Origin: Bryobacteraceae bacterium
Lineage (GTDB): Bacteria; Acidobacteriota; Terriglobia; Bryobacterales; Bryobacteraceae
Direction: 5' to 3'
DNA: 64,000 bases
Assembly: GCA_035714175.1 (NCBI GenBank)
Contig: DASTML010000106.1
Location: forward strand, 97,045-161,044
Shown here: positions 1 to 64,000 of the stretch, piece after piece
How positions within the stretch are numbered: the stretch's first letter is position 1
Layout of the letters: every line of letters begins with the position of its first letter
The notes under the pieces: model-generated
Database searches by the model: none
Told to the model about the DNA's origin: nothing
The model's input: the letters and a program-made list of their open reading frames with translations, nothing else
Made by a program: the position numbers and the translations under genes

Positions 1-299
1 AGCAGCGGACGCAGGAGATCGGCATCCGCCTGGCGCTCGGCGCGGAGACAGGCGCCGTACGCCGCATGGTCATCTGGCAGGGCATGATCTTCGCACTGGC
101 CGGGGTCGGAATCGGCGCGGGCGCCGCCTTCGCCCTCGCCCGCTTCATCCGGACGTTTTTATATGGAGTAGAACCCTCTGACCCGCTGGTCTTCCTCACC
201 GTCCCGGTACTTCTGGCGCTCACCGCCCTGGCCGCCGTTTGGATTCCTGCCGTGCGCGCTACCCGCATCAACCCCATAGAAGCCCTGCGTTACGAGTAG
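1..299 (+). CDS. C-terminal fragment of a MacB/FtsX-type ABC permease (ADOP-like); the 5' end lies outside the window
   Basis: Frame +3 is open from base 3 to TAG 297-299. Translation ..QEIGIRLALGAETGAVRRMVIWQG..AVRATRINPIEALRYE has the same C-terminal pattern as the complete permease at 14620-17037 (..RRASRLDPLEALRHE). Confidence 0.85.
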   Translation, partial: QRTQEIGIRLALGAETGAVRRMVIWQGMIFALAGVGIGAGAAFALARFIRTFLYGVEPSDPLVFLTVPVLLALTALAAVWIPAVRATRINPIEALRYE

Positions 300-326
300 T
301 TCACGCTGCTCCGCCGGTGCTCCCAG

Positions 327-605
327 TCAGCGATTAGCCGGCAAACGGAGCACCGCCCGTCCGGCGGCGAATCCGCCCGCGTAGACTACGGCGTTGGCGA
401 GGATTGCCGCCGCCACACGAAACCAGTACGTCAACGGATCCCACTGGCCTACCCATCCGCCAATCAGGAGTGCGGTCGGCCAGAAAAGATGCGACAGTCC
501 CGTTAGCATCGGCCCATACCAGGATGTTTCGTAGATCAATGGGCTATACCAACCGGCGGCCAGCAAACTGGCCAAGAAGCCGCCGCACAGCCCCGCGCTA
601 CGCAT
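327..605 (-). CDS. small hydrophobic membrane protein, unknown family
   Basis: 92-aa ORF with about three hydrophobic helices (LCGGFLASLLAAGW, LFWPTALLIGGWV, AAAILANAVVYAGGFAA). Its ATG overlaps the stop of the upstream methyltransferase gene by 8 nt (598-605). Confidence 0.5.
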   Translation of the reverse strand: MRSAGLCGGFLASLLAAGWYSPLIYETSWYGPMLTGLSHLFWPTALLIGGWVGQWDPLTYWFRVAAAILANAVVYAGGFAAGRAVLRLPANR

Positions 606-1332
606 ACGGCCGCCGGAACAGAATCGTTATCCCTTCCGCCAACCGCCCCGGCAACAACGAGCACGCCAGGTTATACAAAGTCTTCTTCCGCCCAAAGTAG
701 TTCGACAGTTCGTAATCGACTACTTCCATCTCCGTCACGCCCGCCAGATACTGTAACTGTTCCAACGTATATTCGCAATAATGGCCCGGATTAGTGACAT
801 CATCGCGAATAATTTCGAATGGACTGCGCCCTGCGATCATTCCCAGCCGCCGCGCTAAATTCACAGGATTGGGCGTCTGTATCATCAGAATGCCTCCAGG
901 CCGCAGAAAACTCCGCAACATTCGCAGCAACCTCGTCGGCGGTACATAAAGGTGTTCAATCACCTCTGCCAGCACAATCATGTCAAACGAGTCCAGCCGG
1001 GGCCATGCAGACTCATCAAGGGCAAGATTCAGGTTGAACTGCGTATGCGCAACTCCATCTTTTTGCGGAAAACGCCTGTCATAAAATCCCAGTGTCGCCA
1101 GTTCCACATCCGGGAAAAGCCGGCCTAAAAGCGCCGTTTGGTGCGACATCCCTACGTCGAGCAACCGCAGCCGTTCGCCATCCCGAGGAACCTGCCCTGC
1201 CAGCACCCGGCCGACATATTGCATTAAATACCCGTACCGGCGGCGGTGGAAATCCAAATAACTGGCCGTATCGGCGTCCGGCGCGATCAATGTTTGAACC
1301 GCGTCCCATACGGCCTCCTCGGTGGGGGGCAT
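598..1332 (-). CDS. class I SAM-dependent methyltransferase
   Basis: Motifs LRLLDVGMSH, FDMIVLAEVIEHLY and LRPGGILMIQTPN are typical of Methyltransf_11/23-like enzymes. It is paralogous to the C-terminal half of the protein at 44718-46742. Confidence 0.85.
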   Translation of the reverse strand: MPPTEEAVWDAVQTLIAPDADTASYLDFHRRRYGYLMQYVGRVLAGQVPRDGERLRLLDVGMSHQTALLGRLFPDVELATLGFYDRRFPQKDGVAHTQFNLNLALDESAWPRLDSFDMIVLAEVIEHLYVPPTRLLRMLRSFLRPGGILMIQTPNPVNLARRLGMIAGRSPFEIIRDDVTNPGHYCEYTLEQLQYLAGVTEMEVVDYELSNYFGRKKTLYNLACSLLPGRLAEGITILFRRPYA

Positions 1333-1404
1333 CTTTTTGCATTGTAGCTGTTTTCTGCCGCCCTCTTCCCTGTGATAATAGGGGCGGTGCCAAAAATCCG
1401 TGAC

Positions 1405-1983
1405 ATGGAATTGCGCATGGTCCGGTTGGAACAGGAGTTACATCTCTTCCAACGGATTAGCCGCCTGATGGTCCGCGAAAATTCTTTGCAACAAGTCTTG
1501 CAAAGCATCGTTGCTCTGCTGGTCGAATACCTCCAGTGCGACTCCTGCATTATTTACCTGACCGATGGCGCCGAACTTGTCCTCTGCGCCTCCAACACAG
1601 CCCCCCTGTCCGCCATCGGGCGTGTCCGGCTCTCCACCGAGGAGGGCCTTACGGGCTGGGTAGCGCGCAACCGCCGTCTCGTAGCCCTTTCCCGCGACGC
1701 GTTTAACGACCCGCGGTTCAAATCGTTTTCCGAGCTGGAGGCCGATACCTATGAGGCCTTCCTTTCCGCCCCTGTCATCGCCCGGAATCGTGTGGTCGGC
1801 GTCATCAACGTCCAACACCGCGAGCCGCACTCCTATACCGGCGATCAAATGGAACTTCTCACCACCGTTGGCGAACAGGTCGGCTGCCTGCTCCTGTTGG
1901 CCCGCCTGGATCGGGAGGCGTTGGATCGTACCGTCTCCATTGAACAGATCCTCGGCGGGGGGGTCCTCGCCGGTTCGGTATAA
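1405..1983 (+). CDS. GAF domain protein
   Basis: GAF-like core: DSCIIYLTDGAELVLCAS, EGLTGWVARNRRLVAL, FLSAPVIARNRVVGVINVQH. ATG 1405 is chosen; the in-frame GTG at 1372 is an alternative start. Confidence 0.8.
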   Translation: MELRMVRLEQELHLFQRISRLMVRENSLQQVLQSIVALLVEYLQCDSCIIYLTDGAELVLCASNTAPLSAIGRVRLSTEEGLTGWVARNRRLVALSRDAFNDPRFKSFSELEADTYEAFLSAPVIARNRVVGVINVQHREPHSYTGDQMELLTTVGEQVGCLLLLARLDREALDRTVSIEQILGGGVLAGSV

Positions 1984-1993
1984 ACTTGCCCTC

Positions 1994-3097
1994 ATGCGCC
2001 TCGCCGCACTTGCCTTGCTGCTCGTTCTTCCCGCCGCGGCGGGAAAATGGAATGTCGCCTATCAATACGATGTGGACGAGGCGGGGCTGTTCCTGCGGGA
2101 CGCCGTCTTCCCCACGCCCCAGCGCGGCATCGCTATCGGCGTACTGACGGAAAAAGGTCGCCAACGGGCCATCTCCGTCGTCTCGTCGAATGGCGGCAAG
2201 TCCTGGGAACAGGTACGTCTGAAAGAAGAGCCCACAGCCATCACCTGTTTCGACGGCGATCTCTGCTGGCTCGCCACGGAAAAGGGCATCTGGCGCAGTG
2301 AAGAGGGCGGCCGTGACTGGAAGAAAATCTCCAACCTCAAAGGCGTCCTGACGCTTCAGTTCACCTCCACCACTGAAGGCTGGGCCTCTGGAGTCGAAAA
2401 GTCTGTCTGGCAGACCACCGACGCCGGAAAAACGTGGACACTCCTCCCCATCCTCAAAGACGTGAAGGCCACTCCAGCCAACGCCGCCTTCCCGGTCATG
2501 GCTTTTCGCGGCCAGTTAGGCCTCATCGGCGGCAATAGCCGTCCCCCGCGGAAGGACCATTCCCACTTCCCTGACTGGATGATCCCCGAAGAGGTCGCCA
2601 AGAGAAAGGAGTGGCCCTCCATGATGATCCTGCTGGAAACCCGCGATGCCGGAAAAACATGGTCCCAGAATACGAACTCCGTCTTTGGCAATCTTTCAGC
2701 CATCCGTATGCATCCCGACGGGCGGGGCGCCCTGGCGCTGCTTGAGTACTTCCACACCTTCCAGACCCCCTCCGAGGTCATTTCCATCAACTTCCGGAAT
2801 GGCCGTAGCGAGTCGATCTTCCGCGATAAAACCACCGCCATTACCGACATTTGGAGCGGTCCGGACAACGCGGTGCTCCTGGCCGGCGCCGAGGCGCCGG
2901 GTCTACGGACCCTCCCCATCCCCCAGCGCCCCGTGTTCCTCGAGACCACCATCGCCGCCGGGAGCACGGGGCTTTTGTGGACACGAATCCCTGTCGACTA
3001 CCGCGTAACCGCCCGCCGCATCCGGATTGCCGCCGCGCCGGACGGGCAACTCTGGGCCGTCACCGACACCGGATTCATCCTCCGCTACGACAAATAG
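1994..3097 (+). CDS. secreted BNR/Asp-box repeat beta-propeller protein (Ycf48 / photosystem-II-stability-factor-like)
   Basis: Signal peptide MRLAALALLLVLPAAAG. Four Asp-box motifs: SNGGKSW, EGGRDW, TDAGKTW, RDAGKTW. The track ORF starts at 1751 but overlaps the GAF gene, so ATG 1994 (11 nt after the GAF stop) is chosen. Confidence 0.75.
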   Translation: MRLAALALLLVLPAAAGKWNVAYQYDVDEAGLFLRDAVFPTPQRGIAIGVLTEKGRQRAISVVSSNGGKSWEQVRLKEEPTAITCFDGDLCWLATEKGIWRSEEGGRDWKKISNLKGVLTLQFTSTTEGWASGVEKSVWQTTDAGKTWTLLPILKDVKATPANAAFPVMAFRGQLGLIGGNSRPPRKDHSHFPDWMIPEEVAKRKEWPSMMILLETRDAGKTWSQNTNSVFGNLSAIRMHPDGRGALALLEYFHTFQTPSEVISINFRNGRSESIFRDKTTAITDIWSGPDNAVLLAGAEAPGLRTLPIPQRPVFLETTIAAGSTGLLWTRIPVDYRVTARRIRIAAAPDGQLWAVTDTGFILRYDK

Positions 3098-3222
3098 CGC
3101 GCAAAAGTCACAGGCTAGGAATCCGGCGTGTCACATTTTGGCGATGCCGCATCCGCTGTTGATTCGGGCTACGGGCGTTTGCGCCGCCTTCGAGATCAGG
3201 ATTGGCAAACGGAACGGGATCA

Positions 3223-3252
3223 GCGCAAAGTTGCTCTTATTTGCGCGTTTTT
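3223..3252 (+). terminator. possible intrinsic terminator for the GAF/BNR operon
   Basis: GCGCAAA (3223-3229) pairs with TTTGCGC (3240-3246) around a 10-nt loop, followed by GTTTTT (3247-3252). The stem is weak, and the element overlaps the stop-codon region of the convergent kinase gene. Confidence 0.3.
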
Positions 3253-5756
3253 GCATCCAAAAGTGCACTTTCGGCGCGCATTTCGCGCGCTTTTTCGTGC
3301 TCTTTTACAGCCTCGTAGGCGTCTGCGAGGTCACTCCGGGCCGATTGCAGGAAACTCACGGACGGCGTCGCCTGTGCCTTCAGAATGCCGTATCCGGCTC
3401 CAGATTCGATAATCGCATCCCGGTATCGCTTCTGGCGTAGCAGCGTCCGGCCTAGTTTGATCCGCGCGATTCCGGTGTTCAGATGGCCGGGCGGTAACGT
3501 GCTGTGGAACATGGCAACGGCCGCCCGAAAGATCTTTTCCGCCTTCGGATAGTCCTTCTCCGCCATGTAGACACTCGCCAAGTTGGAGAGCGCGGTACCG
3601 ATCAGGTAATGTTTGCCGTTATATACGGCGCGGTAGATTTGTTCAATGCGGGCGAAAGCGTCGCGGGCCTCCGGGTACCGGCCACGCATGAGCGCCACGT
3701 TACCCAATTCGTTTACCGCCGAGGCAACGCGCGGATGTTGTTGACCGTAAACGGCTTCCTGAATTCTGACCGCCCGATGCAGCAACTCCTCCGCCTCCTC
3801 GTACCGCTTCTGAAAAACCAAGGCGCGAGCCACCATCGTGATATTGGAGGCTGTCCGGGTGTGATTTTCTCCGAAAAACGCCCGGGTAATTTGGAGCGCC
3901 TCACGATGGTACTTCTCGGCCTCGGGGTACCGCCCGGAGTCCTGGTGAATGGCGCCCAGGTTGACCAGCGCCTCGGCCACCTTCGGGTGGCCGAGGCCAT
4001 AGATTTTGCGGGTCATTTCGAGGACTCGGCGATTGAGTTCCCCGGACTCCTGATAGCGGCCAGTGTAAAAATAGACGTTCGCGAGTTCGTAGAGGCTGGC
4101 GGCGAGGTCGGCGGGGTCGGCGCCGGGGAGGGAGCGGAGGCGCACGGCTTCCTGCAAAACAGGGATGGCTTCGTCGTAAGCCCCTTTTTCTTCTAAGACA
4201 TGGCCGAGGGCATCGGCGGCGGCGGCCACGGCCGGATGGCCGGTGGGGAGATCCTGCTGGATGCAGGCCAACCCTTCGCGAACGAGACGTTCCGCGTCTT
4301 CCAGGCGCGCCTGGTCCGCGCGGAGGAGTCCAATGGCGACCAGATTTTCGCCGGTTTGGCGTCCAGAACGGCGGTCGAGCGCGAGATGGAGCAGCGAGTC
4401 GGCCTGCTCCAAGTGGCCCATTTTGTGATAGATATCGCCGAGCGTCTGGTAGAACTCGGCCTGGACGGCCGGGTCCGGGTCAAGCGCCTTCGCCTCCTGG
4501 ACGCCGCGTTCGATGAGGGTGGAGACCTTGAGGTCCTGGGCTGGGCCGGCGTCCTTGTCGCCTCCCAGGAAGAGGTTCTGGACAAATCGTTGGATGCGCT
4601 GCGTGCGGGCGGCCTCGGCGAGGGCGGCGTTGCGCTCCCTGGCCAACCGGACGGTGAAATAGACCGTCACCCCTCCGAGGAGGAGCGCGAAAGCCGCCGC
4701 GACGGCCACGGCACGGCGGCGGCGGCGCAGAAATTTGCCGAAGCGGTAGCGAAAAGTATCGGGAAGAGCTTCCAACGGCTCGCCGTTGAGGTAGTGCTCC
4801 ACGTCACGGGTGAGCGCTTCGGCGGAACCGTAACGCTTGGCCACGTCCGGATGCCTAGCGGTTGCGCAGAGCACGTCCAGGTCGGGGGGATGGAGCGGGG
4901 CCGGATGGCTGCCCGGTCTGGCTCCCGTAAGAAGCTCATACAAAATGACGCCCAAAGAGTAGACGTCGTCATGCATGGCGGCGGGCTCACCGCGGAGCTG
5001 TTCGGGAGAGGCGTAGGCAGGGGTAAGGAGTTGCAACCCGGTCCGGGTCCGGCCGTCGGACTCATCGAGGGAGTCGAGCTGTTTGGCGATACCGAAATCG
5101 AGGAGTTTGACTTCGCCGCCGTCGCGGACGAGGATGTTGGACGGTTTGAGATCGCGGTGAATAACGGCGTGACGGTGCGCGAATTGGACGGCGCGGCAGA
5201 CAGAGAGAAACAGGTGGATCCGTTCCCTGGGCGAGAGAGCCTTCTCGACGGCGTATTGGACGAGAGGCACGCCGTCGACAAACTCCATGACGAAGAATGG
5301 CGTGCCGTCCGGCGTTGTCCCGGCGTCGAGCAGACGAGCGATGTGGGGGTGATCGAGACCGGCGAGCGTGCGCTGTTCCGCAGCAAAACGACGCCGGCGT
5401 TCGGGCGAGATCCATGCGTCGCGCAACACCTTTATGGCGGCGACAGCGCCGATGTCGTCCCGGCGTCCGAGGAATACCGTCCCCATACCGCCTTCGCCGA
5501 CGACGCGCTCCAGGCGGTAGGCGCCCACCTCCCGCCAACGCGGAGGTTCGGATACGATCCCGGCGGCGACGCCGGGCATCCCCCGGCGGAGGAGGGGTTG
5601 GGTGTTTCCCTCCACCTGGAGGAGCGAATAGACTTCCGCGTACAGCCCGCGGTCCTCGCCGCAGGCTTGCGCAAGCGCGACTTCCCGTTCCGGCGCAGGT
5701 AGATCCGCGACGGCGTGAAAGAGTTCCTGCACGCGTTCCCAACGTTGGGGGTCCAT
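3237..5756 (-). CDS. Ser/Thr protein kinase with a transmembrane segment and C-terminal TPR repeats
   Basis: Hanks kinase motifs GEGGMGTVF, AIKVL, HRDLKPSNIL, DFGIAK and SPEQ. A TM helix (AVAVAAAFALLLGGVTVYF) is followed by many TPR-like repeats (..YELANVYFYTGRY.., ..NLGAIHQDSGRY..). ATG 5756 (MDPQRWERVQELF) is preferred over the track start at 5879. Confidence 0.9.
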   Translation of the reverse strand: MDPQRWERVQELFHAVADLPAPEREVALAQACGEDRGLYAEVYSLLQVEGNTQPLLRRGMPGVAAGIVSEPPRWREVGAYRLERVVGEGGMGTVFLGRRDDIGAVAAIKVLRDAWISPERRRRFAAEQRTLAGLDHPHIARLLDAGTTPDGTPFFVMEFVDGVPLVQYAVEKALSPRERIHLFLSVCRAVQFAHRHAVIHRDLKPSNILVRDGGEVKLLDFGIAKQLDSLDESDGRTRTGLQLLTPAYASPEQLRGEPAAMHDDVYSLGVILYELLTGARPGSHPAPLHPPDLDVLCATARHPDVAKRYGSAEALTRDVEHYLNGEPLEALPDTFRYRFGKFLRRRRRAVAVAAAFALLLGGVTVYFTVRLARERNAALAEAARTQRIQRFVQNLFLGGDKDAGPAQDLKVSTLIERGVQEAKALDPDPAVQAEFYQTLGDIYHKMGHLEQADSLLHLALDRRSGRQTGENLVAIGLLRADQARLEDAERLVREGLACIQQDLPTGHPAVAAAADALGHVLEEKGAYDEAIPVLQEAVRLRSLPGADPADLAASLYELANVYFYTGRYQESGELNRRVLEMTRKIYGLGHPKVAEALVNLGAIHQDSGRYPEAEKYHREALQITRAFFGENHTRTASNITMVARALVFQKRYEEAEELLHRAVRIQEAVYGQQHPRVASAVNELGNVALMRGRYPEARDAFARIEQIYRAVYNGKHYLIGTALSNLASVYMAEKDYPKAEKIFRAAVAMFHSTLPPGHLNTGIARIKLGRTLLRQKRYRDAIIESGAGYGILKAQATPSVSFLQSARSDLADAYEAVKEHEKAREMRAESALLDAKTRK

Positions 5757-5815
5757 GGTAACTTTTGACCCGGTCCACGGTCTCCAGGTTGCTGTAAGGA
5801 GCAGTGTAGCAGGCT

Positions 5816-5840
5816 GTGATTTAATTATCACCTGTTGACA
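5816..5840 (+). promoter_or_regulatory. candidate ArsR-type operator (GTGAT-N6-ATCAC) abutting a TTGACA -35-like hexamer
   Basis: GTGAT 5816-5820 and ATCAC 5827-5831 form 5-bp inverted arms. TTGACA lies at 5835-5840, about 30 nt upstream of the VOC-ArsR-SRPBCC operon start (5871). No convincing -10 hexamer at canonical spacing. Confidence 0.25.
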
Positions 5841-5870
5841 ATCGTATTGTTTTTGGTTAACTATATCCCC

Positions 5871-6323
5871 ATGACACAACTACCTAAAGGCTGGCCGCGG
5901 ATCTCGTCCGGGATCTTCTATGAAGACGCGGGTAAGGCGATTGACTGGCTGTGTGAGGCATTCGGCTTTGAGGTCCGGCTCCGCATTGAAGGGGAGGGCG
6001 GGCGAATCGAACATAGTGAACTGACGTACGGGGATGGACTGGTGATGGTGGGTACGTGCGGGCCCAAGCCAGGCCGGGAGAAAGCTCCGGCGTTTTTGAG
6101 TCCGCGAACGGCCAAAGGGAATACCCAGTCCCTGTTGGTGTTCGTCGATGATGTGGATGCGCATTGCGCGCGATCCCGGGCAGCGGGGGCAGCCATTGTG
6201 GACGAGCCCACGGTCCATGACTATGGGGAAGACTATTGGGCGGACAGGACCTACGCGGCAACGGACCTGGAAGGCCACCTGTGGTGGTTCACCCAGCGCG
6301 TGAGAGACCAGCGGGAGAGCTAG
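5871..6323 (+). CDS. VOC (glyoxalase/bleomycin-resistance/PhnB-like) family protein
   Basis: ISSGIFYEDAGKAIDWLCEAFGFEV..GRIEHSELTYGDGLVMVG..DDVDAHCARSRAAGAAIVDEP..DLEGHLWWF is the typical paired beta-alpha-beta-beta-beta VOC pattern. ATG 5871 is chosen. Confidence 0.8.
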   Translation: MTQLPKGWPRISSGIFYEDAGKAIDWLCEAFGFEVRLRIEGEGGRIEHSELTYGDGLVMVGTCGPKPGREKAPAFLSPRTAKGNTQSLLVFVDDVDAHCARSRAAGAAIVDEPTVHDYGEDYWADRTYAATDLEGHLWWFTQRVRDQRES

Positions 6324-6653
6324 ATGGTACAGGCAACGTTGACGGCTCTTGCCGATGATACCCGGCGGTCCGTGGTGGACCTGTTGCGGCACGAACCACG
6401 GCGGGCGAGCGACTTGGCGGCCGAGTTGTCGATTACGCCTCAGGCCATGAGCCGTCATTTGCGCGTGCTGCGGAAGAGCGGCGTAATCCGGGAAGAGGGG
6501 ATCGAGGAAGATGCGCGCGTGCGGATGTACCAGTTGTGTCCGGAACCGTTTCGCGAGTTGCGAGGCTGGCTGGACGAAGTGGAGTCCTATTGGGTGACAG
6601 AGTTGGATGCGTTCCGGGAGCACGTTGAGAAACGCCGGGGGAAACGCGGGTGA
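6324..6653 (+). CDS. ArsR/SmtB family transcriptional regulator
   Basis: LADDTRRSVVDLLRHEPRRASDLAAELSITPQAMSRHLRVLRKSGVI is the winged-HTH signature. Its start abuts the VOC stop. Confidence 0.9.
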   Translation: MVQATLTALADDTRRSVVDLLRHEPRRASDLAAELSITPQAMSRHLRVLRKSGVIREEGIEEDARVRMYQLCPEPFRELRGWLDEVESYWVTELDAFREHVEKRRGKRG

Positions 6654-7123
6654 CGGACCGGGTTCGGGTGAGCGTGACGGTGCCGGCGGACCCGGCGACC
6701 GCGTTTGCGCTTTTCACGGAGGAGACAGACCTCTGGTGGCGGCGCGGCCCCCGGTTTCGCGCTTCCGGGCGGACGCCGGGCGTTCTTTCTTTTTCTCCGG
6801 GCGTGGGCGGGGCATTGTCCGAGACGTTCGAAGCCGCGGACGGGCCGCGGACGGTGGTGACGGGGACAATTACGCATTGGGAGCCACCGGACCATTTTCG
6901 ATTCGAGTGGCGGGCCATCAACTTTGCGCCAGGGGAAAGCACGACCGTCGATGTCCGGTTTGAGGCAACGCAGGGCGGAACAAGGGTGACGGTGGAACAT
7001 TCGGGCTGGTCCTCACTGCGGGCCGATCATCCGGTACGACATGGCAAGGACACGGGGGCGTTTTTGCGAACGATGGGCCTGTGGTGGGGAGAGTTGCTGA
7101 CTTCGCTACGGGAGAGGGCATAG
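6650..7123 (+). CDS. SRPBCC (AHSA1/START-like) domain protein
   Basis: The GTG start overlaps the ArsR stop (GTGA, 6650-6653). VTVPADPATAFALFTEETDLWW.. and the ~155-aa length fit the ArsR-associated SRPBCC partner usually found in this operon type. Confidence 0.8.
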   Translation: MTDRVRVSVTVPADPATAFALFTEETDLWWRRGPRFRASGRTPGVLSFSPGVGGALSETFEAADGPRTVVTGTITHWEPPDHFRFEWRAINFAPGESTTVDVRFEATQGGTRVTVEHSGWSSLRADHPVRHGKDTGAFLRTMGLWWGELLTSLRERA

Positions 7124-7292
7124 CCGAGGTACCGGTTTCGAGGCGCCAGGGTATCGTAATTCCATTTCGTTCCACTACAGCCAGCATCGCCCGTTGGACG
7201 CGCGCGGGCATTCGCCCCCACCGGGCGCGTTTGGCCACATTCCGGTGGCGGGAGGGAGAGGGGTCCGGCAGACTGGGAGCAACTGTACCCCG

Positions 7293-7337
7293 CGCTCCCT
7301 GCCGAGACCCTTCCCAACAGAATCTTCGCAGGGAGCG
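7293..7337. repeat. 10-bp GC-rich inverted repeat (stem-loop) inside a 337-bp non-coding gap
   Basis: CGCTCCCTGC (7293-7302) is the exact reverse complement of GCAGGGAGCG (7328-7337), with a 25-nt loop and no T-tract after it. Confidence 0.3.
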
Positions 7338-7460
7338 TACTTCACAGCCCTCCCTCTCCATGAAGCGCGACGCTATTCGTGCCACTATTGCGTGTAGGCG
7401 CAGGCGCGGACGTATGGCTTCCCATAGCCGTGTTCGACAGGCCGGCGGGCAGGGCATAAC

Positions 7461-8585
7461 ATGAGCCAGCGATTCTGGACCATTTTCCTTCTCTGGACGC
7501 TGTACGGCGTGTTCAACACGATCGTGGTGCATTTCCGCGCCATTCTGTACGACAAGCCGATGAGTTGGCCGGAATGCGCGATGTACGAGGTTTCCTTCGC
7601 CTGGATCTGGGCCGCCGTCACGCCGGTGGTTCTCTGGCTCAGCCTACGGTTTCCGTTGGGCCGCGGACAGAGCAAACGGAATGCCCTGGTGCATGTATTG
7701 GGGGCCGTTACCATGGCCGTGTTGACGAAAACCGTGTGGGACTTCACTGCCCTGCCCTTTGTCGCGCCCTCGCTGGTGCCGGTGGATATTCCGTCGTTTC
7801 AACGCTCGGTCATCCGCGCGCTGGACTTCGGAACGCTGCACTATCTGATGGTGCTGGTGTGCCACCACGCGGTGGAGTACTACCGGAAATACGAAGACGG
7901 GCGGCTGCGCGCTTCCCAGTTGGAGGCGAAGCTGGCGACGGCGCAACTGCACGCGCTCAAAATGCAATTGCATCCTCATTTTCTGTTCAACACGCTGCAC
8001 TCGATCTCCGAACTGGTGCATGCGGATCCGGCGCGGGCCGAGTCAATGATAGTGCGGTTGAGCGACTTTCTGCGGCTGACGCTGGACCATGTGGGGATAC
8101 CGGAGGTTCCGGTGTCGGAAGAGATCGATTTTCTACGGCGGTACCTGGAGATTGAGCAGATGCGTTTTGAAGACCGGTTGACAGTGGAATGGGACATTGA
8201 TCCGGCCACGCTGGTTTCCCGCGTCCCCAACCTAATCCTGCAACCGATTGTAGAGAACGCACTGAAACATGGCATCTCCCGAAACACGACGCGCGGCGTG
8301 CTTCGCATTTCGTGCAAGCAAGAAGAGGGAAAGCTTGCCTTCACGATCTATGACAACGGACCGGGCCCGCAACGGACAGCGACGCCGGATGCCACGCCAT
8401 TGCGCGAGGGCGTGGGATTGAACAACACGCGCAGCCGGTTGGAACGGCTGTATGGGGCCGACCACCATATCGGCTTCCGGCAGGCGCCGGAGGGAGGCTT
8501 TCTGGTGAGCATACACATACCGATGCGGCGGTCGCCGGTCTATCCAGTGACGGCGGAGGCCGTGGCGACCGCCACGGGCGATTGA
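7461..8585 (+). CDS. LytS/YehU-type sensor histidine kinase
   Basis: N-terminal TM helices, then LKMQLHPHFLFNTLHSI (His_kinase/LytS signature) and an HATPase region (QPIVENALKHG..DNGPG..GVGLNNTRSRLERLYG). Confidence 0.9.
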   Translation: MSQRFWTIFLLWTLYGVFNTIVVHFRAILYDKPMSWPECAMYEVSFAWIWAAVTPVVLWLSLRFPLGRGQSKRNALVHVLGAVTMAVLTKTVWDFTALPFVAPSLVPVDIPSFQRSVIRALDFGTLHYLMVLVCHHAVEYYRKYEDGRLRASQLEAKLATAQLHALKMQLHPHFLFNTLHSISELVHADPARAESMIVRLSDFLRLTLDHVGIPEVPVSEEIDFLRRYLEIEQMRFEDRLTVEWDIDPATLVSRVPNLILQPIVENALKHGISRNTTRGVLRISCKQEEGKLAFTIYDNGPGPQRTATPDATPLREGVGLNNTRSRLERLYGADHHIGFRQAPEGGFLVSIHIPMRRSPVYPVTAEAVATATGD

Positions 8586-8602
8586 GAGCCCCACGTACAC
8601 TT

Positions 8603-9355
8603 ATGATTCGTACTGTCATCATTGACGATGAGCGCCTGGCGAGGCAACGCATTCGCCGGATGTTGGCCGAGACGGACGGATTCACGGTTGCCGCCGAATT
8701 TGAGAATCCGGAGGAGGGCCTGCGGTACCTGGAGGAGAACCAGACCGACCTTTTGTTTCTGGATGTACAGATGCCGGGGATGGATGGATTTGGCCTGCTG
8801 GAAGCGTTGGCGGCCGAACGGACTCCGACTGTGGTTTTTGTGACGGCGTACGACGAGTATGCCTTGCGGGCGTTTGAAGTCTACGCATTTGACTACCTCC
8901 TCAAACCGTTTGACCAGGCTCGTTTTGGGAAGACTCTGGAACGGGTGCGCAAGCAATTAGGGGCGGGAGACAGGAACAGCGAGCGGCTGATTCACCTATT
9001 GAACGAGTTCCGGCAGAGAAACCAGGAACCCGTGCGGTTTGCGATCAAAACGCCGGGGCGTCTGTATTTTGTGCGGCAGGACGAGATTGACTGGATGGAA
9101 GCGGCGGACAACTATGTGAATCTCCACGTGGGGACAGAGACGCATCTGATCCGGGAGACGATGAATGCGTTGGAACAACGGCTGGACTCCCACCGCTTTC
9201 TCCGGATTCACCGCTCCACGATTGTGAATGCGGACCGGATTAAGGAACTGCGCCCTTGGTTCCATGGGGAATATGTGGTGCTGCTGAAAGACGGTACCGA
9301 ACTCACGCTGAGCCGGACTTACCGCGAGAAGATCCTGGCCTTGCTGGGCAACTGA
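8603..9355 (+). CDS. LytR/AlgR (LytTR) family response regulator
   Basis: Receiver domain MIRTVIIDDE..DLLFLDVQMPGMDG.., then a LytTR DNA-binding domain (..YFVRQDEIDWMEAADNYVNLH..FLRIHRSTIVN). ATG 8603 is chosen; TTG 8582 would overlap the kinase stop. Confidence 0.9.
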   Translation: MIRTVIIDDERLARQRIRRMLAETDGFTVAAEFENPEEGLRYLEENQTDLLFLDVQMPGMDGFGLLEALAAERTPTVVFVTAYDEYALRAFEVYAFDYLLKPFDQARFGKTLERVRKQLGAGDRNSERLIHLLNEFRQRNQEPVRFAIKTPGRLYFVRQDEIDWMEAADNYVNLHVGTETHLIRETMNALEQRLDSHRFLRIHRSTIVNADRIKELRPWFHGEYVVLLKDGTELTLSRTYREKILALLGN

Positions 9356-9362
9356 AACCGTC

Positions 9363-10319
9363 CTACGGGAGCAATGTCCGGAACATGGCAAGAAACTGTT
9401 GCGGATCCGCATTGACGGCAATGCGGGCGTTGGGCCTCGCCCCTTCTACCCGGACGAGGCGGCCCCGTTCGCGAGGCCGTTTGCGAACAGCGAGGGCCAT
9501 CATCCGTTGGGTGGTCAACGGCGGCGCGGCCAGGGACATGGCGGCGAGTACATCCCAGGCGAAGTAGCGGCCGCCACGGATGGCGTCCGTTTCCGCGCGG
9601 AGGAGTTGGAGGACGAGATTGGCGGCCCAATCCTGCGCCTGTTCTTCAAACAATTGCAGGATGGGAGGCCCGATGGGAACGCGGCTGGTAGCGTCCAGGG
9701 GCACGATGCGGACCTGCCAGCCGCCGCCGAGGACGCGCTCGGCGGCCTCCGGGTCCACCCACGCATTCCATTCCGCGGAGGGGGCCTGCGGCACGTTGCC
9801 TGGGACATCCAAAGCGCCTCCCATCCAGACGAGTTCCTGAACGGCGCGGCCGGTGCGCGGTTCGATGGCGACAGCTTGGGCGATGTTGGTGAGCGGCCCG
9901 AGGGCGAGGACACGGACGGGGCGGCGCATGTCGAGCAGGCGGGCCGCGAGAAAGGGAGCGGCGGCACGAGATTCCGGTTTCCGGCGGGCGGGCGGAAGTT
10001 CGTTGCGGAGAAGATGATCCGAAGAGGTCCGCCAAGCGTCCGGGAAGGAGCCTTCGCCTTGCACGGGACGATCCGCGCCGATGTAGACGGGGACGGAGGA
10101 GAGGCCGCCGGCTTCGAGTAGGCGGAGGACGGAGTCAGCTCCCGCGGCGGGATGGGCAAGGCCATGGGAAATGGTGACGGCTTCGATCCGGACGGAGGGT
10201 TGGCGGATAAGCCAAAGGAGGGCAATGAGATCATCGGAACCCGCATCGGTATCCACGATGAGCGGGATCTGGGCAGCCAGGGGGAGGATCAGGAGGTACG
10301 ACAGGGCAAGGATTCGCAT
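9363..10319 (-). CDS. secreted nucleoside hydrolase (inosine/uridine-preferring family)
   Basis: Signal peptide MRILALSYLLILPLAAQ followed by the hallmark DTDAGSDDLIALLWL aspartate cluster. Confidence 0.85.
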   Translation of the reverse strand: MRILALSYLLILPLAAQIPLIVDTDAGSDDLIALLWLIRQPSVRIEAVTISHGLAHPAAGADSVLRLLEAGGLSSVPVYIGADRPVQGEGSFPDAWRTSSDHLLRNELPPARRKPESRAAAPFLAARLLDMRRPVRVLALGPLTNIAQAVAIEPRTGRAVQELVWMGGALDVPGNVPQAPSAEWNAWVDPEAAERVLGGGWQVRIVPLDATSRVPIGPPILQLFEEQAQDWAANLVLQLLRAETDAIRGGRYFAWDVLAAMSLAAPPLTTQRMMALAVRKRPRERGRLVRVEGARPNARIAVNADPQQFLAMFRTLLP

Positions 10320-10391
10320 CGGACACCCTCAAGTTTTGGCGAACCGCAGCCGATGGGTAGGGTGGCAGCGCGGCAGCCGACACCACACAGT

Positions 10392-10610
10392 ATGCGATAC
10401 CTCACTTCCGTTTTGCTTCTTTTCTTTGTCCTGCTTGGTCCGCTGACGCCGCAGGCGCAGGCGGCCAGCGGGAAACGGCGGGCAGCCAAGCAATCCAGCC
10501 TGCCGGAGGTGCGCAAAAAGCCGAAGTATAACCGTAAGCCAAACGTGTACAGCGCCAAGCGAAACCGTCCCCTGGTGGCGCACAAAAAGCACTGGTGGCA
10601 GAAGCGGTAG
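10392..10610 (+). CDS. putative secreted, highly basic 72-aa micro-protein
   Basis: Signal peptide MRYLTSVLLLFFVLLGPLTPQAQA with an AQA|AS cleavage site. The 48-aa mature part has 10 Lys, 7 Arg and 1 Glu by hand count. No recognisable family, and a competing antisense ORF (10289-10882) exists. Confidence 0.45.
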   Translation: MRYLTSVLLLFFVLLGPLTPQAQAASGKRRAAKQSSLPEVRKKPKYNRKPNVYSAKRNRPLVAHKKHWWQKR

Positions 10611-10649
10611 CGCCGTTCCCGGCCAGCTGCCGCGGGGAGTAGAATAGCG

Positions 10650-10673
10650 GAGGAATTTCCAGAAAAATTCCTC
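10650..10673 (+). terminator. perfect 9-bp hairpin/palindrome; either a terminator of the micro-protein gene or an operator upstream of the oxidase gene
   Basis: GAGGAATTT (10650-10658), loop CCAGAA, then AAATTCCTC (10665-10673), followed by TTATATTT. It lies 33 nt upstream of ATG 10706. Confidence 0.35.
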
Positions 10674-10705
10674 TTATATTTCATTCGATTCCGCGAGGCG
10701 AAGCC

Positions 10706-13552
10706 ATGAGCGATTCCAAGAATTCCTGCTGGAACTGTGCCGACGATCCGACGGGCAAGCTGCAACAGATGTTTGTCGATATCGTGCAAGGGGGCCGGAT
10801 TCGGGCCGGACAGTCTCCGGCCAAACGGCCGGTGTTTTTGAAACCGCATGGCGTCGCCCATGGCTGGCTGGAGATGGTACAACCACTCCCGGAAGAGTTG
10901 CAGGTGGGCGTATTCGCTTATCCAAAGCTGAACGCGTGGGTCCGCTTTTCGAGCGATACGCTGCCGAGTTCTCCCGACCTGAAGACAACCTGCGGCATCG
11001 GCATCAAACTGTTCGGCGTGCCGGGCCCGAAGCTATTGGGCGACGGCGATACGCAGGACTTCCTACTACAAAATTTCGATGTTTTTTTCGTAGATACCGC
11101 CGAGGATATGTGTGCATTTACGAAGGCGGGCGTCGTGGACGGCAACTACGATCCCTACTTGCGCACGCATCCGGTGACGAAGAAGATTCTCGACGAGATG
11201 GCGAAGATCGAAGACAGCGTTCTGACGACGACCTATTGGGGCGTGCTGCCGTATGCCTTCGGGAAGGACCGGTACGTCAAGTACAAGCTGGAGCCGGAGA
11301 CGCAGGCAGGCGTACAGCCGCCGACGCAGGACGCGAACTATCTGGCGACTGACCTGCAACGCCGGCTGGCGGCGGGCGAGGCGCGATTCCGATTCCTGGT
11401 GCAGTTCCGTACGAATCCGAAGACGATGCCGCTGGACCGCGCGACGGTACGTTGGGAAGAATCGGCGAGCCAACCGGTGCATGTGGCAACTCTGGTGTTG
11501 CCGCAACAGGATATTGCGGCACTGGGACAGGCAAGCTATGGAGAGAACCTGGCGTTCAACCCTTGGCATTGCCTACCGGAACATGAGCCGCAGGGCAGTA
11601 TTTCGGCAGCGCGCAAGGTGGTTTACGCGGCCAGCGCGGAACAACGGCGGGACGCCAATGGCGTGCCGACACGCGAACCAGGCGAGGCCAGGCCCGCGGC
11701 CGCGTTCACGCCAGTAGAAGATACATGCGTTGTGAAAGCAGCGATCTATCCGCCGATTGGCGTGTGCCGGGTGGGCAATAGCCAGGATGAGTTCTTTGTG
11801 GGCCCGGAAGTGGCCGACCCGGCTCCCCGCGGACCGGAGTTTTACCGGGACAAGAAGGGAGCGCTGAAACGGCAGGCGGCACGGTTCCGGGTGTACGGGT
11901 TGAATGCCGAGGGCAAGCCGGTGTGCGAATTGAACGCATCCAATGCGAAGGTGGACTGGACGGTGCATCTGGTGAACCAGAAGTCGTCGTGGTATCAGTT
12001 CCAACTGGCGCTGGACATTCCGGAAGCGGCTTCGGCTCCACCGACGCTGCTGCGGAATGCGACCGTTTCCGACCGGGCGGCCCTGCGCATCGACCCCGGA
12101 CCGCGGCACATACACGGCAAGAACTCCAAGGGCGGTTCCTCCCGAACGTTCGGTACCGGCAAGTTCATGGGCACGCCGGTATACCTGGGCGAACTGCGCA
12201 CGGATGAGGCAGGCCGGCTGATCGTGTTGGGCGGACGCGGCGTATCAGCGGCCTACGACGGAACGAAAGCCATCACTTTTGCAAATAATGACGGCTGGCA
12301 CGACGATACTTCCGACGGGCCGGTGACGGCGACCGTGGAATACAACGGACAAAAGCTACCCGTGGCTCCGGCGTGGGTGATCGTCGCGCCGCCGAATTAT
12401 GCGCCGCTGCAGAAATCCGTACGAACCATGTGGGACCTGATGCGGGACGTGGCAATCACGGCGAAGACTTTGCCGTGGCCGGCGCGGCCTTCGTTTACTC
12501 GCGATATTCAGCCGCTTTTCGAGCGCATGACGAACCTGCAGTGGGTGAACCAAGGGTTCGCCGCTTCGTTCGGCTGGCGGGGATGGAACAATCTTTCCAC
12601 GCCAGAAGCGCTGGCGCGACTCTCGCAGAGCGATCCGGCCGACCAGGAGTACCGGCAGACCATTGCGAACCAGTTCCGGGTGTTCGCGCGCGATTCCTGG
12701 GCAGCGCAGCCGTGGCCCTGGCTCTACGGAGACGCGATGAACATTCCGCCGGCGCAGACCCCGCGCCAACACGCGAGCCTGACCGACACGCAATTGCGCA
12801 TGCTGCAGCAGTGGGCCAAGGGCGACTTCGATACGGACTACGACCCCGCGGCGCAGCCAGTGCGCGAATTGGAACAAGTGCCGGTGTCCGGGCAACCTGA
12901 CATGTTGACGCGCGCAGCGATGGAGCATTGTCTGGCCGACGCCTTCCATCCCGGATGCGAGATGACGTGGCCGATGCGGACGGCGAGCATGTATGCCGCT
13001 CCGTTCCGGCTGCTGCATGCGGAAGCGGGATGGATAGAGCCGGGCTACGGGGCCGAGATGGGCAGCGATTCGTTGAGCCTGCCGAACGGACCGTTGGCGG
13101 GCCAAGTACCGGGCGGCATTACCCGCTGGATGGCTGTGCCCTGGCAGACGGATACGGCAAGTTGCCGGAGCGGATACCAGATATCATATGACCCGTATGT
13201 CCCAACGTTCTGGCCGGCACGCGTGCCCAACCAGGTGCTTTCCAGAGAGAACTACGACATTGTGATGGACTCCGGGCGGCCGATGGCGGAGCGGATGGAG
13301 GCTTTTGCCAACCGCGCCGATTGGGATGCGCCGCTGGGAGATAAATCGTACACGGACCAGATCAACAATATGATTCACCACTTTGGGGCAATGGGCGTGG
13401 TGGAACAACTGCCGGGGCCGGGTGACGCGGCGTTTCCGGAAACGATGCAGGTGGAACACTTGCCGGGCAACAAACCGCATCCGAAGGTGAAGACGCTAGA
13501 CGTCAGCAAGATCGACAAAGTGCGGCGTTTTGCGCGCGGCCTGCGGGAATGA
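10706..13552 (+). CDS. fusion protein: N-terminal catalase-related haem domain plus C-terminal LodA/GoxA-family cysteine-tryptophylquinone (CTQ) amino-acid oxidase
   Basis: aa ~40-320: RPVFLKPHGVAHG, AWVRFSSD, GIGIKLFGV, QDFLLQNFDVFF and ARKVVYAASAEQRR match the catalase-related pattern with distal His and proximal Tyr. aa ~341-948: AAIYPPIGVCRVGNSQDEFFVGPE (LodA N-terminal hallmark), AFHPGCEMTWP and RWMAVPWQTDTASC (LodA C-terminal region). It is one uninterrupted 948-codon ORF. Confidence 0.85.
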   Translation: MSDSKNSCWNCADDPTGKLQQMFVDIVQGGRIRAGQSPAKRPVFLKPHGVAHGWLEMVQPLPEELQVGVFAYPKLNAWVRFSSDTLPSSPDLKTTCGIGIKLFGVPGPKLLGDGDTQDFLLQNFDVFFVDTAEDMCAFTKAGVVDGNYDPYLRTHPVTKKILDEMAKIEDSVLTTTYWGVLPYAFGKDRYVKYKLEPETQAGVQPPTQDANYLATDLQRRLAAGEARFRFLVQFRTNPKTMPLDRATVRWEESASQPVHVATLVLPQQDIAALGQASYGENLAFNPWHCLPEHEPQGSISAARKVVYAASAEQRRDANGVPTREPGEARPAAAFTPVEDTCVVKAAIYPPIGVCRVGNSQDEFFVGPEVADPAPRGPEFYRDKKGALKRQAARFRVYGLNAEGKPVCELNASNAKVDWTVHLVNQKSSWYQFQLALDIPEAASAPPTLLRNATVSDRAALRIDPGPRHIHGKNSKGGSSRTFGTGKFMGTPVYLGELRTDEAGRLIVLGGRGVSAAYDGTKAITFANNDGWHDDTSDGPVTATVEYNGQKLPVAPAWVIVAPPNYAPLQKSVRTMWDLMRDVAITAKTLPWPARPSFTRDIQPLFERMTNLQWVNQGFAASFGWRGWNNLSTPEALARLSQSDPADQEYRQTIANQFRVFARDSWAAQPWPWLYGDAMNIPPAQTPRQHASLTDTQLRMLQQWAKGDFDTDYDPAAQPVRELEQVPVSGQPDMLTRAAMEHCLADAFHPGCEMTWPMRTASMYAAPFRLLHAEAGWIEPGYGAEMGSDSLSLPNGPLAGQVPGGITRWMAVPWQTDTASCRSGYQISYDPYVPTFWPARVPNQVLSRENYDIVMDSGRPMAERMEAFANRADWDAPLGDKSYTDQINNMIHHFGAMGVVEQLPGPGDAAFPETMQVEHLPGNKPHPKVKTLDVSKIDKVRRFARGLRE

Positions 13553-14577
13553 CATTGGAAGTAGACGTTCTGGTTGTTGGCGCCGGGCCGGCCGGCGCCA
13601 CGGCCGCGTTGAACCTGGCGGGGCGGCGGCGCGTGTTGTTGATTGACTATCGAACGCCAGGTGCGCGGCCGGTGGGGGAATCATTGGCTCCGGCGGCGCG
13701 GCGGTTACTGACGGACATGGGGTTGTGGGAAGAGTTCCAGGCACAGGGCCATGCGCCCTGTTATGGACACCGGTCTGTGTGGGGCGGACCGGAGGTGGTG
13801 GAGGCGGATTCGCTGCGGGATCCGGACGGACCGGGCTGGCATGTGGACCGGGAACGATTCGACGGATGGCTGCGCGATGTGGCGGCGGCGCGCGGGGCGA
13901 TGTGCCTGGCTCCGGCGCGGGTGGAGGGGTTGGAGTGGGATGGAGCGGGATGGGAGGTCCGGATACGGGGGCGGGTGGTGCGGGCGAGGGTGGTGATCGA
14001 CGCGGCGGGACGGTTTGCGCCGGTGGCGAGGCGGCTGGGAGCGAAGCGGGAGACCGATGGACGGTTGATTTGCGCATGGCAGTTGGGGCGGGCGCGGGAA
14101 GCGGAGGGGATGACGTTTGTGGAGGCGGTGCGCGACGGGTGGTGGTATTCGGCTCCCTTGCCGGAAGGCCGGCGTGTGGTGGCCTATCACACCGATCAGG
14201 ATCTGCCGCGCGACGGGGTACAGGGGCCGCATTTGGAATCGCTGTTGCGGGCGTGCGGGTTCGTGCCGGAGGGTGTGCGTCGGCTGATGGTGGCGTCCGG
14301 GGGCATGTCACGGCCATGCGCCGGGCCTGGGTGGTTCGCGGCGGGGGACGCGGCCGTGCGGTTTGACCCGTTATCGGCGCAGGGGATTTTTAATGCGCTG
14401 TATACGGGGTTGGCAGCGGCGTTGTCGGCCGATGAGTGGCTGCGCGGGGACCGGACGGCGGTCCATCGTTATTGCGCGGAGATTGAGTTCATCTTTGGGG
14501 CATATCAGGCGCATTGCCGGCAGTGGTACCGGCTGGAGCGTCGCTGGCCAGCGGCGCTTTTTTGGGCAAGGCGATAG
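13549..14577 (+). CDS. LodB/GoxB-like FAD-dependent flavoprotein (CTQ-biogenesis partner)
   Basis: The start overlaps the oxidase stop (ATGA 13549-13552). DVLVVGAGPAGATAALNLA is a Rossmann GxGxxG motif, and ..GWFAAGDAAVRFDPLSAQGI.. is the FAD-monooxygenase/halogenase-like C-terminal motif. The position immediately 3' of a lodA-like gene matches lodAB/goxAB operons. Confidence 0.8.
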   Translation: MTLEVDVLVVGAGPAGATAALNLAGRRRVLLIDYRTPGARPVGESLAPAARRLLTDMGLWEEFQAQGHAPCYGHRSVWGGPEVVEADSLRDPDGPGWHVDRERFDGWLRDVAAARGAMCLAPARVEGLEWDGAGWEVRIRGRVVRARVVIDAAGRFAPVARRLGAKRETDGRLICAWQLGRAREAEGMTFVEAVRDGWWYSAPLPEGRRVVAYHTDQDLPRDGVQGPHLESLLRACGFVPEGVRRLMVASGGMSRPCAGPGWFAAGDAAVRFDPLSAQGIFNALYTGLAAALSADEWLRGDRTAVHRYCAEIEFIFGAYQAHCRQWYRLERRWPAALFWARR

Positions 14578-14619
14578 TTTCGGGGAACAAACGCCGGCGA
14601 GGCTTCGTCTGCCTTTCCG

Positions 14620-17037
14620 ATGCTTCAGGACTTCCGCTACGCCGGGCGCATGATCCGCCAACATCCGTGGTTCTCGGCGGCTATTATCGGCACGATGGCG
14701 CTTGGGATCGGCGTGAATACGACGGTTTTCACGCTGGTTCATGCGGTGCTGTTGAAGCCGTTGCCGTTTCCGGGGGGCGAGCGGCTGACGATTGCGATGG
14801 CGGTGCAGAAGCCGCGCATCGACAACCGGCGCGGAGTGTCCTATCCGGACTTTCGGGATTTCCGGGAGCAGTCGTCCTCGTTTGAACGGCTGGAGGCGCT
14901 CTATAACTATCCGGTGAATGTGAGCGAGAAAGGCAATCCTCCGGACCGGTACCGCGCGGCGCGCATTACGCCGGGCCTGTTCCCGATGCTGCAAGTGCAA
15001 CCCGTGTTGGGACGAACCTTCCAGGCGCCGGACGGCGTGGCCGGTGCTGAGGACGTGATGCTGATCAGCTACGGCGTTTGGAAGGACCGTTACGGCAAAG
15101 ACCCGGCGGTGATCGGCCGGACGGTACGGGCGAACGAGAAGCCGGCGGTGATTGTAGGCGTGCTGCCGGAGGGGATGCACTTCCCGAACCACGAGGACAT
15201 ATGGACAAACGCGACCCCGACGCCAGAATTGGAGCGCCGGGACAACCGGGCCTTCATGCTGGTCGGCATGCGGAAACCGGGCGTAAGCATCGCCGCGGCG
15301 CAGGCGGACATGGAGCGGATTTCGCGGCAGTTGGAACAGCAGTACCCGGAATCCCACAAAGACTACACGATGACGGTGTTGACGTTCCACGATGCGATGA
15401 ACGGCGGACCGATCCGGCGGGTGTTCCTGCTGATGATGGGCGCGGTGGGGCTAGTGCTGCTGATCGCGTGCGCGAATGTGGCCAACATGCTGCTGGGCCG
15501 GGCGGTGGCGCGGCGGCGGGAGATTTCGATACGGGTGGCGCTGGGCGCAGGCCGGATGCGGATTGTGCGGCAACTGCTGCTGGAAGGTTTGTTGCTGGCC
15601 GGATTGGGCGGGTCGATTGGATTGGCGCTTTCGGTGGGCGCGGTGGATGCGTTTTCCAAGGCCGTGCAGAATGTCGGCAAGCCGTACTGGATTATTTTCG
15701 AGTTGGACTATGTGGTGGCGGGGTACTGCGCGGCGGTCTGCCTGTTTTCCAGTCTGTTATTCGGGCTGGCTCCGGCGCTGCAGGCGACGCGGGTGGATTT
15801 GAACGAATCGCTGAAAGAGGGCGCCAAGAGCTCCGGCGGCGTAAGCACGGGGTATCTTTCGGGAGCGCTGGTGGTGGTGCAGTTTACGCTGGCCGTGGTG
15901 TTGCTGATCGCGGCAGGGTTGATGATCCGGAGTTTCGTGGCGGCGGAGCAGGAATTTGCCGACATGCAGGGAGATCAGATTCTGCAGGCGGACATTAACC
16001 TGCCTGAGGAGAGGTACAAGACCGCCGATGAACGCAGGCGTTTTTTTGAGCAGTTGCTGGCGCGGCTGGCGGCGTTGCCGGGCGTGCGACAGGCGTCGAT
16101 GACGTCGGCGATTCCCGGCAGCGGGACGGGGACGGAGCGGTTCGAGATTGCGGGACAGCCGGTTCCGGAGCATGAACAGCGGCTGATTTCGAATACGGTG
16201 CTTGTGGCTCCAGGATACTTTCAGACGCTCGGAATGCCCCTGGTGCGGGGCAGGGACTTTAATACCTCCGATGGATTGACCGGCAAGGGGGCGGTGCTGG
16301 TGAGCCGCGAATGGGCGGAACGCCATTTCCCGAAGGGTGACCCGATCGGACAGCAGATTCGATTTTTCGATAACAAGAAGCAGCCGAAGGAGTGGATGAC
16401 GATCGTGGGCATTGCGCCGAACATCCGGCAATCCGTTCCAGGTAGGCCTGACTCGGGGGGGCCGGTGATCACCGTGCCGTACAACTGGTACGGGTCCCAC
16501 GGAATGAGCCTGGTGCTGCGGGCGGCGGGGAGCGCCACGGAGATGGCGGGGACGCTGCGGCGCGAGGTGCAGCAAATGGACGGAGACCTGCCGCTGTTCG
16601 ATGTCGCCAGCCTGCAAACGAACATGGTGCGCAACCGATGGCATCTGCGCGTGTTCGGCACGCTGTTTTTCTCCTTCGCGCTGATCGCGCTGGGGATGGC
16701 GGCCGTAGGTATCTATGCGGTTTTGGCGCATGCAACGGGCCAACGGACGCGGGAGATCGGCGTACGGCTGGCACTGGGCGCGGGCGCGGGGACAATCGTG
16801 CGGATGATACTCCGGCGCGGTTTGGTGCAAATCGGAATCGGCATGACGATCGGCCTGACGGCGGCCTATTTTGTCTGCCGGTTAATGGCTTCCCTATTGA
16901 TCAAGGTGTCCCCGACAGACCCGGTTACATTCTGGGCGGTTGGCCTAACACTGTTCGGGGCCGGTCTCGCGGCGTGCCTGATTCCGGCACGCCGCGCCTC
17001 CCGGCTGGATCCGTTGGAAGCCCTGCGCCACGAGTAG
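14620..17037 (+). CDS. ADOP-family duplicated MacB/FtsX-type ABC permease (no ATPase adjacent)
   Basis: N-terminus MLQDFRYAGRMIRQHPWFSAAIIGTMALGIGVNTTVF. There are two MacB_PCD/FtsX modules, each ending in a four-TM block. The C-terminus is ..PARRASRLDPLEALRHE. Confidence 0.9.
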   Translation: MLQDFRYAGRMIRQHPWFSAAIIGTMALGIGVNTTVFTLVHAVLLKPLPFPGGERLTIAMAVQKPRIDNRRGVSYPDFRDFREQSSSFERLEALYNYPVNVSEKGNPPDRYRAARITPGLFPMLQVQPVLGRTFQAPDGVAGAEDVMLISYGVWKDRYGKDPAVIGRTVRANEKPAVIVGVLPEGMHFPNHEDIWTNATPTPELERRDNRAFMLVGMRKPGVSIAAAQADMERISRQLEQQYPESHKDYTMTVLTFHDAMNGGPIRRVFLLMMGAVGLVLLIACANVANMLLGRAVARRREISIRVALGAGRMRIVRQLLLEGLLLAGLGGSIGLALSVGAVDAFSKAVQNVGKPYWIIFELDYVVAGYCAAVCLFSSLLFGLAPALQATRVDLNESLKEGAKSSGGVSTGYLSGALVVVQFTLAVVLLIAAGLMIRSFVAAEQEFADMQGDQILQADINLPEERYKTADERRRFFEQLLARLAALPGVRQASMTSAIPGSGTGTERFEIAGQPVPEHEQRLISNTVLVAPGYFQTLGMPLVRGRDFNTSDGLTGKGAVLVSREWAERHFPKGDPIGQQIRFFDNKKQPKEWMTIVGIAPNIRQSVPGRPDSGGPVITVPYNWYGSHGMSLVLRAAGSATEMAGTLRREVQQMDGDLPLFDVASLQTNMVRNRWHLRVFGTLFFSFALIALGMAAVGIYAVLAHATGQRTREIGVRLALGAGAGTIVRMILRRGLVQIGIGMTIGLTAAYFVCRLMASLLIKVSPTDPVTFWAVGLTLFGAGLAACLIPARRASRLDPLEALRHE

Positions 17038-17394
17038 TTACCAGCGGCCAGGTCCGCCCCGGTAATTGCGATCCCCGTCCCGCGTCTGGCGCGTGATCTC
17101 GTAGTCGAGACGCGCACTCATCTGGGCCAGGCGATCCCGCTCACGCGGCGAGACGCCGTAACCGTTGCGATAAGCGCGGTCGGTAGCGACACGCAGGTCG
17201 CGTTCCATATTCCACAGCCTTTTCGCTTCCCGCGGCGTAATGAGGCCCATGCGTTCGCCGCGAGAGATACGTTCGGCGAAGTTGTTTCGCATGCCGTAGT
17301 TGGCCCCGGGCGAGTAGCCGGGACGGGGTGCACCGTAAGGCTGCGCCGTTAGCATCATTGCTCCGAATATCAGGCTCATCAATAGGCGTTTCAT
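17038..17394 (-). CDS. secreted hypothetical protein
   Basis: Signal peptide MKRLLMSLIFGAMMLTAQP, then an Arg/Asp-rich helical region (PREAKRLWNMERDLR.., SPRERDRLAQMSARLDYEI). Its stop abuts the stop of the convergent permease gene (17035-17040 = TAGTTA). Confidence 0.6.
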   Translation of the reverse strand: MKRLLMSLIFGAMMLTAQPYGAPRPGYSPGANYGMRNNFAERISRGERMGLITPREAKRLWNMERDLRVATDRAYRNGYGVSPRERDRLAQMSARLDYEITRQTRDGDRNYRGGPGRW

Positions 17395-17529
17395 GGATCC
17401 TCCTGGGTACTGTCTTGACTACAACTACATGGGGAGCAAGCGATTTGCCAATCCGCAACTCCTTATTTTTCTATTTCTTAGGCGGTGGATGACTTAGGGG
17501 GTTGGTTGGAATCCACCACCAAGCGTCCA

Positions 17530-17814
17530 CTAGCCGCGCCATAAGAGCCGGACGACAGGAAGAACCACCGCCAGATTGCCCAAAAGGGCGATGAAAGACA
17601 GCCACATCCGCTCTTCTCCCCGCAGGAGAGCGGCGACGGCCGCCGCCGCGCCAAGGGCGCAGACGATGGCCATGCCGAAGAGGAAGAGAACTCCGTTGGC
17701 CATGCGGCCGCCCCAATCGCCCCGCCCGTATTGTGCCGTGGCGAGATAGAGAATCGCCAACCCGCCCACACCGAGCGGGCCGAAGATTGCAATCAGATTC
17801 CAGAAAGACTTCAT
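17530..17814 (-). CDS. small three-TM membrane protein, unknown family
   Basis: 94 aa with hydrophobic helices IAIFGPLGVGGLAILYL, GVLFLFGMAIVCALGAAAAVAAL and LSFIALLGNLAVVLPVV. Confidence 0.55.
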   Translation of the reverse strand: MKSFWNLIAIFGPLGVGGLAILYLATAQYGRGDWGGRMANGVLFLFGMAIVCALGAAAAVAALLRGEERMWLSFIALLGNLAVVLPVVRLLWRG

Positions 17815-17873
17815 CCTGCTCCCTATGGCGCGGCCGCTGGAGCAAGCGAGTCACACCCTTTACACTATTTTGC

Positions 17874-18962
17874 ATGCCTGTTCCGCTGCTCCTCCGCTGG
17901 CCCGACCGTGAACCCGCCCACGATGCGTTGATCGCCCAGTTGCAACCGGACCAGGTCATTGGATCCGAAACTGTGCCCGGCGCAATAACGCGCGGACTGT
18001 GGCCCGGCGTGCGAAGCCCCGCAAAGAAGGGCGATGCGGATGTGGCCAGTGCAAGCGCGGAACCGTGGGTGGACGCCAATGGATATCTGGCTGCGTATCA
18101 GCGGGCGCTGGGCCAGCCGGCGCTGTTAGCCCAAACCTACAAAGACGCCGAACGCGGCGTGCCTTTCGATACTTTGGAACTGGCGTTGATTGAGGCTCGG
18201 GTGAACGGCGGCAATTTTGCGCTTTTCGTGGAACCCCGGTATCGCGCGGCTCTCTTGGCGAAGGATCCGAAGGCAGTGGAAGCGTGGCGGTCGCTACGCA
18301 CGACGGCCGATTGGCTGCGGCGGAATGAGGCGCTGTTCGCGCGGCCCACACTGCCGGTCGTTACAGCACTGGTGGAGCCGGGCTATGCCACATCGGAGAT
18401 CGCGAATCTTTTGTATCGGCGCGGGGCTAGTCCCGCGTTGTCCGCCACGGTTCCTCCCGCAGATCCGGAACGCGTGGAATTGCTGGTGGCCGCCGGGCTG
18501 AAGGCGGTACCGGCCGAAGCCTATGCCCATGCGGCGGCAGGGGCAATCGTCGTGACGGACGCAGCGCCCTCGAAGGCCTGGAAAGTCGTGAAGGAAGATA
18601 CGGACCGGACGATCTATTCCCACGGCAAAGGACAAGTGGTGGCCTATCACAAACGCATCGCCGACCCTAGCGAGTTTGCCCTGGATTGCATTGATCTGCT
18701 CACGCATCGCCGGCGGGCGGCGCGGCTGTGGAATGCGCCGGCGGCCATTCCGCTGGCCACCACCGGCGGACGTTTGCATATTGTGCAATACGGCGCTCCG
18801 ATAGAGAATGAAGTGCAGGCCCGCATTCGCGGCGTCTATCAAAAAGCCACGCTGCTGCGTCCGGAAGCCGCGCCGCTCCCGTTAAAGGTCTATCACCGGG
18901 CAGGCACGACAGAAGCGTTCCCGCCCGCCGTCCGCCGCCTTGCTGTTATACAGTTCGAATAA
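17874..18962 (+). CDS. hypothetical protein (362 aa), no recognisable domain
   Basis: Long ORF with coding-like composition. ATG 17874 is chosen because the track start 17733 overlaps the divergent membrane-protein gene. Confidence 0.6.
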   Translation: MPVPLLLRWPDREPAHDALIAQLQPDQVIGSETVPGAITRGLWPGVRSPAKKGDADVASASAEPWVDANGYLAAYQRALGQPALLAQTYKDAERGVPFDTLELALIEARVNGGNFALFVEPRYRAALLAKDPKAVEAWRSLRTTADWLRRNEALFARPTLPVVTALVEPGYATSEIANLLYRRGASPALSATVPPADPERVELLVAAGLKAVPAEAYAHAAAGAIVVTDAAPSKAWKVVKEDTDRTIYSHGKGQVVAYHKRIADPSEFALDCIDLLTHRRRAARLWNAPAAIPLATTGGRLHIVQYGAPIENEVQARIRGVYQKATLLRPEAAPLPLKVYHRAGTTEAFPPAVRRLAVIQFE

Positions 18963-18987
18963 GCAGGATTTTCCAGGAGCCTCCGCT

Positions 18988-20253
18988 ATGAAATTGTGCC
19001 GCCGTAAGTTTCTCGCCGCTGCCGCCGCGCTCGCGCCCTATCGCCTGATCGGCGCGCCTGCCCGCGTTCCGAAAGCCCACTTCGCCGTGCATCCGTTCGT
19101 GGAGGCCAATCCGAAGGCTGTCTTCATCCGCCGTACGCATGTGCCGCACAAGATGGATGACGCCGCTAAATTGAAAGAAGGCATCGCGTTCGCGCGCGAT
19201 ATCTTCGTGCCCGCGGAAGGTCCCGGCGGCATTCCGGTATCCCACCGGGTGGTTTTGAAACCGAACTTCACTTCCGTACGCAACCAGCGTCCGCATGAAG
19301 AGAATTGGGGCACCGGCACGGACCCGCAGTTTTACGAAGGCATCATCATCGGTCTGAAAGAGTTGGGCCTGAAGAAGTTCCATTTTCTGGAGGCGAACAA
19401 CTTTCACACCTGGAACTATCGCGGGTTGGCCGATATCAACGACCGGCATGGCGTGGAGGTAAACGAACCGGACCGTCGCGCGCGGAACTTCCGCGATAGC
19501 TACGAGATGAACTGGACCAAGGTCCCCGATCCGGTGGTTTACACCCATATTCCGCACTATGCGCCCGTCAATGAGCCGGACACCTGGCTGCTGAATATCG
19601 CCAAGTGGAAGTCGCACGGCATGTGTATGACCTTATCCACCAAGAACGAGCAGGGACTGGTGGTGAAGCCGTACGTGCGCTTCTGTCCAGGTTGGCAGAT
19701 GGTGACCGGCGTTCCGGGCTTCATGAAGGAACACATTCATCCCGACGTTGAGCGGCGGGTCAACAGCTTTTTCGACCGCCATGTACGGATGGGCTATTCG
19801 CGCTACCAGAGCAAGGATTCCCTGAGCCCGGTGCACCAGGAGATCTGGGCGCATAAGACCTGTGACAACACGCAGACGCTGCGCACGGGACTCTCGATCA
19901 TCGAAGGCATCTACGGCCGCGACGGAGACGGCTTCGGCGTGGGTAATGACCATCTGACGAATCTGGTGATGTTCAGCAAAGACAAGCTCCGGCTCGACAT
20001 GATCGGCATGTACCTGGGCGGGCACGAACCGGGCAATGTGAACCTATTCCGCATTGCGAAGGAACGTGGACTGCTGGATACGTTCAACCCGCACGAAGTA
20101 GAGGTGTACGCATGGGAAGACGGCAAACCGGTACGCCGGCAGTTGGCCAGTTTCCAACGTACGCCGCTGCCAACGTACTATCTCAAGAACGACAATGAGC
20201 CCAAATATCACCTGGTAAACGAAGCGTTCGACTACGATAAGGTGCGCGCCTAG
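18988..20253 (+). CDS. Tat-signal DUF362-like protein
   Basis: AGGAG lies 8 nt upstream of ATG 18988. Twin-arginine signal MKLCRRKFLAAAAALAPYRLIGAPA. VVLKPNFTS and KSHGMCMTLSTKNEQG resemble the DUF362 core. Confidence 0.7.
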   Translation: MKLCRRKFLAAAAALAPYRLIGAPARVPKAHFAVHPFVEANPKAVFIRRTHVPHKMDDAAKLKEGIAFARDIFVPAEGPGGIPVSHRVVLKPNFTSVRNQRPHEENWGTGTDPQFYEGIIIGLKELGLKKFHFLEANNFHTWNYRGLADINDRHGVEVNEPDRRARNFRDSYEMNWTKVPDPVVYTHIPHYAPVNEPDTWLLNIAKWKSHGMCMTLSTKNEQGLVVKPYVRFCPGWQMVTGVPGFMKEHIHPDVERRVNSFFDRHVRMGYSRYQSKDSLSPVHQEIWAHKTCDNTQTLRTGLSIIEGIYGRDGDGFGVGNDHLTNLVMFSKDKLRLDMIGMYLGGHEPGNVNLFRIAKERGLLDTFNPHEVEVYAWEDGKPVRRQLASFQRTPLPTYYLKNDNEPKYHLVNEAFDYDKVRA

Positions 20254-20305
20254 CACGGATGGGCTGTGTTTACCGTACAATCAGTCCACACAGCCAGCCC
20301 GTCAT

Positions 20306-22387
20306 ATGCCGCTTCTTCTCTTGCTCGTCCTGTGCGCCTCTTTGCCCGGATTCGGCGCTCCCGGCTTTCAGATCACAACGCTTTCCAACCGGCCCGACAA
20401 AATCTCCGGCGGCGACGCGCTGGTGCGGATTGAGATCCCCGAGACATCCCCCATCACCGGATTGTCCGTCCGGCGCAATGGCCAGGACATCACCAGCAGC
20501 TTCCGGGCGGATACGGCGCAACGAACGCTGACGGGCCTCGTGCGCGGGTTACGGCAGGGGCAAAATATGCTGGAGGTGTTTACAGGTCCCGGCGCAACGC
20601 CGGCCGCCCAGCTGTCTGTCATCAACTATCCGGCGACAGGTCCGATTTTTTCCGGGCCGCAGGAACAGCCATTTCTCTGCCAGACCCAATCCTTCCGCCT
20701 GCCGGACGGTACGCCGCTAGGCGCTCCTATCGACGCCGATTGCAGCGTACGCACGGTGACCACTTATGTCTACAAAGCCGAGGGCGGAGTAATCAAGCCG
20801 CTTCCCGCCGGTTCTCCCCGGCCCGCCGACGCACGGTGGACCACCACAACCAATGGGCAGCGCGTACCCTACATCGTTCGTGTGGAGACCGGCACGCTGA
20901 ACCGGAGCATCTACCAGACAGCCATTTTGCATGACCCGACCTCGGACGCCGTGGCGGGACCACTGGCGCCGCCGCGCGCGTGGAACCGGCGGTTGTTGTA
21001 CACCTTCGGCGGCGGCTGCACGGGCGGGTGGTTCCGGCAGGGCGCCGGATTCAACTCCATCCTGAACGATGACATCGTGGGCCGCGGCTACGCGGAGGCG
21101 GCCGCCACTTTGAATGTCTTCGGCAATAACTGTCAGGACGTGGTGGCGGCGGAAACGATGATGATGGTGAAGGAACGGTTTGTCGAGAGCTACGGAGTGC
21201 CGTTGTTCACTTTCGGGCGCGGCGGATCGGGCGGCTCCTATCAGCAGATACAGATTGCGGACGGGTACCCCGGTCTACTGGACGGCATCATCCCGTCATC
21301 CACGTTCCCCGATGTGCTGGCCACCACACAGTTCCTGGTGGACGCACAGTTGCTGGATAACTATTTCAACAGCGACGGCCGGTCGCTGACAGAGGATCAG
21401 AAGCGCGCGATCGCCGGCGTTGGGACACTGAAAAACATCTATGGTCCTTCGTCCGGCGCGGGCCGCATCAATCCCACCGTCTTTTGCCCGCCGGAGTTGC
21501 CGCAAGAGTTGCGTTACCATCCCCTTCTCCACCGGGCGGGGGCCCGATGCGATATTTTTGACCACACCGTGAACGTCTATGGACGGGATCCGGCCACGGG
21601 CTTTGCCCGCCGGGCCATCGATAACACCGGCGTTCAGTACGGCCTGGATGCATTGAACAGCGGCGTCATTACGCCGGCCCAATTTTTGGACCTGAACGAG
21701 AAGATCGGAGGCTATGACAACGACGGCAACCCAGTGGCGGCACGGGCAACCGCCGATCCACAGGCGTTGCGCGCCGCCTACCAGACGGGCCGCGTCACCT
21801 ACGGCGGCAACGGGCTTTCGCGCGTTCCCATCATCGATTTTCGCGGCTACACCGACCTGCTGGAGAACGGCGACGTTCACCAGAAATACCACTCCTTCTC
21901 CTTCCGCGAACGGCTGCGCGCCGCCAACGGGTCCGTCACCAATACCGTCATGCTCGTCACTAACCGGCATGCCCCGAAAGTGCAGGCCTACGCAATCGCA
22001 AAGATGGACGAATGGCTCACCAACCTCTCTCGCGATACCTCGGGCGCGCCAACCCCGGACCGCATTCTCCGGGCGAAGCCGGCAGATCTGGCGGATTCCT
22101 GTTTTCCTACGGACGACGTCCGCATTGCGGAGCCGCAGACGTTTACCGGCGGAGAGTGCAACAAGCAGTTCCCTGCATTTTCTTCCCCACGGCTGTCGGC
22201 CGGAGGACCATTGGCCGGCAATGTACTGAAGTGCCAGTTAAAGCCCGTGCAGATGGGCGAATACGCCGTGAAGTTCAACGAAGCCGAAAGAACCCGGCTG
22301 CGGACGCTGTTCCCTGGCGGGGTATGCGACTGGAAGAAGCCCGGCGTGGAGCAGCAACGGCCCGTTGGCGTCTGGCTGCAGTACTAA
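20306..22387 (+). CDS. secreted alpha/beta-hydrolase-like protein (DUF6351 / tannase-feruloyl-esterase-like)
   Basis: Signal peptide MPLLLLLVLCASLPGFGAP. FGRGGSGGSYQQ contains a GxSxG nucleophile-elbow pattern. The C-terminal LFPGGVCDWKKPGVEQQ tail is as I remember for the DUF6351 family. Confidence 0.7.
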   Translation: MPLLLLLVLCASLPGFGAPGFQITTLSNRPDKISGGDALVRIEIPETSPITGLSVRRNGQDITSSFRADTAQRTLTGLVRGLRQGQNMLEVFTGPGATPAAQLSVINYPATGPIFSGPQEQPFLCQTQSFRLPDGTPLGAPIDADCSVRTVTTYVYKAEGGVIKPLPAGSPRPADARWTTTTNGQRVPYIVRVETGTLNRSIYQTAILHDPTSDAVAGPLAPPRAWNRRLLYTFGGGCTGGWFRQGAGFNSILNDDIVGRGYAEAAATLNVFGNNCQDVVAAETMMMVKERFVESYGVPLFTFGRGGSGGSYQQIQIADGYPGLLDGIIPSSTFPDVLATTQFLVDAQLLDNYFNSDGRSLTEDQKRAIAGVGTLKNIYGPSSGAGRINPTVFCPPELPQELRYHPLLHRAGARCDIFDHTVNVYGRDPATGFARRAIDNTGVQYGLDALNSGVITPAQFLDLNEKIGGYDNDGNPVAARATADPQALRAAYQTGRVTYGGNGLSRVPIIDFRGYTDLLENGDVHQKYHSFSFRERLRAANGSVTNTVMLVTNRHAPKVQAYAIAKMDEWLTNLSRDTSGAPTPDRILRAKPADLADSCFPTDDVRIAEPQTFTGGECNKQFPAFSSPRLSAGGPLAGNVLKCQLKPVQMGEYAVKFNEAERTRLRTLFPGGVCDWKKPGVEQQRPVGVWLQY

Positions 22388-22881
22388 CGCAAAGCTCCTT
22401 TGCGAATCCACACGACGATCCGGCAAGGATCGCCATTGCCGGCTGTCGCCTCGACACAGGTATGATCCACGGTGACTAACAGCCTGCCGGACATGGCCTC
22501 CCCCCGGCTGCGATTCTGAATGGCCACCGCAATGCCAGGCGGCACCGCCATGTTGAGCTTTTTGAAGATTGCGTTCGAGGTTGTGACCATCTGCGCCTTA
22601 ATCTCCGAGCTCTCTTCCCGGCGGGGATAGCGGCCTTCAATTAAGACTTCGTCGAGCGAATTGGGATCCCGCGGCGAGGAATGCGCCGTGATGAGAATCG
22701 GGCCCGGAGCAGCCCGGCAGACAAAACCGCCCCCGCTTCGCGGGGCGCCTTCCGTCTCTCCAAATTCGCGAATGATGTTGCAGACGCCCTGGACTCCCTC
22801 TTCATTGGCCGACAGCGTGCCTTGGCAGCCCGCGAGCGGCAAGAGTCCTACTGCCAGGACGGCCGCCGTCATGTTTTTCAT
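22384..22881 (-). CDS. lipoprotein, unknown function
   Basis: MKNMTAAVLAVGLLPLAGCQG contains the lipobox LAGC. Alternative upstream ATGs lie at 22905 and 22962. Its stop overlaps the stop of the convergent gene (22384-22387). Confidence 0.6.
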   Translation of the reverse strand: MKNMTAAVLAVGLLPLAGCQGTLSANEEGVQGVCNIIREFGETEGAPRSGGGFVCRAAPGPILITAHSSPRDPNSLDEVLIEGRYPRREESSEIKAQMVTTSNAIFKKLNMAVPPGIAVAIQNRSRGEAMSGRLLVTVDHTCVEATAGNGDPCRIVVWIRKGALR

Positions 22882-23128
22882 CAACTGGTGTGGGGGTTTC
22901 GACATGCAGACATACATTCGCCGTTCGATCCATTGGACCGGGTACGAACACCGGACAAACAATGAAGTCCCCCGCTATGCGGTCAAGTGACGAGGGCCCT
23001 GGTACTTGGGGAGGAAGAGTTTGTATGAAAATAATCGCATACTTGGCAGGGCGGTTGATATGAGGTTGATTACTGAGTATCGAACGGTCTAAATCGTCTT
23101 ACCTCACTACTTATCATATGAGTATCTC

Positions 23129-24367
23129 TCAGGCTTTTATGTCATAACACCACAGACAGCCCAGATCCCGAATATACAAGCGCCCATTCGCCACTACCGG
23201 ATACGTCCAGGCTCGCTCGCGGGAGTCACGCCTACGGGGAGGATCGGGCGGCGTAAACCGCCCAAGCTCCCGAAATTCCGTTGGATTTGCCTCCACAAGC
23301 ACCATCTCCCCACTTTCCACTCTGAAATAGAGCCTTCCTTCGGCATGCAATACGGCGGCCGGGCCGAACGCAGTGGATTGCCAGTGGATTTTGCCTGTGG
23401 CAAACTCAGCCGCAACCGGGCCTTGCGGATTTGTTCCGTAGAGTATATTTCCTACTAATACCTGGCCGCCCAAGGTATTCGGCATGTCGCGTTCCAGATA
23501 TACCTGCTCCGCGGATATGCCGCCGCCAGACGCGGAGAGCCGGACCAGGCTGCCGTTGAACCGCCGCGCGTTGGAACTATAGACGTAGTTGTCCTTGGCT
23601 ATAGGCGAGGCGATGTTGGCCGGGCCGCCGGCCGTTTGGGAGTAGCGCCACAGAAATACGCCCGTGGCCGCGTCAACGCCTACCACGCCCTTGTCCAGGA
23701 ATTGCACGTACTGACGGCGGCCGGCCGCGCCGGACGTGATGGCGGAACTGTAGGCCGACTTGTCGCCTCCCGGAACAGCCGACTTCCAAATTACGGCGCC
23801 TGTCTTTTTGTGCAGAGCAACGAGGGTAGCCTCCCGGCCGCCGGGGGTCACAATCAGCGAATCGCCGTCGATCAATGGCGATTCGGCGTATCCCCAGGTA
23901 CCCGGCGTCCCGCCAAATTCCTGGCGCACATTCTTACGCCACACTACCTCGCCGGCCTCTGCGCGCAGGCAAGCCAGGTCGCCATCTGAAGACAAGACGA
24001 ACAGGTAGTTGCCGTCCAGGGTGGGAGTGGAACGCGCCATGGGGTATGGAGGCTGCTGATCCGGGTTGCCGACGCTGCCCAGATGGGTGCTCCACAGTGG
24101 CTCTCCATTTTGTACGGAGAGAGATTGAACGAACTCGTCATCCAGGCCGTGGTTGCTGACAGCGTAGAGGGCGCCGCCGGCAACGGCGACCGATCCATAT
24201 CCGTCGCCAATGTCGGGGAGCCGCCAGAGCAACTTGGGGCCTCCCTTGGGCCATTGCCGCAGCAGGCCTGTCTCCGTGGAGAGGCCGTTCCGGCCAGGAC
24301 CGCGAAACTGGGGCCAGTCCGCGGAGAGACTTGCCACGGAAACTGCTACGAAGAGCCGTCGGCGCAT
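23129..24367 (-). CDS. secreted PQQ-like beta-propeller repeat protein (BamB-like fold)
   Basis: Signal peptide, then ADWPQFRGPGRNG and repeated ..G.LYA.. / ..G..VW.. blades. Paralogous to 53200-54597. Confidence 0.85.
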   Translation of the reverse strand: MRRRLFVAVSVASLSADWPQFRGPGRNGLSTETGLLRQWPKGGPKLLWRLPDIGDGYGSVAVAGGALYAVSNHGLDDEFVQSLSVQNGEPLWSTHLGSVGNPDQQPPYPMARSTPTLDGNYLFVLSSDGDLACLRAEAGEVVWRKNVRQEFGGTPGTWGYAESPLIDGDSLIVTPGGREATLVALHKKTGAVIWKSAVPGGDKSAYSSAITSGAAGRRQYVQFLDKGVVGVDAATGVFLWRYSQTAGGPANIASPIAKDNYVYSSNARRFNGSLVRLSASGGGISAEQVYLERDMPNTLGGQVLVGNILYGTNPQGPVAAEFATGKIHWQSTAFGPAAVLHAEGRLYFRVESGEMVLVEANPTEFRELGRFTPPDPPRRRDSRERAWTYPVVANGRLYIRDLGCLWCYDIKA

Positions 24368-24375
24368 AGTAAATG

Positions 24376-26046
24376 CTACTGCTTTGGATCCTGCCGGGCA
24401 TAGGGGATGCGGCCCGTGCGGGAAACGGCCGGCTGGCGCTTCTCCCGGATGCGCAGCAGGGCCTTCTGCTGCACATCGAGTCCCTGCGTAAATACGGCGC
24501 CTTCCTCCAGCAACACCTTCTGCAACTCGTCAATCGGGATCTTCTGTACGCCCGTGCCGTGCCGGAACGCTAGGGCCGCGGCCACCCCGGCGGCTTGTCC
24601 GAGGATCATATATTGCGGCTCCATACGGAGGCTGGAATACGCCACGTGGCTAGCCGAAAAACAGACCGGAACCAGAACATTTTCGGCTTCGGAGGCATTG
24701 GGTGTCAGAATCCGATAGGGAATCTGATAGGGCTGTACGGGCACCTCCACGTTGCCTTCGTTCAGCACGAAGCCTTCCGGAGAAACGTGGCGCTGGACGT
24801 TGTGGGAGTCCGAATTGTAGCTGCCCATACCGATGACATCCGCTTTCGTCCGTTCCGTTTGCAGGTCCTTCTGCGTGGCGACAAATGCGCCCAGCATGCG
24901 GCGGCCTTCCCGTACATAGAGTTGGTGCGGCCAATGCGCCGTATCAGTGAATTCGTCCTTGGCAAGACCCCATTCCCGCGCCTCATTCCGCAGTGCGGCG
25001 GGCACGCGCGGATCATTGGCCAGGAAATAGTAGAAGCCCTGTTGGTATTCGACGTGATCCTGCCAGATTCGGGCGCGCTCCGCATAGCTGCCGTCCGGAT
25101 AGCCATAATTTTTGCCGATGTAGTCGGTGGAGAATCCGCCGCGGTTATTGAAGTCCGCTTTTCCGTTCGGGATCACGCGGATGAGGCCCGCCTCGTTGAG
25201 CGTGAGGGCGCGCCCCATGTAGGTATACATCGCCTGCAGGTATCTGGCGAGAAGTTCATAGCGGGCCGGTTGGTAGCCGGGTGGTTTGGGCCAGGGGACG
25301 CGGTTGGCTGGTACGTTGGTCGCGATGACGCGAAAGTTGTACGCCTGAATCCGCTTGTCGCCTGACCCGGGCTCGCCCCGCGGCTCGACCGACACCTCAG
25401 GCAACCATCTTCCGGCCTCATCCTTCGCCGGAATATCGACAGCAAAATTATGATTGCGCGTGTGTGCCAGGACACCGGCCAACGATTCGCCATAGTCCTT
25501 CACGCCTTCCCGTCCCAACGTATAGCGGATGCCGGCCTGCGCCATCAAGTCGCCTTCGTAGCTGCAATCGGCGAAGACAGAACCAGAAAACCGCGCGCCA
25601 TTCTCCGTCAGAACTCCCGTAACGCGGTTACCCTGTTTCGTGACGCCGCCTTTCTCCCGCAGACGATGACCGTAGAGGACAGTCACGTTCGCCCCGGCAA
25701 GCATTTCACGGAAAATCTGCTCCGCCACTTTGGGTTCCGGCATCCAGGCAAGTTGTTGCAGATGACGGTCCAATTGATAATGCCGGCCGGCGCGCCAGTA
25801 GAACTCCAGCGCCATTCCGCCAATCACCTCACTCCTACCCACATCGGTTCCCGACAAACCGCCCGACACCATGCCGCCCACATGCTGTCCCGGTTCGAGC
25901 AACACGGTGGACAGCCCTTGCCGGGCGCCGGACACCGCGGTGGCCACGCCGGCGGCCGTGCCCCCGTACACCACAAGGTCGTACCCCCAACCCGTCCGCG
26001 CCAGCAGGGTCAACAAAACGATCCACTTGCCCATTCCGCTCCTCAC
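24376..26046 (-). CDS. FAD-dependent oxidoreductase (FAD_oxidored-type) with an N-terminal hydrophobic leader
   Basis: YDLVVYGGTAAGVATAVSGARQG is a dinucleotide-binding motif, preceded by MRSGMGKWIVLLTLLARTGWG. The start overlaps the formamidase stop by 4 nt. Confidence 0.85.
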   Translation of the reverse strand: MRSGMGKWIVLLTLLARTGWGYDLVVYGGTAAGVATAVSGARQGLSTVLLEPGQHVGGMVSGGLSGTDVGRSEVIGGMALEFYWRAGRHYQLDRHLQQLAWMPEPKVAEQIFREMLAGANVTVLYGHRLREKGGVTKQGNRVTGVLTENGARFSGSVFADCSYEGDLMAQAGIRYTLGREGVKDYGESLAGVLAHTRNHNFAVDIPAKDEAGRWLPEVSVEPRGEPGSGDKRIQAYNFRVIATNVPANRVPWPKPPGYQPARYELLARYLQAMYTYMGRALTLNEAGLIRVIPNGKADFNNRGGFSTDYIGKNYGYPDGSYAERARIWQDHVEYQQGFYYFLANDPRVPAALRNEAREWGLAKDEFTDTAHWPHQLYVREGRRMLGAFVATQKDLQTERTKADVIGMGSYNSDSHNVQRHVSPEGFVLNEGNVEVPVQPYQIPYRILTPNASEAENVLVPVCFSASHVAYSSLRMEPQYMILGQAAGVAAALAFRHGTGVQKIPIDELQKVLLEEGAVFTQGLDVQQKALLRIREKRQPAVSRTGRIPYARQDPKQ

Positions 26047-27026
26047 CGTTTTCGCAACGCCGAACGCGGTATGACCAAGGCCATGGAACCCCGCGCCGTT
26101 ACCACTTCATACTTTCCCTGAAAGGCTATCAACAAATGCGCCGCCCACTCTTCTAATCCGAAATCAGCCATCAGGTACTGCACCATGTCCGTCGTCGCCA
26201 TCTCCAGCGCCCGATCCAGGGAGCTTTGAAATTCGGGCTGAGAACCGATGCTGATCACCGCTTCCGGCGTTTCCACGCGCGGCCCAGTTAACTTGGCGGC
26301 CTTGCGGACGGTGACCGAGAATTCTACGTCCATGGATGTTTCCACGCCATTGCCCGTCGGCTCTCCGTCGCCTTGCAGCGCGTGGCCATCCCCCAGGAAC
26401 AGCAGCGCGCCCGGATGATAGACCGGCAGGATCACTGTCGCTCCCTCGCCTATCCGGTTATAGTCCAGATTGCCTCCATAGGAACCGGACGGGCTCGAAG
26501 TAGGCGCCCAGTCCCCCGGCGCGGCCACCCCGACACAACCGAGCATGGGCTTCGCGGGAAACTCCATCGAAATCGCCTTGCTTCCGGGCTCACGCAGACG
26601 GACCAAACCCTTCTCCCGGTCCAGATCCCACGGCACGTAGTGAGCGTACCCCTTGCGGACGATATCCCGCTTGTAGACAGGCGGATAGGTTTTCTCGATA
26701 TACTCCGGCGTCATGGCAAAGAGTCCAAGCCGGTAGCTGGAATAACCCCAGTCGCGATTGAGGCGCATCTTGTGAAACCGGATAACCACGGCGTCTCCCG
26801 GCTCAGCGCCTTCGATATAGAAGGGGCCAGTCAGCGGATTGGGACCGTCTGACTGTTCCTTGCCTTCCCAATCCTTGCCGCTGGAGTCCAGGGTTTTCGC
26901 CGCCACGACTTCTCCCTGTCGCACGCGCTGTTTTACCGGGTGCTTGTTGTAGAACGTGCGGTAGTACGGTTCCGCCTGTAAGGCGCCAATCAGAAGGAAA
27001 ACGAGGAACGCGAGTGCCTTTTGCAT
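26043..27026 (-). CDS. acetamidase/formamidase family amidase with a signal peptide
   Basis: MQKALAFLVFLLIGALQA signal. GGNLDYNRIGEGATVILPVYHPGALLFLGDGHALQGDGE is the FmdA/AmdA signature. Confidence 0.85.
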   Translation of the reverse strand: MQKALAFLVFLLIGALQAEPYYRTFYNKHPVKQRVRQGEVVAAKTLDSSGKDWEGKEQSDGPNPLTGPFYIEGAEPGDAVVIRFHKMRLNRDWGYSSYRLGLFAMTPEYIEKTYPPVYKRDIVRKGYAHYVPWDLDREKGLVRLREPGSKAISMEFPAKPMLGCVGVAAPGDWAPTSSPSGSYGGNLDYNRIGEGATVILPVYHPGALLFLGDGHALQGDGEPTGNGVETSMDVEFSVTVRKAAKLTGPRVETPEAVISIGSQPEFQSSLDRALEMATTDMVQYLMADFGLEEWAAHLLIAFQGKYEVVTARGSMALVIPRSALRKR

Positions 27027-27075
27027 ACCGGGAGTATAGCCCCAGGGTTACCTTCAATTTTTCTTTAATTTCTTA

Positions 27076-27105
27076 TTGACACTCATTTGCATCTATAGGT
27101 ATTCT
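27076..27105 (+). promoter_or_regulatory. candidate sigma70-like promoter of the TonB-receptor operon
   Basis: TTGACA (27076-27081), an 18-nt spacer, then TATTCT (27100-27105), inside an AT-rich divergent intergenic region. Confidence 0.25.
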
Positions 27106-27121
27106 AGGACTCAATCGGTCG

Positions 27122-27133
27122 CATATTCATATT
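27122..27133 (+). repeat. tandem CATATT CATATT hexamers (weak Fur-box-like element)
   Basis: The direct repeat is seen at 27122-27127 and 27128-27133, just upstream of the receptor start. The match to the GATAAT-type Fur hexamer is only partial. Confidence 0.2.
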
Positions 27134-27145
27134 TTCGTGTTCGTA

Positions 27146-29596
27146 ATGGGGACAACTACGAACAAGAAGCAAATTCAAGGAACTCTTTTAGCAATGCGTG
27201 TCAGAATCCGAATTCAGAAGAATCAAAAACTCCAGCTCAAGGTCGTTAAGCCGGGCAAATGGCTTGCGGTTGGAGCCATGGCGGCCTACACGGCTGTCGG
27301 AGGAGGTTCGCCCGCGTTGTACGGACAACAGGGTGGGGCCGCGGCGCAAACGCGCCCCTCACTGCAGTTTTCCATTCCTCCTGGGGCACTATCGGACGCA
27401 ATTGCCGCATTCGAACGGACGTCGGGATGGAAGGTGGAGATTCCCGACCCCCGGATGGGCACCTTGTCCTCCAAAGGGGCCAACGGCACGCTTTCCGCTT
27501 TCGACGCACTGCAACAGATCGTAGCCGGCACCAATCTTCACTTCAATCTGACCGGCGCCAACCGGGCGCGCCTGACTTTTGAACCCGTGCGCTCCGCGGT
27601 AGACGTTTCCGAACGGGCGCCTCTCTCCTCTCCGCGCTATACAGAACCGCTCCGGAATCTGCCGCAGACCATCACGATCATCCCGAAAGAGATTATCGAC
27701 CAGCAGGGAGCCACCAGCCTTGCCGAAGTCCTGCGCAACGTTCCCGGGATGACGCTTACTGCCGGGGAAGGCGGAGCAGCAGCCGGAGACAATCTCACGC
27801 TACGCGGCAACAGCGCCCGCAACGATATTTTCGTGGACGGCGTTCGCGACCTGAGCCCGCAATCGCGCGATCCTTTCAATCTCGAGTCCGTGGAAGTCAC
27901 AAAAGGCCCCACCTCCGCCATCACAGGACGCGGTTCGGCCGGCGGCGCCATCAATCTGGTAAGCAAGGGACCCAGCATCAACCGGTACATTAACGGCAGC
28001 GTCGCCTTCGGCAATGCCAATACCCGCCGCGCGAGCTTCGACGTCAACACGCCGCTCAAAGCAATCGGCCTGGGTGAACGTACGTCGTTCCGTCTGAACG
28101 GCATGATCCACGACTCCAACGTGCCCGGCCGTGACGTCGTGAAGAATGACCGTTGGGGCTTGGCGCCATCTCTCGCCTTCGGGCTCGGCACCCCCACCCG
28201 TTTGACGCTTAGCTACTACAAGCTCAAACAGGACAACATCTCCGATTACGGCATCCCCTGGGTTCCCGCGACCAACAACGCACTGGCCGCCTATCGCGAC
28301 CAGCCCGCTCCCGTGCCCCGCAACACCTTTTACGGTTTCCGGGACCGGGACCGCGAAGTGCTGAACCAGGATACCGGCACCGTGAAGTTCGAGCACGATT
28401 TTTCCGATAACCTCAACCTCCGCAGCCAGTTCCGATTCGGCAAATCGGGCCGCAACTCCATGGCCGCGCCGCCGCGCTTTGCCTCGAACGACTCCACCGC
28501 TATTAACCGGGAAATGCGTTCGTGGGTTGCGGAAGACAAGATCCTCGACAGCCAGACCGATATTCGCGCCACCTTCAATACAGGCTCCATACGCCACACC
28601 CTGGTCAGCGGCGCGGCCTTCACGAACGAAAAGAACATGCGCATCAACCGGACCGCGCCCAACAGCCCCACCACGTTGTTGGACCCGAATCCGGACGATA
28701 TCTATACGGGCGTGATCACCACCAGCCCCTACGTTGGCCGCCTGACTGGCAATACGCAATCGGCCTGGGCCTTCGACACGGCAAAGTTCGGCGACCACTG
28801 GGAAGCCACCGGCGGCGCCCGTTTCGAACGCTTCGATGTGAATGGCGTCAACACCACGCCGGCCCCTGTCGCGCAGAACGTGAAATTCGCCAGCGTCCGG
28901 GCGGGCCTCATTTACAAGCCGACGCAATCGGGAACGCTCTATGGCTCCTACGGAACGTCCGTCAGCCCGTCGCTGGAAGGGCTCTCCTACAACACGTCAA
29001 ATACGGCCATTCCTCCAGAGAAGACCTACACCGCCGAAGTGGGCAGCAAGTGGGACGTGGCGGGCGGCCGTCTACTTCTCACCGGCGCACTGTTCCGCGT
29101 GGCGAAGGACAATGCTCGTACTCCGGGCCTATTGCCCACCGATCCGCCGCAGGTTCTTTCCGGCCAGCAGGTTTCGCAAGGACTGGAACTGTCCGCATCC
29201 GGCGGCATTACGCGCAACCTTCGCGTACTGGCTTCCTACACGTTGATTGACGCCCGGATCCGCAGTTCCAACACGCCCGCCGAAGTCGGCCGTTACTTCC
29301 AGAATACGCCCCGCAACGCGGCCAGCACTTGGTTCACCTATACAGCGAAGAGGTTTACGGTCGGCGTAGGGCCGCGGTTCATGGGCCGCCGATTCGGCAA
29401 CAACATCAACACGCGCCAAGTGAAGGCGTACGGCACGGTGGATGCCATGGCCTCCTACACGGTCAACCGGCATCTGGACTTGCGCCTGAACGTTTCCAAC
29501 CTGAACGACTCCTACTACTTCGAACGCTTGGGCGGCGGCCACCTGATCCCTGGAGCCTCCCGGTTCGCTCTGTTCACGACGAACTTCCATTTTTAA
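27146..29596 (+). CDS. TonB-dependent siderophore receptor with an N-terminal STN signalling domain
   Basis: STN-like segment SLQFSIPPGALSDAIAAFERTSGWKVEIPD..FDALQQIVAGTNLHF. Plug domain (ITIIPKEIIDQQGATSLAEVLRNVPGMT..GNSARNDIFVDGVRD), 22-strand-type barrel, C-terminal ..FTTNFHF. The start is uncertain (GTG 27137, ATG 27146, ATG 27194). Confidence 0.9.
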   Translation: MGTTTNKKQIQGTLLAMRVRIRIQKNQKLQLKVVKPGKWLAVGAMAAYTAVGGGSPALYGQQGGAAAQTRPSLQFSIPPGALSDAIAAFERTSGWKVEIPDPRMGTLSSKGANGTLSAFDALQQIVAGTNLHFNLTGANRARLTFEPVRSAVDVSERAPLSSPRYTEPLRNLPQTITIIPKEIIDQQGATSLAEVLRNVPGMTLTAGEGGAAAGDNLTLRGNSARNDIFVDGVRDLSPQSRDPFNLESVEVTKGPTSAITGRGSAGGAINLVSKGPSINRYINGSVAFGNANTRRASFDVNTPLKAIGLGERTSFRLNGMIHDSNVPGRDVVKNDRWGLAPSLAFGLGTPTRLTLSYYKLKQDNISDYGIPWVPATNNALAAYRDQPAPVPRNTFYGFRDRDREVLNQDTGTVKFEHDFSDNLNLRSQFRFGKSGRNSMAAPPRFASNDSTAINREMRSWVAEDKILDSQTDIRATFNTGSIRHTLVSGAAFTNEKNMRINRTAPNSPTTLLDPNPDDIYTGVITTSPYVGRLTGNTQSAWAFDTAKFGDHWEATGGARFERFDVNGVNTTPAPVAQNVKFASVRAGLIYKPTQSGTLYGSYGTSVSPSLEGLSYNTSNTAIPPEKTYTAEVGSKWDVAGGRLLLTGALFRVAKDNARTPGLLPTDPPQVLSGQQVSQGLELSASGGITRNLRVLASYTLIDARIRSSNTPAEVGRYFQNTPRNAASTWFTYTAKRFTVGVGPRFMGRRFGNNINTRQVKAYGTVDAMASYTVNRHLDLRLNVSNLNDSYYFERLGGGHLIPGASRFALFTTNFHF

Positions 29597-29608
29597 GCAA
29601 GACTTTAC

Positions 29609-30289
29609 ATGCTCCTTCACATCGAAAACGTACTGACTCCGGACGCCGCCGACTCTGCGCGGCGCGCCCTGGAGTCGGCCGATTGGGTCGACGGACGGAT
29701 CACCGCCGGCTACCAATCCGCCAGGGCGAAGGACAATCTGCAGTTGCCGGAGAACCATCCGCTGGCCGTCGAACTCGGCGACCACATCGTCTCCGCCCTG
29801 CAAGCCCACCCGCTCTTCATGGGCGCCGCGTTGCCATTGCGCATATTTCCGCCTCTTTTTAACTGTTATCGCGGCGGTCAATCCTTCGGAACGCATGTTG
29901 ACAACGCCGTGCGACAGGTTCCCGGCACCGGCCATCGGATTCGCACCGACCTCTCCGCCACGCTATTCCTCACACCTCCTGAAGACTACGAAGGCGGCGA
30001 ACTGATGATCGAGGATACCTACGGCACCCAGGCAATCAAGCTCCCAGCCGGGCACCTGGTACTCTATCCGGCAACCAGTTTGCATCATGTCCGCCCCGTA
30101 ACCCGCGGCGCACGGATCTCGTCGTTCTTCTGGATGCAGAGCATGATTCGCGACGATAGCCAAAGAACGTTGCTATTCGACCTGGACATCGCCATTCAAA
30201 GACTGTCCGCCGAGGTTCCGGACCATCCTTCCGCCGTGCAACTCACTGGCGTATATCACAACCTGATACGGATGTGGGCGGACCTGTAA
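29609..30289 (+). CDS. piuC: Fe(II)/2-oxoglutarate-dependent PKHD-type hydroxylase PiuC/YbiX
   Basis: [34 protein letters not shown].. and [19 protein letters not shown] give the HxD...H facial triad. It is in the usual position after a siderophore receptor. Confidence 0.9.
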
Positions 30290-30940
30290 GTGGCGCTCCC
30301 CGCAACAACGGATAAACCCAAGGCAACTCCTTCGCGCCGGTCCTTCTGGGCGCGGCAGATTACGTTGTGGCATTGGGTCAGTTCCGGTATCTGCCTGATC
30401 GGCATGTTGCTGTTCACCGTCACCGGCATTACGCTGAATCACGCCGCCGCCATTCCGTCCACACCGGTGGTGACACAGACCGCCGCCGTAGTTCCCGAAC
30501 CGCTGCGGGCCCAACTGCAGGCTGGCCCCGTGGACGGCAAACAGCCGCTCCCTCCGGCGCTCGCCGAATGGGTGCATGCACAGTTCGGGGCTACAACGCC
30601 CACCGCTGCCGCGGAATGGTCCGAAGAGGAAGTCTACATTTCTCTTCCCCGCCCCGGCGGCGACGGGTGGGCCAGCATTCAACGCAAAACCGGCCAGACG
30701 AAGTACGAAAAAACCGACCGCGGTTGGATCTCCTATCTCAACGACTTGCACAAGGGCCGGCATACCGGCACGGCTTGGATGGTGTTCATCGACGTGGTGG
30801 CGGCGGCCTGCCTGGTCTTCACCATCTCCGGTCTGCTGCTGCTGCAACTCCACGCCGCCAAGCGCCCGTCCACGTGGCCGCTCGTCGCCGCGGGGCTAGT
30901 CATTCCCGTTTTGTTAATGCTTTTGCTCGTTCATCGCTAA
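30290..30940 (+). CDS. PepSY-associated TM-helix membrane protein (PiuB-like putative reductase component)
   Basis: The GTG start abuts the piuC stop. ITLWHWVSSGICLIGMLLFTVTGITLNH and LNDLHKGRHTGTAWMVFIDVVAAACLVFTISGLLL are the PepSY_TM pattern with conserved His residues. Confidence 0.8.
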   Translation: MALPATTDKPKATPSRRSFWARQITLWHWVSSGICLIGMLLFTVTGITLNHAAAIPSTPVVTQTAAVVPEPLRAQLQAGPVDGKQPLPPALAEWVHAQFGATTPTAAAEWSEEEVYISLPRPGGDGWASIQRKTGQTKYEKTDRGWISYLNDLHKGRHTGTAWMVFIDVVAAACLVFTISGLLLLQLHAAKRPSTWPLVAAGLVIPVLLMLLLVHR

Positions 30941-30954
30941 CAAGGATTTATCGC

Positions 30955-31455
30955 ATGCGCATCTTACTTCCCGCCGCCGTTCTTTCCGTCAGCGCAATCG
31001 CCGCTGATGTGGAAGTGACGCTGGAAATCCCCCGGCTCAGCGTCGCCGAATACCATCGCCCCTATGTGGCCCTTTGGGTAGAGCGCGCGGATCAATCCGT
31101 CGCCGCCAATCTCGCCGTCTGGTATGACCAGCAAACCAACAAGAACGAGACCGGAACCACCTGGTTGAAAGATCTGCGTATGTGGTGGCGAAAATCGGGC
31201 CGGGAGCTGAAAATGCCGGTCGACGGCGTTTCCGGCGCCACCCGCCCCCCCGGCACGCACCAGATCACGTTCCGCGCGGCTAAATCCGCGCTTGCGGGCC
31301 TTCCGCCCGGGACCTATCAACTCGTTGTCGAAGCGGCCCGCGAAGTCGGCGGCCGCGAACTCATCCGCGTTCCCTTCCAATGGCCCGCACTTCAGGCCGG
31401 CTCCGTCAAAGGCCAGTATGAAATCGGCCAGGTCAAGGTCACACCAAAACCCTAA
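30955..31455 (+). CDS. DUF2271 periplasmic protein (predicted ApbE flavinylation substrate)
   Basis: Signal peptide MRILLPAAVLSVSAIAA. YHRPYVALWVE.., WLKDLRMWWRKSG and DGVSGATRPPG are as in DUF2271 proteins. ATG 30955 lies within the longer track ORF 30367-31455. Confidence 0.8.
   Translation: MRILLPAAVLSVSAIAADVEVTLEIPRLSVAEYHRPYVALWVERADQSVAANLAVWYDQQTNKNETGTTWLKDLRMWWRKSGRELKMPVDGVSGATRPPGTHQITFRAAKSALAGLPPGTYQLVVEAAREVGGRELIRVPFQWPALQAGSVKGQYEIGQVKVTPKP
31222..31242 (+). other. flavinylation motif D-G-V-S-G-A-T (ApbE target Thr = codon 31240-31242)
   Basis: The codons gac ggc gtt tcc ggc gcc acc, read directly, match the Dxx[S/T]GA[T/S] motif of NqrC/RnfG-type FMN attachment sites. Confidence 0.6.
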
Positions 31456-31470
31456 CCCCAGGACAACCCC

Positions 31471-32394
31471 ATGCACATCTCCCGTTTCCGGTTAATCCCC
31501 GCCCTGGCCCTCTTCGCCGGGCTCGCACCGTCGCTGCTGGCGCACCGGCAGTGGATGCTCCCTTCTTCCACCGTTCTCTCCGCCGCCGACCCCTGGGTCA
31601 CGGTGGACGCCGCCGTCTCGAACGAACTCTTCTACTTCGACCACGTGCCGTTGCGCTTAAACAATCTGACCATCACGGCGCCCGACGGTTCCGCCATCGA
31701 ACCGCAGAACCCTGCCACCGGCAAGTACCGCAGCACCTTCGACATCAACCTCAAGAAGCAGGGCACCTATCGCGTTTCTCTCGTCAACAGCACCGTATTC
31801 GCTACCTGGACTGAAAACGGAGAAGCCAAAAATTGGCGCGGTACCGCCGCCGCCTTTGCCAAGGAAGTTCCCCAGAACGCTACCGGCTTGAAGACTTCGA
31901 AAATGAATAGCCGGGTGGAACTCTTCCTCACCTCGGGCAAGCCGACCCGTGAAGCTCTCGCCCCGACCGGTTCCGGCCTGGAAATGGTCCCCGTCACGCA
32001 CCCCAACGATCTCGTGGCCGGCGAGGCCGCCACCTTCCAGCTTCTCTCCGACGGAAAGCCCGCCGCCGACCTCGAAGTCACCGTCATCCCCGGCGGCATC
32101 CGCTACCGGAATCAGTTGCATGAGGTAAAAATAAAGACGGACGCCGAAGGCAAGTTCACCACCACGTTCAAAGACCCTGGCATGTATTGGCTGAACGCCT
32201 CCACGGGCGGCGGCCGCGGTCCCGGAGGTCCGGGTGGTCCTGTCGGCGGCCCCAATGCGGGTGCGCCCCGGCAGGGAGGCCCGAACGCTGGCGGCCCGCG
32301 GCCGGGCGGCGGTCCTGGCGGCGGTCCCGGTGGGCGCATGCCGGCCGGTAACCGCGCCAGCTACGTCGCCACGCTCGAAGTCCTTCCTCAATAA
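31471..32394 (+). CDS. DUF4198 periplasmic protein with a Gly/Pro-rich C-terminal insertion
   Basis: Signal peptide MHISRFRLIPALALFAGLAPSLLAHRQWMLPS (the typical AH..W start of DUF4198), a beta-rich body, and terminal ..ASYVATLEVLPQ. Confidence 0.8.
   Translation: MHISRFRLIPALALFAGLAPSLLAHRQWMLPSSTVLSAADPWVTVDAAVSNELFYFDHVPLRLNNLTITAPDGSAIEPQNPATGKYRSTFDINLKKQGTYRVSLVNSTVFATWTENGEAKNWRGTAAAFAKEVPQNATGLKTSKMNSRVELFLTSGKPTREALAPTGSGLEMVPVTHPNDLVAGEAATFQLLSDGKPAADLEVTVIPGGIRYRNQLHEVKIKTDAEGKFTTTFKDPGMYWLNASTGGGRGPGGPGGPVGGPNAGAPRQGGPNAGGPRPGGGPGGGPGGRMPAGNRASYVATLEVLPQ
32203..32352 (+). repeat. low-complexity Gly/Pro coding tract (aa 245-294 of the DUF4198 protein)
   Basis: Encodes TGGGRGPGGPGGPVGGPNAGAPRQGGPNAGGPRPGGGPGGGPGGRMPAGN, with reiterated ggc/ccg/ggt units and a near-repeat GGPNAG(A/G)PR. 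Confidence 0.7.
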
Positions 32395-32395
32395 C

Positions 32396-33385
32396 TTGCG
32401 TCAAGTCGCAATTCCCAACTCACTACCCGGCGGCAAGCCCCCCACGCCGCCGCCGGGTACGCATCGCCTGCTTTCAATCGCCGGTGAAACCATGGGCACC
32501 ACCTGGAGCCTGGAATGTTTCACGCCGCCCGGCCTTACCGGAGACGCCGTACGCGCCCTGGTCGAATCCCACCTCGATTTGCTCGTGCGCCAGATGAGTC
32601 ACTGGCGCGGCGATTCTGACCTTGCCCGTTTCAACCGTGCCGATCCCGGCGCCGCCGTTTCCCTCCCCGCCGAATTTTTCCACGTTCTTAGCGCAGCCCT
32701 ACAGATCGCCCAGGAGACCGGCGGGGCCTTCGACCCTACCCTTGGCGAGGTTGTCAACGCCTGGGGCTTCGGCCCGCCCGGCCCCCATCCGGAACTCATT
32801 CATCCGCCCGGCCGCTGGCGCAAGATTCTCCTCGATCCCGCCGCCCAGAGCGCAATCCAGCCCGGCGGCGCCATCCTGGACCTCTCCGCCATCGCCAAAG
32901 GCTTCGCCGTCGATCACGTCGCCGTGCAACTCGACTCCCTCGGCATCGGCAGCTATCTCCTCGAAATCGGCGGCGAACTCAAGTCTCGCGGCGTCAAACC
33001 CGATGGCCAGCCCTGGTGGGTGCTCATCGAGCCGCCGCCCGGCATGCCTCCGGCCGGCGAAATCATCATCGCGCTCTACAACAACGCCGTCGCCACCTCC
33101 GGCGACTATCGCCGCTATGTAGAGCGTGCGGGGGAACGCCTCCCGCACACGCTCGATCCGCTCACCGCGGCCCCCGTTCGTTCACCGCTCGCCAGCGTCT
33201 CCGTCTTGCATGCCGACGCCATGCGGGCCGATGCTTATGCCACCGCGCTCACCGTTCTCGGCGCCGCGCGCGGTCTCACCCTCTCGGACCAACTCGGGCT
33301 CCCGGCCGTCTTCCTGCTGCGGGAAGACGGCCGGATGCGCACCCTCAAAAGCCGTGCTTTCCAGGCGATGCTCGACGAAGACTAG
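32396..33385 (+). CDS. apbE: ApbE-family FAD:protein FMN transferase
   Basis: ..ETMGTTWSLE.., ..FDPTLGEVVNAWGFG.., ..LDLSAIAKGFAVD.., ..AVATSGDYRRY.., ..HTLDPLTAAP.. are ApbE hallmarks. The start is uncertain (TTG 32396 just after the preceding stop, or ATG 32492). Confidence 0.85.
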   Translation: MRQVAIPNSLPGGKPPTPPPGTHRLLSIAGETMGTTWSLECFTPPGLTGDAVRALVESHLDLLVRQMSHWRGDSDLARFNRADPGAAVSLPAEFFHVLSAALQIAQETGGAFDPTLGEVVNAWGFGPPGPHPELIHPPGRWRKILLDPAAQSAIQPGGAILDLSAIAKGFAVDHVAVQLDSLGIGSYLLEIGGELKSRGVKPDGQPWWVLIEPPPGMPPAGEIIIALYNNAVATSGDYRRYVERAGERLPHTLDPLTAAPVRSPLASVSVLHADAMRADAYATALTVLGAARGLTLSDQLGLPAVFLLREDGRMRTLKSRAFQAMLDED

Positions 33386-34179
33386 TCTTTCGCGCCGATG
33401 CCAAACGTCAGGCTGGCCCAGAAACTCTCCCAGTCCGCCGCCTTGGGCTCCGCGCAACGCTCCATGACGATCGCGTGCAGCCGGTGCGGTCCGTTCGCGT
33501 GTACCGGCACCTTCACTCGGCCGTTGTGGTCCGTACGCCCCACAACATCCATCTTCGCTTTGCCCCCCTCCAGCCAGGCTGACTCCACGGCGACATCGGC
33601 CGCCGGCTTGCCCCGGAACAGTACCTGCACCGGCAACGTATCGCCCGGTCGCAACGAATACGGGTCCACCTCGGGCACAATCTCAATCGTCAACCCAGTC
33701 CGCTGCCGGAAATAGTCATCTGTTGTGCCCACGCGCAGCATGGACTTCACGTACTTGCTATACCGTTCCCGCCCCGGCTTGCCTGTCTCACCATTCTTCT
33801 CCCGATAGGCCAACGTGCCGGTCAGGTTTTCATGCTCCAGGTAGGATTTGAACTTGGCTGGGTCCAGTTCGATGAAGTTGGGGAGCGTCTGCGCGGTGAG
33901 AATCGCAAGGCCCGGGCCCGGAATCCGCACGGACGCCACCGTCCGCGTCTTTTCGCCCGTAATCTTCTCCATCGGCGCGGTCCCTGCCTTTGATCGCAGC
34001 TGCGTATTGCGCAGACGCGAGGGATTTACGGGCGAGGAGGCCTCCGGAAATTCATCCCCATTCTGAAACACCAACCGCAGAATTTCCCCCGGCTTCGCCG
34101 CAAACCGCTCCGGCATCAGGTACAGATCGTGGGCCGGCAGCAATCCCGCCAGCCACAGAGTCAACCATATTTTTTTCAC
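33382..34179 (-). CDS. second DUF4198 periplasmic protein
   Basis: Signal peptide MKKIWLTLWLAGLLPAHDLYLMPERF (the AHD..L start typical of DUF4198). Its stop shares CTAG (33382-33385) with the stop of convergent apbE. Confidence 0.75.
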   Translation of the reverse strand: MKKIWLTLWLAGLLPAHDLYLMPERFAAKPGEILRLVFQNGDEFPEASSPVNPSRLRNTQLRSKAGTAPMEKITGEKTRTVASVRIPGPGLAILTAQTLPNFIELDPAKFKSYLEHENLTGTLAYREKNGETGKPGRERYSKYVKSMLRVGTTDDYFRQRTGLTIEIVPEVDPYSLRPGDTLPVQVLFRGKPAADVAVESAWLEGGKAKMDVVGRTDHNGRVKVPVHANGPHRLHAIVMERCAEPKAADWESFWASLTFGIGAKD

Positions 34180-34194
34180 AAGTTCTCCCTAATT

Positions 34195-37100
34195 CTAAAA
34201 CTGCAGCTTCAGCGCCAACTGCACGGAGCGAGGGCCGCCCATCTGGTACAGCGGGTTCAACCCGCCCACACTGGAGCCGCTCACAATCCCGGTCGAACGG
34301 CCAAAATTCGTATTGGTCATCACGCCTACCGGATTGGCGAAGTTCGGCGTGTTGCTCAGATTAAACGCATCGGCCCGCAGGTCCAGCCCAACCCGCTCGC
34401 CCAGCACAAACCGCCGCCGGATCGAAAGGTCCAACTGCCCCATTCCGAACCCTCGCAGCACATTGCGCCCCAGTGTTCCCTGGCGTCCTTGCGCCAAGGG
34501 CGTCGCATCGTCAAAAGCCGCCCGGTTGAAGCGCCGCCCGCCGGGAAAACTCCCGTCGTAGACGTACAACGGTTGTCCCGGCAGAATATCTGGACGCGCC
34601 ACATTGGTCAAACCCAGTCCAAGCGGGTCGCGGCCCGTGGTCACCGTGACCGGCGTCGCCGTCCGGAATCGTCCGATGGCATCTACCGAAAACCCTCCCA
34701 ACATCTTCCGGACTGCGCGCCAGGAAGGAATATCGTAGCTAACGGCGCCCGTAAATACATGCCGCGCATCAAATGAGGAGGGGCCGCGGTCCGAGGAAGG
34801 AGACAGTCGTGTCGACTGCACGGCTAGGTTCGTGTTCGATTCGTCCGAGGCGGTATCGAGCGACTTGGACCATGTATATGCCGCCAGCGCCTGCGCGCCT
34901 CTCGCCATCCTGCGCTTAAACTGCGTTTGCAGAGAATTGTATTGAGAGTAACCCTCGTTATTCACCACGTCGACGCGAGTAAAGAGGGGATTTTGCAGCG
35001 CCGCCGGCCGCAGGCTCTCTACGCGAGCCAACCGGTGACCAGCAGACCCGACATAGGAAATGGACAACGAATTGGCTGTGCCGAACGGCTGCTCCACAGC
35101 AAAGCTGTATTGGAGCGAGTAGGGCAACTGGTAGTCATCGGCATAGGCAAACAGTCGCGGATAAGGCGGCTGGACAAGGAGAGCACCCACAGGCGCAAAA
35201 AAGACAGGCGCATCGATGGCGGTGTTGGTAACCGTCGCCGCTCGAGAGTAAGGATAGGTGGATGGAGAAAACACGGTACCGGTGTAGGCATATCCCAAAT
35301 CGTAGAAGGAGCCAAAACCCGCTCGCAGCACGGTACCCCGGTCACCGGGCAACTGGTAGGCGATCCCAACGCGGGGAGCGAAGTTCGTGTACGTGGTCTC
35401 GTAGAGCGGCGAATTCTTCGTGCCCAACGTTGCCGACGCCGGGTTCTGGATACCGCGCACCGTTAACGGCAGATTGCCGTTAGCCTCGGACGGAGCCGGA
35501 TTCATCTCCCATCGCAACCCGTAAGTCAGAGTGAGCCGTCTCGATACGCGCCATGCGTCCTGCGCAAAGAGCGATAGGTTGAGGTACCTTGGCTCCAAAT
35601 AGTTGTCCGTCTGCCGCACCTCGCCCGTCGGTACAATGCCTTTCGTAAGCTCCGTAATCGAAGCGAACGTCAGAGTTTTGCTGAACAAGCGCCCGCCAAT
35701 CGACGGAGACAGCCGCCGCACATCCACGCCGAACTTCATCGCATGACTGCCCTTGTTCCAGTACGTGGTGTTCACAATATTCCACTGGCGCTGCGTATTC
35801 CGGCTGAACACGCCGGGACTGATCGTGTTTTCGTCGTTGCCGCCAATTGTCAGGTAATATAGCGACGTCTCCGGTTTTGCGAAATCCGGGAATAGCAGAT
35901 CGCGCGGCAGGAGTTTCGCCCCGCCGTAGGTATCCTGCTCATAGATCTGCGCCGCCAGCGAGCGGCTCCAGTTCAGGCGTAGGTCGTTGGTCAAGGCAGG
36001 CGAAAACATCATCGTGGCCCCGCCGGTGACGGTCTCCGTTTTGCCAGGGAGCGTGGCGACAAAGCTCGGCGTGACGTAGCGGCCACGCTCTCTGTTTTCC
36101 GAAGGCGCGTAGTTGTAGCGGCCGAATAGCTGTAATTTCTGAGAAACCGCATGATCGCCGCGAACGCTGGTTGCATTCAGACGGGAGGGATTAGAAAAAC
36201 TCGTGACGTACGGCGTCTCCATCGGAGCCTCGGCCAAAGGCGGCGCCACGGGAAGCGGATAAGCTTCCAGAAGCGCCTTCACCATGCCGGTCGCCTGCGC
36301 GCGCGCCGCCGCGGAAGGTACGCGCACCGGAGCGGAGATCACCGGTTGAATCAATCGCAATCCTTCGTAGGACGCAAAAAAGAAGGTGCGGTTCTTTCCG
36401 TTCCAGAGCCGCGGCAACAAGACCGGGCCTCCTACGGTGAAACCGAAATCGTTCTGCCGCAGTGCGGGCCGGCGCAGCCCGTTGTAGTTCCCAAACCAGC
36501 TGTTGGCATCCAACTTGTCGTTTCGTAAATAGTTGAACGCGGAGCCATGGAACTGATTGGTTCCGGAGCGCGTCACGATAGCTACCTGCGCGCCGGGCTG
36601 CCGGCCGTACTCCGGCGCATACGTAGATGTCTGAACGGTGAATTCCTGCACCGCATCTACGGAAGCAAGTGTGCTCGTGCTGCCCTGGGAAGAGAAGGAG
36701 GGAGTACCTCCGCCCGCGCCTTCATAGGGCGTCGAGGCAAAGGGCATGCCGAAATTGGCGCCCACGCCGTCGACGGTGAAATAGTTCGTTCCCGTCCGCT
36801 GACCGTTCACCGAAAATTGGCCGGAATCCGGTAGCGTGGACGTCGTCATCACCACGCCCGGCGAAAGCGGGAGCAACGATTGAAAGCTTCTGCCGTTCAG
36901 CGGTTGCACAGCGATAAACGAACGATCGACGGAGGTCGACACGGCTGGGCCTTCCCGGATTACCGCTGCTTCCGCTGTTACTTCCACTCGTTCCCCGCGC
37001 GAGGCGACTCGCAATCGCAACGTCACCGACCGTTGGTCGTTCGCATGGATCGGCACCGCCTCCAACCTCGCGGCCATGAAACCGTCCCGTTCGGCCGTCA

Positions 37101-37341
37101 GTTCATAGGCGCTCGGCGCCAACGACGGAAAACGGAACAGGCCCGCGTCATCGGTAACTGCCTTGCGGATCGAGCCTTTTCCGGGTTCGCGCAGCGTCAC
37201 CAGCGCGCCGGCCACTGCCCCGTCTTTCTCATCCTGCACCAAGCCGCTTAGAGTGCCGCTGGCTGATTGGCCCGCAAGCATCCTTACGCACACCGCCCCC
37301 AGCAGCAGGCGTACACGCCAACCTTCCATCCGTTCCTCCAT
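34195..37341 (-). CDS. TonB-dependent receptor with a CarboxypepD_reg-like N-terminal domain (1048 aa)
   Basis: GTLSGLVQDEKDGAVAGALVTL..TDDAGLFRFPSLAPSAYELTAERDGF is the carboxypeptidase-regulatory fold. A plug and a long barrel follow, ending in ..VQLALKLQF (terminal aromatic residue). Confidence 0.9.
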   Translation of the reverse strand: MEERMEGWRVRLLLGAVCVRMLAGQSASGTLSGLVQDEKDGAVAGALVTLREPGKGSIRKAVTDDAGLFRFPSLAPSAYELTAERDGFMAARLEAVPIHANDQRSVTLRLRVASRGERVEVTAEAAVIREGPAVSTSVDRSFIAVQPLNGRSFQSLLPLSPGVVMTTSTLPDSGQFSVNGQRTGTNYFTVDGVGANFGMPFASTPYEGAGGGTPSFSSQGSTSTLASVDAVQEFTVQTSTYAPEYGRQPGAQVAIVTRSGTNQFHGSAFNYLRNDKLDANSWFGNYNGLRRPALRQNDFGFTVGGPVLLPRLWNGKNRTFFFASYEGLRLIQPVISAPVRVPSAAARAQATGMVKALLEAYPLPVAPPLAEAPMETPYVTSFSNPSRLNATSVRGDHAVSQKLQLFGRYNYAPSENRERGRYVTPSFVATLPGKTETVTGGATMMFSPALTNDLRLNWSRSLAAQIYEQDTYGGAKLLPRDLLFPDFAKPETSLYYLTIGGNDENTISPGVFSRNTQRQWNIVNTTYWNKGSHAMKFGVDVRRLSPSIGGRLFSKTLTFASITELTKGIVPTGEVRQTDNYLEPRYLNLSLFAQDAWRVSRRLTLTYGLRWEMNPAPSEANGNLPLTVRGIQNPASATLGTKNSPLYETTYTNFAPRVGIAYQLPGDRGTVLRAGFGSFYDLGYAYTGTVFSPSTYPYSRAATVTNTAIDAPVFFAPVGALLVQPPYPRLFAYADDYQLPYSLQYSFAVEQPFGTANSLSISYVGSAGHRLARVESLRPAALQNPLFTRVDVVNNEGYSQYNSLQTQFKRRMARGAQALAAYTWSKSLDTASDESNTNLAVQSTRLSPSSDRGPSSFDARHVFTGAVSYDIPSWRAVRKMLGGFSVDAIGRFRTATPVTVTTGRDPLGLGLTNVARPDILPGQPLYVYDGSFPGGRRFNRAAFDDATPLAQGRQGTLGRNVLRGFGMGQLDLSIRRRFVLGERVGLDLRADAFNLSNTPNFANPVGVMTNTNFGRSTGIVSGSSVGGLNPLYQMGGPRSVQLALKLQF

Positions 37342-37429
37342 GTATCACGAGTTTTAATCGGATACTACGACTGCGGCCAGTATCGTCGCTGAACACTCCA
37401 TTCAGCCGCACAGACCCGCACTCACAAGC

Positions 37430-37450
37430 ATACGATTATAAAAATCGTAT
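37430..37450. promoter_or_regulatory. AT-rich palindrome ATACGAT-N7-ATCGTAT between the unknown gene and the downstream TonB receptor gene
   Basis: ATACGAT (37430-37436) and ATCGTAT (37444-37450) are exact inverted repeats flanking TATAAAA. The element sits in the 134-bp gap upstream of the receptor start (37341). Confidence 0.3.
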
Positions 37451-37475
37451 CACCAATCAGGATCAGGGGCATCCC

Positions 37476-38528
37476 CTAGCGCAAAATTCGCATATGTTCT
37501 TCTAACTCCTCAATCCGTTTCCGGAGCAGCACGATCTCGTCCTGCAGGATTTCCGGACGTGGCTTTGGAATTAGATAGGTCAACGTCTGTGAGCCGGTCG
37601 GCAACCCGTCTCGCCGGACCCGTAGGCTGATCACCATATCTCCGGTGGGAGTGGGTATCGAAACCTGCCCGTCCGGCACATACCGTTCGGTAAGGTCCAC
37701 GGTCTCTTCCTGATCTCCGCGGCGCACGTGGAGCGCGGCCGAATCCAGACGCGCCCAATCGCCGCCCAGTTCTTCTTTCCAATGGACGCGGATGACTTCT
37801 CCTTGGGAGTATGCCTTTAGCGCCAATCGCGGCGCCGGACCGCCGGCCGCCTGATTGACGGAACCCACCCAGGTCACCGTCATCCAAAGGCCAACAGCCA
37901 TACAAGCGGCGCCTACCCACCGCATAGCCTGCCGGAAGTCGAAACGCGGCGGAATACGTTCCCGGATGGACGGGGCACTCTCCGAGGGTTCTCGTTCCAT
38001 TACTGCAGCAGCGGCAGACTGTTTTGGTACGGACGTTCCGCTTTGAAACGTGATCCTCCGGGCCGTTGGAGTTCCATTCCGGAGTTGCCAGATCACCGCC
38101 TCCGCCCGGTGAACCGTTACGGGCGCCACGACGGCCAGCATGCCCACATCGGCGAGACGTTCCTCGTCCTCGGCGGACCACAGTGTTCGCGCCCGGCGGC
38201 GGAGGACCCAACGGCCCAGCACCGTTCTTTCGTTCTTTTCCGTGGAAATGTCCGTAATCGTGAGAAGATCCGTCTCGCGGAAACCGAGCAGGAATCCTTC
38301 CACCGGCACTCCTTCACCCGGCTTGGAAGTAAACGTTTCGAAGGCAAGTTGGAGTAGCTGTTGCTGCACCGCCGCGGTGAATTCGCAGACGGGGAGAGCA
38401 GGCAGTTCGGCAGACAAGCGAATGATCCTCGCTCGTCTACTATGCAGTTGACCGACCAATAGGTGCCGCCGGGGATAGGGTTGCCAAAAAACCGAAGGCC
38501 GGCAATCCCCTTCGGGAGTACCGGCCAA
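37476..38528 (-). CDS. single-pass membrane protein of unknown function
   Basis: 350 aa. Cytoplasmic N-terminal ~190 aa, TM helix AMRWVGAACMAVGLWMTVTWVG, a beta-rich C-terminal part and a terminal coiled-coil-like EIVLLRKRIEELEEHMRILR. No motif I recognise. Confidence 0.6.
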   Translation of the reverse strand: MAGTPEGDCRPSVFWQPYPRRHLLVGQLHSRRARIIRLSAELPALPVCEFTAAVQQQLLQLAFETFTSKPGEGVPVEGFLLGFRETDLLTITDISTEKNERTVLGRWVLRRRARTLWSAEDEERLADVGMLAVVAPVTVHRAEAVIWQLRNGTPTARRITFQSGTSVPKQSAAAAVMEREPSESAPSIRERIPPRFDFRQAMRWVGAACMAVGLWMTVTWVGSVNQAAGGPAPRLALKAYSQGEVIRVHWKEELGGDWARLDSAALHVRRGDQEETVDLTERYVPDGQVSIPTPTGDMVISLRVRRDGLPTGSQTLTYLIPKPRPEILQDEIVLLRKRIEELEEHMRILR

Positions 38529-38547
38529 GACGGACCTGCGAATACGC

Positions 38548-41500
38548 TCAGAAATAGAACTTCGCCGCTACCATGATCCGGCGTGGAGTTCCTTGTTGTC
38601 CCGTTATCATTCCGATCGTCCGCGAGAGAATGGCGTTGCCAGGCGTCCCCGGGTTCATGGTGTTAAATAGGTTCTGTGCCTCCATTCGCAGTTGCACAGT
38701 CTTCCCTTCCCACGGCGTCCGGAACGTCTTGAGCAGAGAGAGGTCCCACTGCGAAAAGCCCGGCCCGCGGAAGTTCGGCTGCGTGGATGGCGCGTCTCCG
38801 ATTTCGAAATCACGAACCACGCGGATGGCGTCCGCGTTCAAATACGGAACATAGCCTGGAGCGCCTTCCAACGCCGTCTTGCCGCTCACGTGGTTGTCCA
38901 TGTCCACGCCGGGTACCAACACGGGTTGTGAATCGCGGCCGTGGCCAATGTTGTACCAATTGGACCCTAGGCCGCCAACCGTATTGGACGGCGTGCGAAC
39001 CGTGATCGGGAATCCGCTCCGCAGCGTCGTTGTGCCGGCCATGGTCCAACCGCCGACCACCGCATCGGCCATCTTCGCCCCAAAGTTGTCCGTGCCATGC
39101 AGATATTTGCGTCCATGGCCGAACGGCAGGTCCACGGAGTAGTTGAACAGCAGTTTATGCGTAATATCGGTGGTGGCGATGCCATAGGTATTGGAAACAG
39201 GTAACCCGGCCTGTGGGTACGGCATGCCAAAACCGCCATCGTAGGAGCCGACATCGTTCAGCATTTTAGAGAACGTGTAGTTGATCAGGAACCCGAAGCC
39301 GCGCGCAAACCGGTGTTCCGCCTGCAAGTAACCGGCGTGGTAGTTCGACGTGCCCAGCGGTTCGCCGAGCGTCCAGATTTCCGTCCAAAGCGGATTCCGT
39401 TGGAATAACCGGCCAAAGGGAATCGTTTTGGAACCCACACCGGTAAATTCCGGAATGAACCCGTAATAGGGATTCGTTACCGGGTTGTTCAACTTCAAAC
39501 CCAGCGGACCAATCTTGTGATAAGCGTCCGGCAGGATATGTTCACCCGTGCCCAGGTAGTACGGCAAGGTCCGTCCGAGGTTCCCCGTCAGGTTCGCTTC
39601 CACCAGCCAGGCATTGTTGCCCGATCCCACTTCGCGTTGAATGCCCACATGGAATGCGTGCTCGTACCCGGGGCTCAGGTTAGTCGCCGAAGAAACGAAC
39701 CAGTTGCCCATTACGCTGCGATTCAGCGCGTCGATGTCGCGCGTCAGGCGCACAAGCCCCGCTCCGCCCGGCATCGGGTTTGAAAACGTCAACGGGAACG
39801 ACATGCCTCCGTCCGACGTACCGCCCTGAATGAGCCGTGCCGCATCGCCGTAGCCGATGTTCCAGGGAGAGCCGTTCAGATGGAAACTTCCCGTAAGCGT
39901 CATCCACACCAAGCCATAGCCGGCGCGAATCACGGTTTTCGGTGTCACGGACCATGCCACGCCAACCCGCGGCCCGAAGTGGTTTTTCGGTACTTGCTGC
40001 ATGGAACGGCCTGGATACTCTTTCGTGCCCATGAGCGCCACGCGGCCGTAGATGCCCTGCTGCGTCCAGTCCGGCGTCGGTGCGCTCGCGCCAACCGCCT
40101 GCGCTTCCCCCAGAGCCTGGTTCCAATTCCAGTTGGGAATCGCGCTTACCGGCCACTTGTAGTCCCGGTCCCAGAAGGTCTGCCGGTCGTAGCGTTCCGT
40201 ACGCGCCGGTTCAATGTCCCACCGCAGGCCGAGGTTCAACGTCAGGTTCTTTCTAACCTTGAAGTCGTCCTGTACATAGGCGCCGTGGTAGGTCTGTAGG
40301 GAGGCCGGTCCGGCCAACTGCGTGCCGCTGCCGCCGCCGACTACGCCCAGCATCCACGCCGCCAGACCAGAGCCGGAACCATTGTTGGGAGCGTCGAAAA
40401 ACTCAGACGTCGCACTGCGGATGCTCGACGTCGAAAACGTTCCGCCCGAATAGATATTTGAGTAATAGCGGCGATGCTCGTATCCCGCCTTCACCGTATG
40501 GCGGCCCGCCTGCTTCTGCAGCGAGAACTGCCCCGAATATATCGTGTCGCGGTTGTCCGTTACACTGCCGCCGCCGATGCCGGTCACCGTGTCCGCTGTT
40601 CCTAGCGAGGGGACGCGGCCCTTCGTGCCGCCAAGCAGATTGATCACCTCGGGCGACATGCCCCATGCCGCGCCATCGGCGTCTACCTGGGCGCCCGCGA
40701 ACGACTTGGACCGGACCGCGCCCAGTTTGAAGTTAAAGATAGTCGTCGGGCTGATCAGATAGCTATGGTCAAACGCGGTGGTATAAGCCACATCATCGTT
40801 TGTCGTGATCGGTTGCAGGGCCGATAGCCAGCGCTGGCTCGCCGTGAACTGATCGAAGTAGGTCATCGTAAAGTGGCTGTTGTGTTTGGCCGACCACGTT
40901 TGATCCAGGCGGCCCGTCCAGCGGTTATTGTCGAGCGGCGTCGTTGCCCCGGCCACAAAATTCTGATCGTGCGAAGAGTTGGGCCGTGCAGTCTGGTTCG
41001 CCTTCGGATAGAAACCCATGTAGATCTTGGCAAGCGGATCCACCCGGCTGGCCGGAATCCGGTTGCCGGGAAAGGCGCTCCGCTGCACCCGGCCATCCAC
41101 GGCGCGGGAAGTCAACGGGTCAAAAATCCGCGCTGGAACACCGCTGTCAATCAGCGTCTGCGAAAAATCGCCTTCCCGCTCCAGATCACTAGGAACACTG
41201 GCGAGCTGGGCATTGGACCCCGTCCGGCGCCGGGTCGCCTCATAATTCACAAAGAAAAAAGTCTTGTCCTTGCCGTTATACACCTTCGGGAGGTGCACTG
41301 GACCGCCGAACGCGCCGCCGAAAACATTGTCGTGAAAAACGCCTTTTTGGCGCCCAAAACGGTTCGAATTCCAGTCATTTGCGTTCAATTTGTCGTTCCT
41401 AAAGAACTCATAGAGCGATCCGTGGAACTGATTGGTGCCCGCGCGGGTCACCAAAGTGACCGCCCCGCCCGACAACCGGCCGTATTCCGCCGCCAGCCCG

Positions 41501-42150
41501 TTCGTGATGACTTTGAATTCGCCGACCGCCTCCATCGACGGAATCGACGGCGGCACGTCATGGCGGTATCCGGTCGTAACCGCAATGCCGTCAATAATAT
41601 ACTCCGCCTTCGATGTCCTTCCTCCGTTGATCCGGAAGTCGTTCGAGTAGCCCTGTTGATCTGAAGTTCCGTTCACATTCGGGGCCAAAGTGGCAAACGC
41701 GAGGGGGTTCCGGTTGTACTGCGGCAGTTCCTGAATACGCCGGTTATCGATCACCAACCCGGTTTGCGCGTCGTCAACGCGCAGCAGCGGCACCTCGGCG
41801 GTAACGCTGACGGCCTGGGTTTGGGCGCCGACTTCGAGGGAGAGGTCGATGCGGACGCGGTCGTCCACCCGGAGGACTAGGTTCTTTTGATTGATGGGGC
41901 GGAATCCGTCTTTCTGCGTGGAGAGCGAGTAAATGCCGGGCTGGAGGAGGGGGATGAGGAATAGGCCTTGGTCGTTGGAGGAGACGGTGCGGACGACGCC
42001 GGTACGGTCGTTGGAGACAGTGACGACGGTTTCGGGGACAGCAGCGCCAGAGGAGTCGGTGATTTGGCCGGAGATTTGTGCCTGTTGCGCGAATGCGAGG
42101 GCGCTTGCCAGGCCGAACAGCATAGAAAGTCGGAACCCAATACGAGTCAT
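38548..42150 (-). CDS. TonB-dependent receptor with a CarboxypepD_reg-like N-terminal domain (~1200 aa)
   Basis: Signal MTRIGFRLSMLFGLASALAFAQQ. QISGQITDSSGAAVPETVVTVSNDRTGVVRTVSSNDQGLFLIPLLQPGIYSL, then plug and barrel, ending in ..IMVAAKFYF. ATG 42150 is preferred; the track start is 42186. Confidence 0.9.
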   Translation of the reverse strand: MTRIGFRLSMLFGLASALAFAQQAQISGQITDSSGAAVPETVVTVSNDRTGVVRTVSSNDQGLFLIPLLQPGIYSLSTQKDGFRPINQKNLVLRVDDRVRIDLSLEVGAQTQAVSVTAEVPLLRVDDAQTGLVIDNRRIQELPQYNRNPLAFATLAPNVNGTSDQQGYSNDFRINGGRTSKAEYIIDGIAVTTGYRHDVPPSIPSMEAVGEFKVITNGLAAEYGRLSGGAVTLVTRAGTNQFHGSLYEFFRNDKLNANDWNSNRFGRQKGVFHDNVFGGAFGGPVHLPKVYNGKDKTFFFVNYEATRRRTGSNAQLASVPSDLEREGDFSQTLIDSGVPARIFDPLTSRAVDGRVQRSAFPGNRIPASRVDPLAKIYMGFYPKANQTARPNSSHDQNFVAGATTPLDNNRWTGRLDQTWSAKHNSHFTMTYFDQFTASQRWLSALQPITTNDDVAYTTAFDHSYLISPTTIFNFKLGAVRSKSFAGAQVDADGAAWGMSPEVINLLGGTKGRVPSLGTADTVTGIGGGSVTDNRDTIYSGQFSLQKQAGRHTVKAGYEHRRYYSNIYSGGTFSTSSIRSATSEFFDAPNNGSGSGLAAWMLGVVGGGSGTQLAGPASLQTYHGAYVQDDFKVRKNLTLNLGLRWDIEPARTERYDRQTFWDRDYKWPVSAIPNWNWNQALGEAQAVGASAPTPDWTQQGIYGRVALMGTKEYPGRSMQQVPKNHFGPRVGVAWSVTPKTVIRAGYGLVWMTLTGSFHLNGSPWNIGYGDAARLIQGGTSDGGMSFPLTFSNPMPGGAGLVRLTRDIDALNRSVMGNWFVSSATNLSPGYEHAFHVGIQREVGSGNNAWLVEANLTGNLGRTLPYYLGTGEHILPDAYHKIGPLGLKLNNPVTNPYYGFIPEFTGVGSKTIPFGRLFQRNPLWTEIWTLGEPLGTSNYHAGYLQAEHRFARGFGFLINYTFSKMLNDVGSYDGGFGMPYPQAGLPVSNTYGIATTDITHKLLFNYSVDLPFGHGRKYLHGTDNFGAKMADAVVGGWTMAGTTTLRSGFPITVRTPSNTVGGLGSNWYNIGHGRDSQPVLVPGVDMDNHVSGKTALEGAPGYVPYLNADAIRVVRDFEIGDAPSTQPNFRGPGFSQWDLSLLKTFRTPWEGKTVQLRMEAQNLFNTMNPGTPGNAILSRTIGMITGQQGTPRRIMVAAKFYF

Positions 42151-42228
42151 GGGGTCCATCAAATCAATGCCTAAATCCGGAGTCAATTCCAGATTTAACT
42201 ATTTTGAATTTAAAAGTGGACTTGTAAA

Positions 42229-43593
42229 CTATCGCGGAAGCGCACCGAGGGTTTGGTCCATCCAACTTTGATAGGTCCATTCCACGGGATCGACGAAGGC
42301 GGGTCCGACCATCACACCCAGATGGAGGTGGTCCCCGCCCGCCAACCCACTCATCCCGGATTGACCGATTTCCTGTCCTTTTTTCACGGCTTGGCCGGAT
42401 TGGACACCCACCTGGCTCATGTGCCCGTACACCGAGAGTACGCCATAGCCATGATCGATCACGACGCAGTTGCCGTAGATGCCGAGTCGTCCGGCGTGAA
42501 CGACTTTTCCGTGATTGGCAGCCGGAATAGGGGCATTCTTGACGGATGCCATATCGATACCGAGATGCCATTCGCGGTTAAGCAGTTTGCCAGCATAGCG
42601 ATAGGTCCGATGGTCAGCGAAAAGGGCTTCAGCCTTCCCCCTGGGCAATAGAACGAAGGGCCCTTCCCAAAGTTGCTTCCCTTCGCTTTTGGCGGCCAGG
42701 GAGGCGAGAGCTTCATCGTTGATGCGACGCATCACCGAATTGATACGCGCGAAGCGGTCCGCCGCTTCCCCCGCGGCGCCCGGGTCCAACTCTCCGAGGA
42801 CTTTGTCCATCAACTTGCCGCTTAGTTCCAGGGTTCGATCCCGGAATTTCCCCTTTGTAATCTGATGAGGGAAAGAAGACGTTGCCTCGTCGCCAATTGC
42901 GTTGCGCGCGTAGAGCACGGGTGCCACATCCTCATCGACTTCTGGAGGGATAGAGACGAGGCTGACACGGACATTTTCGCCTTCTTTGGACGGCCAACTG
43001 GGGAACTGGAAACGGCCCACGCGCACACCGGCGGAACTCCAACCGCCTCCGACGCTAAATGTGACAATTCCCGTACCGCCCCTGCGCAGAAAAACCGTTT
43101 TCTCGGTGGGCGTGACTTTGGGTTTTTCAAGAACGACCGGTAGTTCCTGGCGCAGACGGGCGGTTTGCGCCCGCAGGTCGTTCGATTGCACTTCAATAGT
43201 CACAATCGCCCTACCCGCAGCCAGTTGAGGCACGGAATTCCGGTCTAAGGAGAAGGCGGCTTCCCCGGGCGGCATAGGAGTACGCCGGAACCCGAAACGG
43301 CGGGCTGGTTCCACCTGTTGAAAGGCCACCGCGGCCGACGCGCCTTTCTGTTCCACCGTAACGGTCAGACGACGGATGCCATGCGGGTTGGCCCAGCGCA
43401 CCCGGAACGGTGTGGACGGTCCCAAGGCGCGCGGAAACCCGCCAACGACCTCCACCACGGGGTCCGTGGAACGAATCCACAGGTACGCCAGCGCCCCGCA
43501 GAGACCGAGGAGCAAAACAACGGCAATGACAACAATCAGGGAGCGTCCTGCTCCGCCCATATAGCTGGGCTCGCGCAATTTATATTCCGGCAT
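42229..43593 (-). CDS. membrane-anchored M23 family metallopeptidase
   Basis: N-terminal TM (LIVVIAVVLLLGLCGALAYLW). M23 motifs HLGIDMAS (HxxxD), HGYGVLSVYGHMS and GDHLHLGV (HxH). Confidence 0.9.
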   Translation of the reverse strand: MPEYKLREPSYMGGAGRSLIVVIAVVLLLGLCGALAYLWIRSTDPVVEVVGGFPRALGPSTPFRVRWANPHGIRRLTVTVEQKGASAAVAFQQVEPARRFGFRRTPMPPGEAAFSLDRNSVPQLAAGRAIVTIEVQSNDLRAQTARLRQELPVVLEKPKVTPTEKTVFLRRGGTGIVTFSVGGGWSSAGVRVGRFQFPSWPSKEGENVRVSLVSIPPEVDEDVAPVLYARNAIGDEATSSFPHQITKGKFRDRTLELSGKLMDKVLGELDPGAAGEAADRFARINSVMRRINDEALASLAAKSEGKQLWEGPFVLLPRGKAEALFADHRTYRYAGKLLNREWHLGIDMASVKNAPIPAANHGKVVHAGRLGIYGNCVVIDHGYGVLSVYGHMSQVGVQSGQAVKKGQEIGQSGMSGLAGGDHLHLGVMVGPAFVDPVEWTYQSWMDQTLGALPR

Positions 43594-43596
43594 TTC

Positions 43597-44715
43597 TTAC
43601 AACACGTCCGGGAAACTGGGTCGTAGTTTCCGGAACACTCCATAACCGAGATAGAACAAAACGATACTCATCACCAATAGCTGTCCAAGAACGGTCCAGT
43701 CCGGGGCAGACTCCGAGATAAATAGCAGGCGATACTCGCCCACCAACTTGAAGATCGGGTTCTTCTGCAATATGCGAACCGCCTGGGCGGGGAGTTTTTC
43801 GGTGGGATAACAGATGGGGGTCAGAAAGAACAGGAGGGTCAACAGAAACCCATTGACCTGCCCGAGGTCCCGCGCAAACAAACCGACCGCGGCCCAAGCC
43901 CAACAGAGGCCCAGCGTCAGCATCATCTGCGGCGCCAACAGGACAGGCAGCCAAAGCGCCTCGATGGGAATGCGCTCCCTGGTTGCCATGAGGAAGAAAA
44001 GATAGACCACCAATGCCAAGCCACTGGAGACAATCCCGGAACAAACCAGATTGACGGGAAGGATCTCAACGGGAAAGACGAGCTTCTTGACAAAGTTGCG
44101 ATGTTCCAAAATGACGTTGGGAGCGCGGCCGAGGGCCTCACTGAAGGCCAGCCATGGCAACATGCCGCACAAAAAGAAGAGGACGTAGACGGAGGGATCG
44201 GCATTGTCGTTAAAGCGCGTTTGAAGCACGACGCCAAAAACGAACCAATAGGCCAACATGAGCAGCAACGGCTGGGCCAGCGCCCAAAAACGGTCACCGA
44301 ATGAGCCCTTATATCGTCCTTCAAGATCCCGGCCTACCATGGCGGCAATCAGGCTGCGATTGCGCCAGAGCAGCGCCCACGGCTCGGTAAGAAACGCCCC
44401 AAGGCGGCTGGGGAGCCCTCGCCAGCGGAGAGCCCGGAGCGTAGTCATGGCGTCGCGTTCCACAGTCATCTGCCCGCCACGCATGGCAATGTCCACGACA
44501 CGCATGTTTTCGCCGCGGGCATAGGCCCAGCCGCGCTCGGCATCGACAGTCGATACCAGCACACGGTACTGGCCGTCCTCGCGGGGAACAGGCACATCCG
44601 ATTCGCCCGCTTCCCGCACCCAAGGGCCTTCGTCGATCAAGGCGCCAGTGCGCGCATCGAGCAGTTGCCAGCCCGCCGCCTCGCCCCGCACCGGTTGCAA
44701 CGCCACACGCAGCAT
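43597..44715 (-). CDS. ABC-2 type (Wzm/TagG/KpsM-like) polysaccharide-export permease with an extra ~90-aa N-terminal domain
   Basis: LWRNRSLIAAMVGRDLEGRYKGSFGDRFWALAQPLLLMLAYWFVFGVVL is the canonical Wzm N-terminus, followed by six TM helices. It is preceded by ~90 non-hydrophobic residues (MLRVALQPVRGEAAGWQLLD..). Confidence 0.85.
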   Translation of the reverse strand: MLRVALQPVRGEAAGWQLLDARTGALIDEGPWVREAGESDVPVPREDGQYRVLVSTVDAERGWAYARGENMRVVDIAMRGGQMTVERDAMTTLRALRWRGLPSRLGAFLTEPWALLWRNRSLIAAMVGRDLEGRYKGSFGDRFWALAQPLLLMLAYWFVFGVVLQTRFNDNADPSVYVLFFLCGMLPWLAFSEALGRAPNVILEHRNFVKKLVFPVEILPVNLVCSGIVSSGLALVVYLFFLMATRERIPIEALWLPVLLAPQMMLTLGLCWAWAAVGLFARDLGQVNGFLLTLLFFLTPICYPTEKLPAQAVRILQKNPIFKLVGEYRLLFISESAPDWTVLGQLLVMSIVLFYLGYGVFRKLRPSFPDVL

Positions 44716-44717
44716 GC

Positions 44718-46742
44718 TTAGTGTCCGCCCTCGTACAGCCAGGCGGGATATCGCTTGACGACAGGACCGGTCTTCTTACCGACGGCGTAGATTCCGTCTC
44801 CCCGCAGATTGGAGGGCAATTGATACTGCTCCAACATGCGAATGACCCAACGCTCTTCGGGGCGCGGCTTATCGAGAAATTCGCCTGTCTCCAGACGCGC
44901 TACCTCAAAACCGCCATCGACCAACAGATGATGAATTTCGCGAGGCGTATATTCCCGCGCGTGCCGGGCCTCCACTTCCGCACCAGGTTCGGCAGGACGA
45001 ATATAGGCAGGGAAGAAGCCGGGGTGGTAGCCCTCCAGGATGGCGCGGAGGGCACGAATGGACGCAACGTTGGGTGTAGTAAGCACCAGATGGCCGCCAG
45101 GCCGCAGAATGCGGTTGACCTCCGCCATCAGAAACATCGGATCCGAGGGGAGATGTTCCAGGAGTTCGCAACACAGTACCGTCGCAAAATGGCCGTCTGG
45201 ATAAGGAAACCGATCTTTTTCCGCGTCAAACAGATCCACGTCGCAGGTAAAGACCTCTCCGCTTGCCGAGGTGACCTCGCGGTGATCGACTCGACCGGCC
45301 GGTCCGTAGTAGCAACCGCGGACATGCCCGTAGCCCAATCGGCCACGCAGGGCCGGGGTCATGTGCATGTATGCGCCCATTTCGAGGATGCGATCGTCGG
45401 GACCACCCATGGGCGTGATGTTCAGCGTGTGTTCGAAACGCGTGATGTGAGTCTCGGCATAGAGAGTCGATTCGGCATCCCGCGCAGCCCAATCCATGAG
45501 ATAGGCGGCTTCCACCTGAACAGGGGCAGGGTCCGGAGCGGGCAGATCCACAACCGCTTCCACCGGTTTTTCTTCGAGAACCGGCGCCGGCAATACGCTA
45601 GGTTCCGGATTCGTCCAGCCAGTACCGTCCCGGACTGCCGCGGCAAATTCCAAATACATGGACCCAACGCGATCCCAATTGCATTCCTCAGCAACCCATT
45701 TGCGGGCGCGTTCGCCCATGGCGCGCGCCACCCCCGGCCGGGAGACCAGAAGGTTTAAATACTCGTAGAGAGTGTCCTCTTCGGTCGCATCGACCGGCGT
45801 TTTCAGACAGATAGAGTCTGGAAACTCCGCAAAGCTGCCCACATTGCTGACCACAACCGCCCGTCCCAGACCCAAGGAGCGCAGGAGCGTTCCAGAGCTT
45901 TCACCCACGGTGGGGAAGCGGAGGTTCAAGATGATGTCACAGGCCGAGATATAACCCGTGAAGTCTTCGATAGGCACGTAGCCCATCATGCGGACATTTT
46001 CTTCCAGACCCAGTCCACGGATCAGCCCCGCGACGGGAAAATCGGGATGGGCCTCTCCGCAGAGAATCATCTTGACGTCGGGCCGTACGCGAACAAGCCG
46101 GCGGAGCGCGCGCAGGCTCTCCGCGATCCGCTTGTAGGGCTTCAGAAAACCGAAGACGCCGATGAGCGGGACAGACTCATCGAGCCCGAGGCGCGCGCGG
46201 AACCCCAACCGGTCCCCATCGGGCAACCAGGCTCCATGGGGAATGACGGCAACGGGTCCAGTAAATCCGGCTTTGCGGACGTCCGCCTCCACTGCGCGGC
46301 TATGAACGATAATCCCCCTAGAACGTTCCAGCAAACGGCGCAACATGGGAACGCCTTCGTAGTCCGGCCCAATTTCCAAACGGCGTACTCGTTCCGCAAA
46401 CTGCCGGGCGGCAGGGCCGCCATCGTAAGCGCAAGCCTCCACGTAACCGTCCCAATCCTTGCGGCGAATCGTGAGATCCGTCATCAAGTGATGGAGGTTC
46501 GACTCATGGAGTACAACAATGCCTGGATGTTTGACGGCAGTTTCGTAGACGTAGTCGTGATAACCGTTGTTGCCAATCTGGTAGTAGACGGCGTCGTAGG
46601 CGGAGGGATCAAAATGGGGCCGGGCAGCAGCCACCACGTCGACATCCGCTCGCAGATGTTCCACCAGAACGGCGGAATAGTCTGCGATTCCGCTCTTAGC
46701 CGGCGGCATCGGGGAGAAATGAGCGATCTTCAGCGGACCCAC
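44718..46742 (-). CDS. bifunctional GT4 glycosyltransferase / class I SAM methyltransferase fusion (674 aa)
   Basis: N-terminal half is GT-B/GT4-like (..VFGFLKPYKR.., ..NLRFPTVGESSGTLLRSLGLGRAVVVS..). The C-terminal half has ILEMGAY.., ATVLCCELLEHLPSDP and LRPGGHLVLTTPN methyltransferase motifs. Confidence 0.85.
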   Translation of the reverse strand: MGPLKIAHFSPMPPAKSGIADYSAVLVEHLRADVDVVAAARPHFDPSAYDAVYYQIGNNGYHDYVYETAVKHPGIVVLHESNLHHLMTDLTIRRKDWDGYVEACAYDGGPAARQFAERVRRLEIGPDYEGVPMLRRLLERSRGIIVHSRAVEADVRKAGFTGPVAVIPHGAWLPDGDRLGFRARLGLDESVPLIGVFGFLKPYKRIAESLRALRRLVRVRPDVKMILCGEAHPDFPVAGLIRGLGLEENVRMMGYVPIEDFTGYISACDIILNLRFPTVGESSGTLLRSLGLGRAVVVSNVGSFAEFPDSICLKTPVDATEEDTLYEYLNLLVSRPGVARAMGERARKWVAEECNWDRVGSMYLEFAAAVRDGTGWTNPEPSVLPAPVLEEKPVEAVVDLPAPDPAPVQVEAAYLMDWAARDAESTLYAETHITRFEHTLNITPMGGPDDRILEMGAYMHMTPALRGRLGYGHVRGCYYGPAGRVDHREVTSASGEVFTCDVDLFDAEKDRFPYPDGHFATVLCCELLEHLPSDPMFLMAEVNRILRPGGHLVLTTPNVASIRALRAILEGYHPGFFPAYIRPAEPGAEVEARHAREYTPREIHHLLVDGGFEVARLETGEFLDKPRPEERWVIRMLEQYQLPSNLRGDGIYAVGKKTGPVVKRYPAWLYEGGH

Positions 46743-47401
46743 TCCATCGAGAAATTACCCATCGCAAACGGCGCACGCACGACGACTGGAGTACGCGCCT
46801 CGTCCCGGGCCAGGAAGAGGTCTATCTCCACTTTACCGTTGGATGTGGGAATGGTCACCTTCAATTGATCCGCTTCCATGGGCGCTTCCGAGACCTTTAC
46901 GGATTGAGCGCCATTGGACTTGATTCGAATTTCATACCCGCCGCCAAAAAAAACCTTCTGTGCGGCTGGCACACGGCCACGCGCCACCTCTTGCCGCACA
47001 TGAAACAGGTAGGCTAGGGCATCCCGGGGGCAAGCCGGCACGTCAAACTCACTTTTCCCGCCGCCGTTGGCGGTGGTCCGGACGGCCCTTCCGTTTGCAT
47101 AGACGGTGGTCTCCTTACCCTTGCGGGCGCCATGTTCGAAGGATTTCTCAAAACTCTGGCTGCAAAAGTTGTCATCCACCACTGATTTATAACGATCCAG
47201 CACACGAAAACCGGGTACGGAGGCCTCGATTTCAAACTCCAGGATCCAGTGCCCGCCGTCGCGCGAAGCACGCATCTGCGCTTCGCCGAGGCCGAGCCCG
47301 CTGGGCCACTTCACCTCATAGCGAAACAACTCTTCGCGAGGACCGGCGGCATAGGCCACCACTCCCAGAAACACACCGGCAAACAGGTACAGCAACCGCA
47401 T
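46730..47401 (-). CDS. DUF3108-like secreted protein
   Basis: Signal/anchor MRLLYLFAGVFLGVVAYAAG. ..FRYEVKWPSGLGLGEAQMRAS..WILEFEIEASVPGF.. resembles DUF3108. It overlaps the next gene by 13 nt. Confidence 0.65.
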   Translation of the reverse strand: MRLLYLFAGVFLGVVAYAAGPREELFRYEVKWPSGLGLGEAQMRASRDGGHWILEFEIEASVPGFRVLDRYKSVVDDNFCSQSFEKSFEHGARKGKETTVYANGRAVRTTANGGGKSEFDVPACPRDALAYLFHVRQEVARGRVPAAQKVFFGGGYEIRIKSNGAQSVKVSEAPMEADQLKVTIPTSNGKVEIDLFLARDEARTPVVVRAPFAMGNFSMEWVR

Positions 47402-47404
47402 TGT

Positions 47405-48553
47405 CTATCGACGCCCCACAGGCGCTGCTTTCGCAGCCAATTTTACGCCGTGTTCCGCGACAGCATAGTAGACGTCCAAAGTCTGCTGCGCGGTTCCGCG
47501 CCAACTGAAACGGGCCGCATTTTGCTGGCCCAACCGTTCCTTGCGGGCGCGCAGTTCCGCATTGCGGAGAAGATCCCGCATGGACGCCATCATTTCACTG
47601 GTAGAGTGCGGATCAAACACCAGCGCTGCCGATCCGGCCACCTCCGGCATGGCCGACGTATTCGCGCAGGCCACGGCGCGGCCGCAGGCCATCGCTTCCA
47701 GAATAGGAATGCCGAAACCTTCGTAGAAAGAGGGAAACACGAAGATTTCACAGGCGTTATACAACTGGAGCAACTCCGCGTCGTTTACGTACCCGGTGAA
47801 ATGAATCCGGTTGCCAAACGGGGAATTTTCCGCCGCCTGGTGGACTTTGGGCGCATACCACGTGTCTTTGCCAACCAACACAAGGTGGTGCGGCAGTTCC
47901 GGACAATTGGCAACTAATTCCTCGAAAGCGCGAATAAGACCGAGCGGATTCTTTCGAGGCTGCAGATCGCCGACACAGAGAATAAAAGGATGGATGAGTT
48001 GGAAACGGCCCTCTACGAACGATTTTGCTTTCGGCCGGGAAACGGGTTTGAAGATGTCGGAACAGGCTGCCGGTACGACCGCGATGCGATCCGGATCCAA
48101 GCCGTAGGCCCGCGAGATACCCTGTCGGGAAAACTCGCTTAACGTGAGAATTTTAGCCGCACGGCGCACGGTGCGTTCCACACTGATCCGCAGCTGCACG
48201 CGGCGCGCGGCAGGGAAAAATTCGGGGTGCTCCAAATAGCTGACGTCGTGGATACTGACCACGGTGGGCACAGGGCAAAACAAAGGCGACGTGTATTGCA
48301 CGTGTAACAAGTCCGGTTTGTCGGCGCGTACTCTGCGCGCCAGATCCACTCCCAGACGAATAAAAGGATTCTCACTCACCCGGCGCGTCCGGATCGGGGA
48401 CGGCACATACTCTTCTGCCCCGCGGACGGAAGTGTAGGCGATAAATTCGGATTTCTTGTCTAGGGACGCATAGCCTTCCAGCAAGCTGCGAACGTACACC
48501 TCGTTCCCAGTCAGGTGCCTGCCTATTGCATGTGCGTCTATGCTGAATCGCAT
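47405..48553 (-). CDS. GT4-family glycosyltransferase
   Basis: Glycos_transf_1 core with the E-x7-E region: IFVFPSFYEGFGIPILEAMACGRAV. Confidence 0.9.
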   Translation of the reverse strand: MRFSIDAHAIGRHLTGNEVYVRSLLEGYASLDKKSEFIAYTSVRGAEEYVPSPIRTRRVSENPFIRLGVDLARRVRADKPDLLHVQYTSPLFCPVPTVVSIHDVSYLEHPEFFPAARRVQLRISVERTVRRAAKILTLSEFSRQGISRAYGLDPDRIAVVPAACSDIFKPVSRPKAKSFVEGRFQLIHPFILCVGDLQPRKNPLGLIRAFEELVANCPELPHHLVLVGKDTWYAPKVHQAAENSPFGNRIHFTGYVNDAELLQLYNACEIFVFPSFYEGFGIPILEAMACGRAVACANTSAMPEVAGSAALVFDPHSTSEMMASMRDLLRNAELRARKERLGQQNAARFSWRGTAQQTLDVYYAVAEHGVKLAAKAAPVGRR

Positions 48554-48621
48554 GAACGTCCTACCAGTATAGACGCCTATAGATTCTTTACAGTCGAGGC
48601 GGGATGGCGAAATAGAACTCG

Positions 48622-49797
48622 TTACCTATCTCTCGCCAAGTCCGGGAACAGGTCGCGTCCAGGGCCGTGCGTATCCAGAACACTCCATCCCGCCTGCCGG
48701 TGGAACCGCTCCTCATAGACCTCGCGGCCGGCGGCGGCGAGCCGGTCCCTGCCCCGGGCGTCTCGTAGCAGAGCGAGAACCGCCTGCGTAAACGCTTCCG
48801 GTCCGTCGGCAATTTGCAGCGCCGGGGGGAGTCCTTCGGCCCCGATCGCAGTGGATACTACCGCCGTTCCGGCCGCCCACGCCTCCAATATTTTGATACG
48901 CGTTCCACTGCCGGAGAGAAGGGGCACGACGGAGAGCTGGGCGCGCGCGATTTCAGCCATCGCATCGGGGACCGCACCTGTGAGTTCAACGGCCGGATCC
49001 GACGAAACGATGGCACGGACCGCGTCCGGATTCATGCCCACCAACCGCCAGCGCAGTTCCGGAAACTGCTTTCGCACAGATGGCCACACGTTGGTGAAGA
49101 ACCATCGCACACCCTGCTGATTCGGGTGGTACTCCATGTTTCCGGAAAAGACGATGACCGGCGCCTTCTCCACGGTAGAAGGAGGAAACCAGCCGATGGT
49201 GTTCGGATAGACGACAGCGGGCAGGGCCGGGAGAAGAGCGGCGTCCCGCTCCGAGCAGACCAGGCAGCCATCGAAACGCGGCAACAGATCCGATTCCAGC
49301 TTCTCACTCAAACGGCCAAAGCGGCCATGTGCCCAGTTGAGGAGGGGACCGGAAGAAGCCGCCACCGAATAAAAGAATTGCGACTCAATATTGTGCAGGT
49401 CGCACCAGAGCCGGGCCGCGAATTCCCGCATCAACTGAACATAGGGGGCCACCCAGAAATGCTCGAGAACCGCAAGGTCATAGCGGCGGGCGCCGAGTAC
49501 AGCGCGGATACCGGCGTCGAAACCCGAAAGACGGTCTATGAGCGGCGGTACGCCGCGAACAAGGCGTCCCGCATTGCGCAGAACGCGTGCCGGGAGGGAT
49601 CGTCCGTTGGCGGGCAGCGGCACGCAGAGAATTTCCCGTACCAGGCTGGGCGGGGCCTGGCACGGAATGAAAGTGAGGATATCGACATCGCAACCGCGCG
49701 CGGCAAAGTATTCCACTAGCGAGGCGATCCGTTGCGCCCCGCCACCGAGCACGGGGTAAGGAGACTCCGGACAAACCAGCAAGACCTGCTTTTTCAC
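48622..49797 (-). CDS. GT4-family glycosyltransferase
   Basis: MKKQVLLVCPESPYPVLGGGAQRI (GT4 N-terminal donor-loop pattern) and C-terminal ..VVPLLSGSGTRIKILEAWAAGTAVVST. Confidence 0.85.
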   Translation of the reverse strand: MKKQVLLVCPESPYPVLGGGAQRIASLVEYFAARGCDVDILTFIPCQAPPSLVREILCVPLPANGRSLPARVLRNAGRLVRGVPPLIDRLSGFDAGIRAVLGARRYDLAVLEHFWVAPYVQLMREFAARLWCDLHNIESQFFYSVAASSGPLLNWAHGRFGRLSEKLESDLLPRFDGCLVCSERDAALLPALPAVVYPNTIGWFPPSTVEKAPVIVFSGNMEYHPNQQGVRWFFTNVWPSVRKQFPELRWRLVGMNPDAVRAIVSSDPAVELTGAVPDAMAEIARAQLSVVPLLSGSGTRIKILEAWAAGTAVVSTAIGAEGLPPALQIADGPEAFTQAVLALLRDARGRDRLAAAGREVYEERFHRQAGWSVLDTHGPGRDLFPDLARDR

Positions 49798-51164
49798 TTG
49801 GCCGCTTTTTTCTCCGCCGCCGCCTTGCGCGCTGCCGCTTCCCGTTCCAGTTCCGCGATTTCTTCAGGACTCCGGTGGTGTTCCGGAACAGGAAGCGGAT
49901 GGTTGACCAACTTGTTGGGCTTGCCGTTGTTCTTCGTCAACGTGAAGGCATCATATAGAACGCCGCGGGCGGTACGGGATTCATATCTCAATTGTTTCCC
50001 GTCAATCCGGATGACCTGATAGAGCTGTGTATCTTCGGCGGCGCGTTGCATCCAGGGCTGCTTCTCCAGGTTATACATCTTGGGACCAGACACGGACACC
50101 ACGTAGACCGTCCCGCCGACGCGGCCGCTGGTTCCCGAGGCGAGATTGCTGCGTCCATACGTGTGGTCGTGGCCGGTGAGCACCATATCCACACGGTACT
50201 TATCGATGATGGGCTGCCAGAGTTCACGGAGTGATTTGTTGTCACGGCCCTTGGCGGTGGAAAGGATCGGGTGGTGAAACGTGAGAATGGTCCAGCGATT
50301 CGGATTCTTTGCCAACAAGGCCTCCAACCATTCCGCCTGTTCCTTTTGCCTCTCGTTGGAGTTCAAGGACACGATGCGGACGCCCTGGATATCGAACCAG
50401 TAGTTGGTCTCTTCCAGCCCCGGCACGCCGTTTGCGGGGAGAGTGAACTGCTTACGCCAGTGATTCGTGAGGCGGCGGACCTTGTCTTCACCGGCGGGGT
50501 ATTCATGGTTGCCGGGCGTGGGGACGGCAAAGACAGAGCGATTGATCCAGCCGGCGGCAGCATGCCACTCCCCCCACTCATTGTCGACAACGCCGCGGTT
50601 AACCAGGTCGCCGGCATGGAGGATGAACTTCGCCTTGGGCGCTTCGGAATATCCGTTGCGGATGAGGCGAGACCAGAGAGAAAAAATATCGTTCTGCGCG
50701 TCGCCGACATAGATGAATTCCAGCGGAGCAGGACCGGCAGCGGCGGTGCGGAACTGGTTCCAATCACTCCAATTGGCGCCGTCACCCACCCGATAGACGT
50801 ACTGCGTATCCGGCTGCAACCCGCGAAACCTTACGGAATGGGACAGGGAGGCGTTGGGCGTAACATCGAGAGCCTCCGATTCCGCTTGCACGGATTGGGT
50901 CTTCTTCTGAAACAGAGGTCCGTCCTCGGCAACAGCGATCTGCGCCTGGGCCCCCACGACCGATTTATCGGTCCGCCAGGTTACGGCAGCGGTGGTGGCC
51001 GGATCGCCGGCCCAGGTCAGAATAATTCGATCCGGGACGGGCGTAGGGCGGTAGATATCGGCGTCGGGCACCTTGCGGTCCTTCTGGCCGGAAAGCTGAT
51101 AGCCGAGGAACAACAGACAGGCCGCGCTGGCCAGACCCAAGCAACGAATTGTTAAATTCTTCAT
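49794..51164 (-). CDS. secreted purple-acid-phosphatase-like metallophosphoesterase
   Basis: Signal/anchor MKNLTIRCLGLASAACLLFLG and an FN3-like N-terminal domain. Metallophosphoesterase motifs are YVGDAQND, HAGDLVNRG, GNHEY, TFHHP and GHDHTY. The tail is Lys/Ala/Glu-rich (EEIAELEREAAARKAAAEKKAAK). ATG 51164 is chosen. Confidence 0.85.
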   Translation of the reverse strand: MKNLTIRCLGLASAACLLFLGYQLSGQKDRKVPDADIYRPTPVPDRIILTWAGDPATTAAVTWRTDKSVVGAQAQIAVAEDGPLFQKKTQSVQAESEALDVTPNASLSHSVRFRGLQPDTQYVYRVGDGANWSDWNQFRTAAAGPAPLEFIYVGDAQNDIFSLWSRLIRNGYSEAPKAKFILHAGDLVNRGVVDNEWGEWHAAAGWINRSVFAVPTPGNHEYPAGEDKVRRLTNHWRKQFTLPANGVPGLEETNYWFDIQGVRIVSLNSNERQKEQAEWLEALLAKNPNRWTILTFHHPILSTAKGRDNKSLRELWQPIIDKYRVDMVLTGHDHTYGRSNLASGTSGRVGGTVYVVSVSGPKMYNLEKQPWMQRAAEDTQLYQVIRIDGKQLRYESRTARGVLYDAFTLTKNNGKPNKLVNHPLPVPEHHRSPEEIAELEREAAARKAAAEKKAAK

Positions 51165-51320
51165 GCAACTTTCTCTATTGCAGCACGCGGCAAAAGCCCG
51201 CGTCCCATCCCCATCTGTAATTCCTCTGTAAGGAGTCGAAGCCCCGCGCCATGCCCGTATTGCGGACGTCCTGGCAGGAGCGCGGATGGCGGCGGCCGAT
51301 GCGCCGCGGATAATTGAAGG

Positions 51321-52088
51321 ATGCCACTGCAAGGAAAGACAGCCATTGTGACGGGAGCCAATCGTGGAATTGGACGCGCGATTGCGAGACGGCTGGCTAG
51401 CGAGGGAGCACGTGTGGTGCTGTGCGCACGTGACGCGGCCCTGCTAGCCGACGCCGCCGATGAGATGGGCGAGGGAACGGCCGTCGCACCGTTGGATTTG
51501 CGATTGCCGGACGCGCCGGCGGAACTGGTGCGTATTGCGGTAGGACGGTTTGGGAGCGTTGACATTGTGGTGAACAACGCGGGAGCGACCAAGCGGGGCG
51601 ATTTTCTGACGTTAACGGATGAGGATTGGGCGGATGGCTACGCTCTGAAACTGCACGGCACCGTACGGCTAACGCGGGCGGCGTGGCCGTATTTGCAAAG
51701 GTCGGGCGGCTCACTATTGAACATTGCGGGAACAGGCGGCCGGACGCCAGGAGCGGAGTTTACAATCGGCGGATCGGTAAACGCGGCGCTGCTCTCTTTT
51801 ACGAAGGCAATGGCCGAGGTGGGTATTCGCGACGGCGTGCAAGTGAACGCCATTAGCCCCGGGACCGTGCGGACGGACCGGTTCACCAAACGGCTCACCG
51901 CGCTGGCGGCCGAGCGGGGACTGGACAGGGCAGAGGCGGAGGCCACGTTTGTGAAAGAGGCACGGGTGACGCGGGTGGGCGAACCCGTGGACATCGCGGC
52001 GCTGGCGGCGTTCGTGGTGAGCCCGGAGGGGCGTTTCCTGCAGGGAGCGTTGCTCGATATGGACGGAGGCGCCACGAAGACGCTTTAG
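51321..52088 (+). CDS. SDR-family short-chain dehydrogenase/reductase
   Basis: GAAGG lies upstream of the ATG. LQGKTAIVTGANRGIGRAIA is the TGxxxGxG motif, with NNAG also present. Confidence 0.9.
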   Translation: MPLQGKTAIVTGANRGIGRAIARRLASEGARVVLCARDAALLADAADEMGEGTAVAPLDLRLPDAPAELVRIAVGRFGSVDIVVNNAGATKRGDFLTLTDEDWADGYALKLHGTVRLTRAAWPYLQRSGGSLLNIAGTGGRTPGAEFTIGGSVNAALLSFTKAMAEVGIRDGVQVNAISPGTVRTDRFTKRLTALAAERGLDRAEAEATFVKEARVTRVGEPVDIAALAAFVVSPEGRFLQGALLDMDGGATKTL

Positions 52089-53164
52089 GCGCCGGTCACT
52101 TCTTTCAATAGACCAAAGAAGGCTTTCTTGCGGTCCGAGTTGATGCCCCAGTTGACAGGCGGACATTGGTAACCGTCGGCATAATCGCTTTTACCGGGAT
52201 CGAAGTACCCCCAACCGCAGTACTCGCCGAGGGCGGCGACCATGTTGTTCACCGGTTGATCAAAGTCGAAGTGGTCATCTTCGTTGAACAGCACCGGCAT
52301 GGGGCGATAGCCCTTCACCTGACGGGTTTGGCGGACCATTTCCGCGATCCGCTTAGGGTCCTTCACGTTGTTGCCGTGGAGGAGAAGGTAGTCCGAGACC
52401 GCAACGACGTTTTCCCGGGGAATGGCGCCGCCGCCGTAACTCGTTCCGACCAGGAGGCGGCGCCCGTCCCTGGTCATGCCCTTGGCCAGTTCCATGAGTT
52501 CGTGAATCCGGTCCGGCATGAGAATGGGATGGTCGTAGGCCTTGACGTTACATTCGTTATTCACCTCGACCAGAACGTTGCGATAGTCCTTGTCGAGCAG
52601 CCACTGAGTAGCATGGGCGACGCTGCGCTTCACGGCGGCTTCATCCTTTACGCGCTGGTCCTGACCGAAATAGTAGAAACCGACGATGGCGACCATGCCG
52701 AGTTCATCCGCACGATCCAAAATACGTTCCAGCCGGCCAAGAAACGCGGGGCGCAGAGAACCGTCGGGCGCGATAGCCCCCGTTTCCCAGGGCTGGCTCT
52801 TTGAATACCCTTCGGGACTTCCTCCCTGCAGGTTGACGGTAAACGAGAGCAGTCCGTGTTTCCTCCAGAGCGGCATCGCCGCCAGAAATTCGCTGACGTT
52901 TCGACCGGCGTCCCACTTCTTGGTATCAGGGTAGGCCCAGCGTACGGCGGTTTCCGGATTGAGATCATCAAAAATACCCTGCACCATGCGGGAGTTGAGC
53001 AACAACCCTTCGATTCTGTGCCCTTTCCAAAAGCGGCCCGCATAGGTTGGCTTGCCATTGACATGGAACATGTCGCCCTGGATGGAAACCGTTGTCTGCC
53101 GCTTATGCGGCGCTGCCGGCATGGTCGCGACAGTCAACAAGCCGATGCAGTCTCTTCTGCGCAT
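52085..53164 (-). CDS. putative TIM-barrel glycoside hydrolase (GH5-like)
   Basis: Arg-rich leader MRRRDCIGLLTVATMPA. ..NVLVEVNNECN.. (an NE acid/base-like motif) and ..PVLFNEDDH.. (a candidate nucleophile region). The family assignment is tentative. Confidence 0.6.
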   Translation of the reverse strand: MRRRDCIGLLTVATMPAAPHKRQTTVSIQGDMFHVNGKPTYAGRFWKGHRIEGLLLNSRMVQGIFDDLNPETAVRWAYPDTKKWDAGRNVSEFLAAMPLWRKHGLLSFTVNLQGGSPEGYSKSQPWETGAIAPDGSLRPAFLGRLERILDRADELGMVAIVGFYYFGQDQRVKDEAAVKRSVAHATQWLLDKDYRNVLVEVNNECNVKAYDHPILMPDRIHELMELAKGMTRDGRRLLVGTSYGGGAIPRENVVAVSDYLLLHGNNVKDPKRIAEMVRQTRQVKGYRPMPVLFNEDDHFDFDQPVNNMVAALGEYCGWGYFDPGKSDYADGYQCPPVNWGINSDRKKAFFGLLKEVTGA

Positions 53165-53199
53165 GGGTTCGATTATGCCGCGAACGGGGGGCCGCTGGG

Positions 53200-54597
53200 T
53201 TACTGCCTTTTGCGAATGGAATAGAGCTTGCTTTCCGTGCGGATCAAGAGGCGGCCATCAACAATCGCGGGAGTGGCTTGCGCCATTTCATCCAAGGGAT
53301 TGACGTGCAGGAGCGTGAAGGTCTCCTCCGCCGACACGACAAAGGTCTTCCCTTCCTCGCTGAGACAGAAGAGCTTTCCGTTGTAAGCCCAGGGGGAGGC
53401 CGTGAAATAGCCGGCGTCCGGCGCGAGACGGGACTTGTAACTGAGCTTTCCGGACTTTGCATCGAACCGGCTAAGGATTCCGGTTTCGGTCAAAGCGTAA
53501 ATACCGCCTTCATAGGCGACGGGAGTTGGCAGATAGGTGCCGCCGCGTGCGTCGGACCATGCTACGAATTGATTCGATTTTTCCGTGCGCCCCAGGCTGA
53601 TATCGCCTTTGGCTCCTGGACGAACGGCGAAAAGCGGCTTGCCGCGTCCGGCGTCAATGTAGAGCAGGCCGTCATAGCTGAACGGACTCGGGACCGGCGT
53701 GGCGGACATACCGCCCAGCCGCCAGAGTTCCCTGCCCGCGAGATCATAACTCACCGCGGCCGCCGGGCCTACGGTGACTATTTCGGTGCGTTCCGCATTG
53801 GTCCAAAGGAATGGCGTCGTCCAGGCGGAGCCCTGTGACCGGCCGCCGCCAGTTTCGCGGATATTGCGAAGCGTACGCCAGAGTTGCTTGCCGGTGCGGC
53901 GATCAAAGGAGGCAAGATACTGTTGCTTTTCATTGTCCGAAAGGATGATGAGTTGATTACCGTGAAGGACGGGAGAACTACCGGTGCCAAAGTCGAGATA
54001 AATCGGATTGGATTCGAGCGGAGTTTTCCAGACTGGCTTGCCGCGGAGGTTGAACGCGTAGAGACCGAGATTAGCTACATAGACATAGACGTGTTTGCCA
54101 TCAGTGATTGGCGTTTCCGAGGAGAAGCTGTTTTTGCGGTGGCGTCCGCCGGGCGGGCGGCCCGCGTGAAATTCACGGCGCCACTTGATGGACCCGGTTT
54201 TGAGGTCCAAGCAGTAAAGGTAGTAGTGAAGCTGCACTTCGGCGGGGAGTTCGATATCACGAGCCGTAACCTTTTCGAGAACTTGCGCTTGCGTCAACCC
54301 CTGCTTGGATAATTCGGCGACATACTCGTTGCTGTACTCCGTACCGGTTTGCGGCTGCTTCGAGGCGCCTTCGGTGACGACGGCCGTAACGAAAATATCG
54401 TTGCCGGCAACTATCGGCGAGGACCACCCGCGGCCAGGAACCGGCGTGCTCCATTCCACGTTGTCGGTGAGCGACCAGCGGTCGGGCAATTGTGAATCTT
54501 GCGCGGACGGATTGGACTCCGGTCCGCGAAACTGCGGCCAGCCGGGCGCGGCGGCCACTATGAAGCTGCAGGCAAGGAGACTCGCGAGAGCGCGCAT
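53200..54597 (-). CDS. secreted PQQ-like beta-propeller repeat protein
   Basis: Signal peptide MRALASLLACSFIVAAAPGWPQFRGPESNP, then repeated propeller blades. Paralogous to 23129-24367. Confidence 0.85.
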   Translation of the reverse strand: MRALASLLACSFIVAAAPGWPQFRGPESNPSAQDSQLPDRWSLTDNVEWSTPVPGRGWSSPIVAGNDIFVTAVVTEGASKQPQTGTEYSNEYVAELSKQGLTQAQVLEKVTARDIELPAEVQLHYYLYCLDLKTGSIKWRREFHAGRPPGGRHRKNSFSSETPITDGKHVYVYVANLGLYAFNLRGKPVWKTPLESNPIYLDFGTGSSPVLHGNQLIILSDNEKQQYLASFDRRTGKQLWRTLRNIRETGGGRSQGSAWTTPFLWTNAERTEIVTVGPAAAVSYDLAGRELWRLGGMSATPVPSPFSYDGLLYIDAGRGKPLFAVRPGAKGDISLGRTEKSNQFVAWSDARGGTYLPTPVAYEGGIYALTETGILSRFDAKSGKLSYKSRLAPDAGYFTASPWAYNGKLFCLSEEGKTFVVSAEETFTLLHVNPLDEMAQATPAIVDGRLLIRTESKLYSIRKRQ

Positions 54598-54641
54598 GTA
54601 TTCAGGTTACGCAGAGCAGGGGCACATAGTTCAGGGAACCT

Positions 54642-56294
54642 TTAGCGGTAATCCAGTTCGCGCGGAGCCTGTCCTTCCACGCAATGGTAGGTTCGTCCGG
54701 TTGCCAGGTTTTTAAACTCGTCGGTGCGGCCACTAGGCCAGTAGACAACAGCGCGTTCCACTGAGGTCGCCTTACCGGCGCCGAAGGTAGCCGTCAGTGC
54801 GCTGGAGGAAAGATAACTGGAGCCGCCGCGAATCATGCGCATTTGCGCACCATCGGAGCCGAAGAGGCGGATCACCGCGCCAATCGCATCACGATTCGAT
54901 TTGCGGCCCTCCAAGAGGAACCGGATGGAACGATTGCCGTTGCCTATGTCGTTGCGATAGAGAAAGGCGGGGCCGCCGTTGGTCGTAATCAGGACGTCGA
55001 GATCACCATCGCGGTCAAAGTCACCCAGCGCGAGGCCACGACCGACTTTCGGCGCATGGAACGCGGCCCCGGCCGAGGCGGCGATATCGGTGAATTGTCC
55101 GTGTCCATTGTTGAGAAACAAATTGGGTGACTGGGCATGAACGACGCCCCTGTTCAGATTGCGGACGGTATCGTCAATATGACCATTGACGGCAAGGAGG
55201 TCGAGGTGGCCGTCGAGATCCGCGTCGAAGAATAGGCAGCCGAAACCAAGGCGGGAACGGGTGGCGGCGCCGACGCCGGTAGCCATGGCGCGGTCGGTAA
55301 AGCCGTTAGCCACCGTATCGAAGAGACCCATCATCTCGTTGTCAAAGTTGGTGACGGCAATCGCTTCCCTGCCCGAGCGGCGGAAGTCGCCAGCGTCAAC
55401 GCCCATGCCCGCGCGGGCCCGCCCGTCCTCCCCGAATGCGACACCGCTACGGACGGCGGTCTCCCGAAAAGTCCGGTCATGATTGTTGCGATACAGCTTG
55501 TTGGGCTGTGTATCGTTGGCGACAAAAATGTCAGGCCAACCGTCGGCGTCCGCGTCCAGCATCGCCACGCCGAGTGATTTCGAAGACGCGTCGAAGAGCC
55601 CGCTTTTGGCGGTAATATCCTCAAACGTGCCGTCGCCGCGGTTGCGAAACAGCCAGGATGTGGTTCCGCGAAAGGCTTCTGGCGTACAGTACGACTTGGC
55701 TTTGCCATCCAGACTGCAAAAGACATCCTGCTCCGCGGACCACCGGACGTAGTTGCAAACGAAGAGATCCAGATGGCCATCCCGATCAACGTCAACCCAC
55801 ATTGCCGAGGTGGAGAACGACTGCCGGCCCCCGAGGCCCGAGGCATTGGTGGCGTCAACGAATCGGCCTTTCCCCGTGTTGCGAAACAGCCGGTTCTGTC
55901 CGGCGCAAGTGAAATAGAGATCTGGAAAGCCGTCGTTATCAAAATCGGCAACGGCGACTCCCAACCCGTACATTTCGACATCGAGGCCAGCGGCTTTGGT
56001 CACATCCGTGAAGCTTCCGTTGCGGTTGTTCCGGTAGAGGCGCGGCGTGGTGCGCCCACGGACATGCCCTGGCCAGTCCTGCCCATTGACCAGGAGTATA
56101 TCGAGCCATCCATCGCCATCGAAGTCCAGGAACGCGCAACCCGGTCCCATGGTCTCCGGCAGGTACTTGGCGCCGAAAGCGCCGGTATTGTGCCGAAAAG
56201 CAAGGCCAGCCCGTGAGGTGACGTCCACCAACTGAAAACCGGGTGCTGGTTGGGCCGAAGCCAGAGCGGAGAACAGGAAATTTCGGCGGTTCAC
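54642..56294 (-). CDS. CRTAC1-family protein (FG-GAP/VCBS repeats plus ASPIC/UnbV domain)
   Basis: Repeated DFDGDGWLDILLVN / DFDNDGFPDLYF / DADADGWPDIFVAN / DFDRDGDLDVLI motifs. The C-terminal AIGAVIRLFGSDGAQMRMIRGGSSYLSS is the UnbV_ASPIC pattern. Confidence 0.85.
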   Translation of the reverse strand: MNRRNFLFSALASAQPAPGFQLVDVTSRAGLAFRHNTGAFGAKYLPETMGPGCAFLDFDGDGWLDILLVNGQDWPGHVRGRTTPRLYRNNRNGSFTDVTKAAGLDVEMYGLGVAVADFDNDGFPDLYFTCAGQNRLFRNTGKGRFVDATNASGLGGRQSFSTSAMWVDVDRDGHLDLFVCNYVRWSAEQDVFCSLDGKAKSYCTPEAFRGTTSWLFRNRGDGTFEDITAKSGLFDASSKSLGVAMLDADADGWPDIFVANDTQPNKLYRNNHDRTFRETAVRSGVAFGEDGRARAGMGVDAGDFRRSGREAIAVTNFDNEMMGLFDTVANGFTDRAMATGVGAATRSRLGFGCLFFDADLDGHLDLLAVNGHIDDTVRNLNRGVVHAQSPNLFLNNGHGQFTDIAASAGAAFHAPKVGRGLALGDFDRDGDLDVLITTNGGPAFLYRNDIGNGNRSIRFLLEGRKSNRDAIGAVIRLFGSDGAQMRMIRGGSSYLSSSALTATFGAGKATSVERAVVYWPSGRTDEFKNLATGRTYHCVEGQAPRELDYR

Positions 56295-56914
56295 GGCAGG
56301 CTAACCAATCCGTGCCGGATGGCATAGACCACGAGGTCCGCCGTATTGTGAACGGCGAGCGCATCCATAATGTTGGCCCGGTGAACGGCAACCGTATTGG
56401 CGCTGAGTTGGAGTACGGCTGCGATTTCCTTGTTGGACTGCCCGGCAACAATGAGTTGCAGAACCTCCATCTCGCGCGTAGTGAGCGAGCGTTTGCCGGC
56501 CGTAGCAGCGGCGGCTTGCGCCAGGCGCGGATCCTGCAGCCAGCCTCCCTGCAACACCGCCTTCACGGCCTGTACCAACTCGAGGTCCAGCGCATTTTTG
56601 AGCAAATAGCCGGAGGCGCCCGCTTCCCTGCTTCGCTCCACGTAACTTGTCTCTGCGTGCATGCTCAAGATGAGAATCTTCACGGCAGGCGATTGTGCAA
56701 GAATCTTCCGCGCCGTCAGGGCTCCGGTTTGCCCGGGCAGGGCGTAATCCAGCACGATTACATCCGGCTTCAACTGGCTGGCAAGTTCTTCCGCCTGTGC
56801 GCCGTCACTCGCCTCCCCCACCACTTCTATTTCCTGATCGTCTTCCAACATCCGCCGGAAGCCGCGGCGCACCAAGGCGTGATCATCCACAAGCAGGACT
56901 CGAATTTTATGCAT
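56291..56914 (-). CDS. NarL/FixJ (LuxR-type HTH) response regulator
   Basis: VLLVDDHALVRRG.., ..PDVIVLDYALPG.., and C-terminal LTTREMEVLQLIVAGQSNKEIAAVLQLSANTV. Confidence 0.9.
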   Translation of the reverse strand: MHKIRVLLVDDHALVRRGFRRMLEDDQEIEVVGEASDGAQAEELASQLKPDVIVLDYALPGQTGALTARKILAQSPAVKILILSMHAETSYVERSREAGASGYLLKNALDLELVQAVKAVLQGGWLQDPRLAQAAAATAGKRSLTTREMEVLQLIVAGQSNKEIAAVLQLSANTVAVHRANIMDALAVHNTADLVVYAIRHGLVSLP

Positions 56915-58226
56915 TGTTTTCTCCTGACAAGAGGGTGGAGAGCGGAACCGTCAAGACAATTCGTATTCCGGCGGGGTCTGCGCGAACGATATCCAGAGTA
57001 CCGCCCAACAACGCGGCGCGTTCCCGCATTCCGGTCAAGCCGACGCTCGGCCGGAACGCGCTGGGCTCTCCCCGTCCGCGGTCCTCCACGGCAAGAAGGA
57101 GACCCTCGGGCAGCGCCTCCAAACGAACCCACGCTTCCATTACCCCGGCGTGCCGGGCCACGTTGTTCAAAGCCTCCTGCAATATCCGGTAAATGTGAAC
57201 AGACTTTCCGGCGTCCAGTTCCGGCAGTGCGCCCGACGCTCGATAGTGAACCATAAGACCCGTTTGCCTCTGAAATGTCGAGACGTACCACTGCACAGCG
57301 GGACCCAGCCCCTGTTCATCGAGTATCACCGGTTGCAGGGACTGGGAGAGGGCACGGATTTTCTCCAGGCTCTCCTGCACCACAACATTTGTCTCGCGCA
57401 GTTGCTCCTGAAAGTTATCCGGCGCGGAGCGGCCCGCGCGCTTCAACATGGCGCCGACGGCCGTTAGAATTTGTCCGAACTCATCATGCAGGTCCCGCGA
57501 GACAGCGCGCAGCGTCGATTCCTGCGTCGCGATCAACTGTTGCGCCAGTTCTTGCCGTTGACTGGCCAGTTCAGAGATTCTGTCGATCCAGGCCCGGTTC
57601 GAACGGATCAACATGCCGCTGACGGCAAGTACCGCGGCTACCGAAAGCGCCAGGAACCAATACGCGTTCCGCTCAATACCGTCATAAGTTGCCACGATTT
57701 CAGCGGCCGCCCGTTGCCCCGCCTCATTGTTTTGCACCAGGAGACGCGAAGCCAAGGCACTAAGCGCCTCCTGCCGAGGCAGTAGGGTCTGCCGCACAAG
57801 GTCGCGGGCCTTCGCATCTTCCCCACTTTGCGTGAACCGGTTCATCTGATCAACGGTTAGCCAGAACTGAGAGAAAGACGAAAGCAGGTAGTTGGTCTGC
57901 GCCGGGTCCCGATGGCTGCCCGCGAGAGCGGATTCCAAACGGATGGCGTCGTCCAGATTGCCATGAATCCGCTCCAGTTGGCCAGACCAGGCAGTAAGCG
58001 GGTAGCCGTCGAGGTTGTCGATCATATCCCGCATGGCAAGAGCCAAAGCGTTGAGATCGCTTTGAATGCGAATCAGTTGCAGAGCGGCCTTTCTGTTCTG
58101 CTCGATCACATCGATCTGGACCTGCCGCATGCGCCGCACCGAGGCGACGGAGTAGGACGCATAGGAGGCAATGACAAGCAGCGTAAACAGGACGCCGGAC
58201 AAAAGGCGGGCGGACGGAGAAAGCAT
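56907..58226 (-). CDS. HisKA_3-type (NarX/DesK-like) sensor histidine kinase
   Basis: Two TM helices flank a periplasmic segment. LHDEFGQILTAV is the H-box, followed by an HATPase region (..EALNNVARHA..DRGRG..GLTGMRERAALLGG). ATG 58226 is chosen, and the gene overlaps the regulator gene by 8 nt. Confidence 0.85.
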   Translation of the reverse strand: MLSPSARLLSGVLFTLLVIASYASYSVASVRRMRQVQIDVIEQNRKAALQLIRIQSDLNALALAMRDMIDNLDGYPLTAWSGQLERIHGNLDDAIRLESALAGSHRDPAQTNYLLSSFSQFWLTVDQMNRFTQSGEDAKARDLVRQTLLPRQEALSALASRLLVQNNEAGQRAAAEIVATYDGIERNAYWFLALSVAAVLAVSGMLIRSNRAWIDRISELASQRQELAQQLIATQESTLRAVSRDLHDEFGQILTAVGAMLKRAGRSAPDNFQEQLRETNVVVQESLEKIRALSQSLQPVILDEQGLGPAVQWYVSTFQRQTGLMVHYRASGALPELDAGKSVHIYRILQEALNNVARHAGVMEAWVRLEALPEGLLLAVEDRGRGEPSAFRPSVGLTGMRERAALLGGTLDIVRADPAGIRIVLTVPLSTLLSGENNA

Positions 58227-58230
58227 GGGG

Positions 58231-59502
58231 CTAAGCGTCGGAAGGCTCCGGATATCCCGGCATCCACAGCATGAGGAGACCGGAAAGTAAGGTGGGGACC
58301 GACAGGATAGCAAGAATCGCGGTGTAGGACGATGTAAGGTCGAAGATGCGGCCGACCACAATGGGGCCGAGTCCGCCTGCAATCGCATAAAACGTCCAGG
58401 TCAAACCGTACAGCGTGGAAAAGGAACCTAGCCCGAAATAGCGGGAAAGCAGGTAGGGCGTGACGTCCGCCTCTCCGCCAAGGCCAAAGCCGATTAGCGC
58501 AGCCGCCAGGATTCCAGTGGCCAGGGAGTCTGCCCACGCCAGTAGAAATATGCCGCCGGCGAGAAGCAGCAGCAGTCCGAAAGCAATGCGCGGACCGAAG
58601 AAGCGATCCATGAGAGCGCCCGTCGAGAGGCGGCCTAGAAAGCTGGCGGCGCCGAGCGCGGAGGTTACGAGGGCAGCATGAGCAGCGGTTACGCCGCGGT
58701 CATTGAGCAAAGCGGCCAAATGGGTGATCGCGCCGTTTGCGGCAATCGAACTGAGAAAGAGCGTGGCGACGAGGATCCAAAAAATGCGGGTGCGCAGGGC
58801 GGCGGCAACCGAAATCGACGCCTCTGGATGCCGGTCTTTCTGCCGTTCTGTCACCGGGCGCATCCGTAGAAATAGGACGGAGAGAGGCAATCCAACGCCA
58901 AGCGTTAATAAACCCAACGTGAGATAGGCGCTACGCCAGCCGGCGGTGCTGATCAGATGTTGCGCCAACGGCGGGAGAACAATGGATCCGATGCCCGTGC
59001 CCGCCATGACGACAGCAAGCGCGGCCCCTCGCCGTTCCGTAAACCAACTGGAAACAGCGCCGGAGAACCCCATCTGTGTTGTGCCGTTGCCGACAAGGCC
59101 CAGTACGAGAAAGGTGAGGTAAAGGTGGGCAAGGCTAGGAGTCAGGAAGTAAAGCGAAGCAAACGCCAGACCGAACACGCCGATACAGGAGAGCACAATG
59201 CGGCGGGGCTTCCCATGATCGAGCAGACGGCCAAGAAAAGGAGAGGCGATCGCCACGGCCATCGCCGCGATCCCAAAAGCGCGCGACACGTCTTCCCGGC
59301 TCCACCCAAACTCCGCCGTCAGCGGCTTCAAAAAGACGCTGAACGTAAACACCAGCATCGAACCGAAACCCACCAAAACAGAGCAAAAGGCCGCCGCGAC
59401 CACGCACCAACCCGGATAACGGATGGAGCTTTGCGAAGCCAGGAGGCCGGCAGGGTGGCTATCCGCGCGGGTTCCCATTCCCAACGCAAGCAGGAGACTC
59501 AT
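58231..59502 (-). CDS. MFS transporter
   Basis: About 12 hydrophobic helices and an inter-helix loop GRLLDHGKPRR (MFS motif-A-like). ATG 59502 is chosen because the track start 59727 overlaps the upstream gene. Confidence 0.85.
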   Translation of the reverse strand: MSLLLALGMGTRADSHPAGLLASQSSIRYPGWCVVAAAFCSVLVGFGSMLVFTFSVFLKPLTAEFGWSREDVSRAFGIAAMAVAIASPFLGRLLDHGKPRRIVLSCIGVFGLAFASLYFLTPSLAHLYLTFLVLGLVGNGTTQMGFSGAVSSWFTERRGAALAVVMAGTGIGSIVLPPLAQHLISTAGWRSAYLTLGLLTLGVGLPLSVLFLRMRPVTERQKDRHPEASISVAAALRTRIFWILVATLFLSSIAANGAITHLAALLNDRGVTAAHAALVTSALGAASFLGRLSTGALMDRFFGPRIAFGLLLLLAGGIFLLAWADSLATGILAAALIGFGLGGEADVTPYLLSRYFGLGSFSTLYGLTWTFYAIAGGLGPIVVGRIFDLTSSYTAILAILSVPTLLSGLLMLWMPGYPEPSDA

Positions 59503-59554
59503 TGTGTGGGGAAGCGTATCGGGCAGCCGCCGCCGGAACAATAGTAGAAAGCAA

Positions 59555-60595
59555 CTAGCGAAAGCGTTCGTAGGCTTTGCGATAGACGGCGAGAGTCTCT
59601 CGCGCGGTCCGCGCCCAAGTGAACTGCTTCGAGCGCTCCAGACCGGCCGCCCGCAGTTCCTCCCGCCATGACGGTTGCTCCAATAGCCGCGTGAGAGCCT
59701 CCGCCCATTCGTGGGGCGAGGAGGCATTGCAATGAATCGCGGCGCCGCCGGCCACTTCGACTACCGACTCGTCCAGAGACGTCACCACTGGCGCACCGCA
59801 CTGCATTGCCTCAATCACTGGCAGGCCAAAGCCCTCATAAAACGTCGGATACACCACAGCCAATGCGCCGGAATAGAGCGCGGCCAGATCTTCTTCCGGA
59901 ACAGGACCAAGAATCTCCAACCCGTCGCCCGGTTCAAACCGCGGACCATCCTCGCGGCGGCGTCCCGCGAGAACCAAGCGGACGCGCCTCCGAGCACGCA
60001 CCGCGCGCCACGCCTCCACCAGCATGGGGAGATTCTTGCGCGGTTCCATTGTGCCCACGTAGAGAAAGTAAGGTTCAGTCATCTCCGTCGCACGCACAGG
60101 CTGCAGCGTAGGCGAAGCGGCCAAAGGCACGGCCACCACGCGGTCCGGAGCCAGACGGAAATGAGTGATGGCTCGCCGCCTGACCGCTTCGCTGAGCGTC
60201 AATACCATCGTGGCGAGTCCCGCGCGCAACAGCCAGGGCGTTCGTTGCCGAACCCGTTGCACACCCGCCCCGTGCCAGGCGGCGTCCATCCAGGGAGACA
60301 GATCGTGCAACGAAAGCACCGAAGCGCAAACCGGCACGTAAGGTACCGCAAACTCCGTTCCGTGAAAGACGTCAAACCGGTGGCGCCGTAGGGCAATCGG
60401 CAAGCCGGCCATCCACCAGCGGCGCTCCAGCCAGTTGCCGCGCGGGCCGATGGATCCCGGGATGCCTTGATCCGTCAAGAAAGCAAATTCGTCGTCCGAA
60501 TGCAGTCCCTGCAGAGCGCGATGCAGTTCCCGCACGTAGCGCGGCACGCCCCCCGTCCCTGCGACAAGCGGCGTTGCATCCAACGCCACTTTCAC
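59555..60595 (-). CDS. GT4-family glycosyltransferase
   Basis: E-x7-E region VVYPTFYEGFGLPVIEAMQCGAPVV. Its start abuts the sulfatase stop (60595/60596). Confidence 0.85.
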   Translation of the reverse strand: MKVALDATPLVAGTGGVPRYVRELHRALQGLHSDDEFAFLTDQGIPGSIGPRGNWLERRWWMAGLPIALRRHRFDVFHGTEFAVPYVPVCASVLSLHDLSPWMDAAWHGAGVQRVRQRTPWLLRAGLATMVLTLSEAVRRRAITHFRLAPDRVVAVPLAASPTLQPVRATEMTEPYFLYVGTMEPRKNLPMLVEAWRAVRARRRVRLVLAGRRREDGPRFEPGDGLEILGPVPEEDLAALYSGALAVVYPTFYEGFGLPVIEAMQCGAPVVTSLDESVVEVAGGAAIHCNASSPHEWAEALTRLLEQPSWREELRAAGLERSKQFTWARTARETLAVYRKAYERFR

Positions 60596-62347
60596 TTATT
60601 CAAACTCCTTTTTCAGACGGCTCACGTAGGAATCGGCCCGCCCTGACCCGCCATTGGGAAGTTGCCCAACGCGCCGCCGCACATCGTCGGGTACGCGGGT
60701 CTCCATCGCGGCAAGGCCGTTAAGCGCAAGCATAGCCACATAAACGCCATGTTTCGCGGCGTTGCCGAGTTCCAGCAGCGCTTCGGCGGCGGGCCGGGAT
60801 TCTGATACGTCTCCGAAACGGCCGGCGGATTCCGCGGCGAGGGCCCGCACGGATGGCGACGGGTCGTCCGGGCGTAATCCGGCGCTCTTGCCGCGAATGA
60901 TATATCCCATCACGGCCCAGTAGCGAACCGCGGAATCCGTATCTTGCAGCCCGTCGGCGGGCGGAGCTCCGGTCATGGACGCCGCCCGGTCCGCCATGCC
61001 CTTCACTCGCTGAACGTCATACACGCGCGATGCGTCATGCAACTCAGCCTCCGGCAGGAAACCCTTGTCGCCAGAAGTTACGATCCAGGTATCGAGCGCC
61101 TGGCGCATTCGCGAGAGTACGGTAGCTTCCCGTGCCGCGATATTGTCGATTTCGTCGCGATCCCGGGTGATGTCGTAGAGCTCCTCGAAAGGCTTGCGCT
61201 CCCAGAAACGGCGTTGTACCGCGTTCAGTTTGCCTTCGTCGTAGAGTTGTTTCCATACCCTGGTAGTGGGTGTTTCGAACATGTAGTCGATGTACTGGCC
61301 GTAGATCTTATGCGGCATGTAATTGCGGATATAGACATAGCGGCCATCGAAGACAGAACGAACCAAGTCGTACCGTTCGTCCATGCGACCGCGAAATCCG
61401 AATACATACTGGCGCGGTTTACCCGCGGTGAAATCGGTTCCTTGTTGGTATGCGGGCCTCGGCACGCTGGCCAGGCGCAGGACAGTGGGGGCCAGGTCGA
61501 CAAAAGAAATGGGCGATTCCGACCATCCGCCGGGGCGGTATTTCGCCGGACGCAGCGCGCGGTAGCGGTCCGGGACCGACAAGATGAGCGGAACGCGGAG
61601 ACCGGAATCGTACGGCCACCGCTTGCTGCGCGGCATGCCGCTGCCGTGATCCGAGTAAAAAAACACGATCGTGTTTTCCAACAGGCCATCCGACGCCAAT
61701 TCGTTCAGGATTTTTCCGGCCCAGGCGTCCATCTCCTCAATGTTGTCGTAATATTGCGCCCAATCCTGCCGGACCTCTTTCGTGTCCGGATGATAGGCAG
61801 GCACGCGTACGCCCTCTAAGGAATGCTTCCATTCATGCGGCCGGGTACGGATCTGGCTTTCATGCGTACCGACGAAATTGAACACGCTGAAAAAGGGTTG
61901 TCCGCTGGTTCGTTTGCGCCAATGCGCCCGTGGGCCGCTTTCGTCCCAGACCTTGCCGGTAAGCTCTAAATTATAGTCTTCCTTAGAGTTATTAGAGGTA
62001 TAGTACCCGGTTTCCCGCAACAATTGGGGAAACATCTTGCGGCCGGGCCCCAGCGAGACCAGGCTGCGCATATGTTCGGCCCCGAGAGCGGTTGGATACA
62101 TGCCGCTGATGATCGTGGTTCGGGCCGGCGCACATACCGGAGCATTGGACCAGCAGTTCCGGTAGCGGAGTCCACCGGCCGCCAGCCGATCGAGTACCGG
62201 AGTTTTGGCAAAAGAATCGCCGTAGCAGCCGATATGAGGACCCATGTCCTCACAAGTGATCCAGAGAATATTCGGACGCTCCGGCTGGGCATTCAGCGCC
62301 GCGCCAAGCAGGCTGCCGCAGAACCCGCGGCGTGTCATAAAATGCAA
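60596..62347 (-). CDS. formylglycine-type sulfatase with a Tat-like leader and a C-terminal HEAT-like extension
   Basis: MTRRGFCGSLLGAAL leader. NILWITCEDMG and APVCAPARTTIISG give the CxPxR formylglycine motif. C-terminal ..DSAVRYWAV.. and ..DPSPSVRALAAESAG.. are HEAT-like repeats. Confidence 0.9.
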   Translation of the reverse strand: MHFMTRRGFCGSLLGAALNAQPERPNILWITCEDMGPHIGCYGDSFAKTPVLDRLAAGGLRYRNCWSNAPVCAPARTTIISGMYPTALGAEHMRSLVSLGPGRKMFPQLLRETGYYTSNNSKEDYNLELTGKVWDESGPRAHWRKRTSGQPFFSVFNFVGTHESQIRTRPHEWKHSLEGVRVPAYHPDTKEVRQDWAQYYDNIEEMDAWAGKILNELASDGLLENTIVFFYSDHGSGMPRSKRWPYDSGLRVPLILSVPDRYRALRPAKYRPGGWSESPISFVDLAPTVLRLASVPRPAYQQGTDFTAGKPRQYVFGFRGRMDERYDLVRSVFDGRYVYIRNYMPHKIYGQYIDYMFETPTTRVWKQLYDEGKLNAVQRRFWERKPFEELYDITRDRDEIDNIAAREATVLSRMRQALDTWIVTSGDKGFLPEAELHDASRVYDVQRVKGMADRAASMTGAPPADGLQDTDSAVRYWAVMGYIIRGKSAGLRPDDPSPSVRALAAESAGRFGDVSESRPAAEALLELGNAAKHGVYVAMLALNGLAAMETRVPDDVRRRVGQLPNGGSGRADSYVSRLKKEFE

Positions 62348-62477
62348 CGCTCCTGTGAGAAAATCACCATATAGACAGAATTTGTTTGCTTCTGGCTAGC
62401 ATATAATTAACCGTGAGCTCGTAGCTGTACAATATTGCGCGTATTGTTTTCATGGGCCCCAATCCCTCGAAATCCGC

Positions 62478-64000
62478 GTGAGCCAGGGAGAACCAACCTT
62501 GAACCCCGCCCAACGCACTGCCCACTTTGACGAACTCAACCGGCTAGACGCGGAAATCCGCCGAGCGGGTGATGTTTATACGCTACGGCCGATTCACGAC
62601 AGGCTGGAAGAGCTTTCCCGCCTGTATGCATCCGATGCGGCGATGATGAATGCCATCGGATCGGTGAAAGCGACCATGGTTGCGCATGGGCAGCGGCTCA
62701 TGTCCAACAGCGGGCAGACGCCAACGCCCGGTCCGTTGCAGCCGCCTCCGGCCGCCGGATCGCTCCCCACCCAGGTTATGCCGACCTCTGGCGTTTCCGT
62801 GCCTCCTTCGGCCGGACCCGCCACCGGCCCAGGCCCGCGAATACCGTCGGGACCGCAACAGGTTGTTTCGCCGGCGGGACAGCCTCCGGCAAAGCCCGCT
62901 GCCGCTTTCAATTGGAAGCGAGCCGCCGCCGTTGGCGGCGTGATTGGATTGCTGGTCGCCGCCGGCGGCATTTATACGATTCAAAACGCGCGGAAAGCCA
63001 AGGACATTGGCGCTACCGCGGGCAACGTACGCGTTGCGGTAAAAACGAACCCGCCGGGAGCGTCGATTCGCGTCAACGGCGAAGTGAAGTGCACCTCGGA
63101 TTGCAATATTGAACTGGCGCCGGGTCCTTACGAGGTACAAGCGGTATTGCCGGGCTATGAGACGGCCACCTCGAAGTTAGAGTTATCGGCAACGGCCCCG
63201 GGCAACGTAGACCTGACGTTGCAACCGCTTCCGCTCTCCGTCCGGCTGTATACGGATTTCACAACCGGCAAGGTGACCTTTGACGGCGCCCCCTACGGCG
63301 ATTTGCAGGATGGACAACTAATTCTGGACCGTATTTCGGCCGGGAAGCACACGATTAAGGTCAACTCGCAGGCGAATGAAGCGCAATTTGAGTTCGAAGC
63401 GCAGCCGGGAAGGCAACCGGTCGTGATTGGACCTGTTACCGCACGCAATACCTTGGCAATCCTGGTCGCCAATGCTGGGCAGCAGACCCGGATTCACTCC
63501 TCGATACCGGCGCTAAAAGTTGCCATCGACGGGAATATGGCCGGGGATGCCACCCCCACGGGACTGGACGTCAACAATCTGCAACCAGGCGACCGGGAGT
63601 TCTCCGTAGACGACGGCGGCACGAAACGCAACTTGCTGGTATCTGTTTCCGCACAGCCAACCTTGACGGCCTATCTGAAACTTGACATCAACGCGGGTTC
63701 GCTGCTGATCTCCACCCCCGGAGAAGAGGGAGTTTCCGCATTCCTGAATGATCGTCCGGCCCGCATCAAGTCCAAGGCTGGTCAAATGCGCTTGCCGGGT
63801 ATCCCGGTCGGCACCTACATGGTGCGAGTGGCAAAGGATGGCTACGCGCAGGAAGCGCCGCAAAAGGTTGTGATCGCCAAGGGGCAGGAGGCGCGCGTCG
63901 AGTTCAAGCTAAAGATTGTCCCCAAAGTGGCGACGTTGCGGCTGCGCGGGGTAGTCACAGGAACTCAGGTTTATCTGGACGGAAACGCGATAGGCGCCGT
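62478..64000 (+). CDS. PEGA-domain membrane protein; the 3' end lies outside the window
   Basis: This ORF is not in the track because it has no stop in the window. I translated it by hand from GTG 62478 (the frame is open from 62400). It has a Pro-rich linker, a TM helix AAAVGGVIGLLVAAGGIY, then repeated PEGA-like modules (NPPGASIRVNGE..LAPGPYEVQAVLPGYE; ..VGTYMVRVAKDGY..). The start codon is uncertain. Confidence 0.75.
   Translation, partial: MSQGEPTLNPAQRTAHFDELNRLDAEIRRAGDVYTLRPIHDRLEELSRLYASDAAMMNAIGSVKATMVAHGQRLMSNSGQTPTPGPLQPPPAAGSLPTQVMPTSGVSVPPSAGPATGPGPRIPSGPQQVVSPAGQPPAKPAAAFNWKRAAAVGGVIGLLVAAGGIYTIQNARKAKDIGATAGNVRVAVKTNPPGASIRVNGEVKCTSDCNIELAPGPYEVQAVLPGYETATSKLELSATAPGNVDLTLQPLPLSVRLYTDFTTGKVTFDGAPYGDLQDGQLILDRISAGKHTIKVNSQANEAQFEFEAQPGRQPVVIGPVTARNTLAILVANAGQQTRIHSSIPALKVAIDGNMAGDATPTGLDVNNLQPGDREFSVDDGGTKRNLLVSVSAQPTLTAYLKLDINAGSLLISTPGEEGVSAFLNDRPARIKSKAGQMRLPGIPVGTYMVRVAKDGYAQEAPQKVVIAKGQEARVEFKLKIVPKVATLRLRGVVTGTQVYLDGNAIGA

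Follow-up and report, generated by a model that had tools for sequence, protein, structure and literature searches.

Why would a bacterium join a catalase-like haem domain to an oxidase that forms hydrogen peroxide? The question is raised by a gene of 948 codons (10706..13552, + strand) in a 64,000-nucleotide stretch of DNA (the window) from a Bryobacteraceae metagenome-assembled genome (MAG). The gene encodes a catalase-fold haem domain, a linker, and a LodA/GoxA-family oxidase that uses cysteine tryptophylquinone (CTQ), and it is followed by a gene for a LodB/GoxB-type flavoprotein. An earlier reading of the sequence alone had suggested that the haem half either destroys or uses the peroxide that is made by the quinoprotein half. 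We find that this is still the leading hypothesis but that plain catalase action is unlikely.

The fusion is genuine and was described previously

The open reading frame has no internal stop, and an identical protein (100%) is in the database as 'LodA/GoxA family CTQ-dependent oxidase [Bryobacteraceae bacterium]'. A sequencing or assembly error near nt 11700 might have merged two genes. However, there are more than 120 independent full-length homologues (933-1101 amino acids), and the identical single-ORF layout occurs in 71 of 80 species-genome loci from many phyla, so the fusion is genuine and the artefact is effectively refuted. Also, the fused genes of Azospirillum and Ralstonia sit on complete plasmids.

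An AF2 model of the full-length protein (pTM 0.80) matches the glycine oxidase PlGoxA (Foldseek E = 3e-25) and LodA (E = 2e-23). In this model, the linker between the domains (residues ~321-343; 11666..11734, +) has a pLDDT of 63-66, and stand-alone haem-domain genes stop at about residue 340, which is in the linker region of the fused form. When read directly, the N-terminus (MSDSKNSCWNCADDPTGKLQQMF) has no evident signal peptide, as noted before, and no evident twin-arginine motif; the product is probably cytoplasmic. (There is also a CWNC motif at residues 8-11.)

The sequence-only reading implied that this architecture is novel, but it is found in hundreds of species and was published in 2015, when 21 such fusions were catalogued as 'group III', with an N-terminal catalase domain assigned to pfam00199 / cd08152 y4iL-like (Campillo-Brocal et al., BMC Genomics 2015, PMC4417212, Table 3). 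The examples include Azospirillum sp. B510 AZL_e04100 (1004 amino acids) and Ralstonia solanacearum Po82 RSPO_m00447 (999 amino acids) (PMC4417212). The Azospirillum and Ralstonia members are 52-57% identical to the window protein over residues 8-947 and have the same domain order, size, and overlapping downstream lodB-like gene. To that listing, the window protein adds a new host lineage, that of the Bryobacteraceae MAG (Acidobacteriota). That paper (PMC4417212) did not describe three-gene modules with a separate haem-domain gene, the absence of the distal histidine, or the finding that the haem domain depends on the oxidase but not the reverse; we present these below. As had been supposed, we found no characterized member of this fusion family in the literature.

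The N-terminal domain has a catalase fold

Residues 1-320 (10706..11665, +) are a catalase-fold domain (y4iL-like), as had been recognized from its motifs. The AlphaFold (AF2) model of this domain has a pLDDT of 92.6 and a pTM of 0.90, and its top Foldseek match is PDB 3e4y (E = 5.5e-17); it also matches catalases (E ~1e-14) and coral AOS (1u5u, E = 3.7e-13). The domain matches PDB 3e4w by sequence alone (phmmer E = 4.7e-6) and with a profile (hmmsearch E = 4.1e-11), and profile comparisons relate it to human catalase (hhalign probability 83%, E = 8e-6) and to cAOS (E = 7e-4). A Pfam search with this domain gave no match, to Catalase or any other family, even at E = 10.

The best match by both sequence and structure is MAP-2744c, a 33-kDa catalase-related haemoprotein from Mycobacterium avium ssp. 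paratuberculosis (PDB 3e4w and 3e4y). MAP-2744c shares the minimal catalase core of ~300 amino acids and the proximal R-x3-Y-x6-R motif, but it is a stand-alone protein, is ~21% identical to the N-terminal domain, and keeps the canonical R-x-x-H distal histidine. It is described as a peroxidase-type protein and not a catalase (PDB title).

The domain's quoted motifs are all at the expected positions: RPVFLKPHGVAHG (residues 41-53), AWVRFSSD (77-84), GIGIKLFGV (97-105), QDFLLQNFDVFF (117-128), and ARKVVYAASAEQRR (302-315). Arg41, Arg80, Asn123, Arg303, Tyr307, and Arg314 vary little or not at all down to ~30-37% identity; this set matches the haem-binding residues that are named for catalase and cAOS (PMC5617202), and the domain would be expected to bind haem. 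The earlier choice of Tyr307 (11624-11626) as the proximal ligand is supported by alignment of R303-x3-Y307-x6-R314 (11612..11647, +) with FRTLVYSASVKLR of 3e4w, and the spacing is as in Y353/R360 of cAOS (PMC5617202). Among 95 domains from the wider family, Tyr307 is present in 93, and Arg303 and Arg314 are present in 94.

A phenylalanine replaces the distal histidine

The sequence-only reading proposed that His48 (10847..10849, +) is the distal histidine. However, in two independent profile alignments (to catalase and to 3e4w), R72-V-V-H75-A-K77 of catalase lies opposite R41-P-V-F44-L-K46, which places Phe44 (10835..10837, +) at the canonical position (R41-x-x-F44-x-K46). His48 is four residues beyond this position, opposite Ala79 of human catalase (hhalign); it is invariant in close relatives and present in 88 of the 95 wider-family domains, including both His44 and Phe44 types. 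All 120 fused and 61 stand-alone relatives have Phe44. Across the wider family, this column is histidine in 57 of 95 domains and phenylalanine in 35, the Phe44-type domains form a single clade, and all 12 of the LodA-fused representatives have phenylalanine. By these alignments, the canonical distal histidine is lost throughout the LodA-linked clade. Asn123 (11072..11074, +) corresponds to the distal Asn148 of catalase and Asn137 of cAOS (hhalign register QN-FDVFF versus NN-TPIFF). It is asparagine in every Phe44-type domain displayed, invariant in fused relatives, and conserved in at least 90% of the stand-alone set, while the His44 types vary (N/S/T/D).

The distal histidine is the acid-base catalyst for the formation of Compound I in catalases, it is essential in cAOS, and its loss from the catalases that have been studied abolishes catalase activity. 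So, with Phe44 in this position, it is doubtful that the domain reacts efficiently with H2O2 unless His48 or Asn123 takes over the role. This bears on the idea of a self-detoxifying oxidase, in which the haem domain would be a true small catalase that protects the cytoplasm by turning H2O2 from the CTQ half into water and O2. The catalase fold, the proximal Tyr/Arg motif, and the distal Asn123 are kept, the domain is fused to an H2O2-forming enzyme that has no signal peptide, and the database records of some homologues are labeled 'catalase'. Nevertheless, every LodA-linked domain has Phe44, the closest solved relative (MAP-2744c) is called peroxidase-type even though it retains the histidine, and Pfam's Catalase model does not match. 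As Phe44 replaces the histidine across the clade, classical dismutation seems unlikely, and we consider the self-detoxifying oxidase quite improbable.

Alternatively, with its catalytic histidine lost, the domain might perform no chemistry and instead have a role in oligomerisation, stability, or regulation (such as haem or redox sensing). PlGoxA, too, carries an additional N-terminal domain with no known role. But the haem-binding residues, the distal asparagine, and Phe44 are invariant across a clade that has diverged to ~36% identity, which implies selection on a functional haem pocket, and we think that a degenerate domain is very unlikely.

The oxidase half and its cofactor

Residues ~345-915 belong to the LodA/GoxA family of CTQ oxidases (Pfam), which agrees with the sequence-only reading. 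LodA_N (PF17990, E = 1.4e-83) covers residues 348-560 (11747..12385, +), and LodA_C (PF18417, E = 9.7e-41) covers residues 683-836 (12752..13213, +) and ends at the cofactor tryptophan. The NCBIfam scores for both GoxA (424 bits) and LodA (193 bits) are under the equivalog cut-offs (750 and 600, respectively) and thus assign no substrate. The motifs AAIYPPIGVCRVGNS (residues 345-359), AFHPGCEMTWP (746-756), and RWMAVPWQTDTASC (807-820) were located as quoted.

The same LodA_N/LodA_C fold and Asp-x3-Cys...Trp cofactor motif are found in PlGoxA from Pseudoalteromonas luteoviolacea (PDB 6byw) and in LodA from M. mediterranea (3weu, 2ymw), and both work with flavoprotein maturases (GoxB and LodB), such as the one that adjoins the window oxidase. 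The window protein differs in scoring under both equivalog cut-offs, in having the haem domain, and in lacking a Tat or Sec signal. Alignment with PlGoxA indicates that the CTQ pair is Cys820 and Trp836. Asp816-Thr-Ala-Ser-Cys820 (13151..13165, +) aligns with Asp678...Cys682, and Trp836 (13211..13213, +), in the motif F/W-W-P-A-x-x-P, aligns with Trp697. Asp678 of PlGoxA is the aspartate that is conserved in tryptophylquinone enzymes (PMC7876137; PDB titles). All of 12 diverse LodA-like sequences have Asp816 and Cys820, and Trp836 is the only tryptophan C-terminal to Cys820 that is universal among divergent LodA-like proteins (Trp873 is serine in Xanthomonas). In LodA, the tryptophan (Trp581) is also C-terminal to the cysteine (Cys516), and the spacing differs because of a variable insertion between them.

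The sequence-only reading instead paired Cys751 (12956..12958, +) with the tryptophan 62 residues after it (Trp813), but neither residue is at a cofactor position. Cys751 follows His748 (PlGoxA His583) by three residues in the active-site loop FHPGxE and aligns with Val586 of PlGoxA. At this position, seven divergent LodA-like proteins, one of them a Martelella GoxA equivalog, have Val, Ile, Met, or Gly, and one split form has Ile.

As predicted, the oxidase is followed by a gene for a LodB/GoxB-type FAD monooxygenase, the putative CTQ maturase (13549..14577, +; 342 amino acids). Its start overlaps the oxidase's stop (ATGA), and it opens with MTLEVDVLVVGAGPAG (GxGxxG). It matches FAD_binding_3 and Trp_halogenase in Pfam, and its NCBIfam scores (GoxB 219 bits, LodB 181, QhpG 160) are all below the equivalog cut-offs. 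In nearly all of the 80 related loci, the gene after the oxidase is lodB-like.

The first hydroxylation of the tryptophan in LodA is thought to be autocatalytic and copper-dependent. The haem domain might perform or assist this step on Trp836, as the di-haem protein MauG matures TTQ. Indeed, tryptophylquinone biogenesis in MADH uses a haem enzyme (PMC7876137), and diverse O2-activating metalloproteins adjoin other lodA-like genes. But a LodB/GoxB-type maturase is already present, LodA halves that are 60-62% identical to the window's keep the Cys, Trp, and Asp without a haem domain nearby, and a permanent fusion seems uneconomical for a single-turnover event. A role in cofactor biogenesis is highly improbable.

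The haem domain depends on the oxidase

Among the 80 closest relatives of the N-terminal domain in species genomes, 71 are fused to the oxidase, four are split but adjacent, three run off the end of a contig, and two are frameshifted; none lacks lodA. In the split form, which supplies a Rosetta-stone link to the fusion, a separate haem-domain gene lies directly 5' of lodA-like and lodB-like genes, as in Paraflavitalea, Rudanella, Moorena, three Flavobacterium/Bacteroidetes genomes, a Pirellulales MAG, and a metagenome contig. In contrast, some LodA halves that are 46-62% identical to the window's occur with lodB but with no haem domain within 4 kb. Thus, the oxidase is independent of the haem domain, and no readable locus has the haem domain without the oxidase, except for a distant and poorly resolved Phe-type stand-alone gene (L094), which has no lodA within the 406 bp that are readable downstream. 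Functionally, the haem domain is an accessory that relies on the oxidase, as expected if it uses an oxidase product.

Next to the module, the window encodes a nucleoside hydrolase, a two-component system, and an ABC permease. A tblastn search of the 80 species-genome loci with the hydrolase, kinase, and regulator found none of them, and the only neighbor that recurs is an FtsX-type permease, in four Acidobacteriota loci. An inverted repeat (10649..10674, +), with 10-bp arms GGAGGAATTT...AAATTCCTCT, ends 32 bp 5' of the start codon; it is possibly an operator or the terminator of a small upstream ORF, and its membership in the module is uncertain.

A proposed role for the haem domain

We propose that, in this two-gene module, the flavin monooxygenase (gene 2) would convert Cys820 and Trp836 of the bifunctional gene 1 product to CTQ, and that the C-terminal ~600 residues of this product, a group III CTQ oxidase, would then use O2 to oxidize an amino acid or a primary amine to a carbonyl compound, with release of ammonia and H2O2. 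Tyr307, as tyrosinate, would ligate the haem with backing from Arg303 and Arg314, Arg41 and Arg80 would hold its propionates, and the haem would take up the peroxide that is formed a few nanometres away. Peroxide capture for peroxidase- or peroxygenase-type chemistry, or for some slower removal of peroxide, is the most likely role, and we give it about an even chance.

There is a precedent for this logic. Characterized small catalase-related haemoproteins whose fused or neighboring partner is an oxygenase are reported, in work from the Brash laboratory, to consume that partner's peroxide product. In cAOS-LOX from corals and cyanobacteria (PDB 1u5u, 3dy5), an N-terminal catalase-fold haem domain consumes the peroxide product of the C-terminal oxygenase, and the coral form is documented (PMC5617202). 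However, it is a lipoxygenase that supplies the peroxide, a fatty-acid hydroperoxide, and the distal histidine (His67) of cAOS is retained, so the likeness is one of analogy and not of family.

Another possibility is that the haem domain, as in coral AOS-LOX, carries out the second step of a pathway and acts not on H2O2 as such but on the organic product of the oxidase (which would be an aldehyde, a keto acid, or an imine) or on another substrate, so that a specific metabolite is made. The genomic coupling fits this, the asymmetry between the oxidase and the haem domain fits a downstream step equally well, and the hydrophobic Phe/Asn distal pocket might suggest an organic ligand over H2O2. Also, tyrosinase, cupin, or ferritin-like genes pair with other lodA-like genes. 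Against this, no additional biosynthetic genes are conserved around the module in the 80 loci, and Tyr-ligated haem is not known to act on aldehydes or imines. Biosynthetic enzymes with a catalase fold do exist (cAOS and cHPL, PMC5617202; EasC, PMC12003167). Overall, a two-step pathway is plausible but unlikely.

What is new here is a haem domain without the histidine that true catalases need, in a Phe44 clade that is strictly coupled to lodA in 80 loci while relatives of the LodA half occur without it. If the source of H2O2 is cytoplasmic, then local removal of peroxide would benefit the cell.

Genes of the module and the oxidase half

LodA and GoxA use O2 to oxidize amines or amino acids, releasing H2O2, and the formation of their cysteine tryptophylquinone (CTQ) cofactor requires LodB or GoxB. 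To our knowledge, they are the only tryptophylquinone enzymes that work as oxidases, and they attract interest both for their antimicrobial production of peroxide and for biosensors. The fused gene of the window (10706-13552, + strand) is a single open reading frame of 948 codons without an internal stop, and its TGA is overlapped (ATGA) by the ATG of a lodB-like gene of 342 codons (13549-14577, + strand), whose product begins VLVVGAGPAG. We found both reading frames, their overlap, and every motif quoted in an earlier, sequence-only reading of this DNA at the residues and nucleotides given there. The G+C content is about 0.61-0.65 across the module, which is the level of the flanking DNA, and nothing suggests that the module arrived as a foreign insert.

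Pfam places LodA_N (PF17990) at residues 348-560 of the fused protein (E = 1.4e-83) and LodA_C (PF18417) at residues 683-836 (E = 9.7e-41). In phmmer searches of the PDB, the fused protein matches the glycine oxidase of Pseudoalteromonas luteoviolacea (PlGoxA, E = 2e-40) and the lysine epsilon-oxidase LodA of Marinomonas mediterranea (E = 2e-38), and a full-length AlphaFold model (pTM 0.80) has structural matches to the same two enzymes (Foldseek E of about 1e-25 to 1e-23). Its scores against the NCBIfam models for GoxA (424 bits) and LodA (193 bits) are both below the equivalog cut-offs (750 and 600, respectively), so we consider it a member of the family whose substrate cannot be inferred. 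Judging from the NCBIfam scores of its product (219 bits for GoxB, 181 for LodB, and 160 for QhpG), the lodB-like gene encodes a CTQ-maturase-type flavin monooxygenase of the LodB/GoxB type, as had been recognized before.

The CTQ residues

The sequence-only reading had proposed Cys751 and Trp813 as the CTQ pair, and our alignments point to other residues. In a HMMER alignment with PlGoxA, Cys751 lies opposite Val586 (FHPGVELTWP), while Asp816, Cys820, and Trp836 lie opposite Asp678, Cys682, and Trp697. (The numbering of PlGoxA is confirmed by the PDB titles 'D678A GoxA' and 'H583C mutant'.) Asp678 of PlGoxA is the aspartate beside the quinone and is conserved in tryptophylquinone enzymes (PMC7876137). 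We also compared the window protein with 8 divergent plasmid LodA-like genes, among them a Martelella gene to which NCBI gives the name GoxA at the equivalog level, and with 3 split lodA-like genes. Across these 12 sequences, Trp813, Asp816, Cys820, Trp836, and Pro841 are universal, and the spacing between Cys820 and Trp836 carries a variable insertion of 0 to about 40 residues. Position 751 is Val, Ile, Met, or Gly in 9 of the 11 other sequences.

In LodA, CTQ is formed by C516 and W581, so that the Trp is 65 residues C-terminal to the Cys (PMC4417212). This excludes Trp813, which is universal yet N-terminal to Cys820, and it fits Trp836 if LodA has a specific insertion. (The step from Trp836 to W581 of LodA comes from the logic of conservation across divergent LodA-like genes rather than from a direct pairwise alignment.) Another candidate, Trp873, is 53 residues past Cys820 and so near the spacing in LodA, but a Xanthomonas protein has Ser there and the region around it is poorly conserved. 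We predict that CTQ forms from Cys820 (nt 13163-13165) and Trp836 (nt 13211-13213). With both LodA domains, this predicted pair and its aspartate, and an adjoining maturase gene, the fused protein has the features by which we would assign it to the LodA/GoxA family.

In the full-length AlphaFold model, pLDDT is below 50 in the loops at residues 745-753 (nt 12938-12964) and 812-842 (nt 13139-13231). These loops hold the active-site residues His748/Cys751 and the CTQ residues Asp816/Cys820/Trp836, and sequence conservation is highest in them; presumably, a crosslinked cofactor is beyond the modelling.

The N-terminal domain

Residues 1-340 do not match any Pfam family (including PF00199) or NCBIfam model, even at an E value of 10; some distant relatives of the haem domain do pass the gathering threshold of PF00199. 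We therefore drew the kinship with catalase from a sequence search of the PDB, from hhalign, and from comparison of folds. With phmmer, the domain matches 3e4w, a 33-kDa catalase-related protein of M. avium ssp. paratuberculosis (MAP-2744c), with E = 4.7e-6, and the match includes ARKVVYAASAEQRR opposite FRTLVYSASVKLR. A profile of 62 sequences strengthens this match to E = 4.1e-11, and it picks up coral allene oxide synthase (cAOS, E = 7e-4) as well. An hhalign comparison with a human catalase sequence of 507 amino acids gives a probability of 83% and E = 8e-6. The AlphaFold (AF2) model of the domain has a pLDDT of 92.6 and a pTM of 0.90, and its top Foldseek matches are 3e4y and 3e4w (E = 5.5e-17, TM 0.75 on the target), followed by dozens of true catalases (E of about 1e-14, query TM 0.63-0.69) and by cAOS (1u5u, E = 3.7e-13).

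From these comparisons and the predicted structure, we take the catalase fold of the N-terminal third to be established. At the level of domains, the recognition of a catalase-like domain joined to a LodA/GoxA-type CTQ oxidase stands.

The CWNC motif near the N terminus (10727-10738) is partly conserved, with Cys8 in 65% and Cys11 in 85% of fused homologues. In stand-alone relatives, Cys11 and Cys136 (11111-11113, in D-M-C-E/A-F-T) are each at least 90% conserved, and these two cysteines might form a disulfide or a metal site.

The predicted haem pocket lacks the canonical distal histidine

Catalase and cAOS share haem-coordinating arginines (R64, R102, and R360 in cAOS), the distal residues H67, T66, and N137, and the proximal Y353 (PMC5617202). 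Alignments to catalase and 3e4w place Arg41 of the window protein opposite catalase R72 (cAOS R64), Arg80-Phe-Ser82 opposite R112-F-S114, and Tyr307 opposite the proximal ligand Y358 (cAOS Y353). In the same alignments, Arg303 corresponds to the Arg that is 4 residues ahead of the proximal Tyr and Arg314 to the one 7 residues past it (cAOS R360). The hhalign alignment with human catalase places Asn123 opposite the distal Asn (catalase N148, cAOS N137). Outside of position 44, these pocket equivalents are invariant or nearly so in relatives: this holds for R41, R80, and R303-x3-Y307-x6-R314, which are aligned with 3e4w and catalase, and Asn occupies position 123 in all of the listed domains from the Phe44 clade. 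That the haem-binding residues are all invariant weakens the idea that the domain is inert and serves a structural or sensing role, which we consider very unlikely.

The exception is the distal His. Catalase has R-V-V-H75-A-K and MAP-2744c has R-A-L-H-A-K where the window protein has R41-P-V-F44-L-K46, so the R-x-x-H of a true catalase has Phe44 in place of its His. The sequence-only reading had put forward His48 as a candidate distal His, which does not hold up: His48 is 4 residues downstream of the canonical position and aligns with Ala79 of catalase.

To see how this change is distributed, we searched representatives of 50%-identity clusters exhaustively (3351 clusters at E ≤ 1e-3) and obtained 95 complete domains from the wider family. 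Position 44 is His in 57 of these, Phe in 35, and Asn in 3, while His48 is kept in 88 of the 95, in His44 and Phe44 types alike. This distribution implies an ancestral motif R-x-x-H-x-K-x-H-G whose first His was replaced in the lineage of the window protein. The 35 Phe-type domains form one pure clade in a neighbour-joining tree that was built with the position-44 column left out. The 12 representatives that are fused to LodA share 37-62% identity with the domain of the window protein, and all of them have Phe44; none of the 57 His-type domains is fused to LodA. Among close relatives, 120 fused and 61 stand-alone proteins have Phe44 without exception. The conserved change from His to Phe, which became fixed when the LodA-linked clade arose and persists down to about 36% identity, argues against classical catalase dismutation, and a true catalase in this position seems quite unlikely to us.

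Some His-type relatives (P0308, P0316, P0365, P0314, P0376, P0379, and P0296 among the proteins examined) have other fusion partners, which include DyP-type peroxidases, RoxA-like dihaem cytochromes c, a patatin phospholipase, and an ankyrin/LsmAD protein. The catalase-like domain behaves like an accessory that attaches promiscuously to redox and peroxide enzymes.

Fused and split forms

We found over 120 full-length homologues of 933-1101 amino acids (60-76% identity) in metagenomes and genomes. A 100% identical protein comes from a Bryobacteraceae MAG, and others come from Pyrinomonadaceae, Abditibacteriaceae, Myxococcaceae, Symbiobacteriaceae, Bacteroidetes, and Flavobacterium; we see virtually no chance that the fusion is an artefact. 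Searching with the N-terminal domain alone also finds stand-alone proteins of about 340 amino acids. In Paraflavitalea, Rudanella, and Moorena, a stand-alone haem gene lies 20-35 bp upstream of a lodA-like gene (636-645 amino acids), which is followed by a lodB-like gene, and a 43%-identical stand-alone gene on a metagenome contig has the same split layout. Two distant stand-alone relatives, P0300 and P0306, sit on short contigs that reveal nothing of their context.

With one genome scanned per GTDB species, relatives turned up in 472 genomes, and RefSeq labels them just 'LodA/GoxA family CTQ-dependent oxidase' or 'catalase'. Among the best 80 of these, 71 loci carry the fusion, 4 have the two parts as adjacent genes, 3 are cut by a contig end, and 2 are apparently frameshifted. 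None of the 80 loci lacks lodA, and lodB is next in almost all of them. Conversely, there is no catalase-like sequence within 4 kb upstream of five unfused relatives of the LodA half, all with lodB (Bradyrhizobium barranii, 62% identity; Rhizobium jaguaris, 60%; Tistrella, 50%; Embleya, 48%; Mesorhizobium, 46%). Because the haem domain was not found without the oxidase in any readable locus, and the oxidase does occur without the haem domain, the dependence is one-way in these samples. Such close oxidases without a haem domain, together with the presence of lodB, also weaken the proposal that the haem domain helps in CTQ biogenesis, which we regard as highly improbable.

At loci L024 and L041 (6001-8861; MAGs from Acidobacteriota and Solibacteraceae), the haem-domain reading frame ends within LodA, at 7764 and 7728, and similarity to LodA runs on past the stop. 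These are apparent frameshifts, either sequencing errors or pseudogenes.

This architecture has been reported before. A survey of lodA-like genes (Campillo-Brocal et al., BMC Genomics 2015, PMC4417212) lists 21 proteins of 963-1072 amino acids whose N-termini match pfam00199 and cd08152 (y4iL-like) in its Table 3. All 21 are in 'group III', where they are spread over the subgroups, and none was characterised. With tblastn, residues 8-947 of the window protein are 52-57% identical to group III genes from Azospirillum sp. B510 (1004 amino acids), A. lipoferum 4B, R. solanacearum Po82/MolK2 (1000 amino acids, with one record annotated as 'catalase'), and R. leguminosarum. Both the organisms and the sizes agree with Table 3, so the architecture was already known, and the window protein is an Acidobacteriota addition to a catalogue of 2015 that now extends to hundreds of species. 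The account of group III does not mention split catalase-like genes or the loss of the distal His, both of which we see here. We found no later paper that characterises a catalase-domain LodA fusion, although many subscription papers were beyond our search.

Neighbourhood of the module

About 1.3 kb upstream of the module are genes for a LytS-type histidine kinase (PF06580, 7461-8585, + strand) and a LytTR response regulator (8582-9355, + strand). Such a pair also flanks the split modules of Paraflavitalea and Rudanella (L001 4085-7761; L002 13516-15440), and a LytS/YhcK-type receptor is near the Azospirillum B510 gene (L004 1-1317). However, none of the 80 species-genome loci has the pair within 6 kb (tblastn, E of 1e-8), so it is not a general feature of the module and its recurrence may be chance.

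Between a nucleoside hydrolase gene and the module is an ORF of about 72 amino acids (~10393-10611, + strand), whose product combines an evident signal peptide with a highly basic mature region (MRYLTSVLLLFFVLLGPLTPQAQAASGKRRAAKQSS...KKHWWQKR). An inverted repeat with perfect 10-bp arms (10649-10674, + strand; GGAGGAATTT-CCAGAA-AAATTCCTCC-like), followed by a T-rich tract, lies 32 bp ahead of the start of the fused gene and could be the terminator of the small ORF or an operator. A promoter scan upstream of the module found no sigma-70-like site, which is uninformative for an acidobacterial host. On the other side, a gene for a MacB/FtsX-type duplicated permease (14620-17037, + strand) begins 42 bp past the lodB-like gene on the same strand. 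FtsX-type matches are also near the module in four other Acidobacteriota loci (L006, L007, L016, and L067); this adjacency probably reflects lineage synteny rather than function.

Other, plasmid-borne lodA-like genes also have a partner directly upstream (L087 1-1276; L089 174-1217; L090 1-553; L088 1-1357; L102 2383-3924). These partners are ferritin-like in A. brasilense, a cupin in P. atlantica, a tyrosinase in R. ruizarguesonis, an S53 peptidase in P. caribensis, and a 514-amino-acid hypothetical protein with a His-rich tail in Mesorhizobium. An upstream metalloprotein paired with a LodA-like oxidase looks like a general theme, which in part was already in the 2015 survey (tyrosinase, multicopper-oxidase, and ferritin-like neighbours of other lodA groups; PMC4417212).

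A proposed role for the haem domain

We propose that the haem domain would bind haem through Tyr307 and would act on something that the oxidase half produces. Peroxide is the obvious candidate because catalase-fold domains handle peroxide, because any amine substrate would yield it, and because the protein appears to be cytoplasmic. The reading that we favor, with about even confidence, is that of an accessory haem domain that depends on the oxidase and uses its peroxide, rather than a classical catalase.

Alternatively, the haem domain could act on the organic product of the oxidase, in strict analogy to the fusion of cAOS to a lipoxygenase; we think this rather unlikely. There the C-terminal partner is a lipoxygenase, whereas here it is LodA-like, so the comparison is an analogy only.

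A bolder reading, which we hold tentatively as possible rather than probable, is that the Phe44 clade is a new functional class of tyrosinate-haem enzymes that lacks the acid-base chemistry of catalases and peroxidases and works only with a CTQ oxidase. It would use nascent H2O2 in a peroxygenase-type reaction that oxidizes either the product of the oxidase or a second substrate, or it would convert that product directly. If so, then the module would be a self-contained two-step pathway to a metabolite in several hundred species from more than eight phyla.

Our analysis adds a correction of the two cofactor residues, the absence of the distal His as a feature that defines a clade, the split forms, and the one-sided dependence, and together these make the function of the haem domain directly testable. 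Cys820 and Trp836 are the residues for any mutagenesis study to target. A large, phylum-spanning subgroup of the LodA/GoxA family has a built-in haem domain of catalase fold, and the loss of the His, the single clade, and the one-sided coupling sharpen the vague idea that such an oxidase removes its own peroxide into specific questions.
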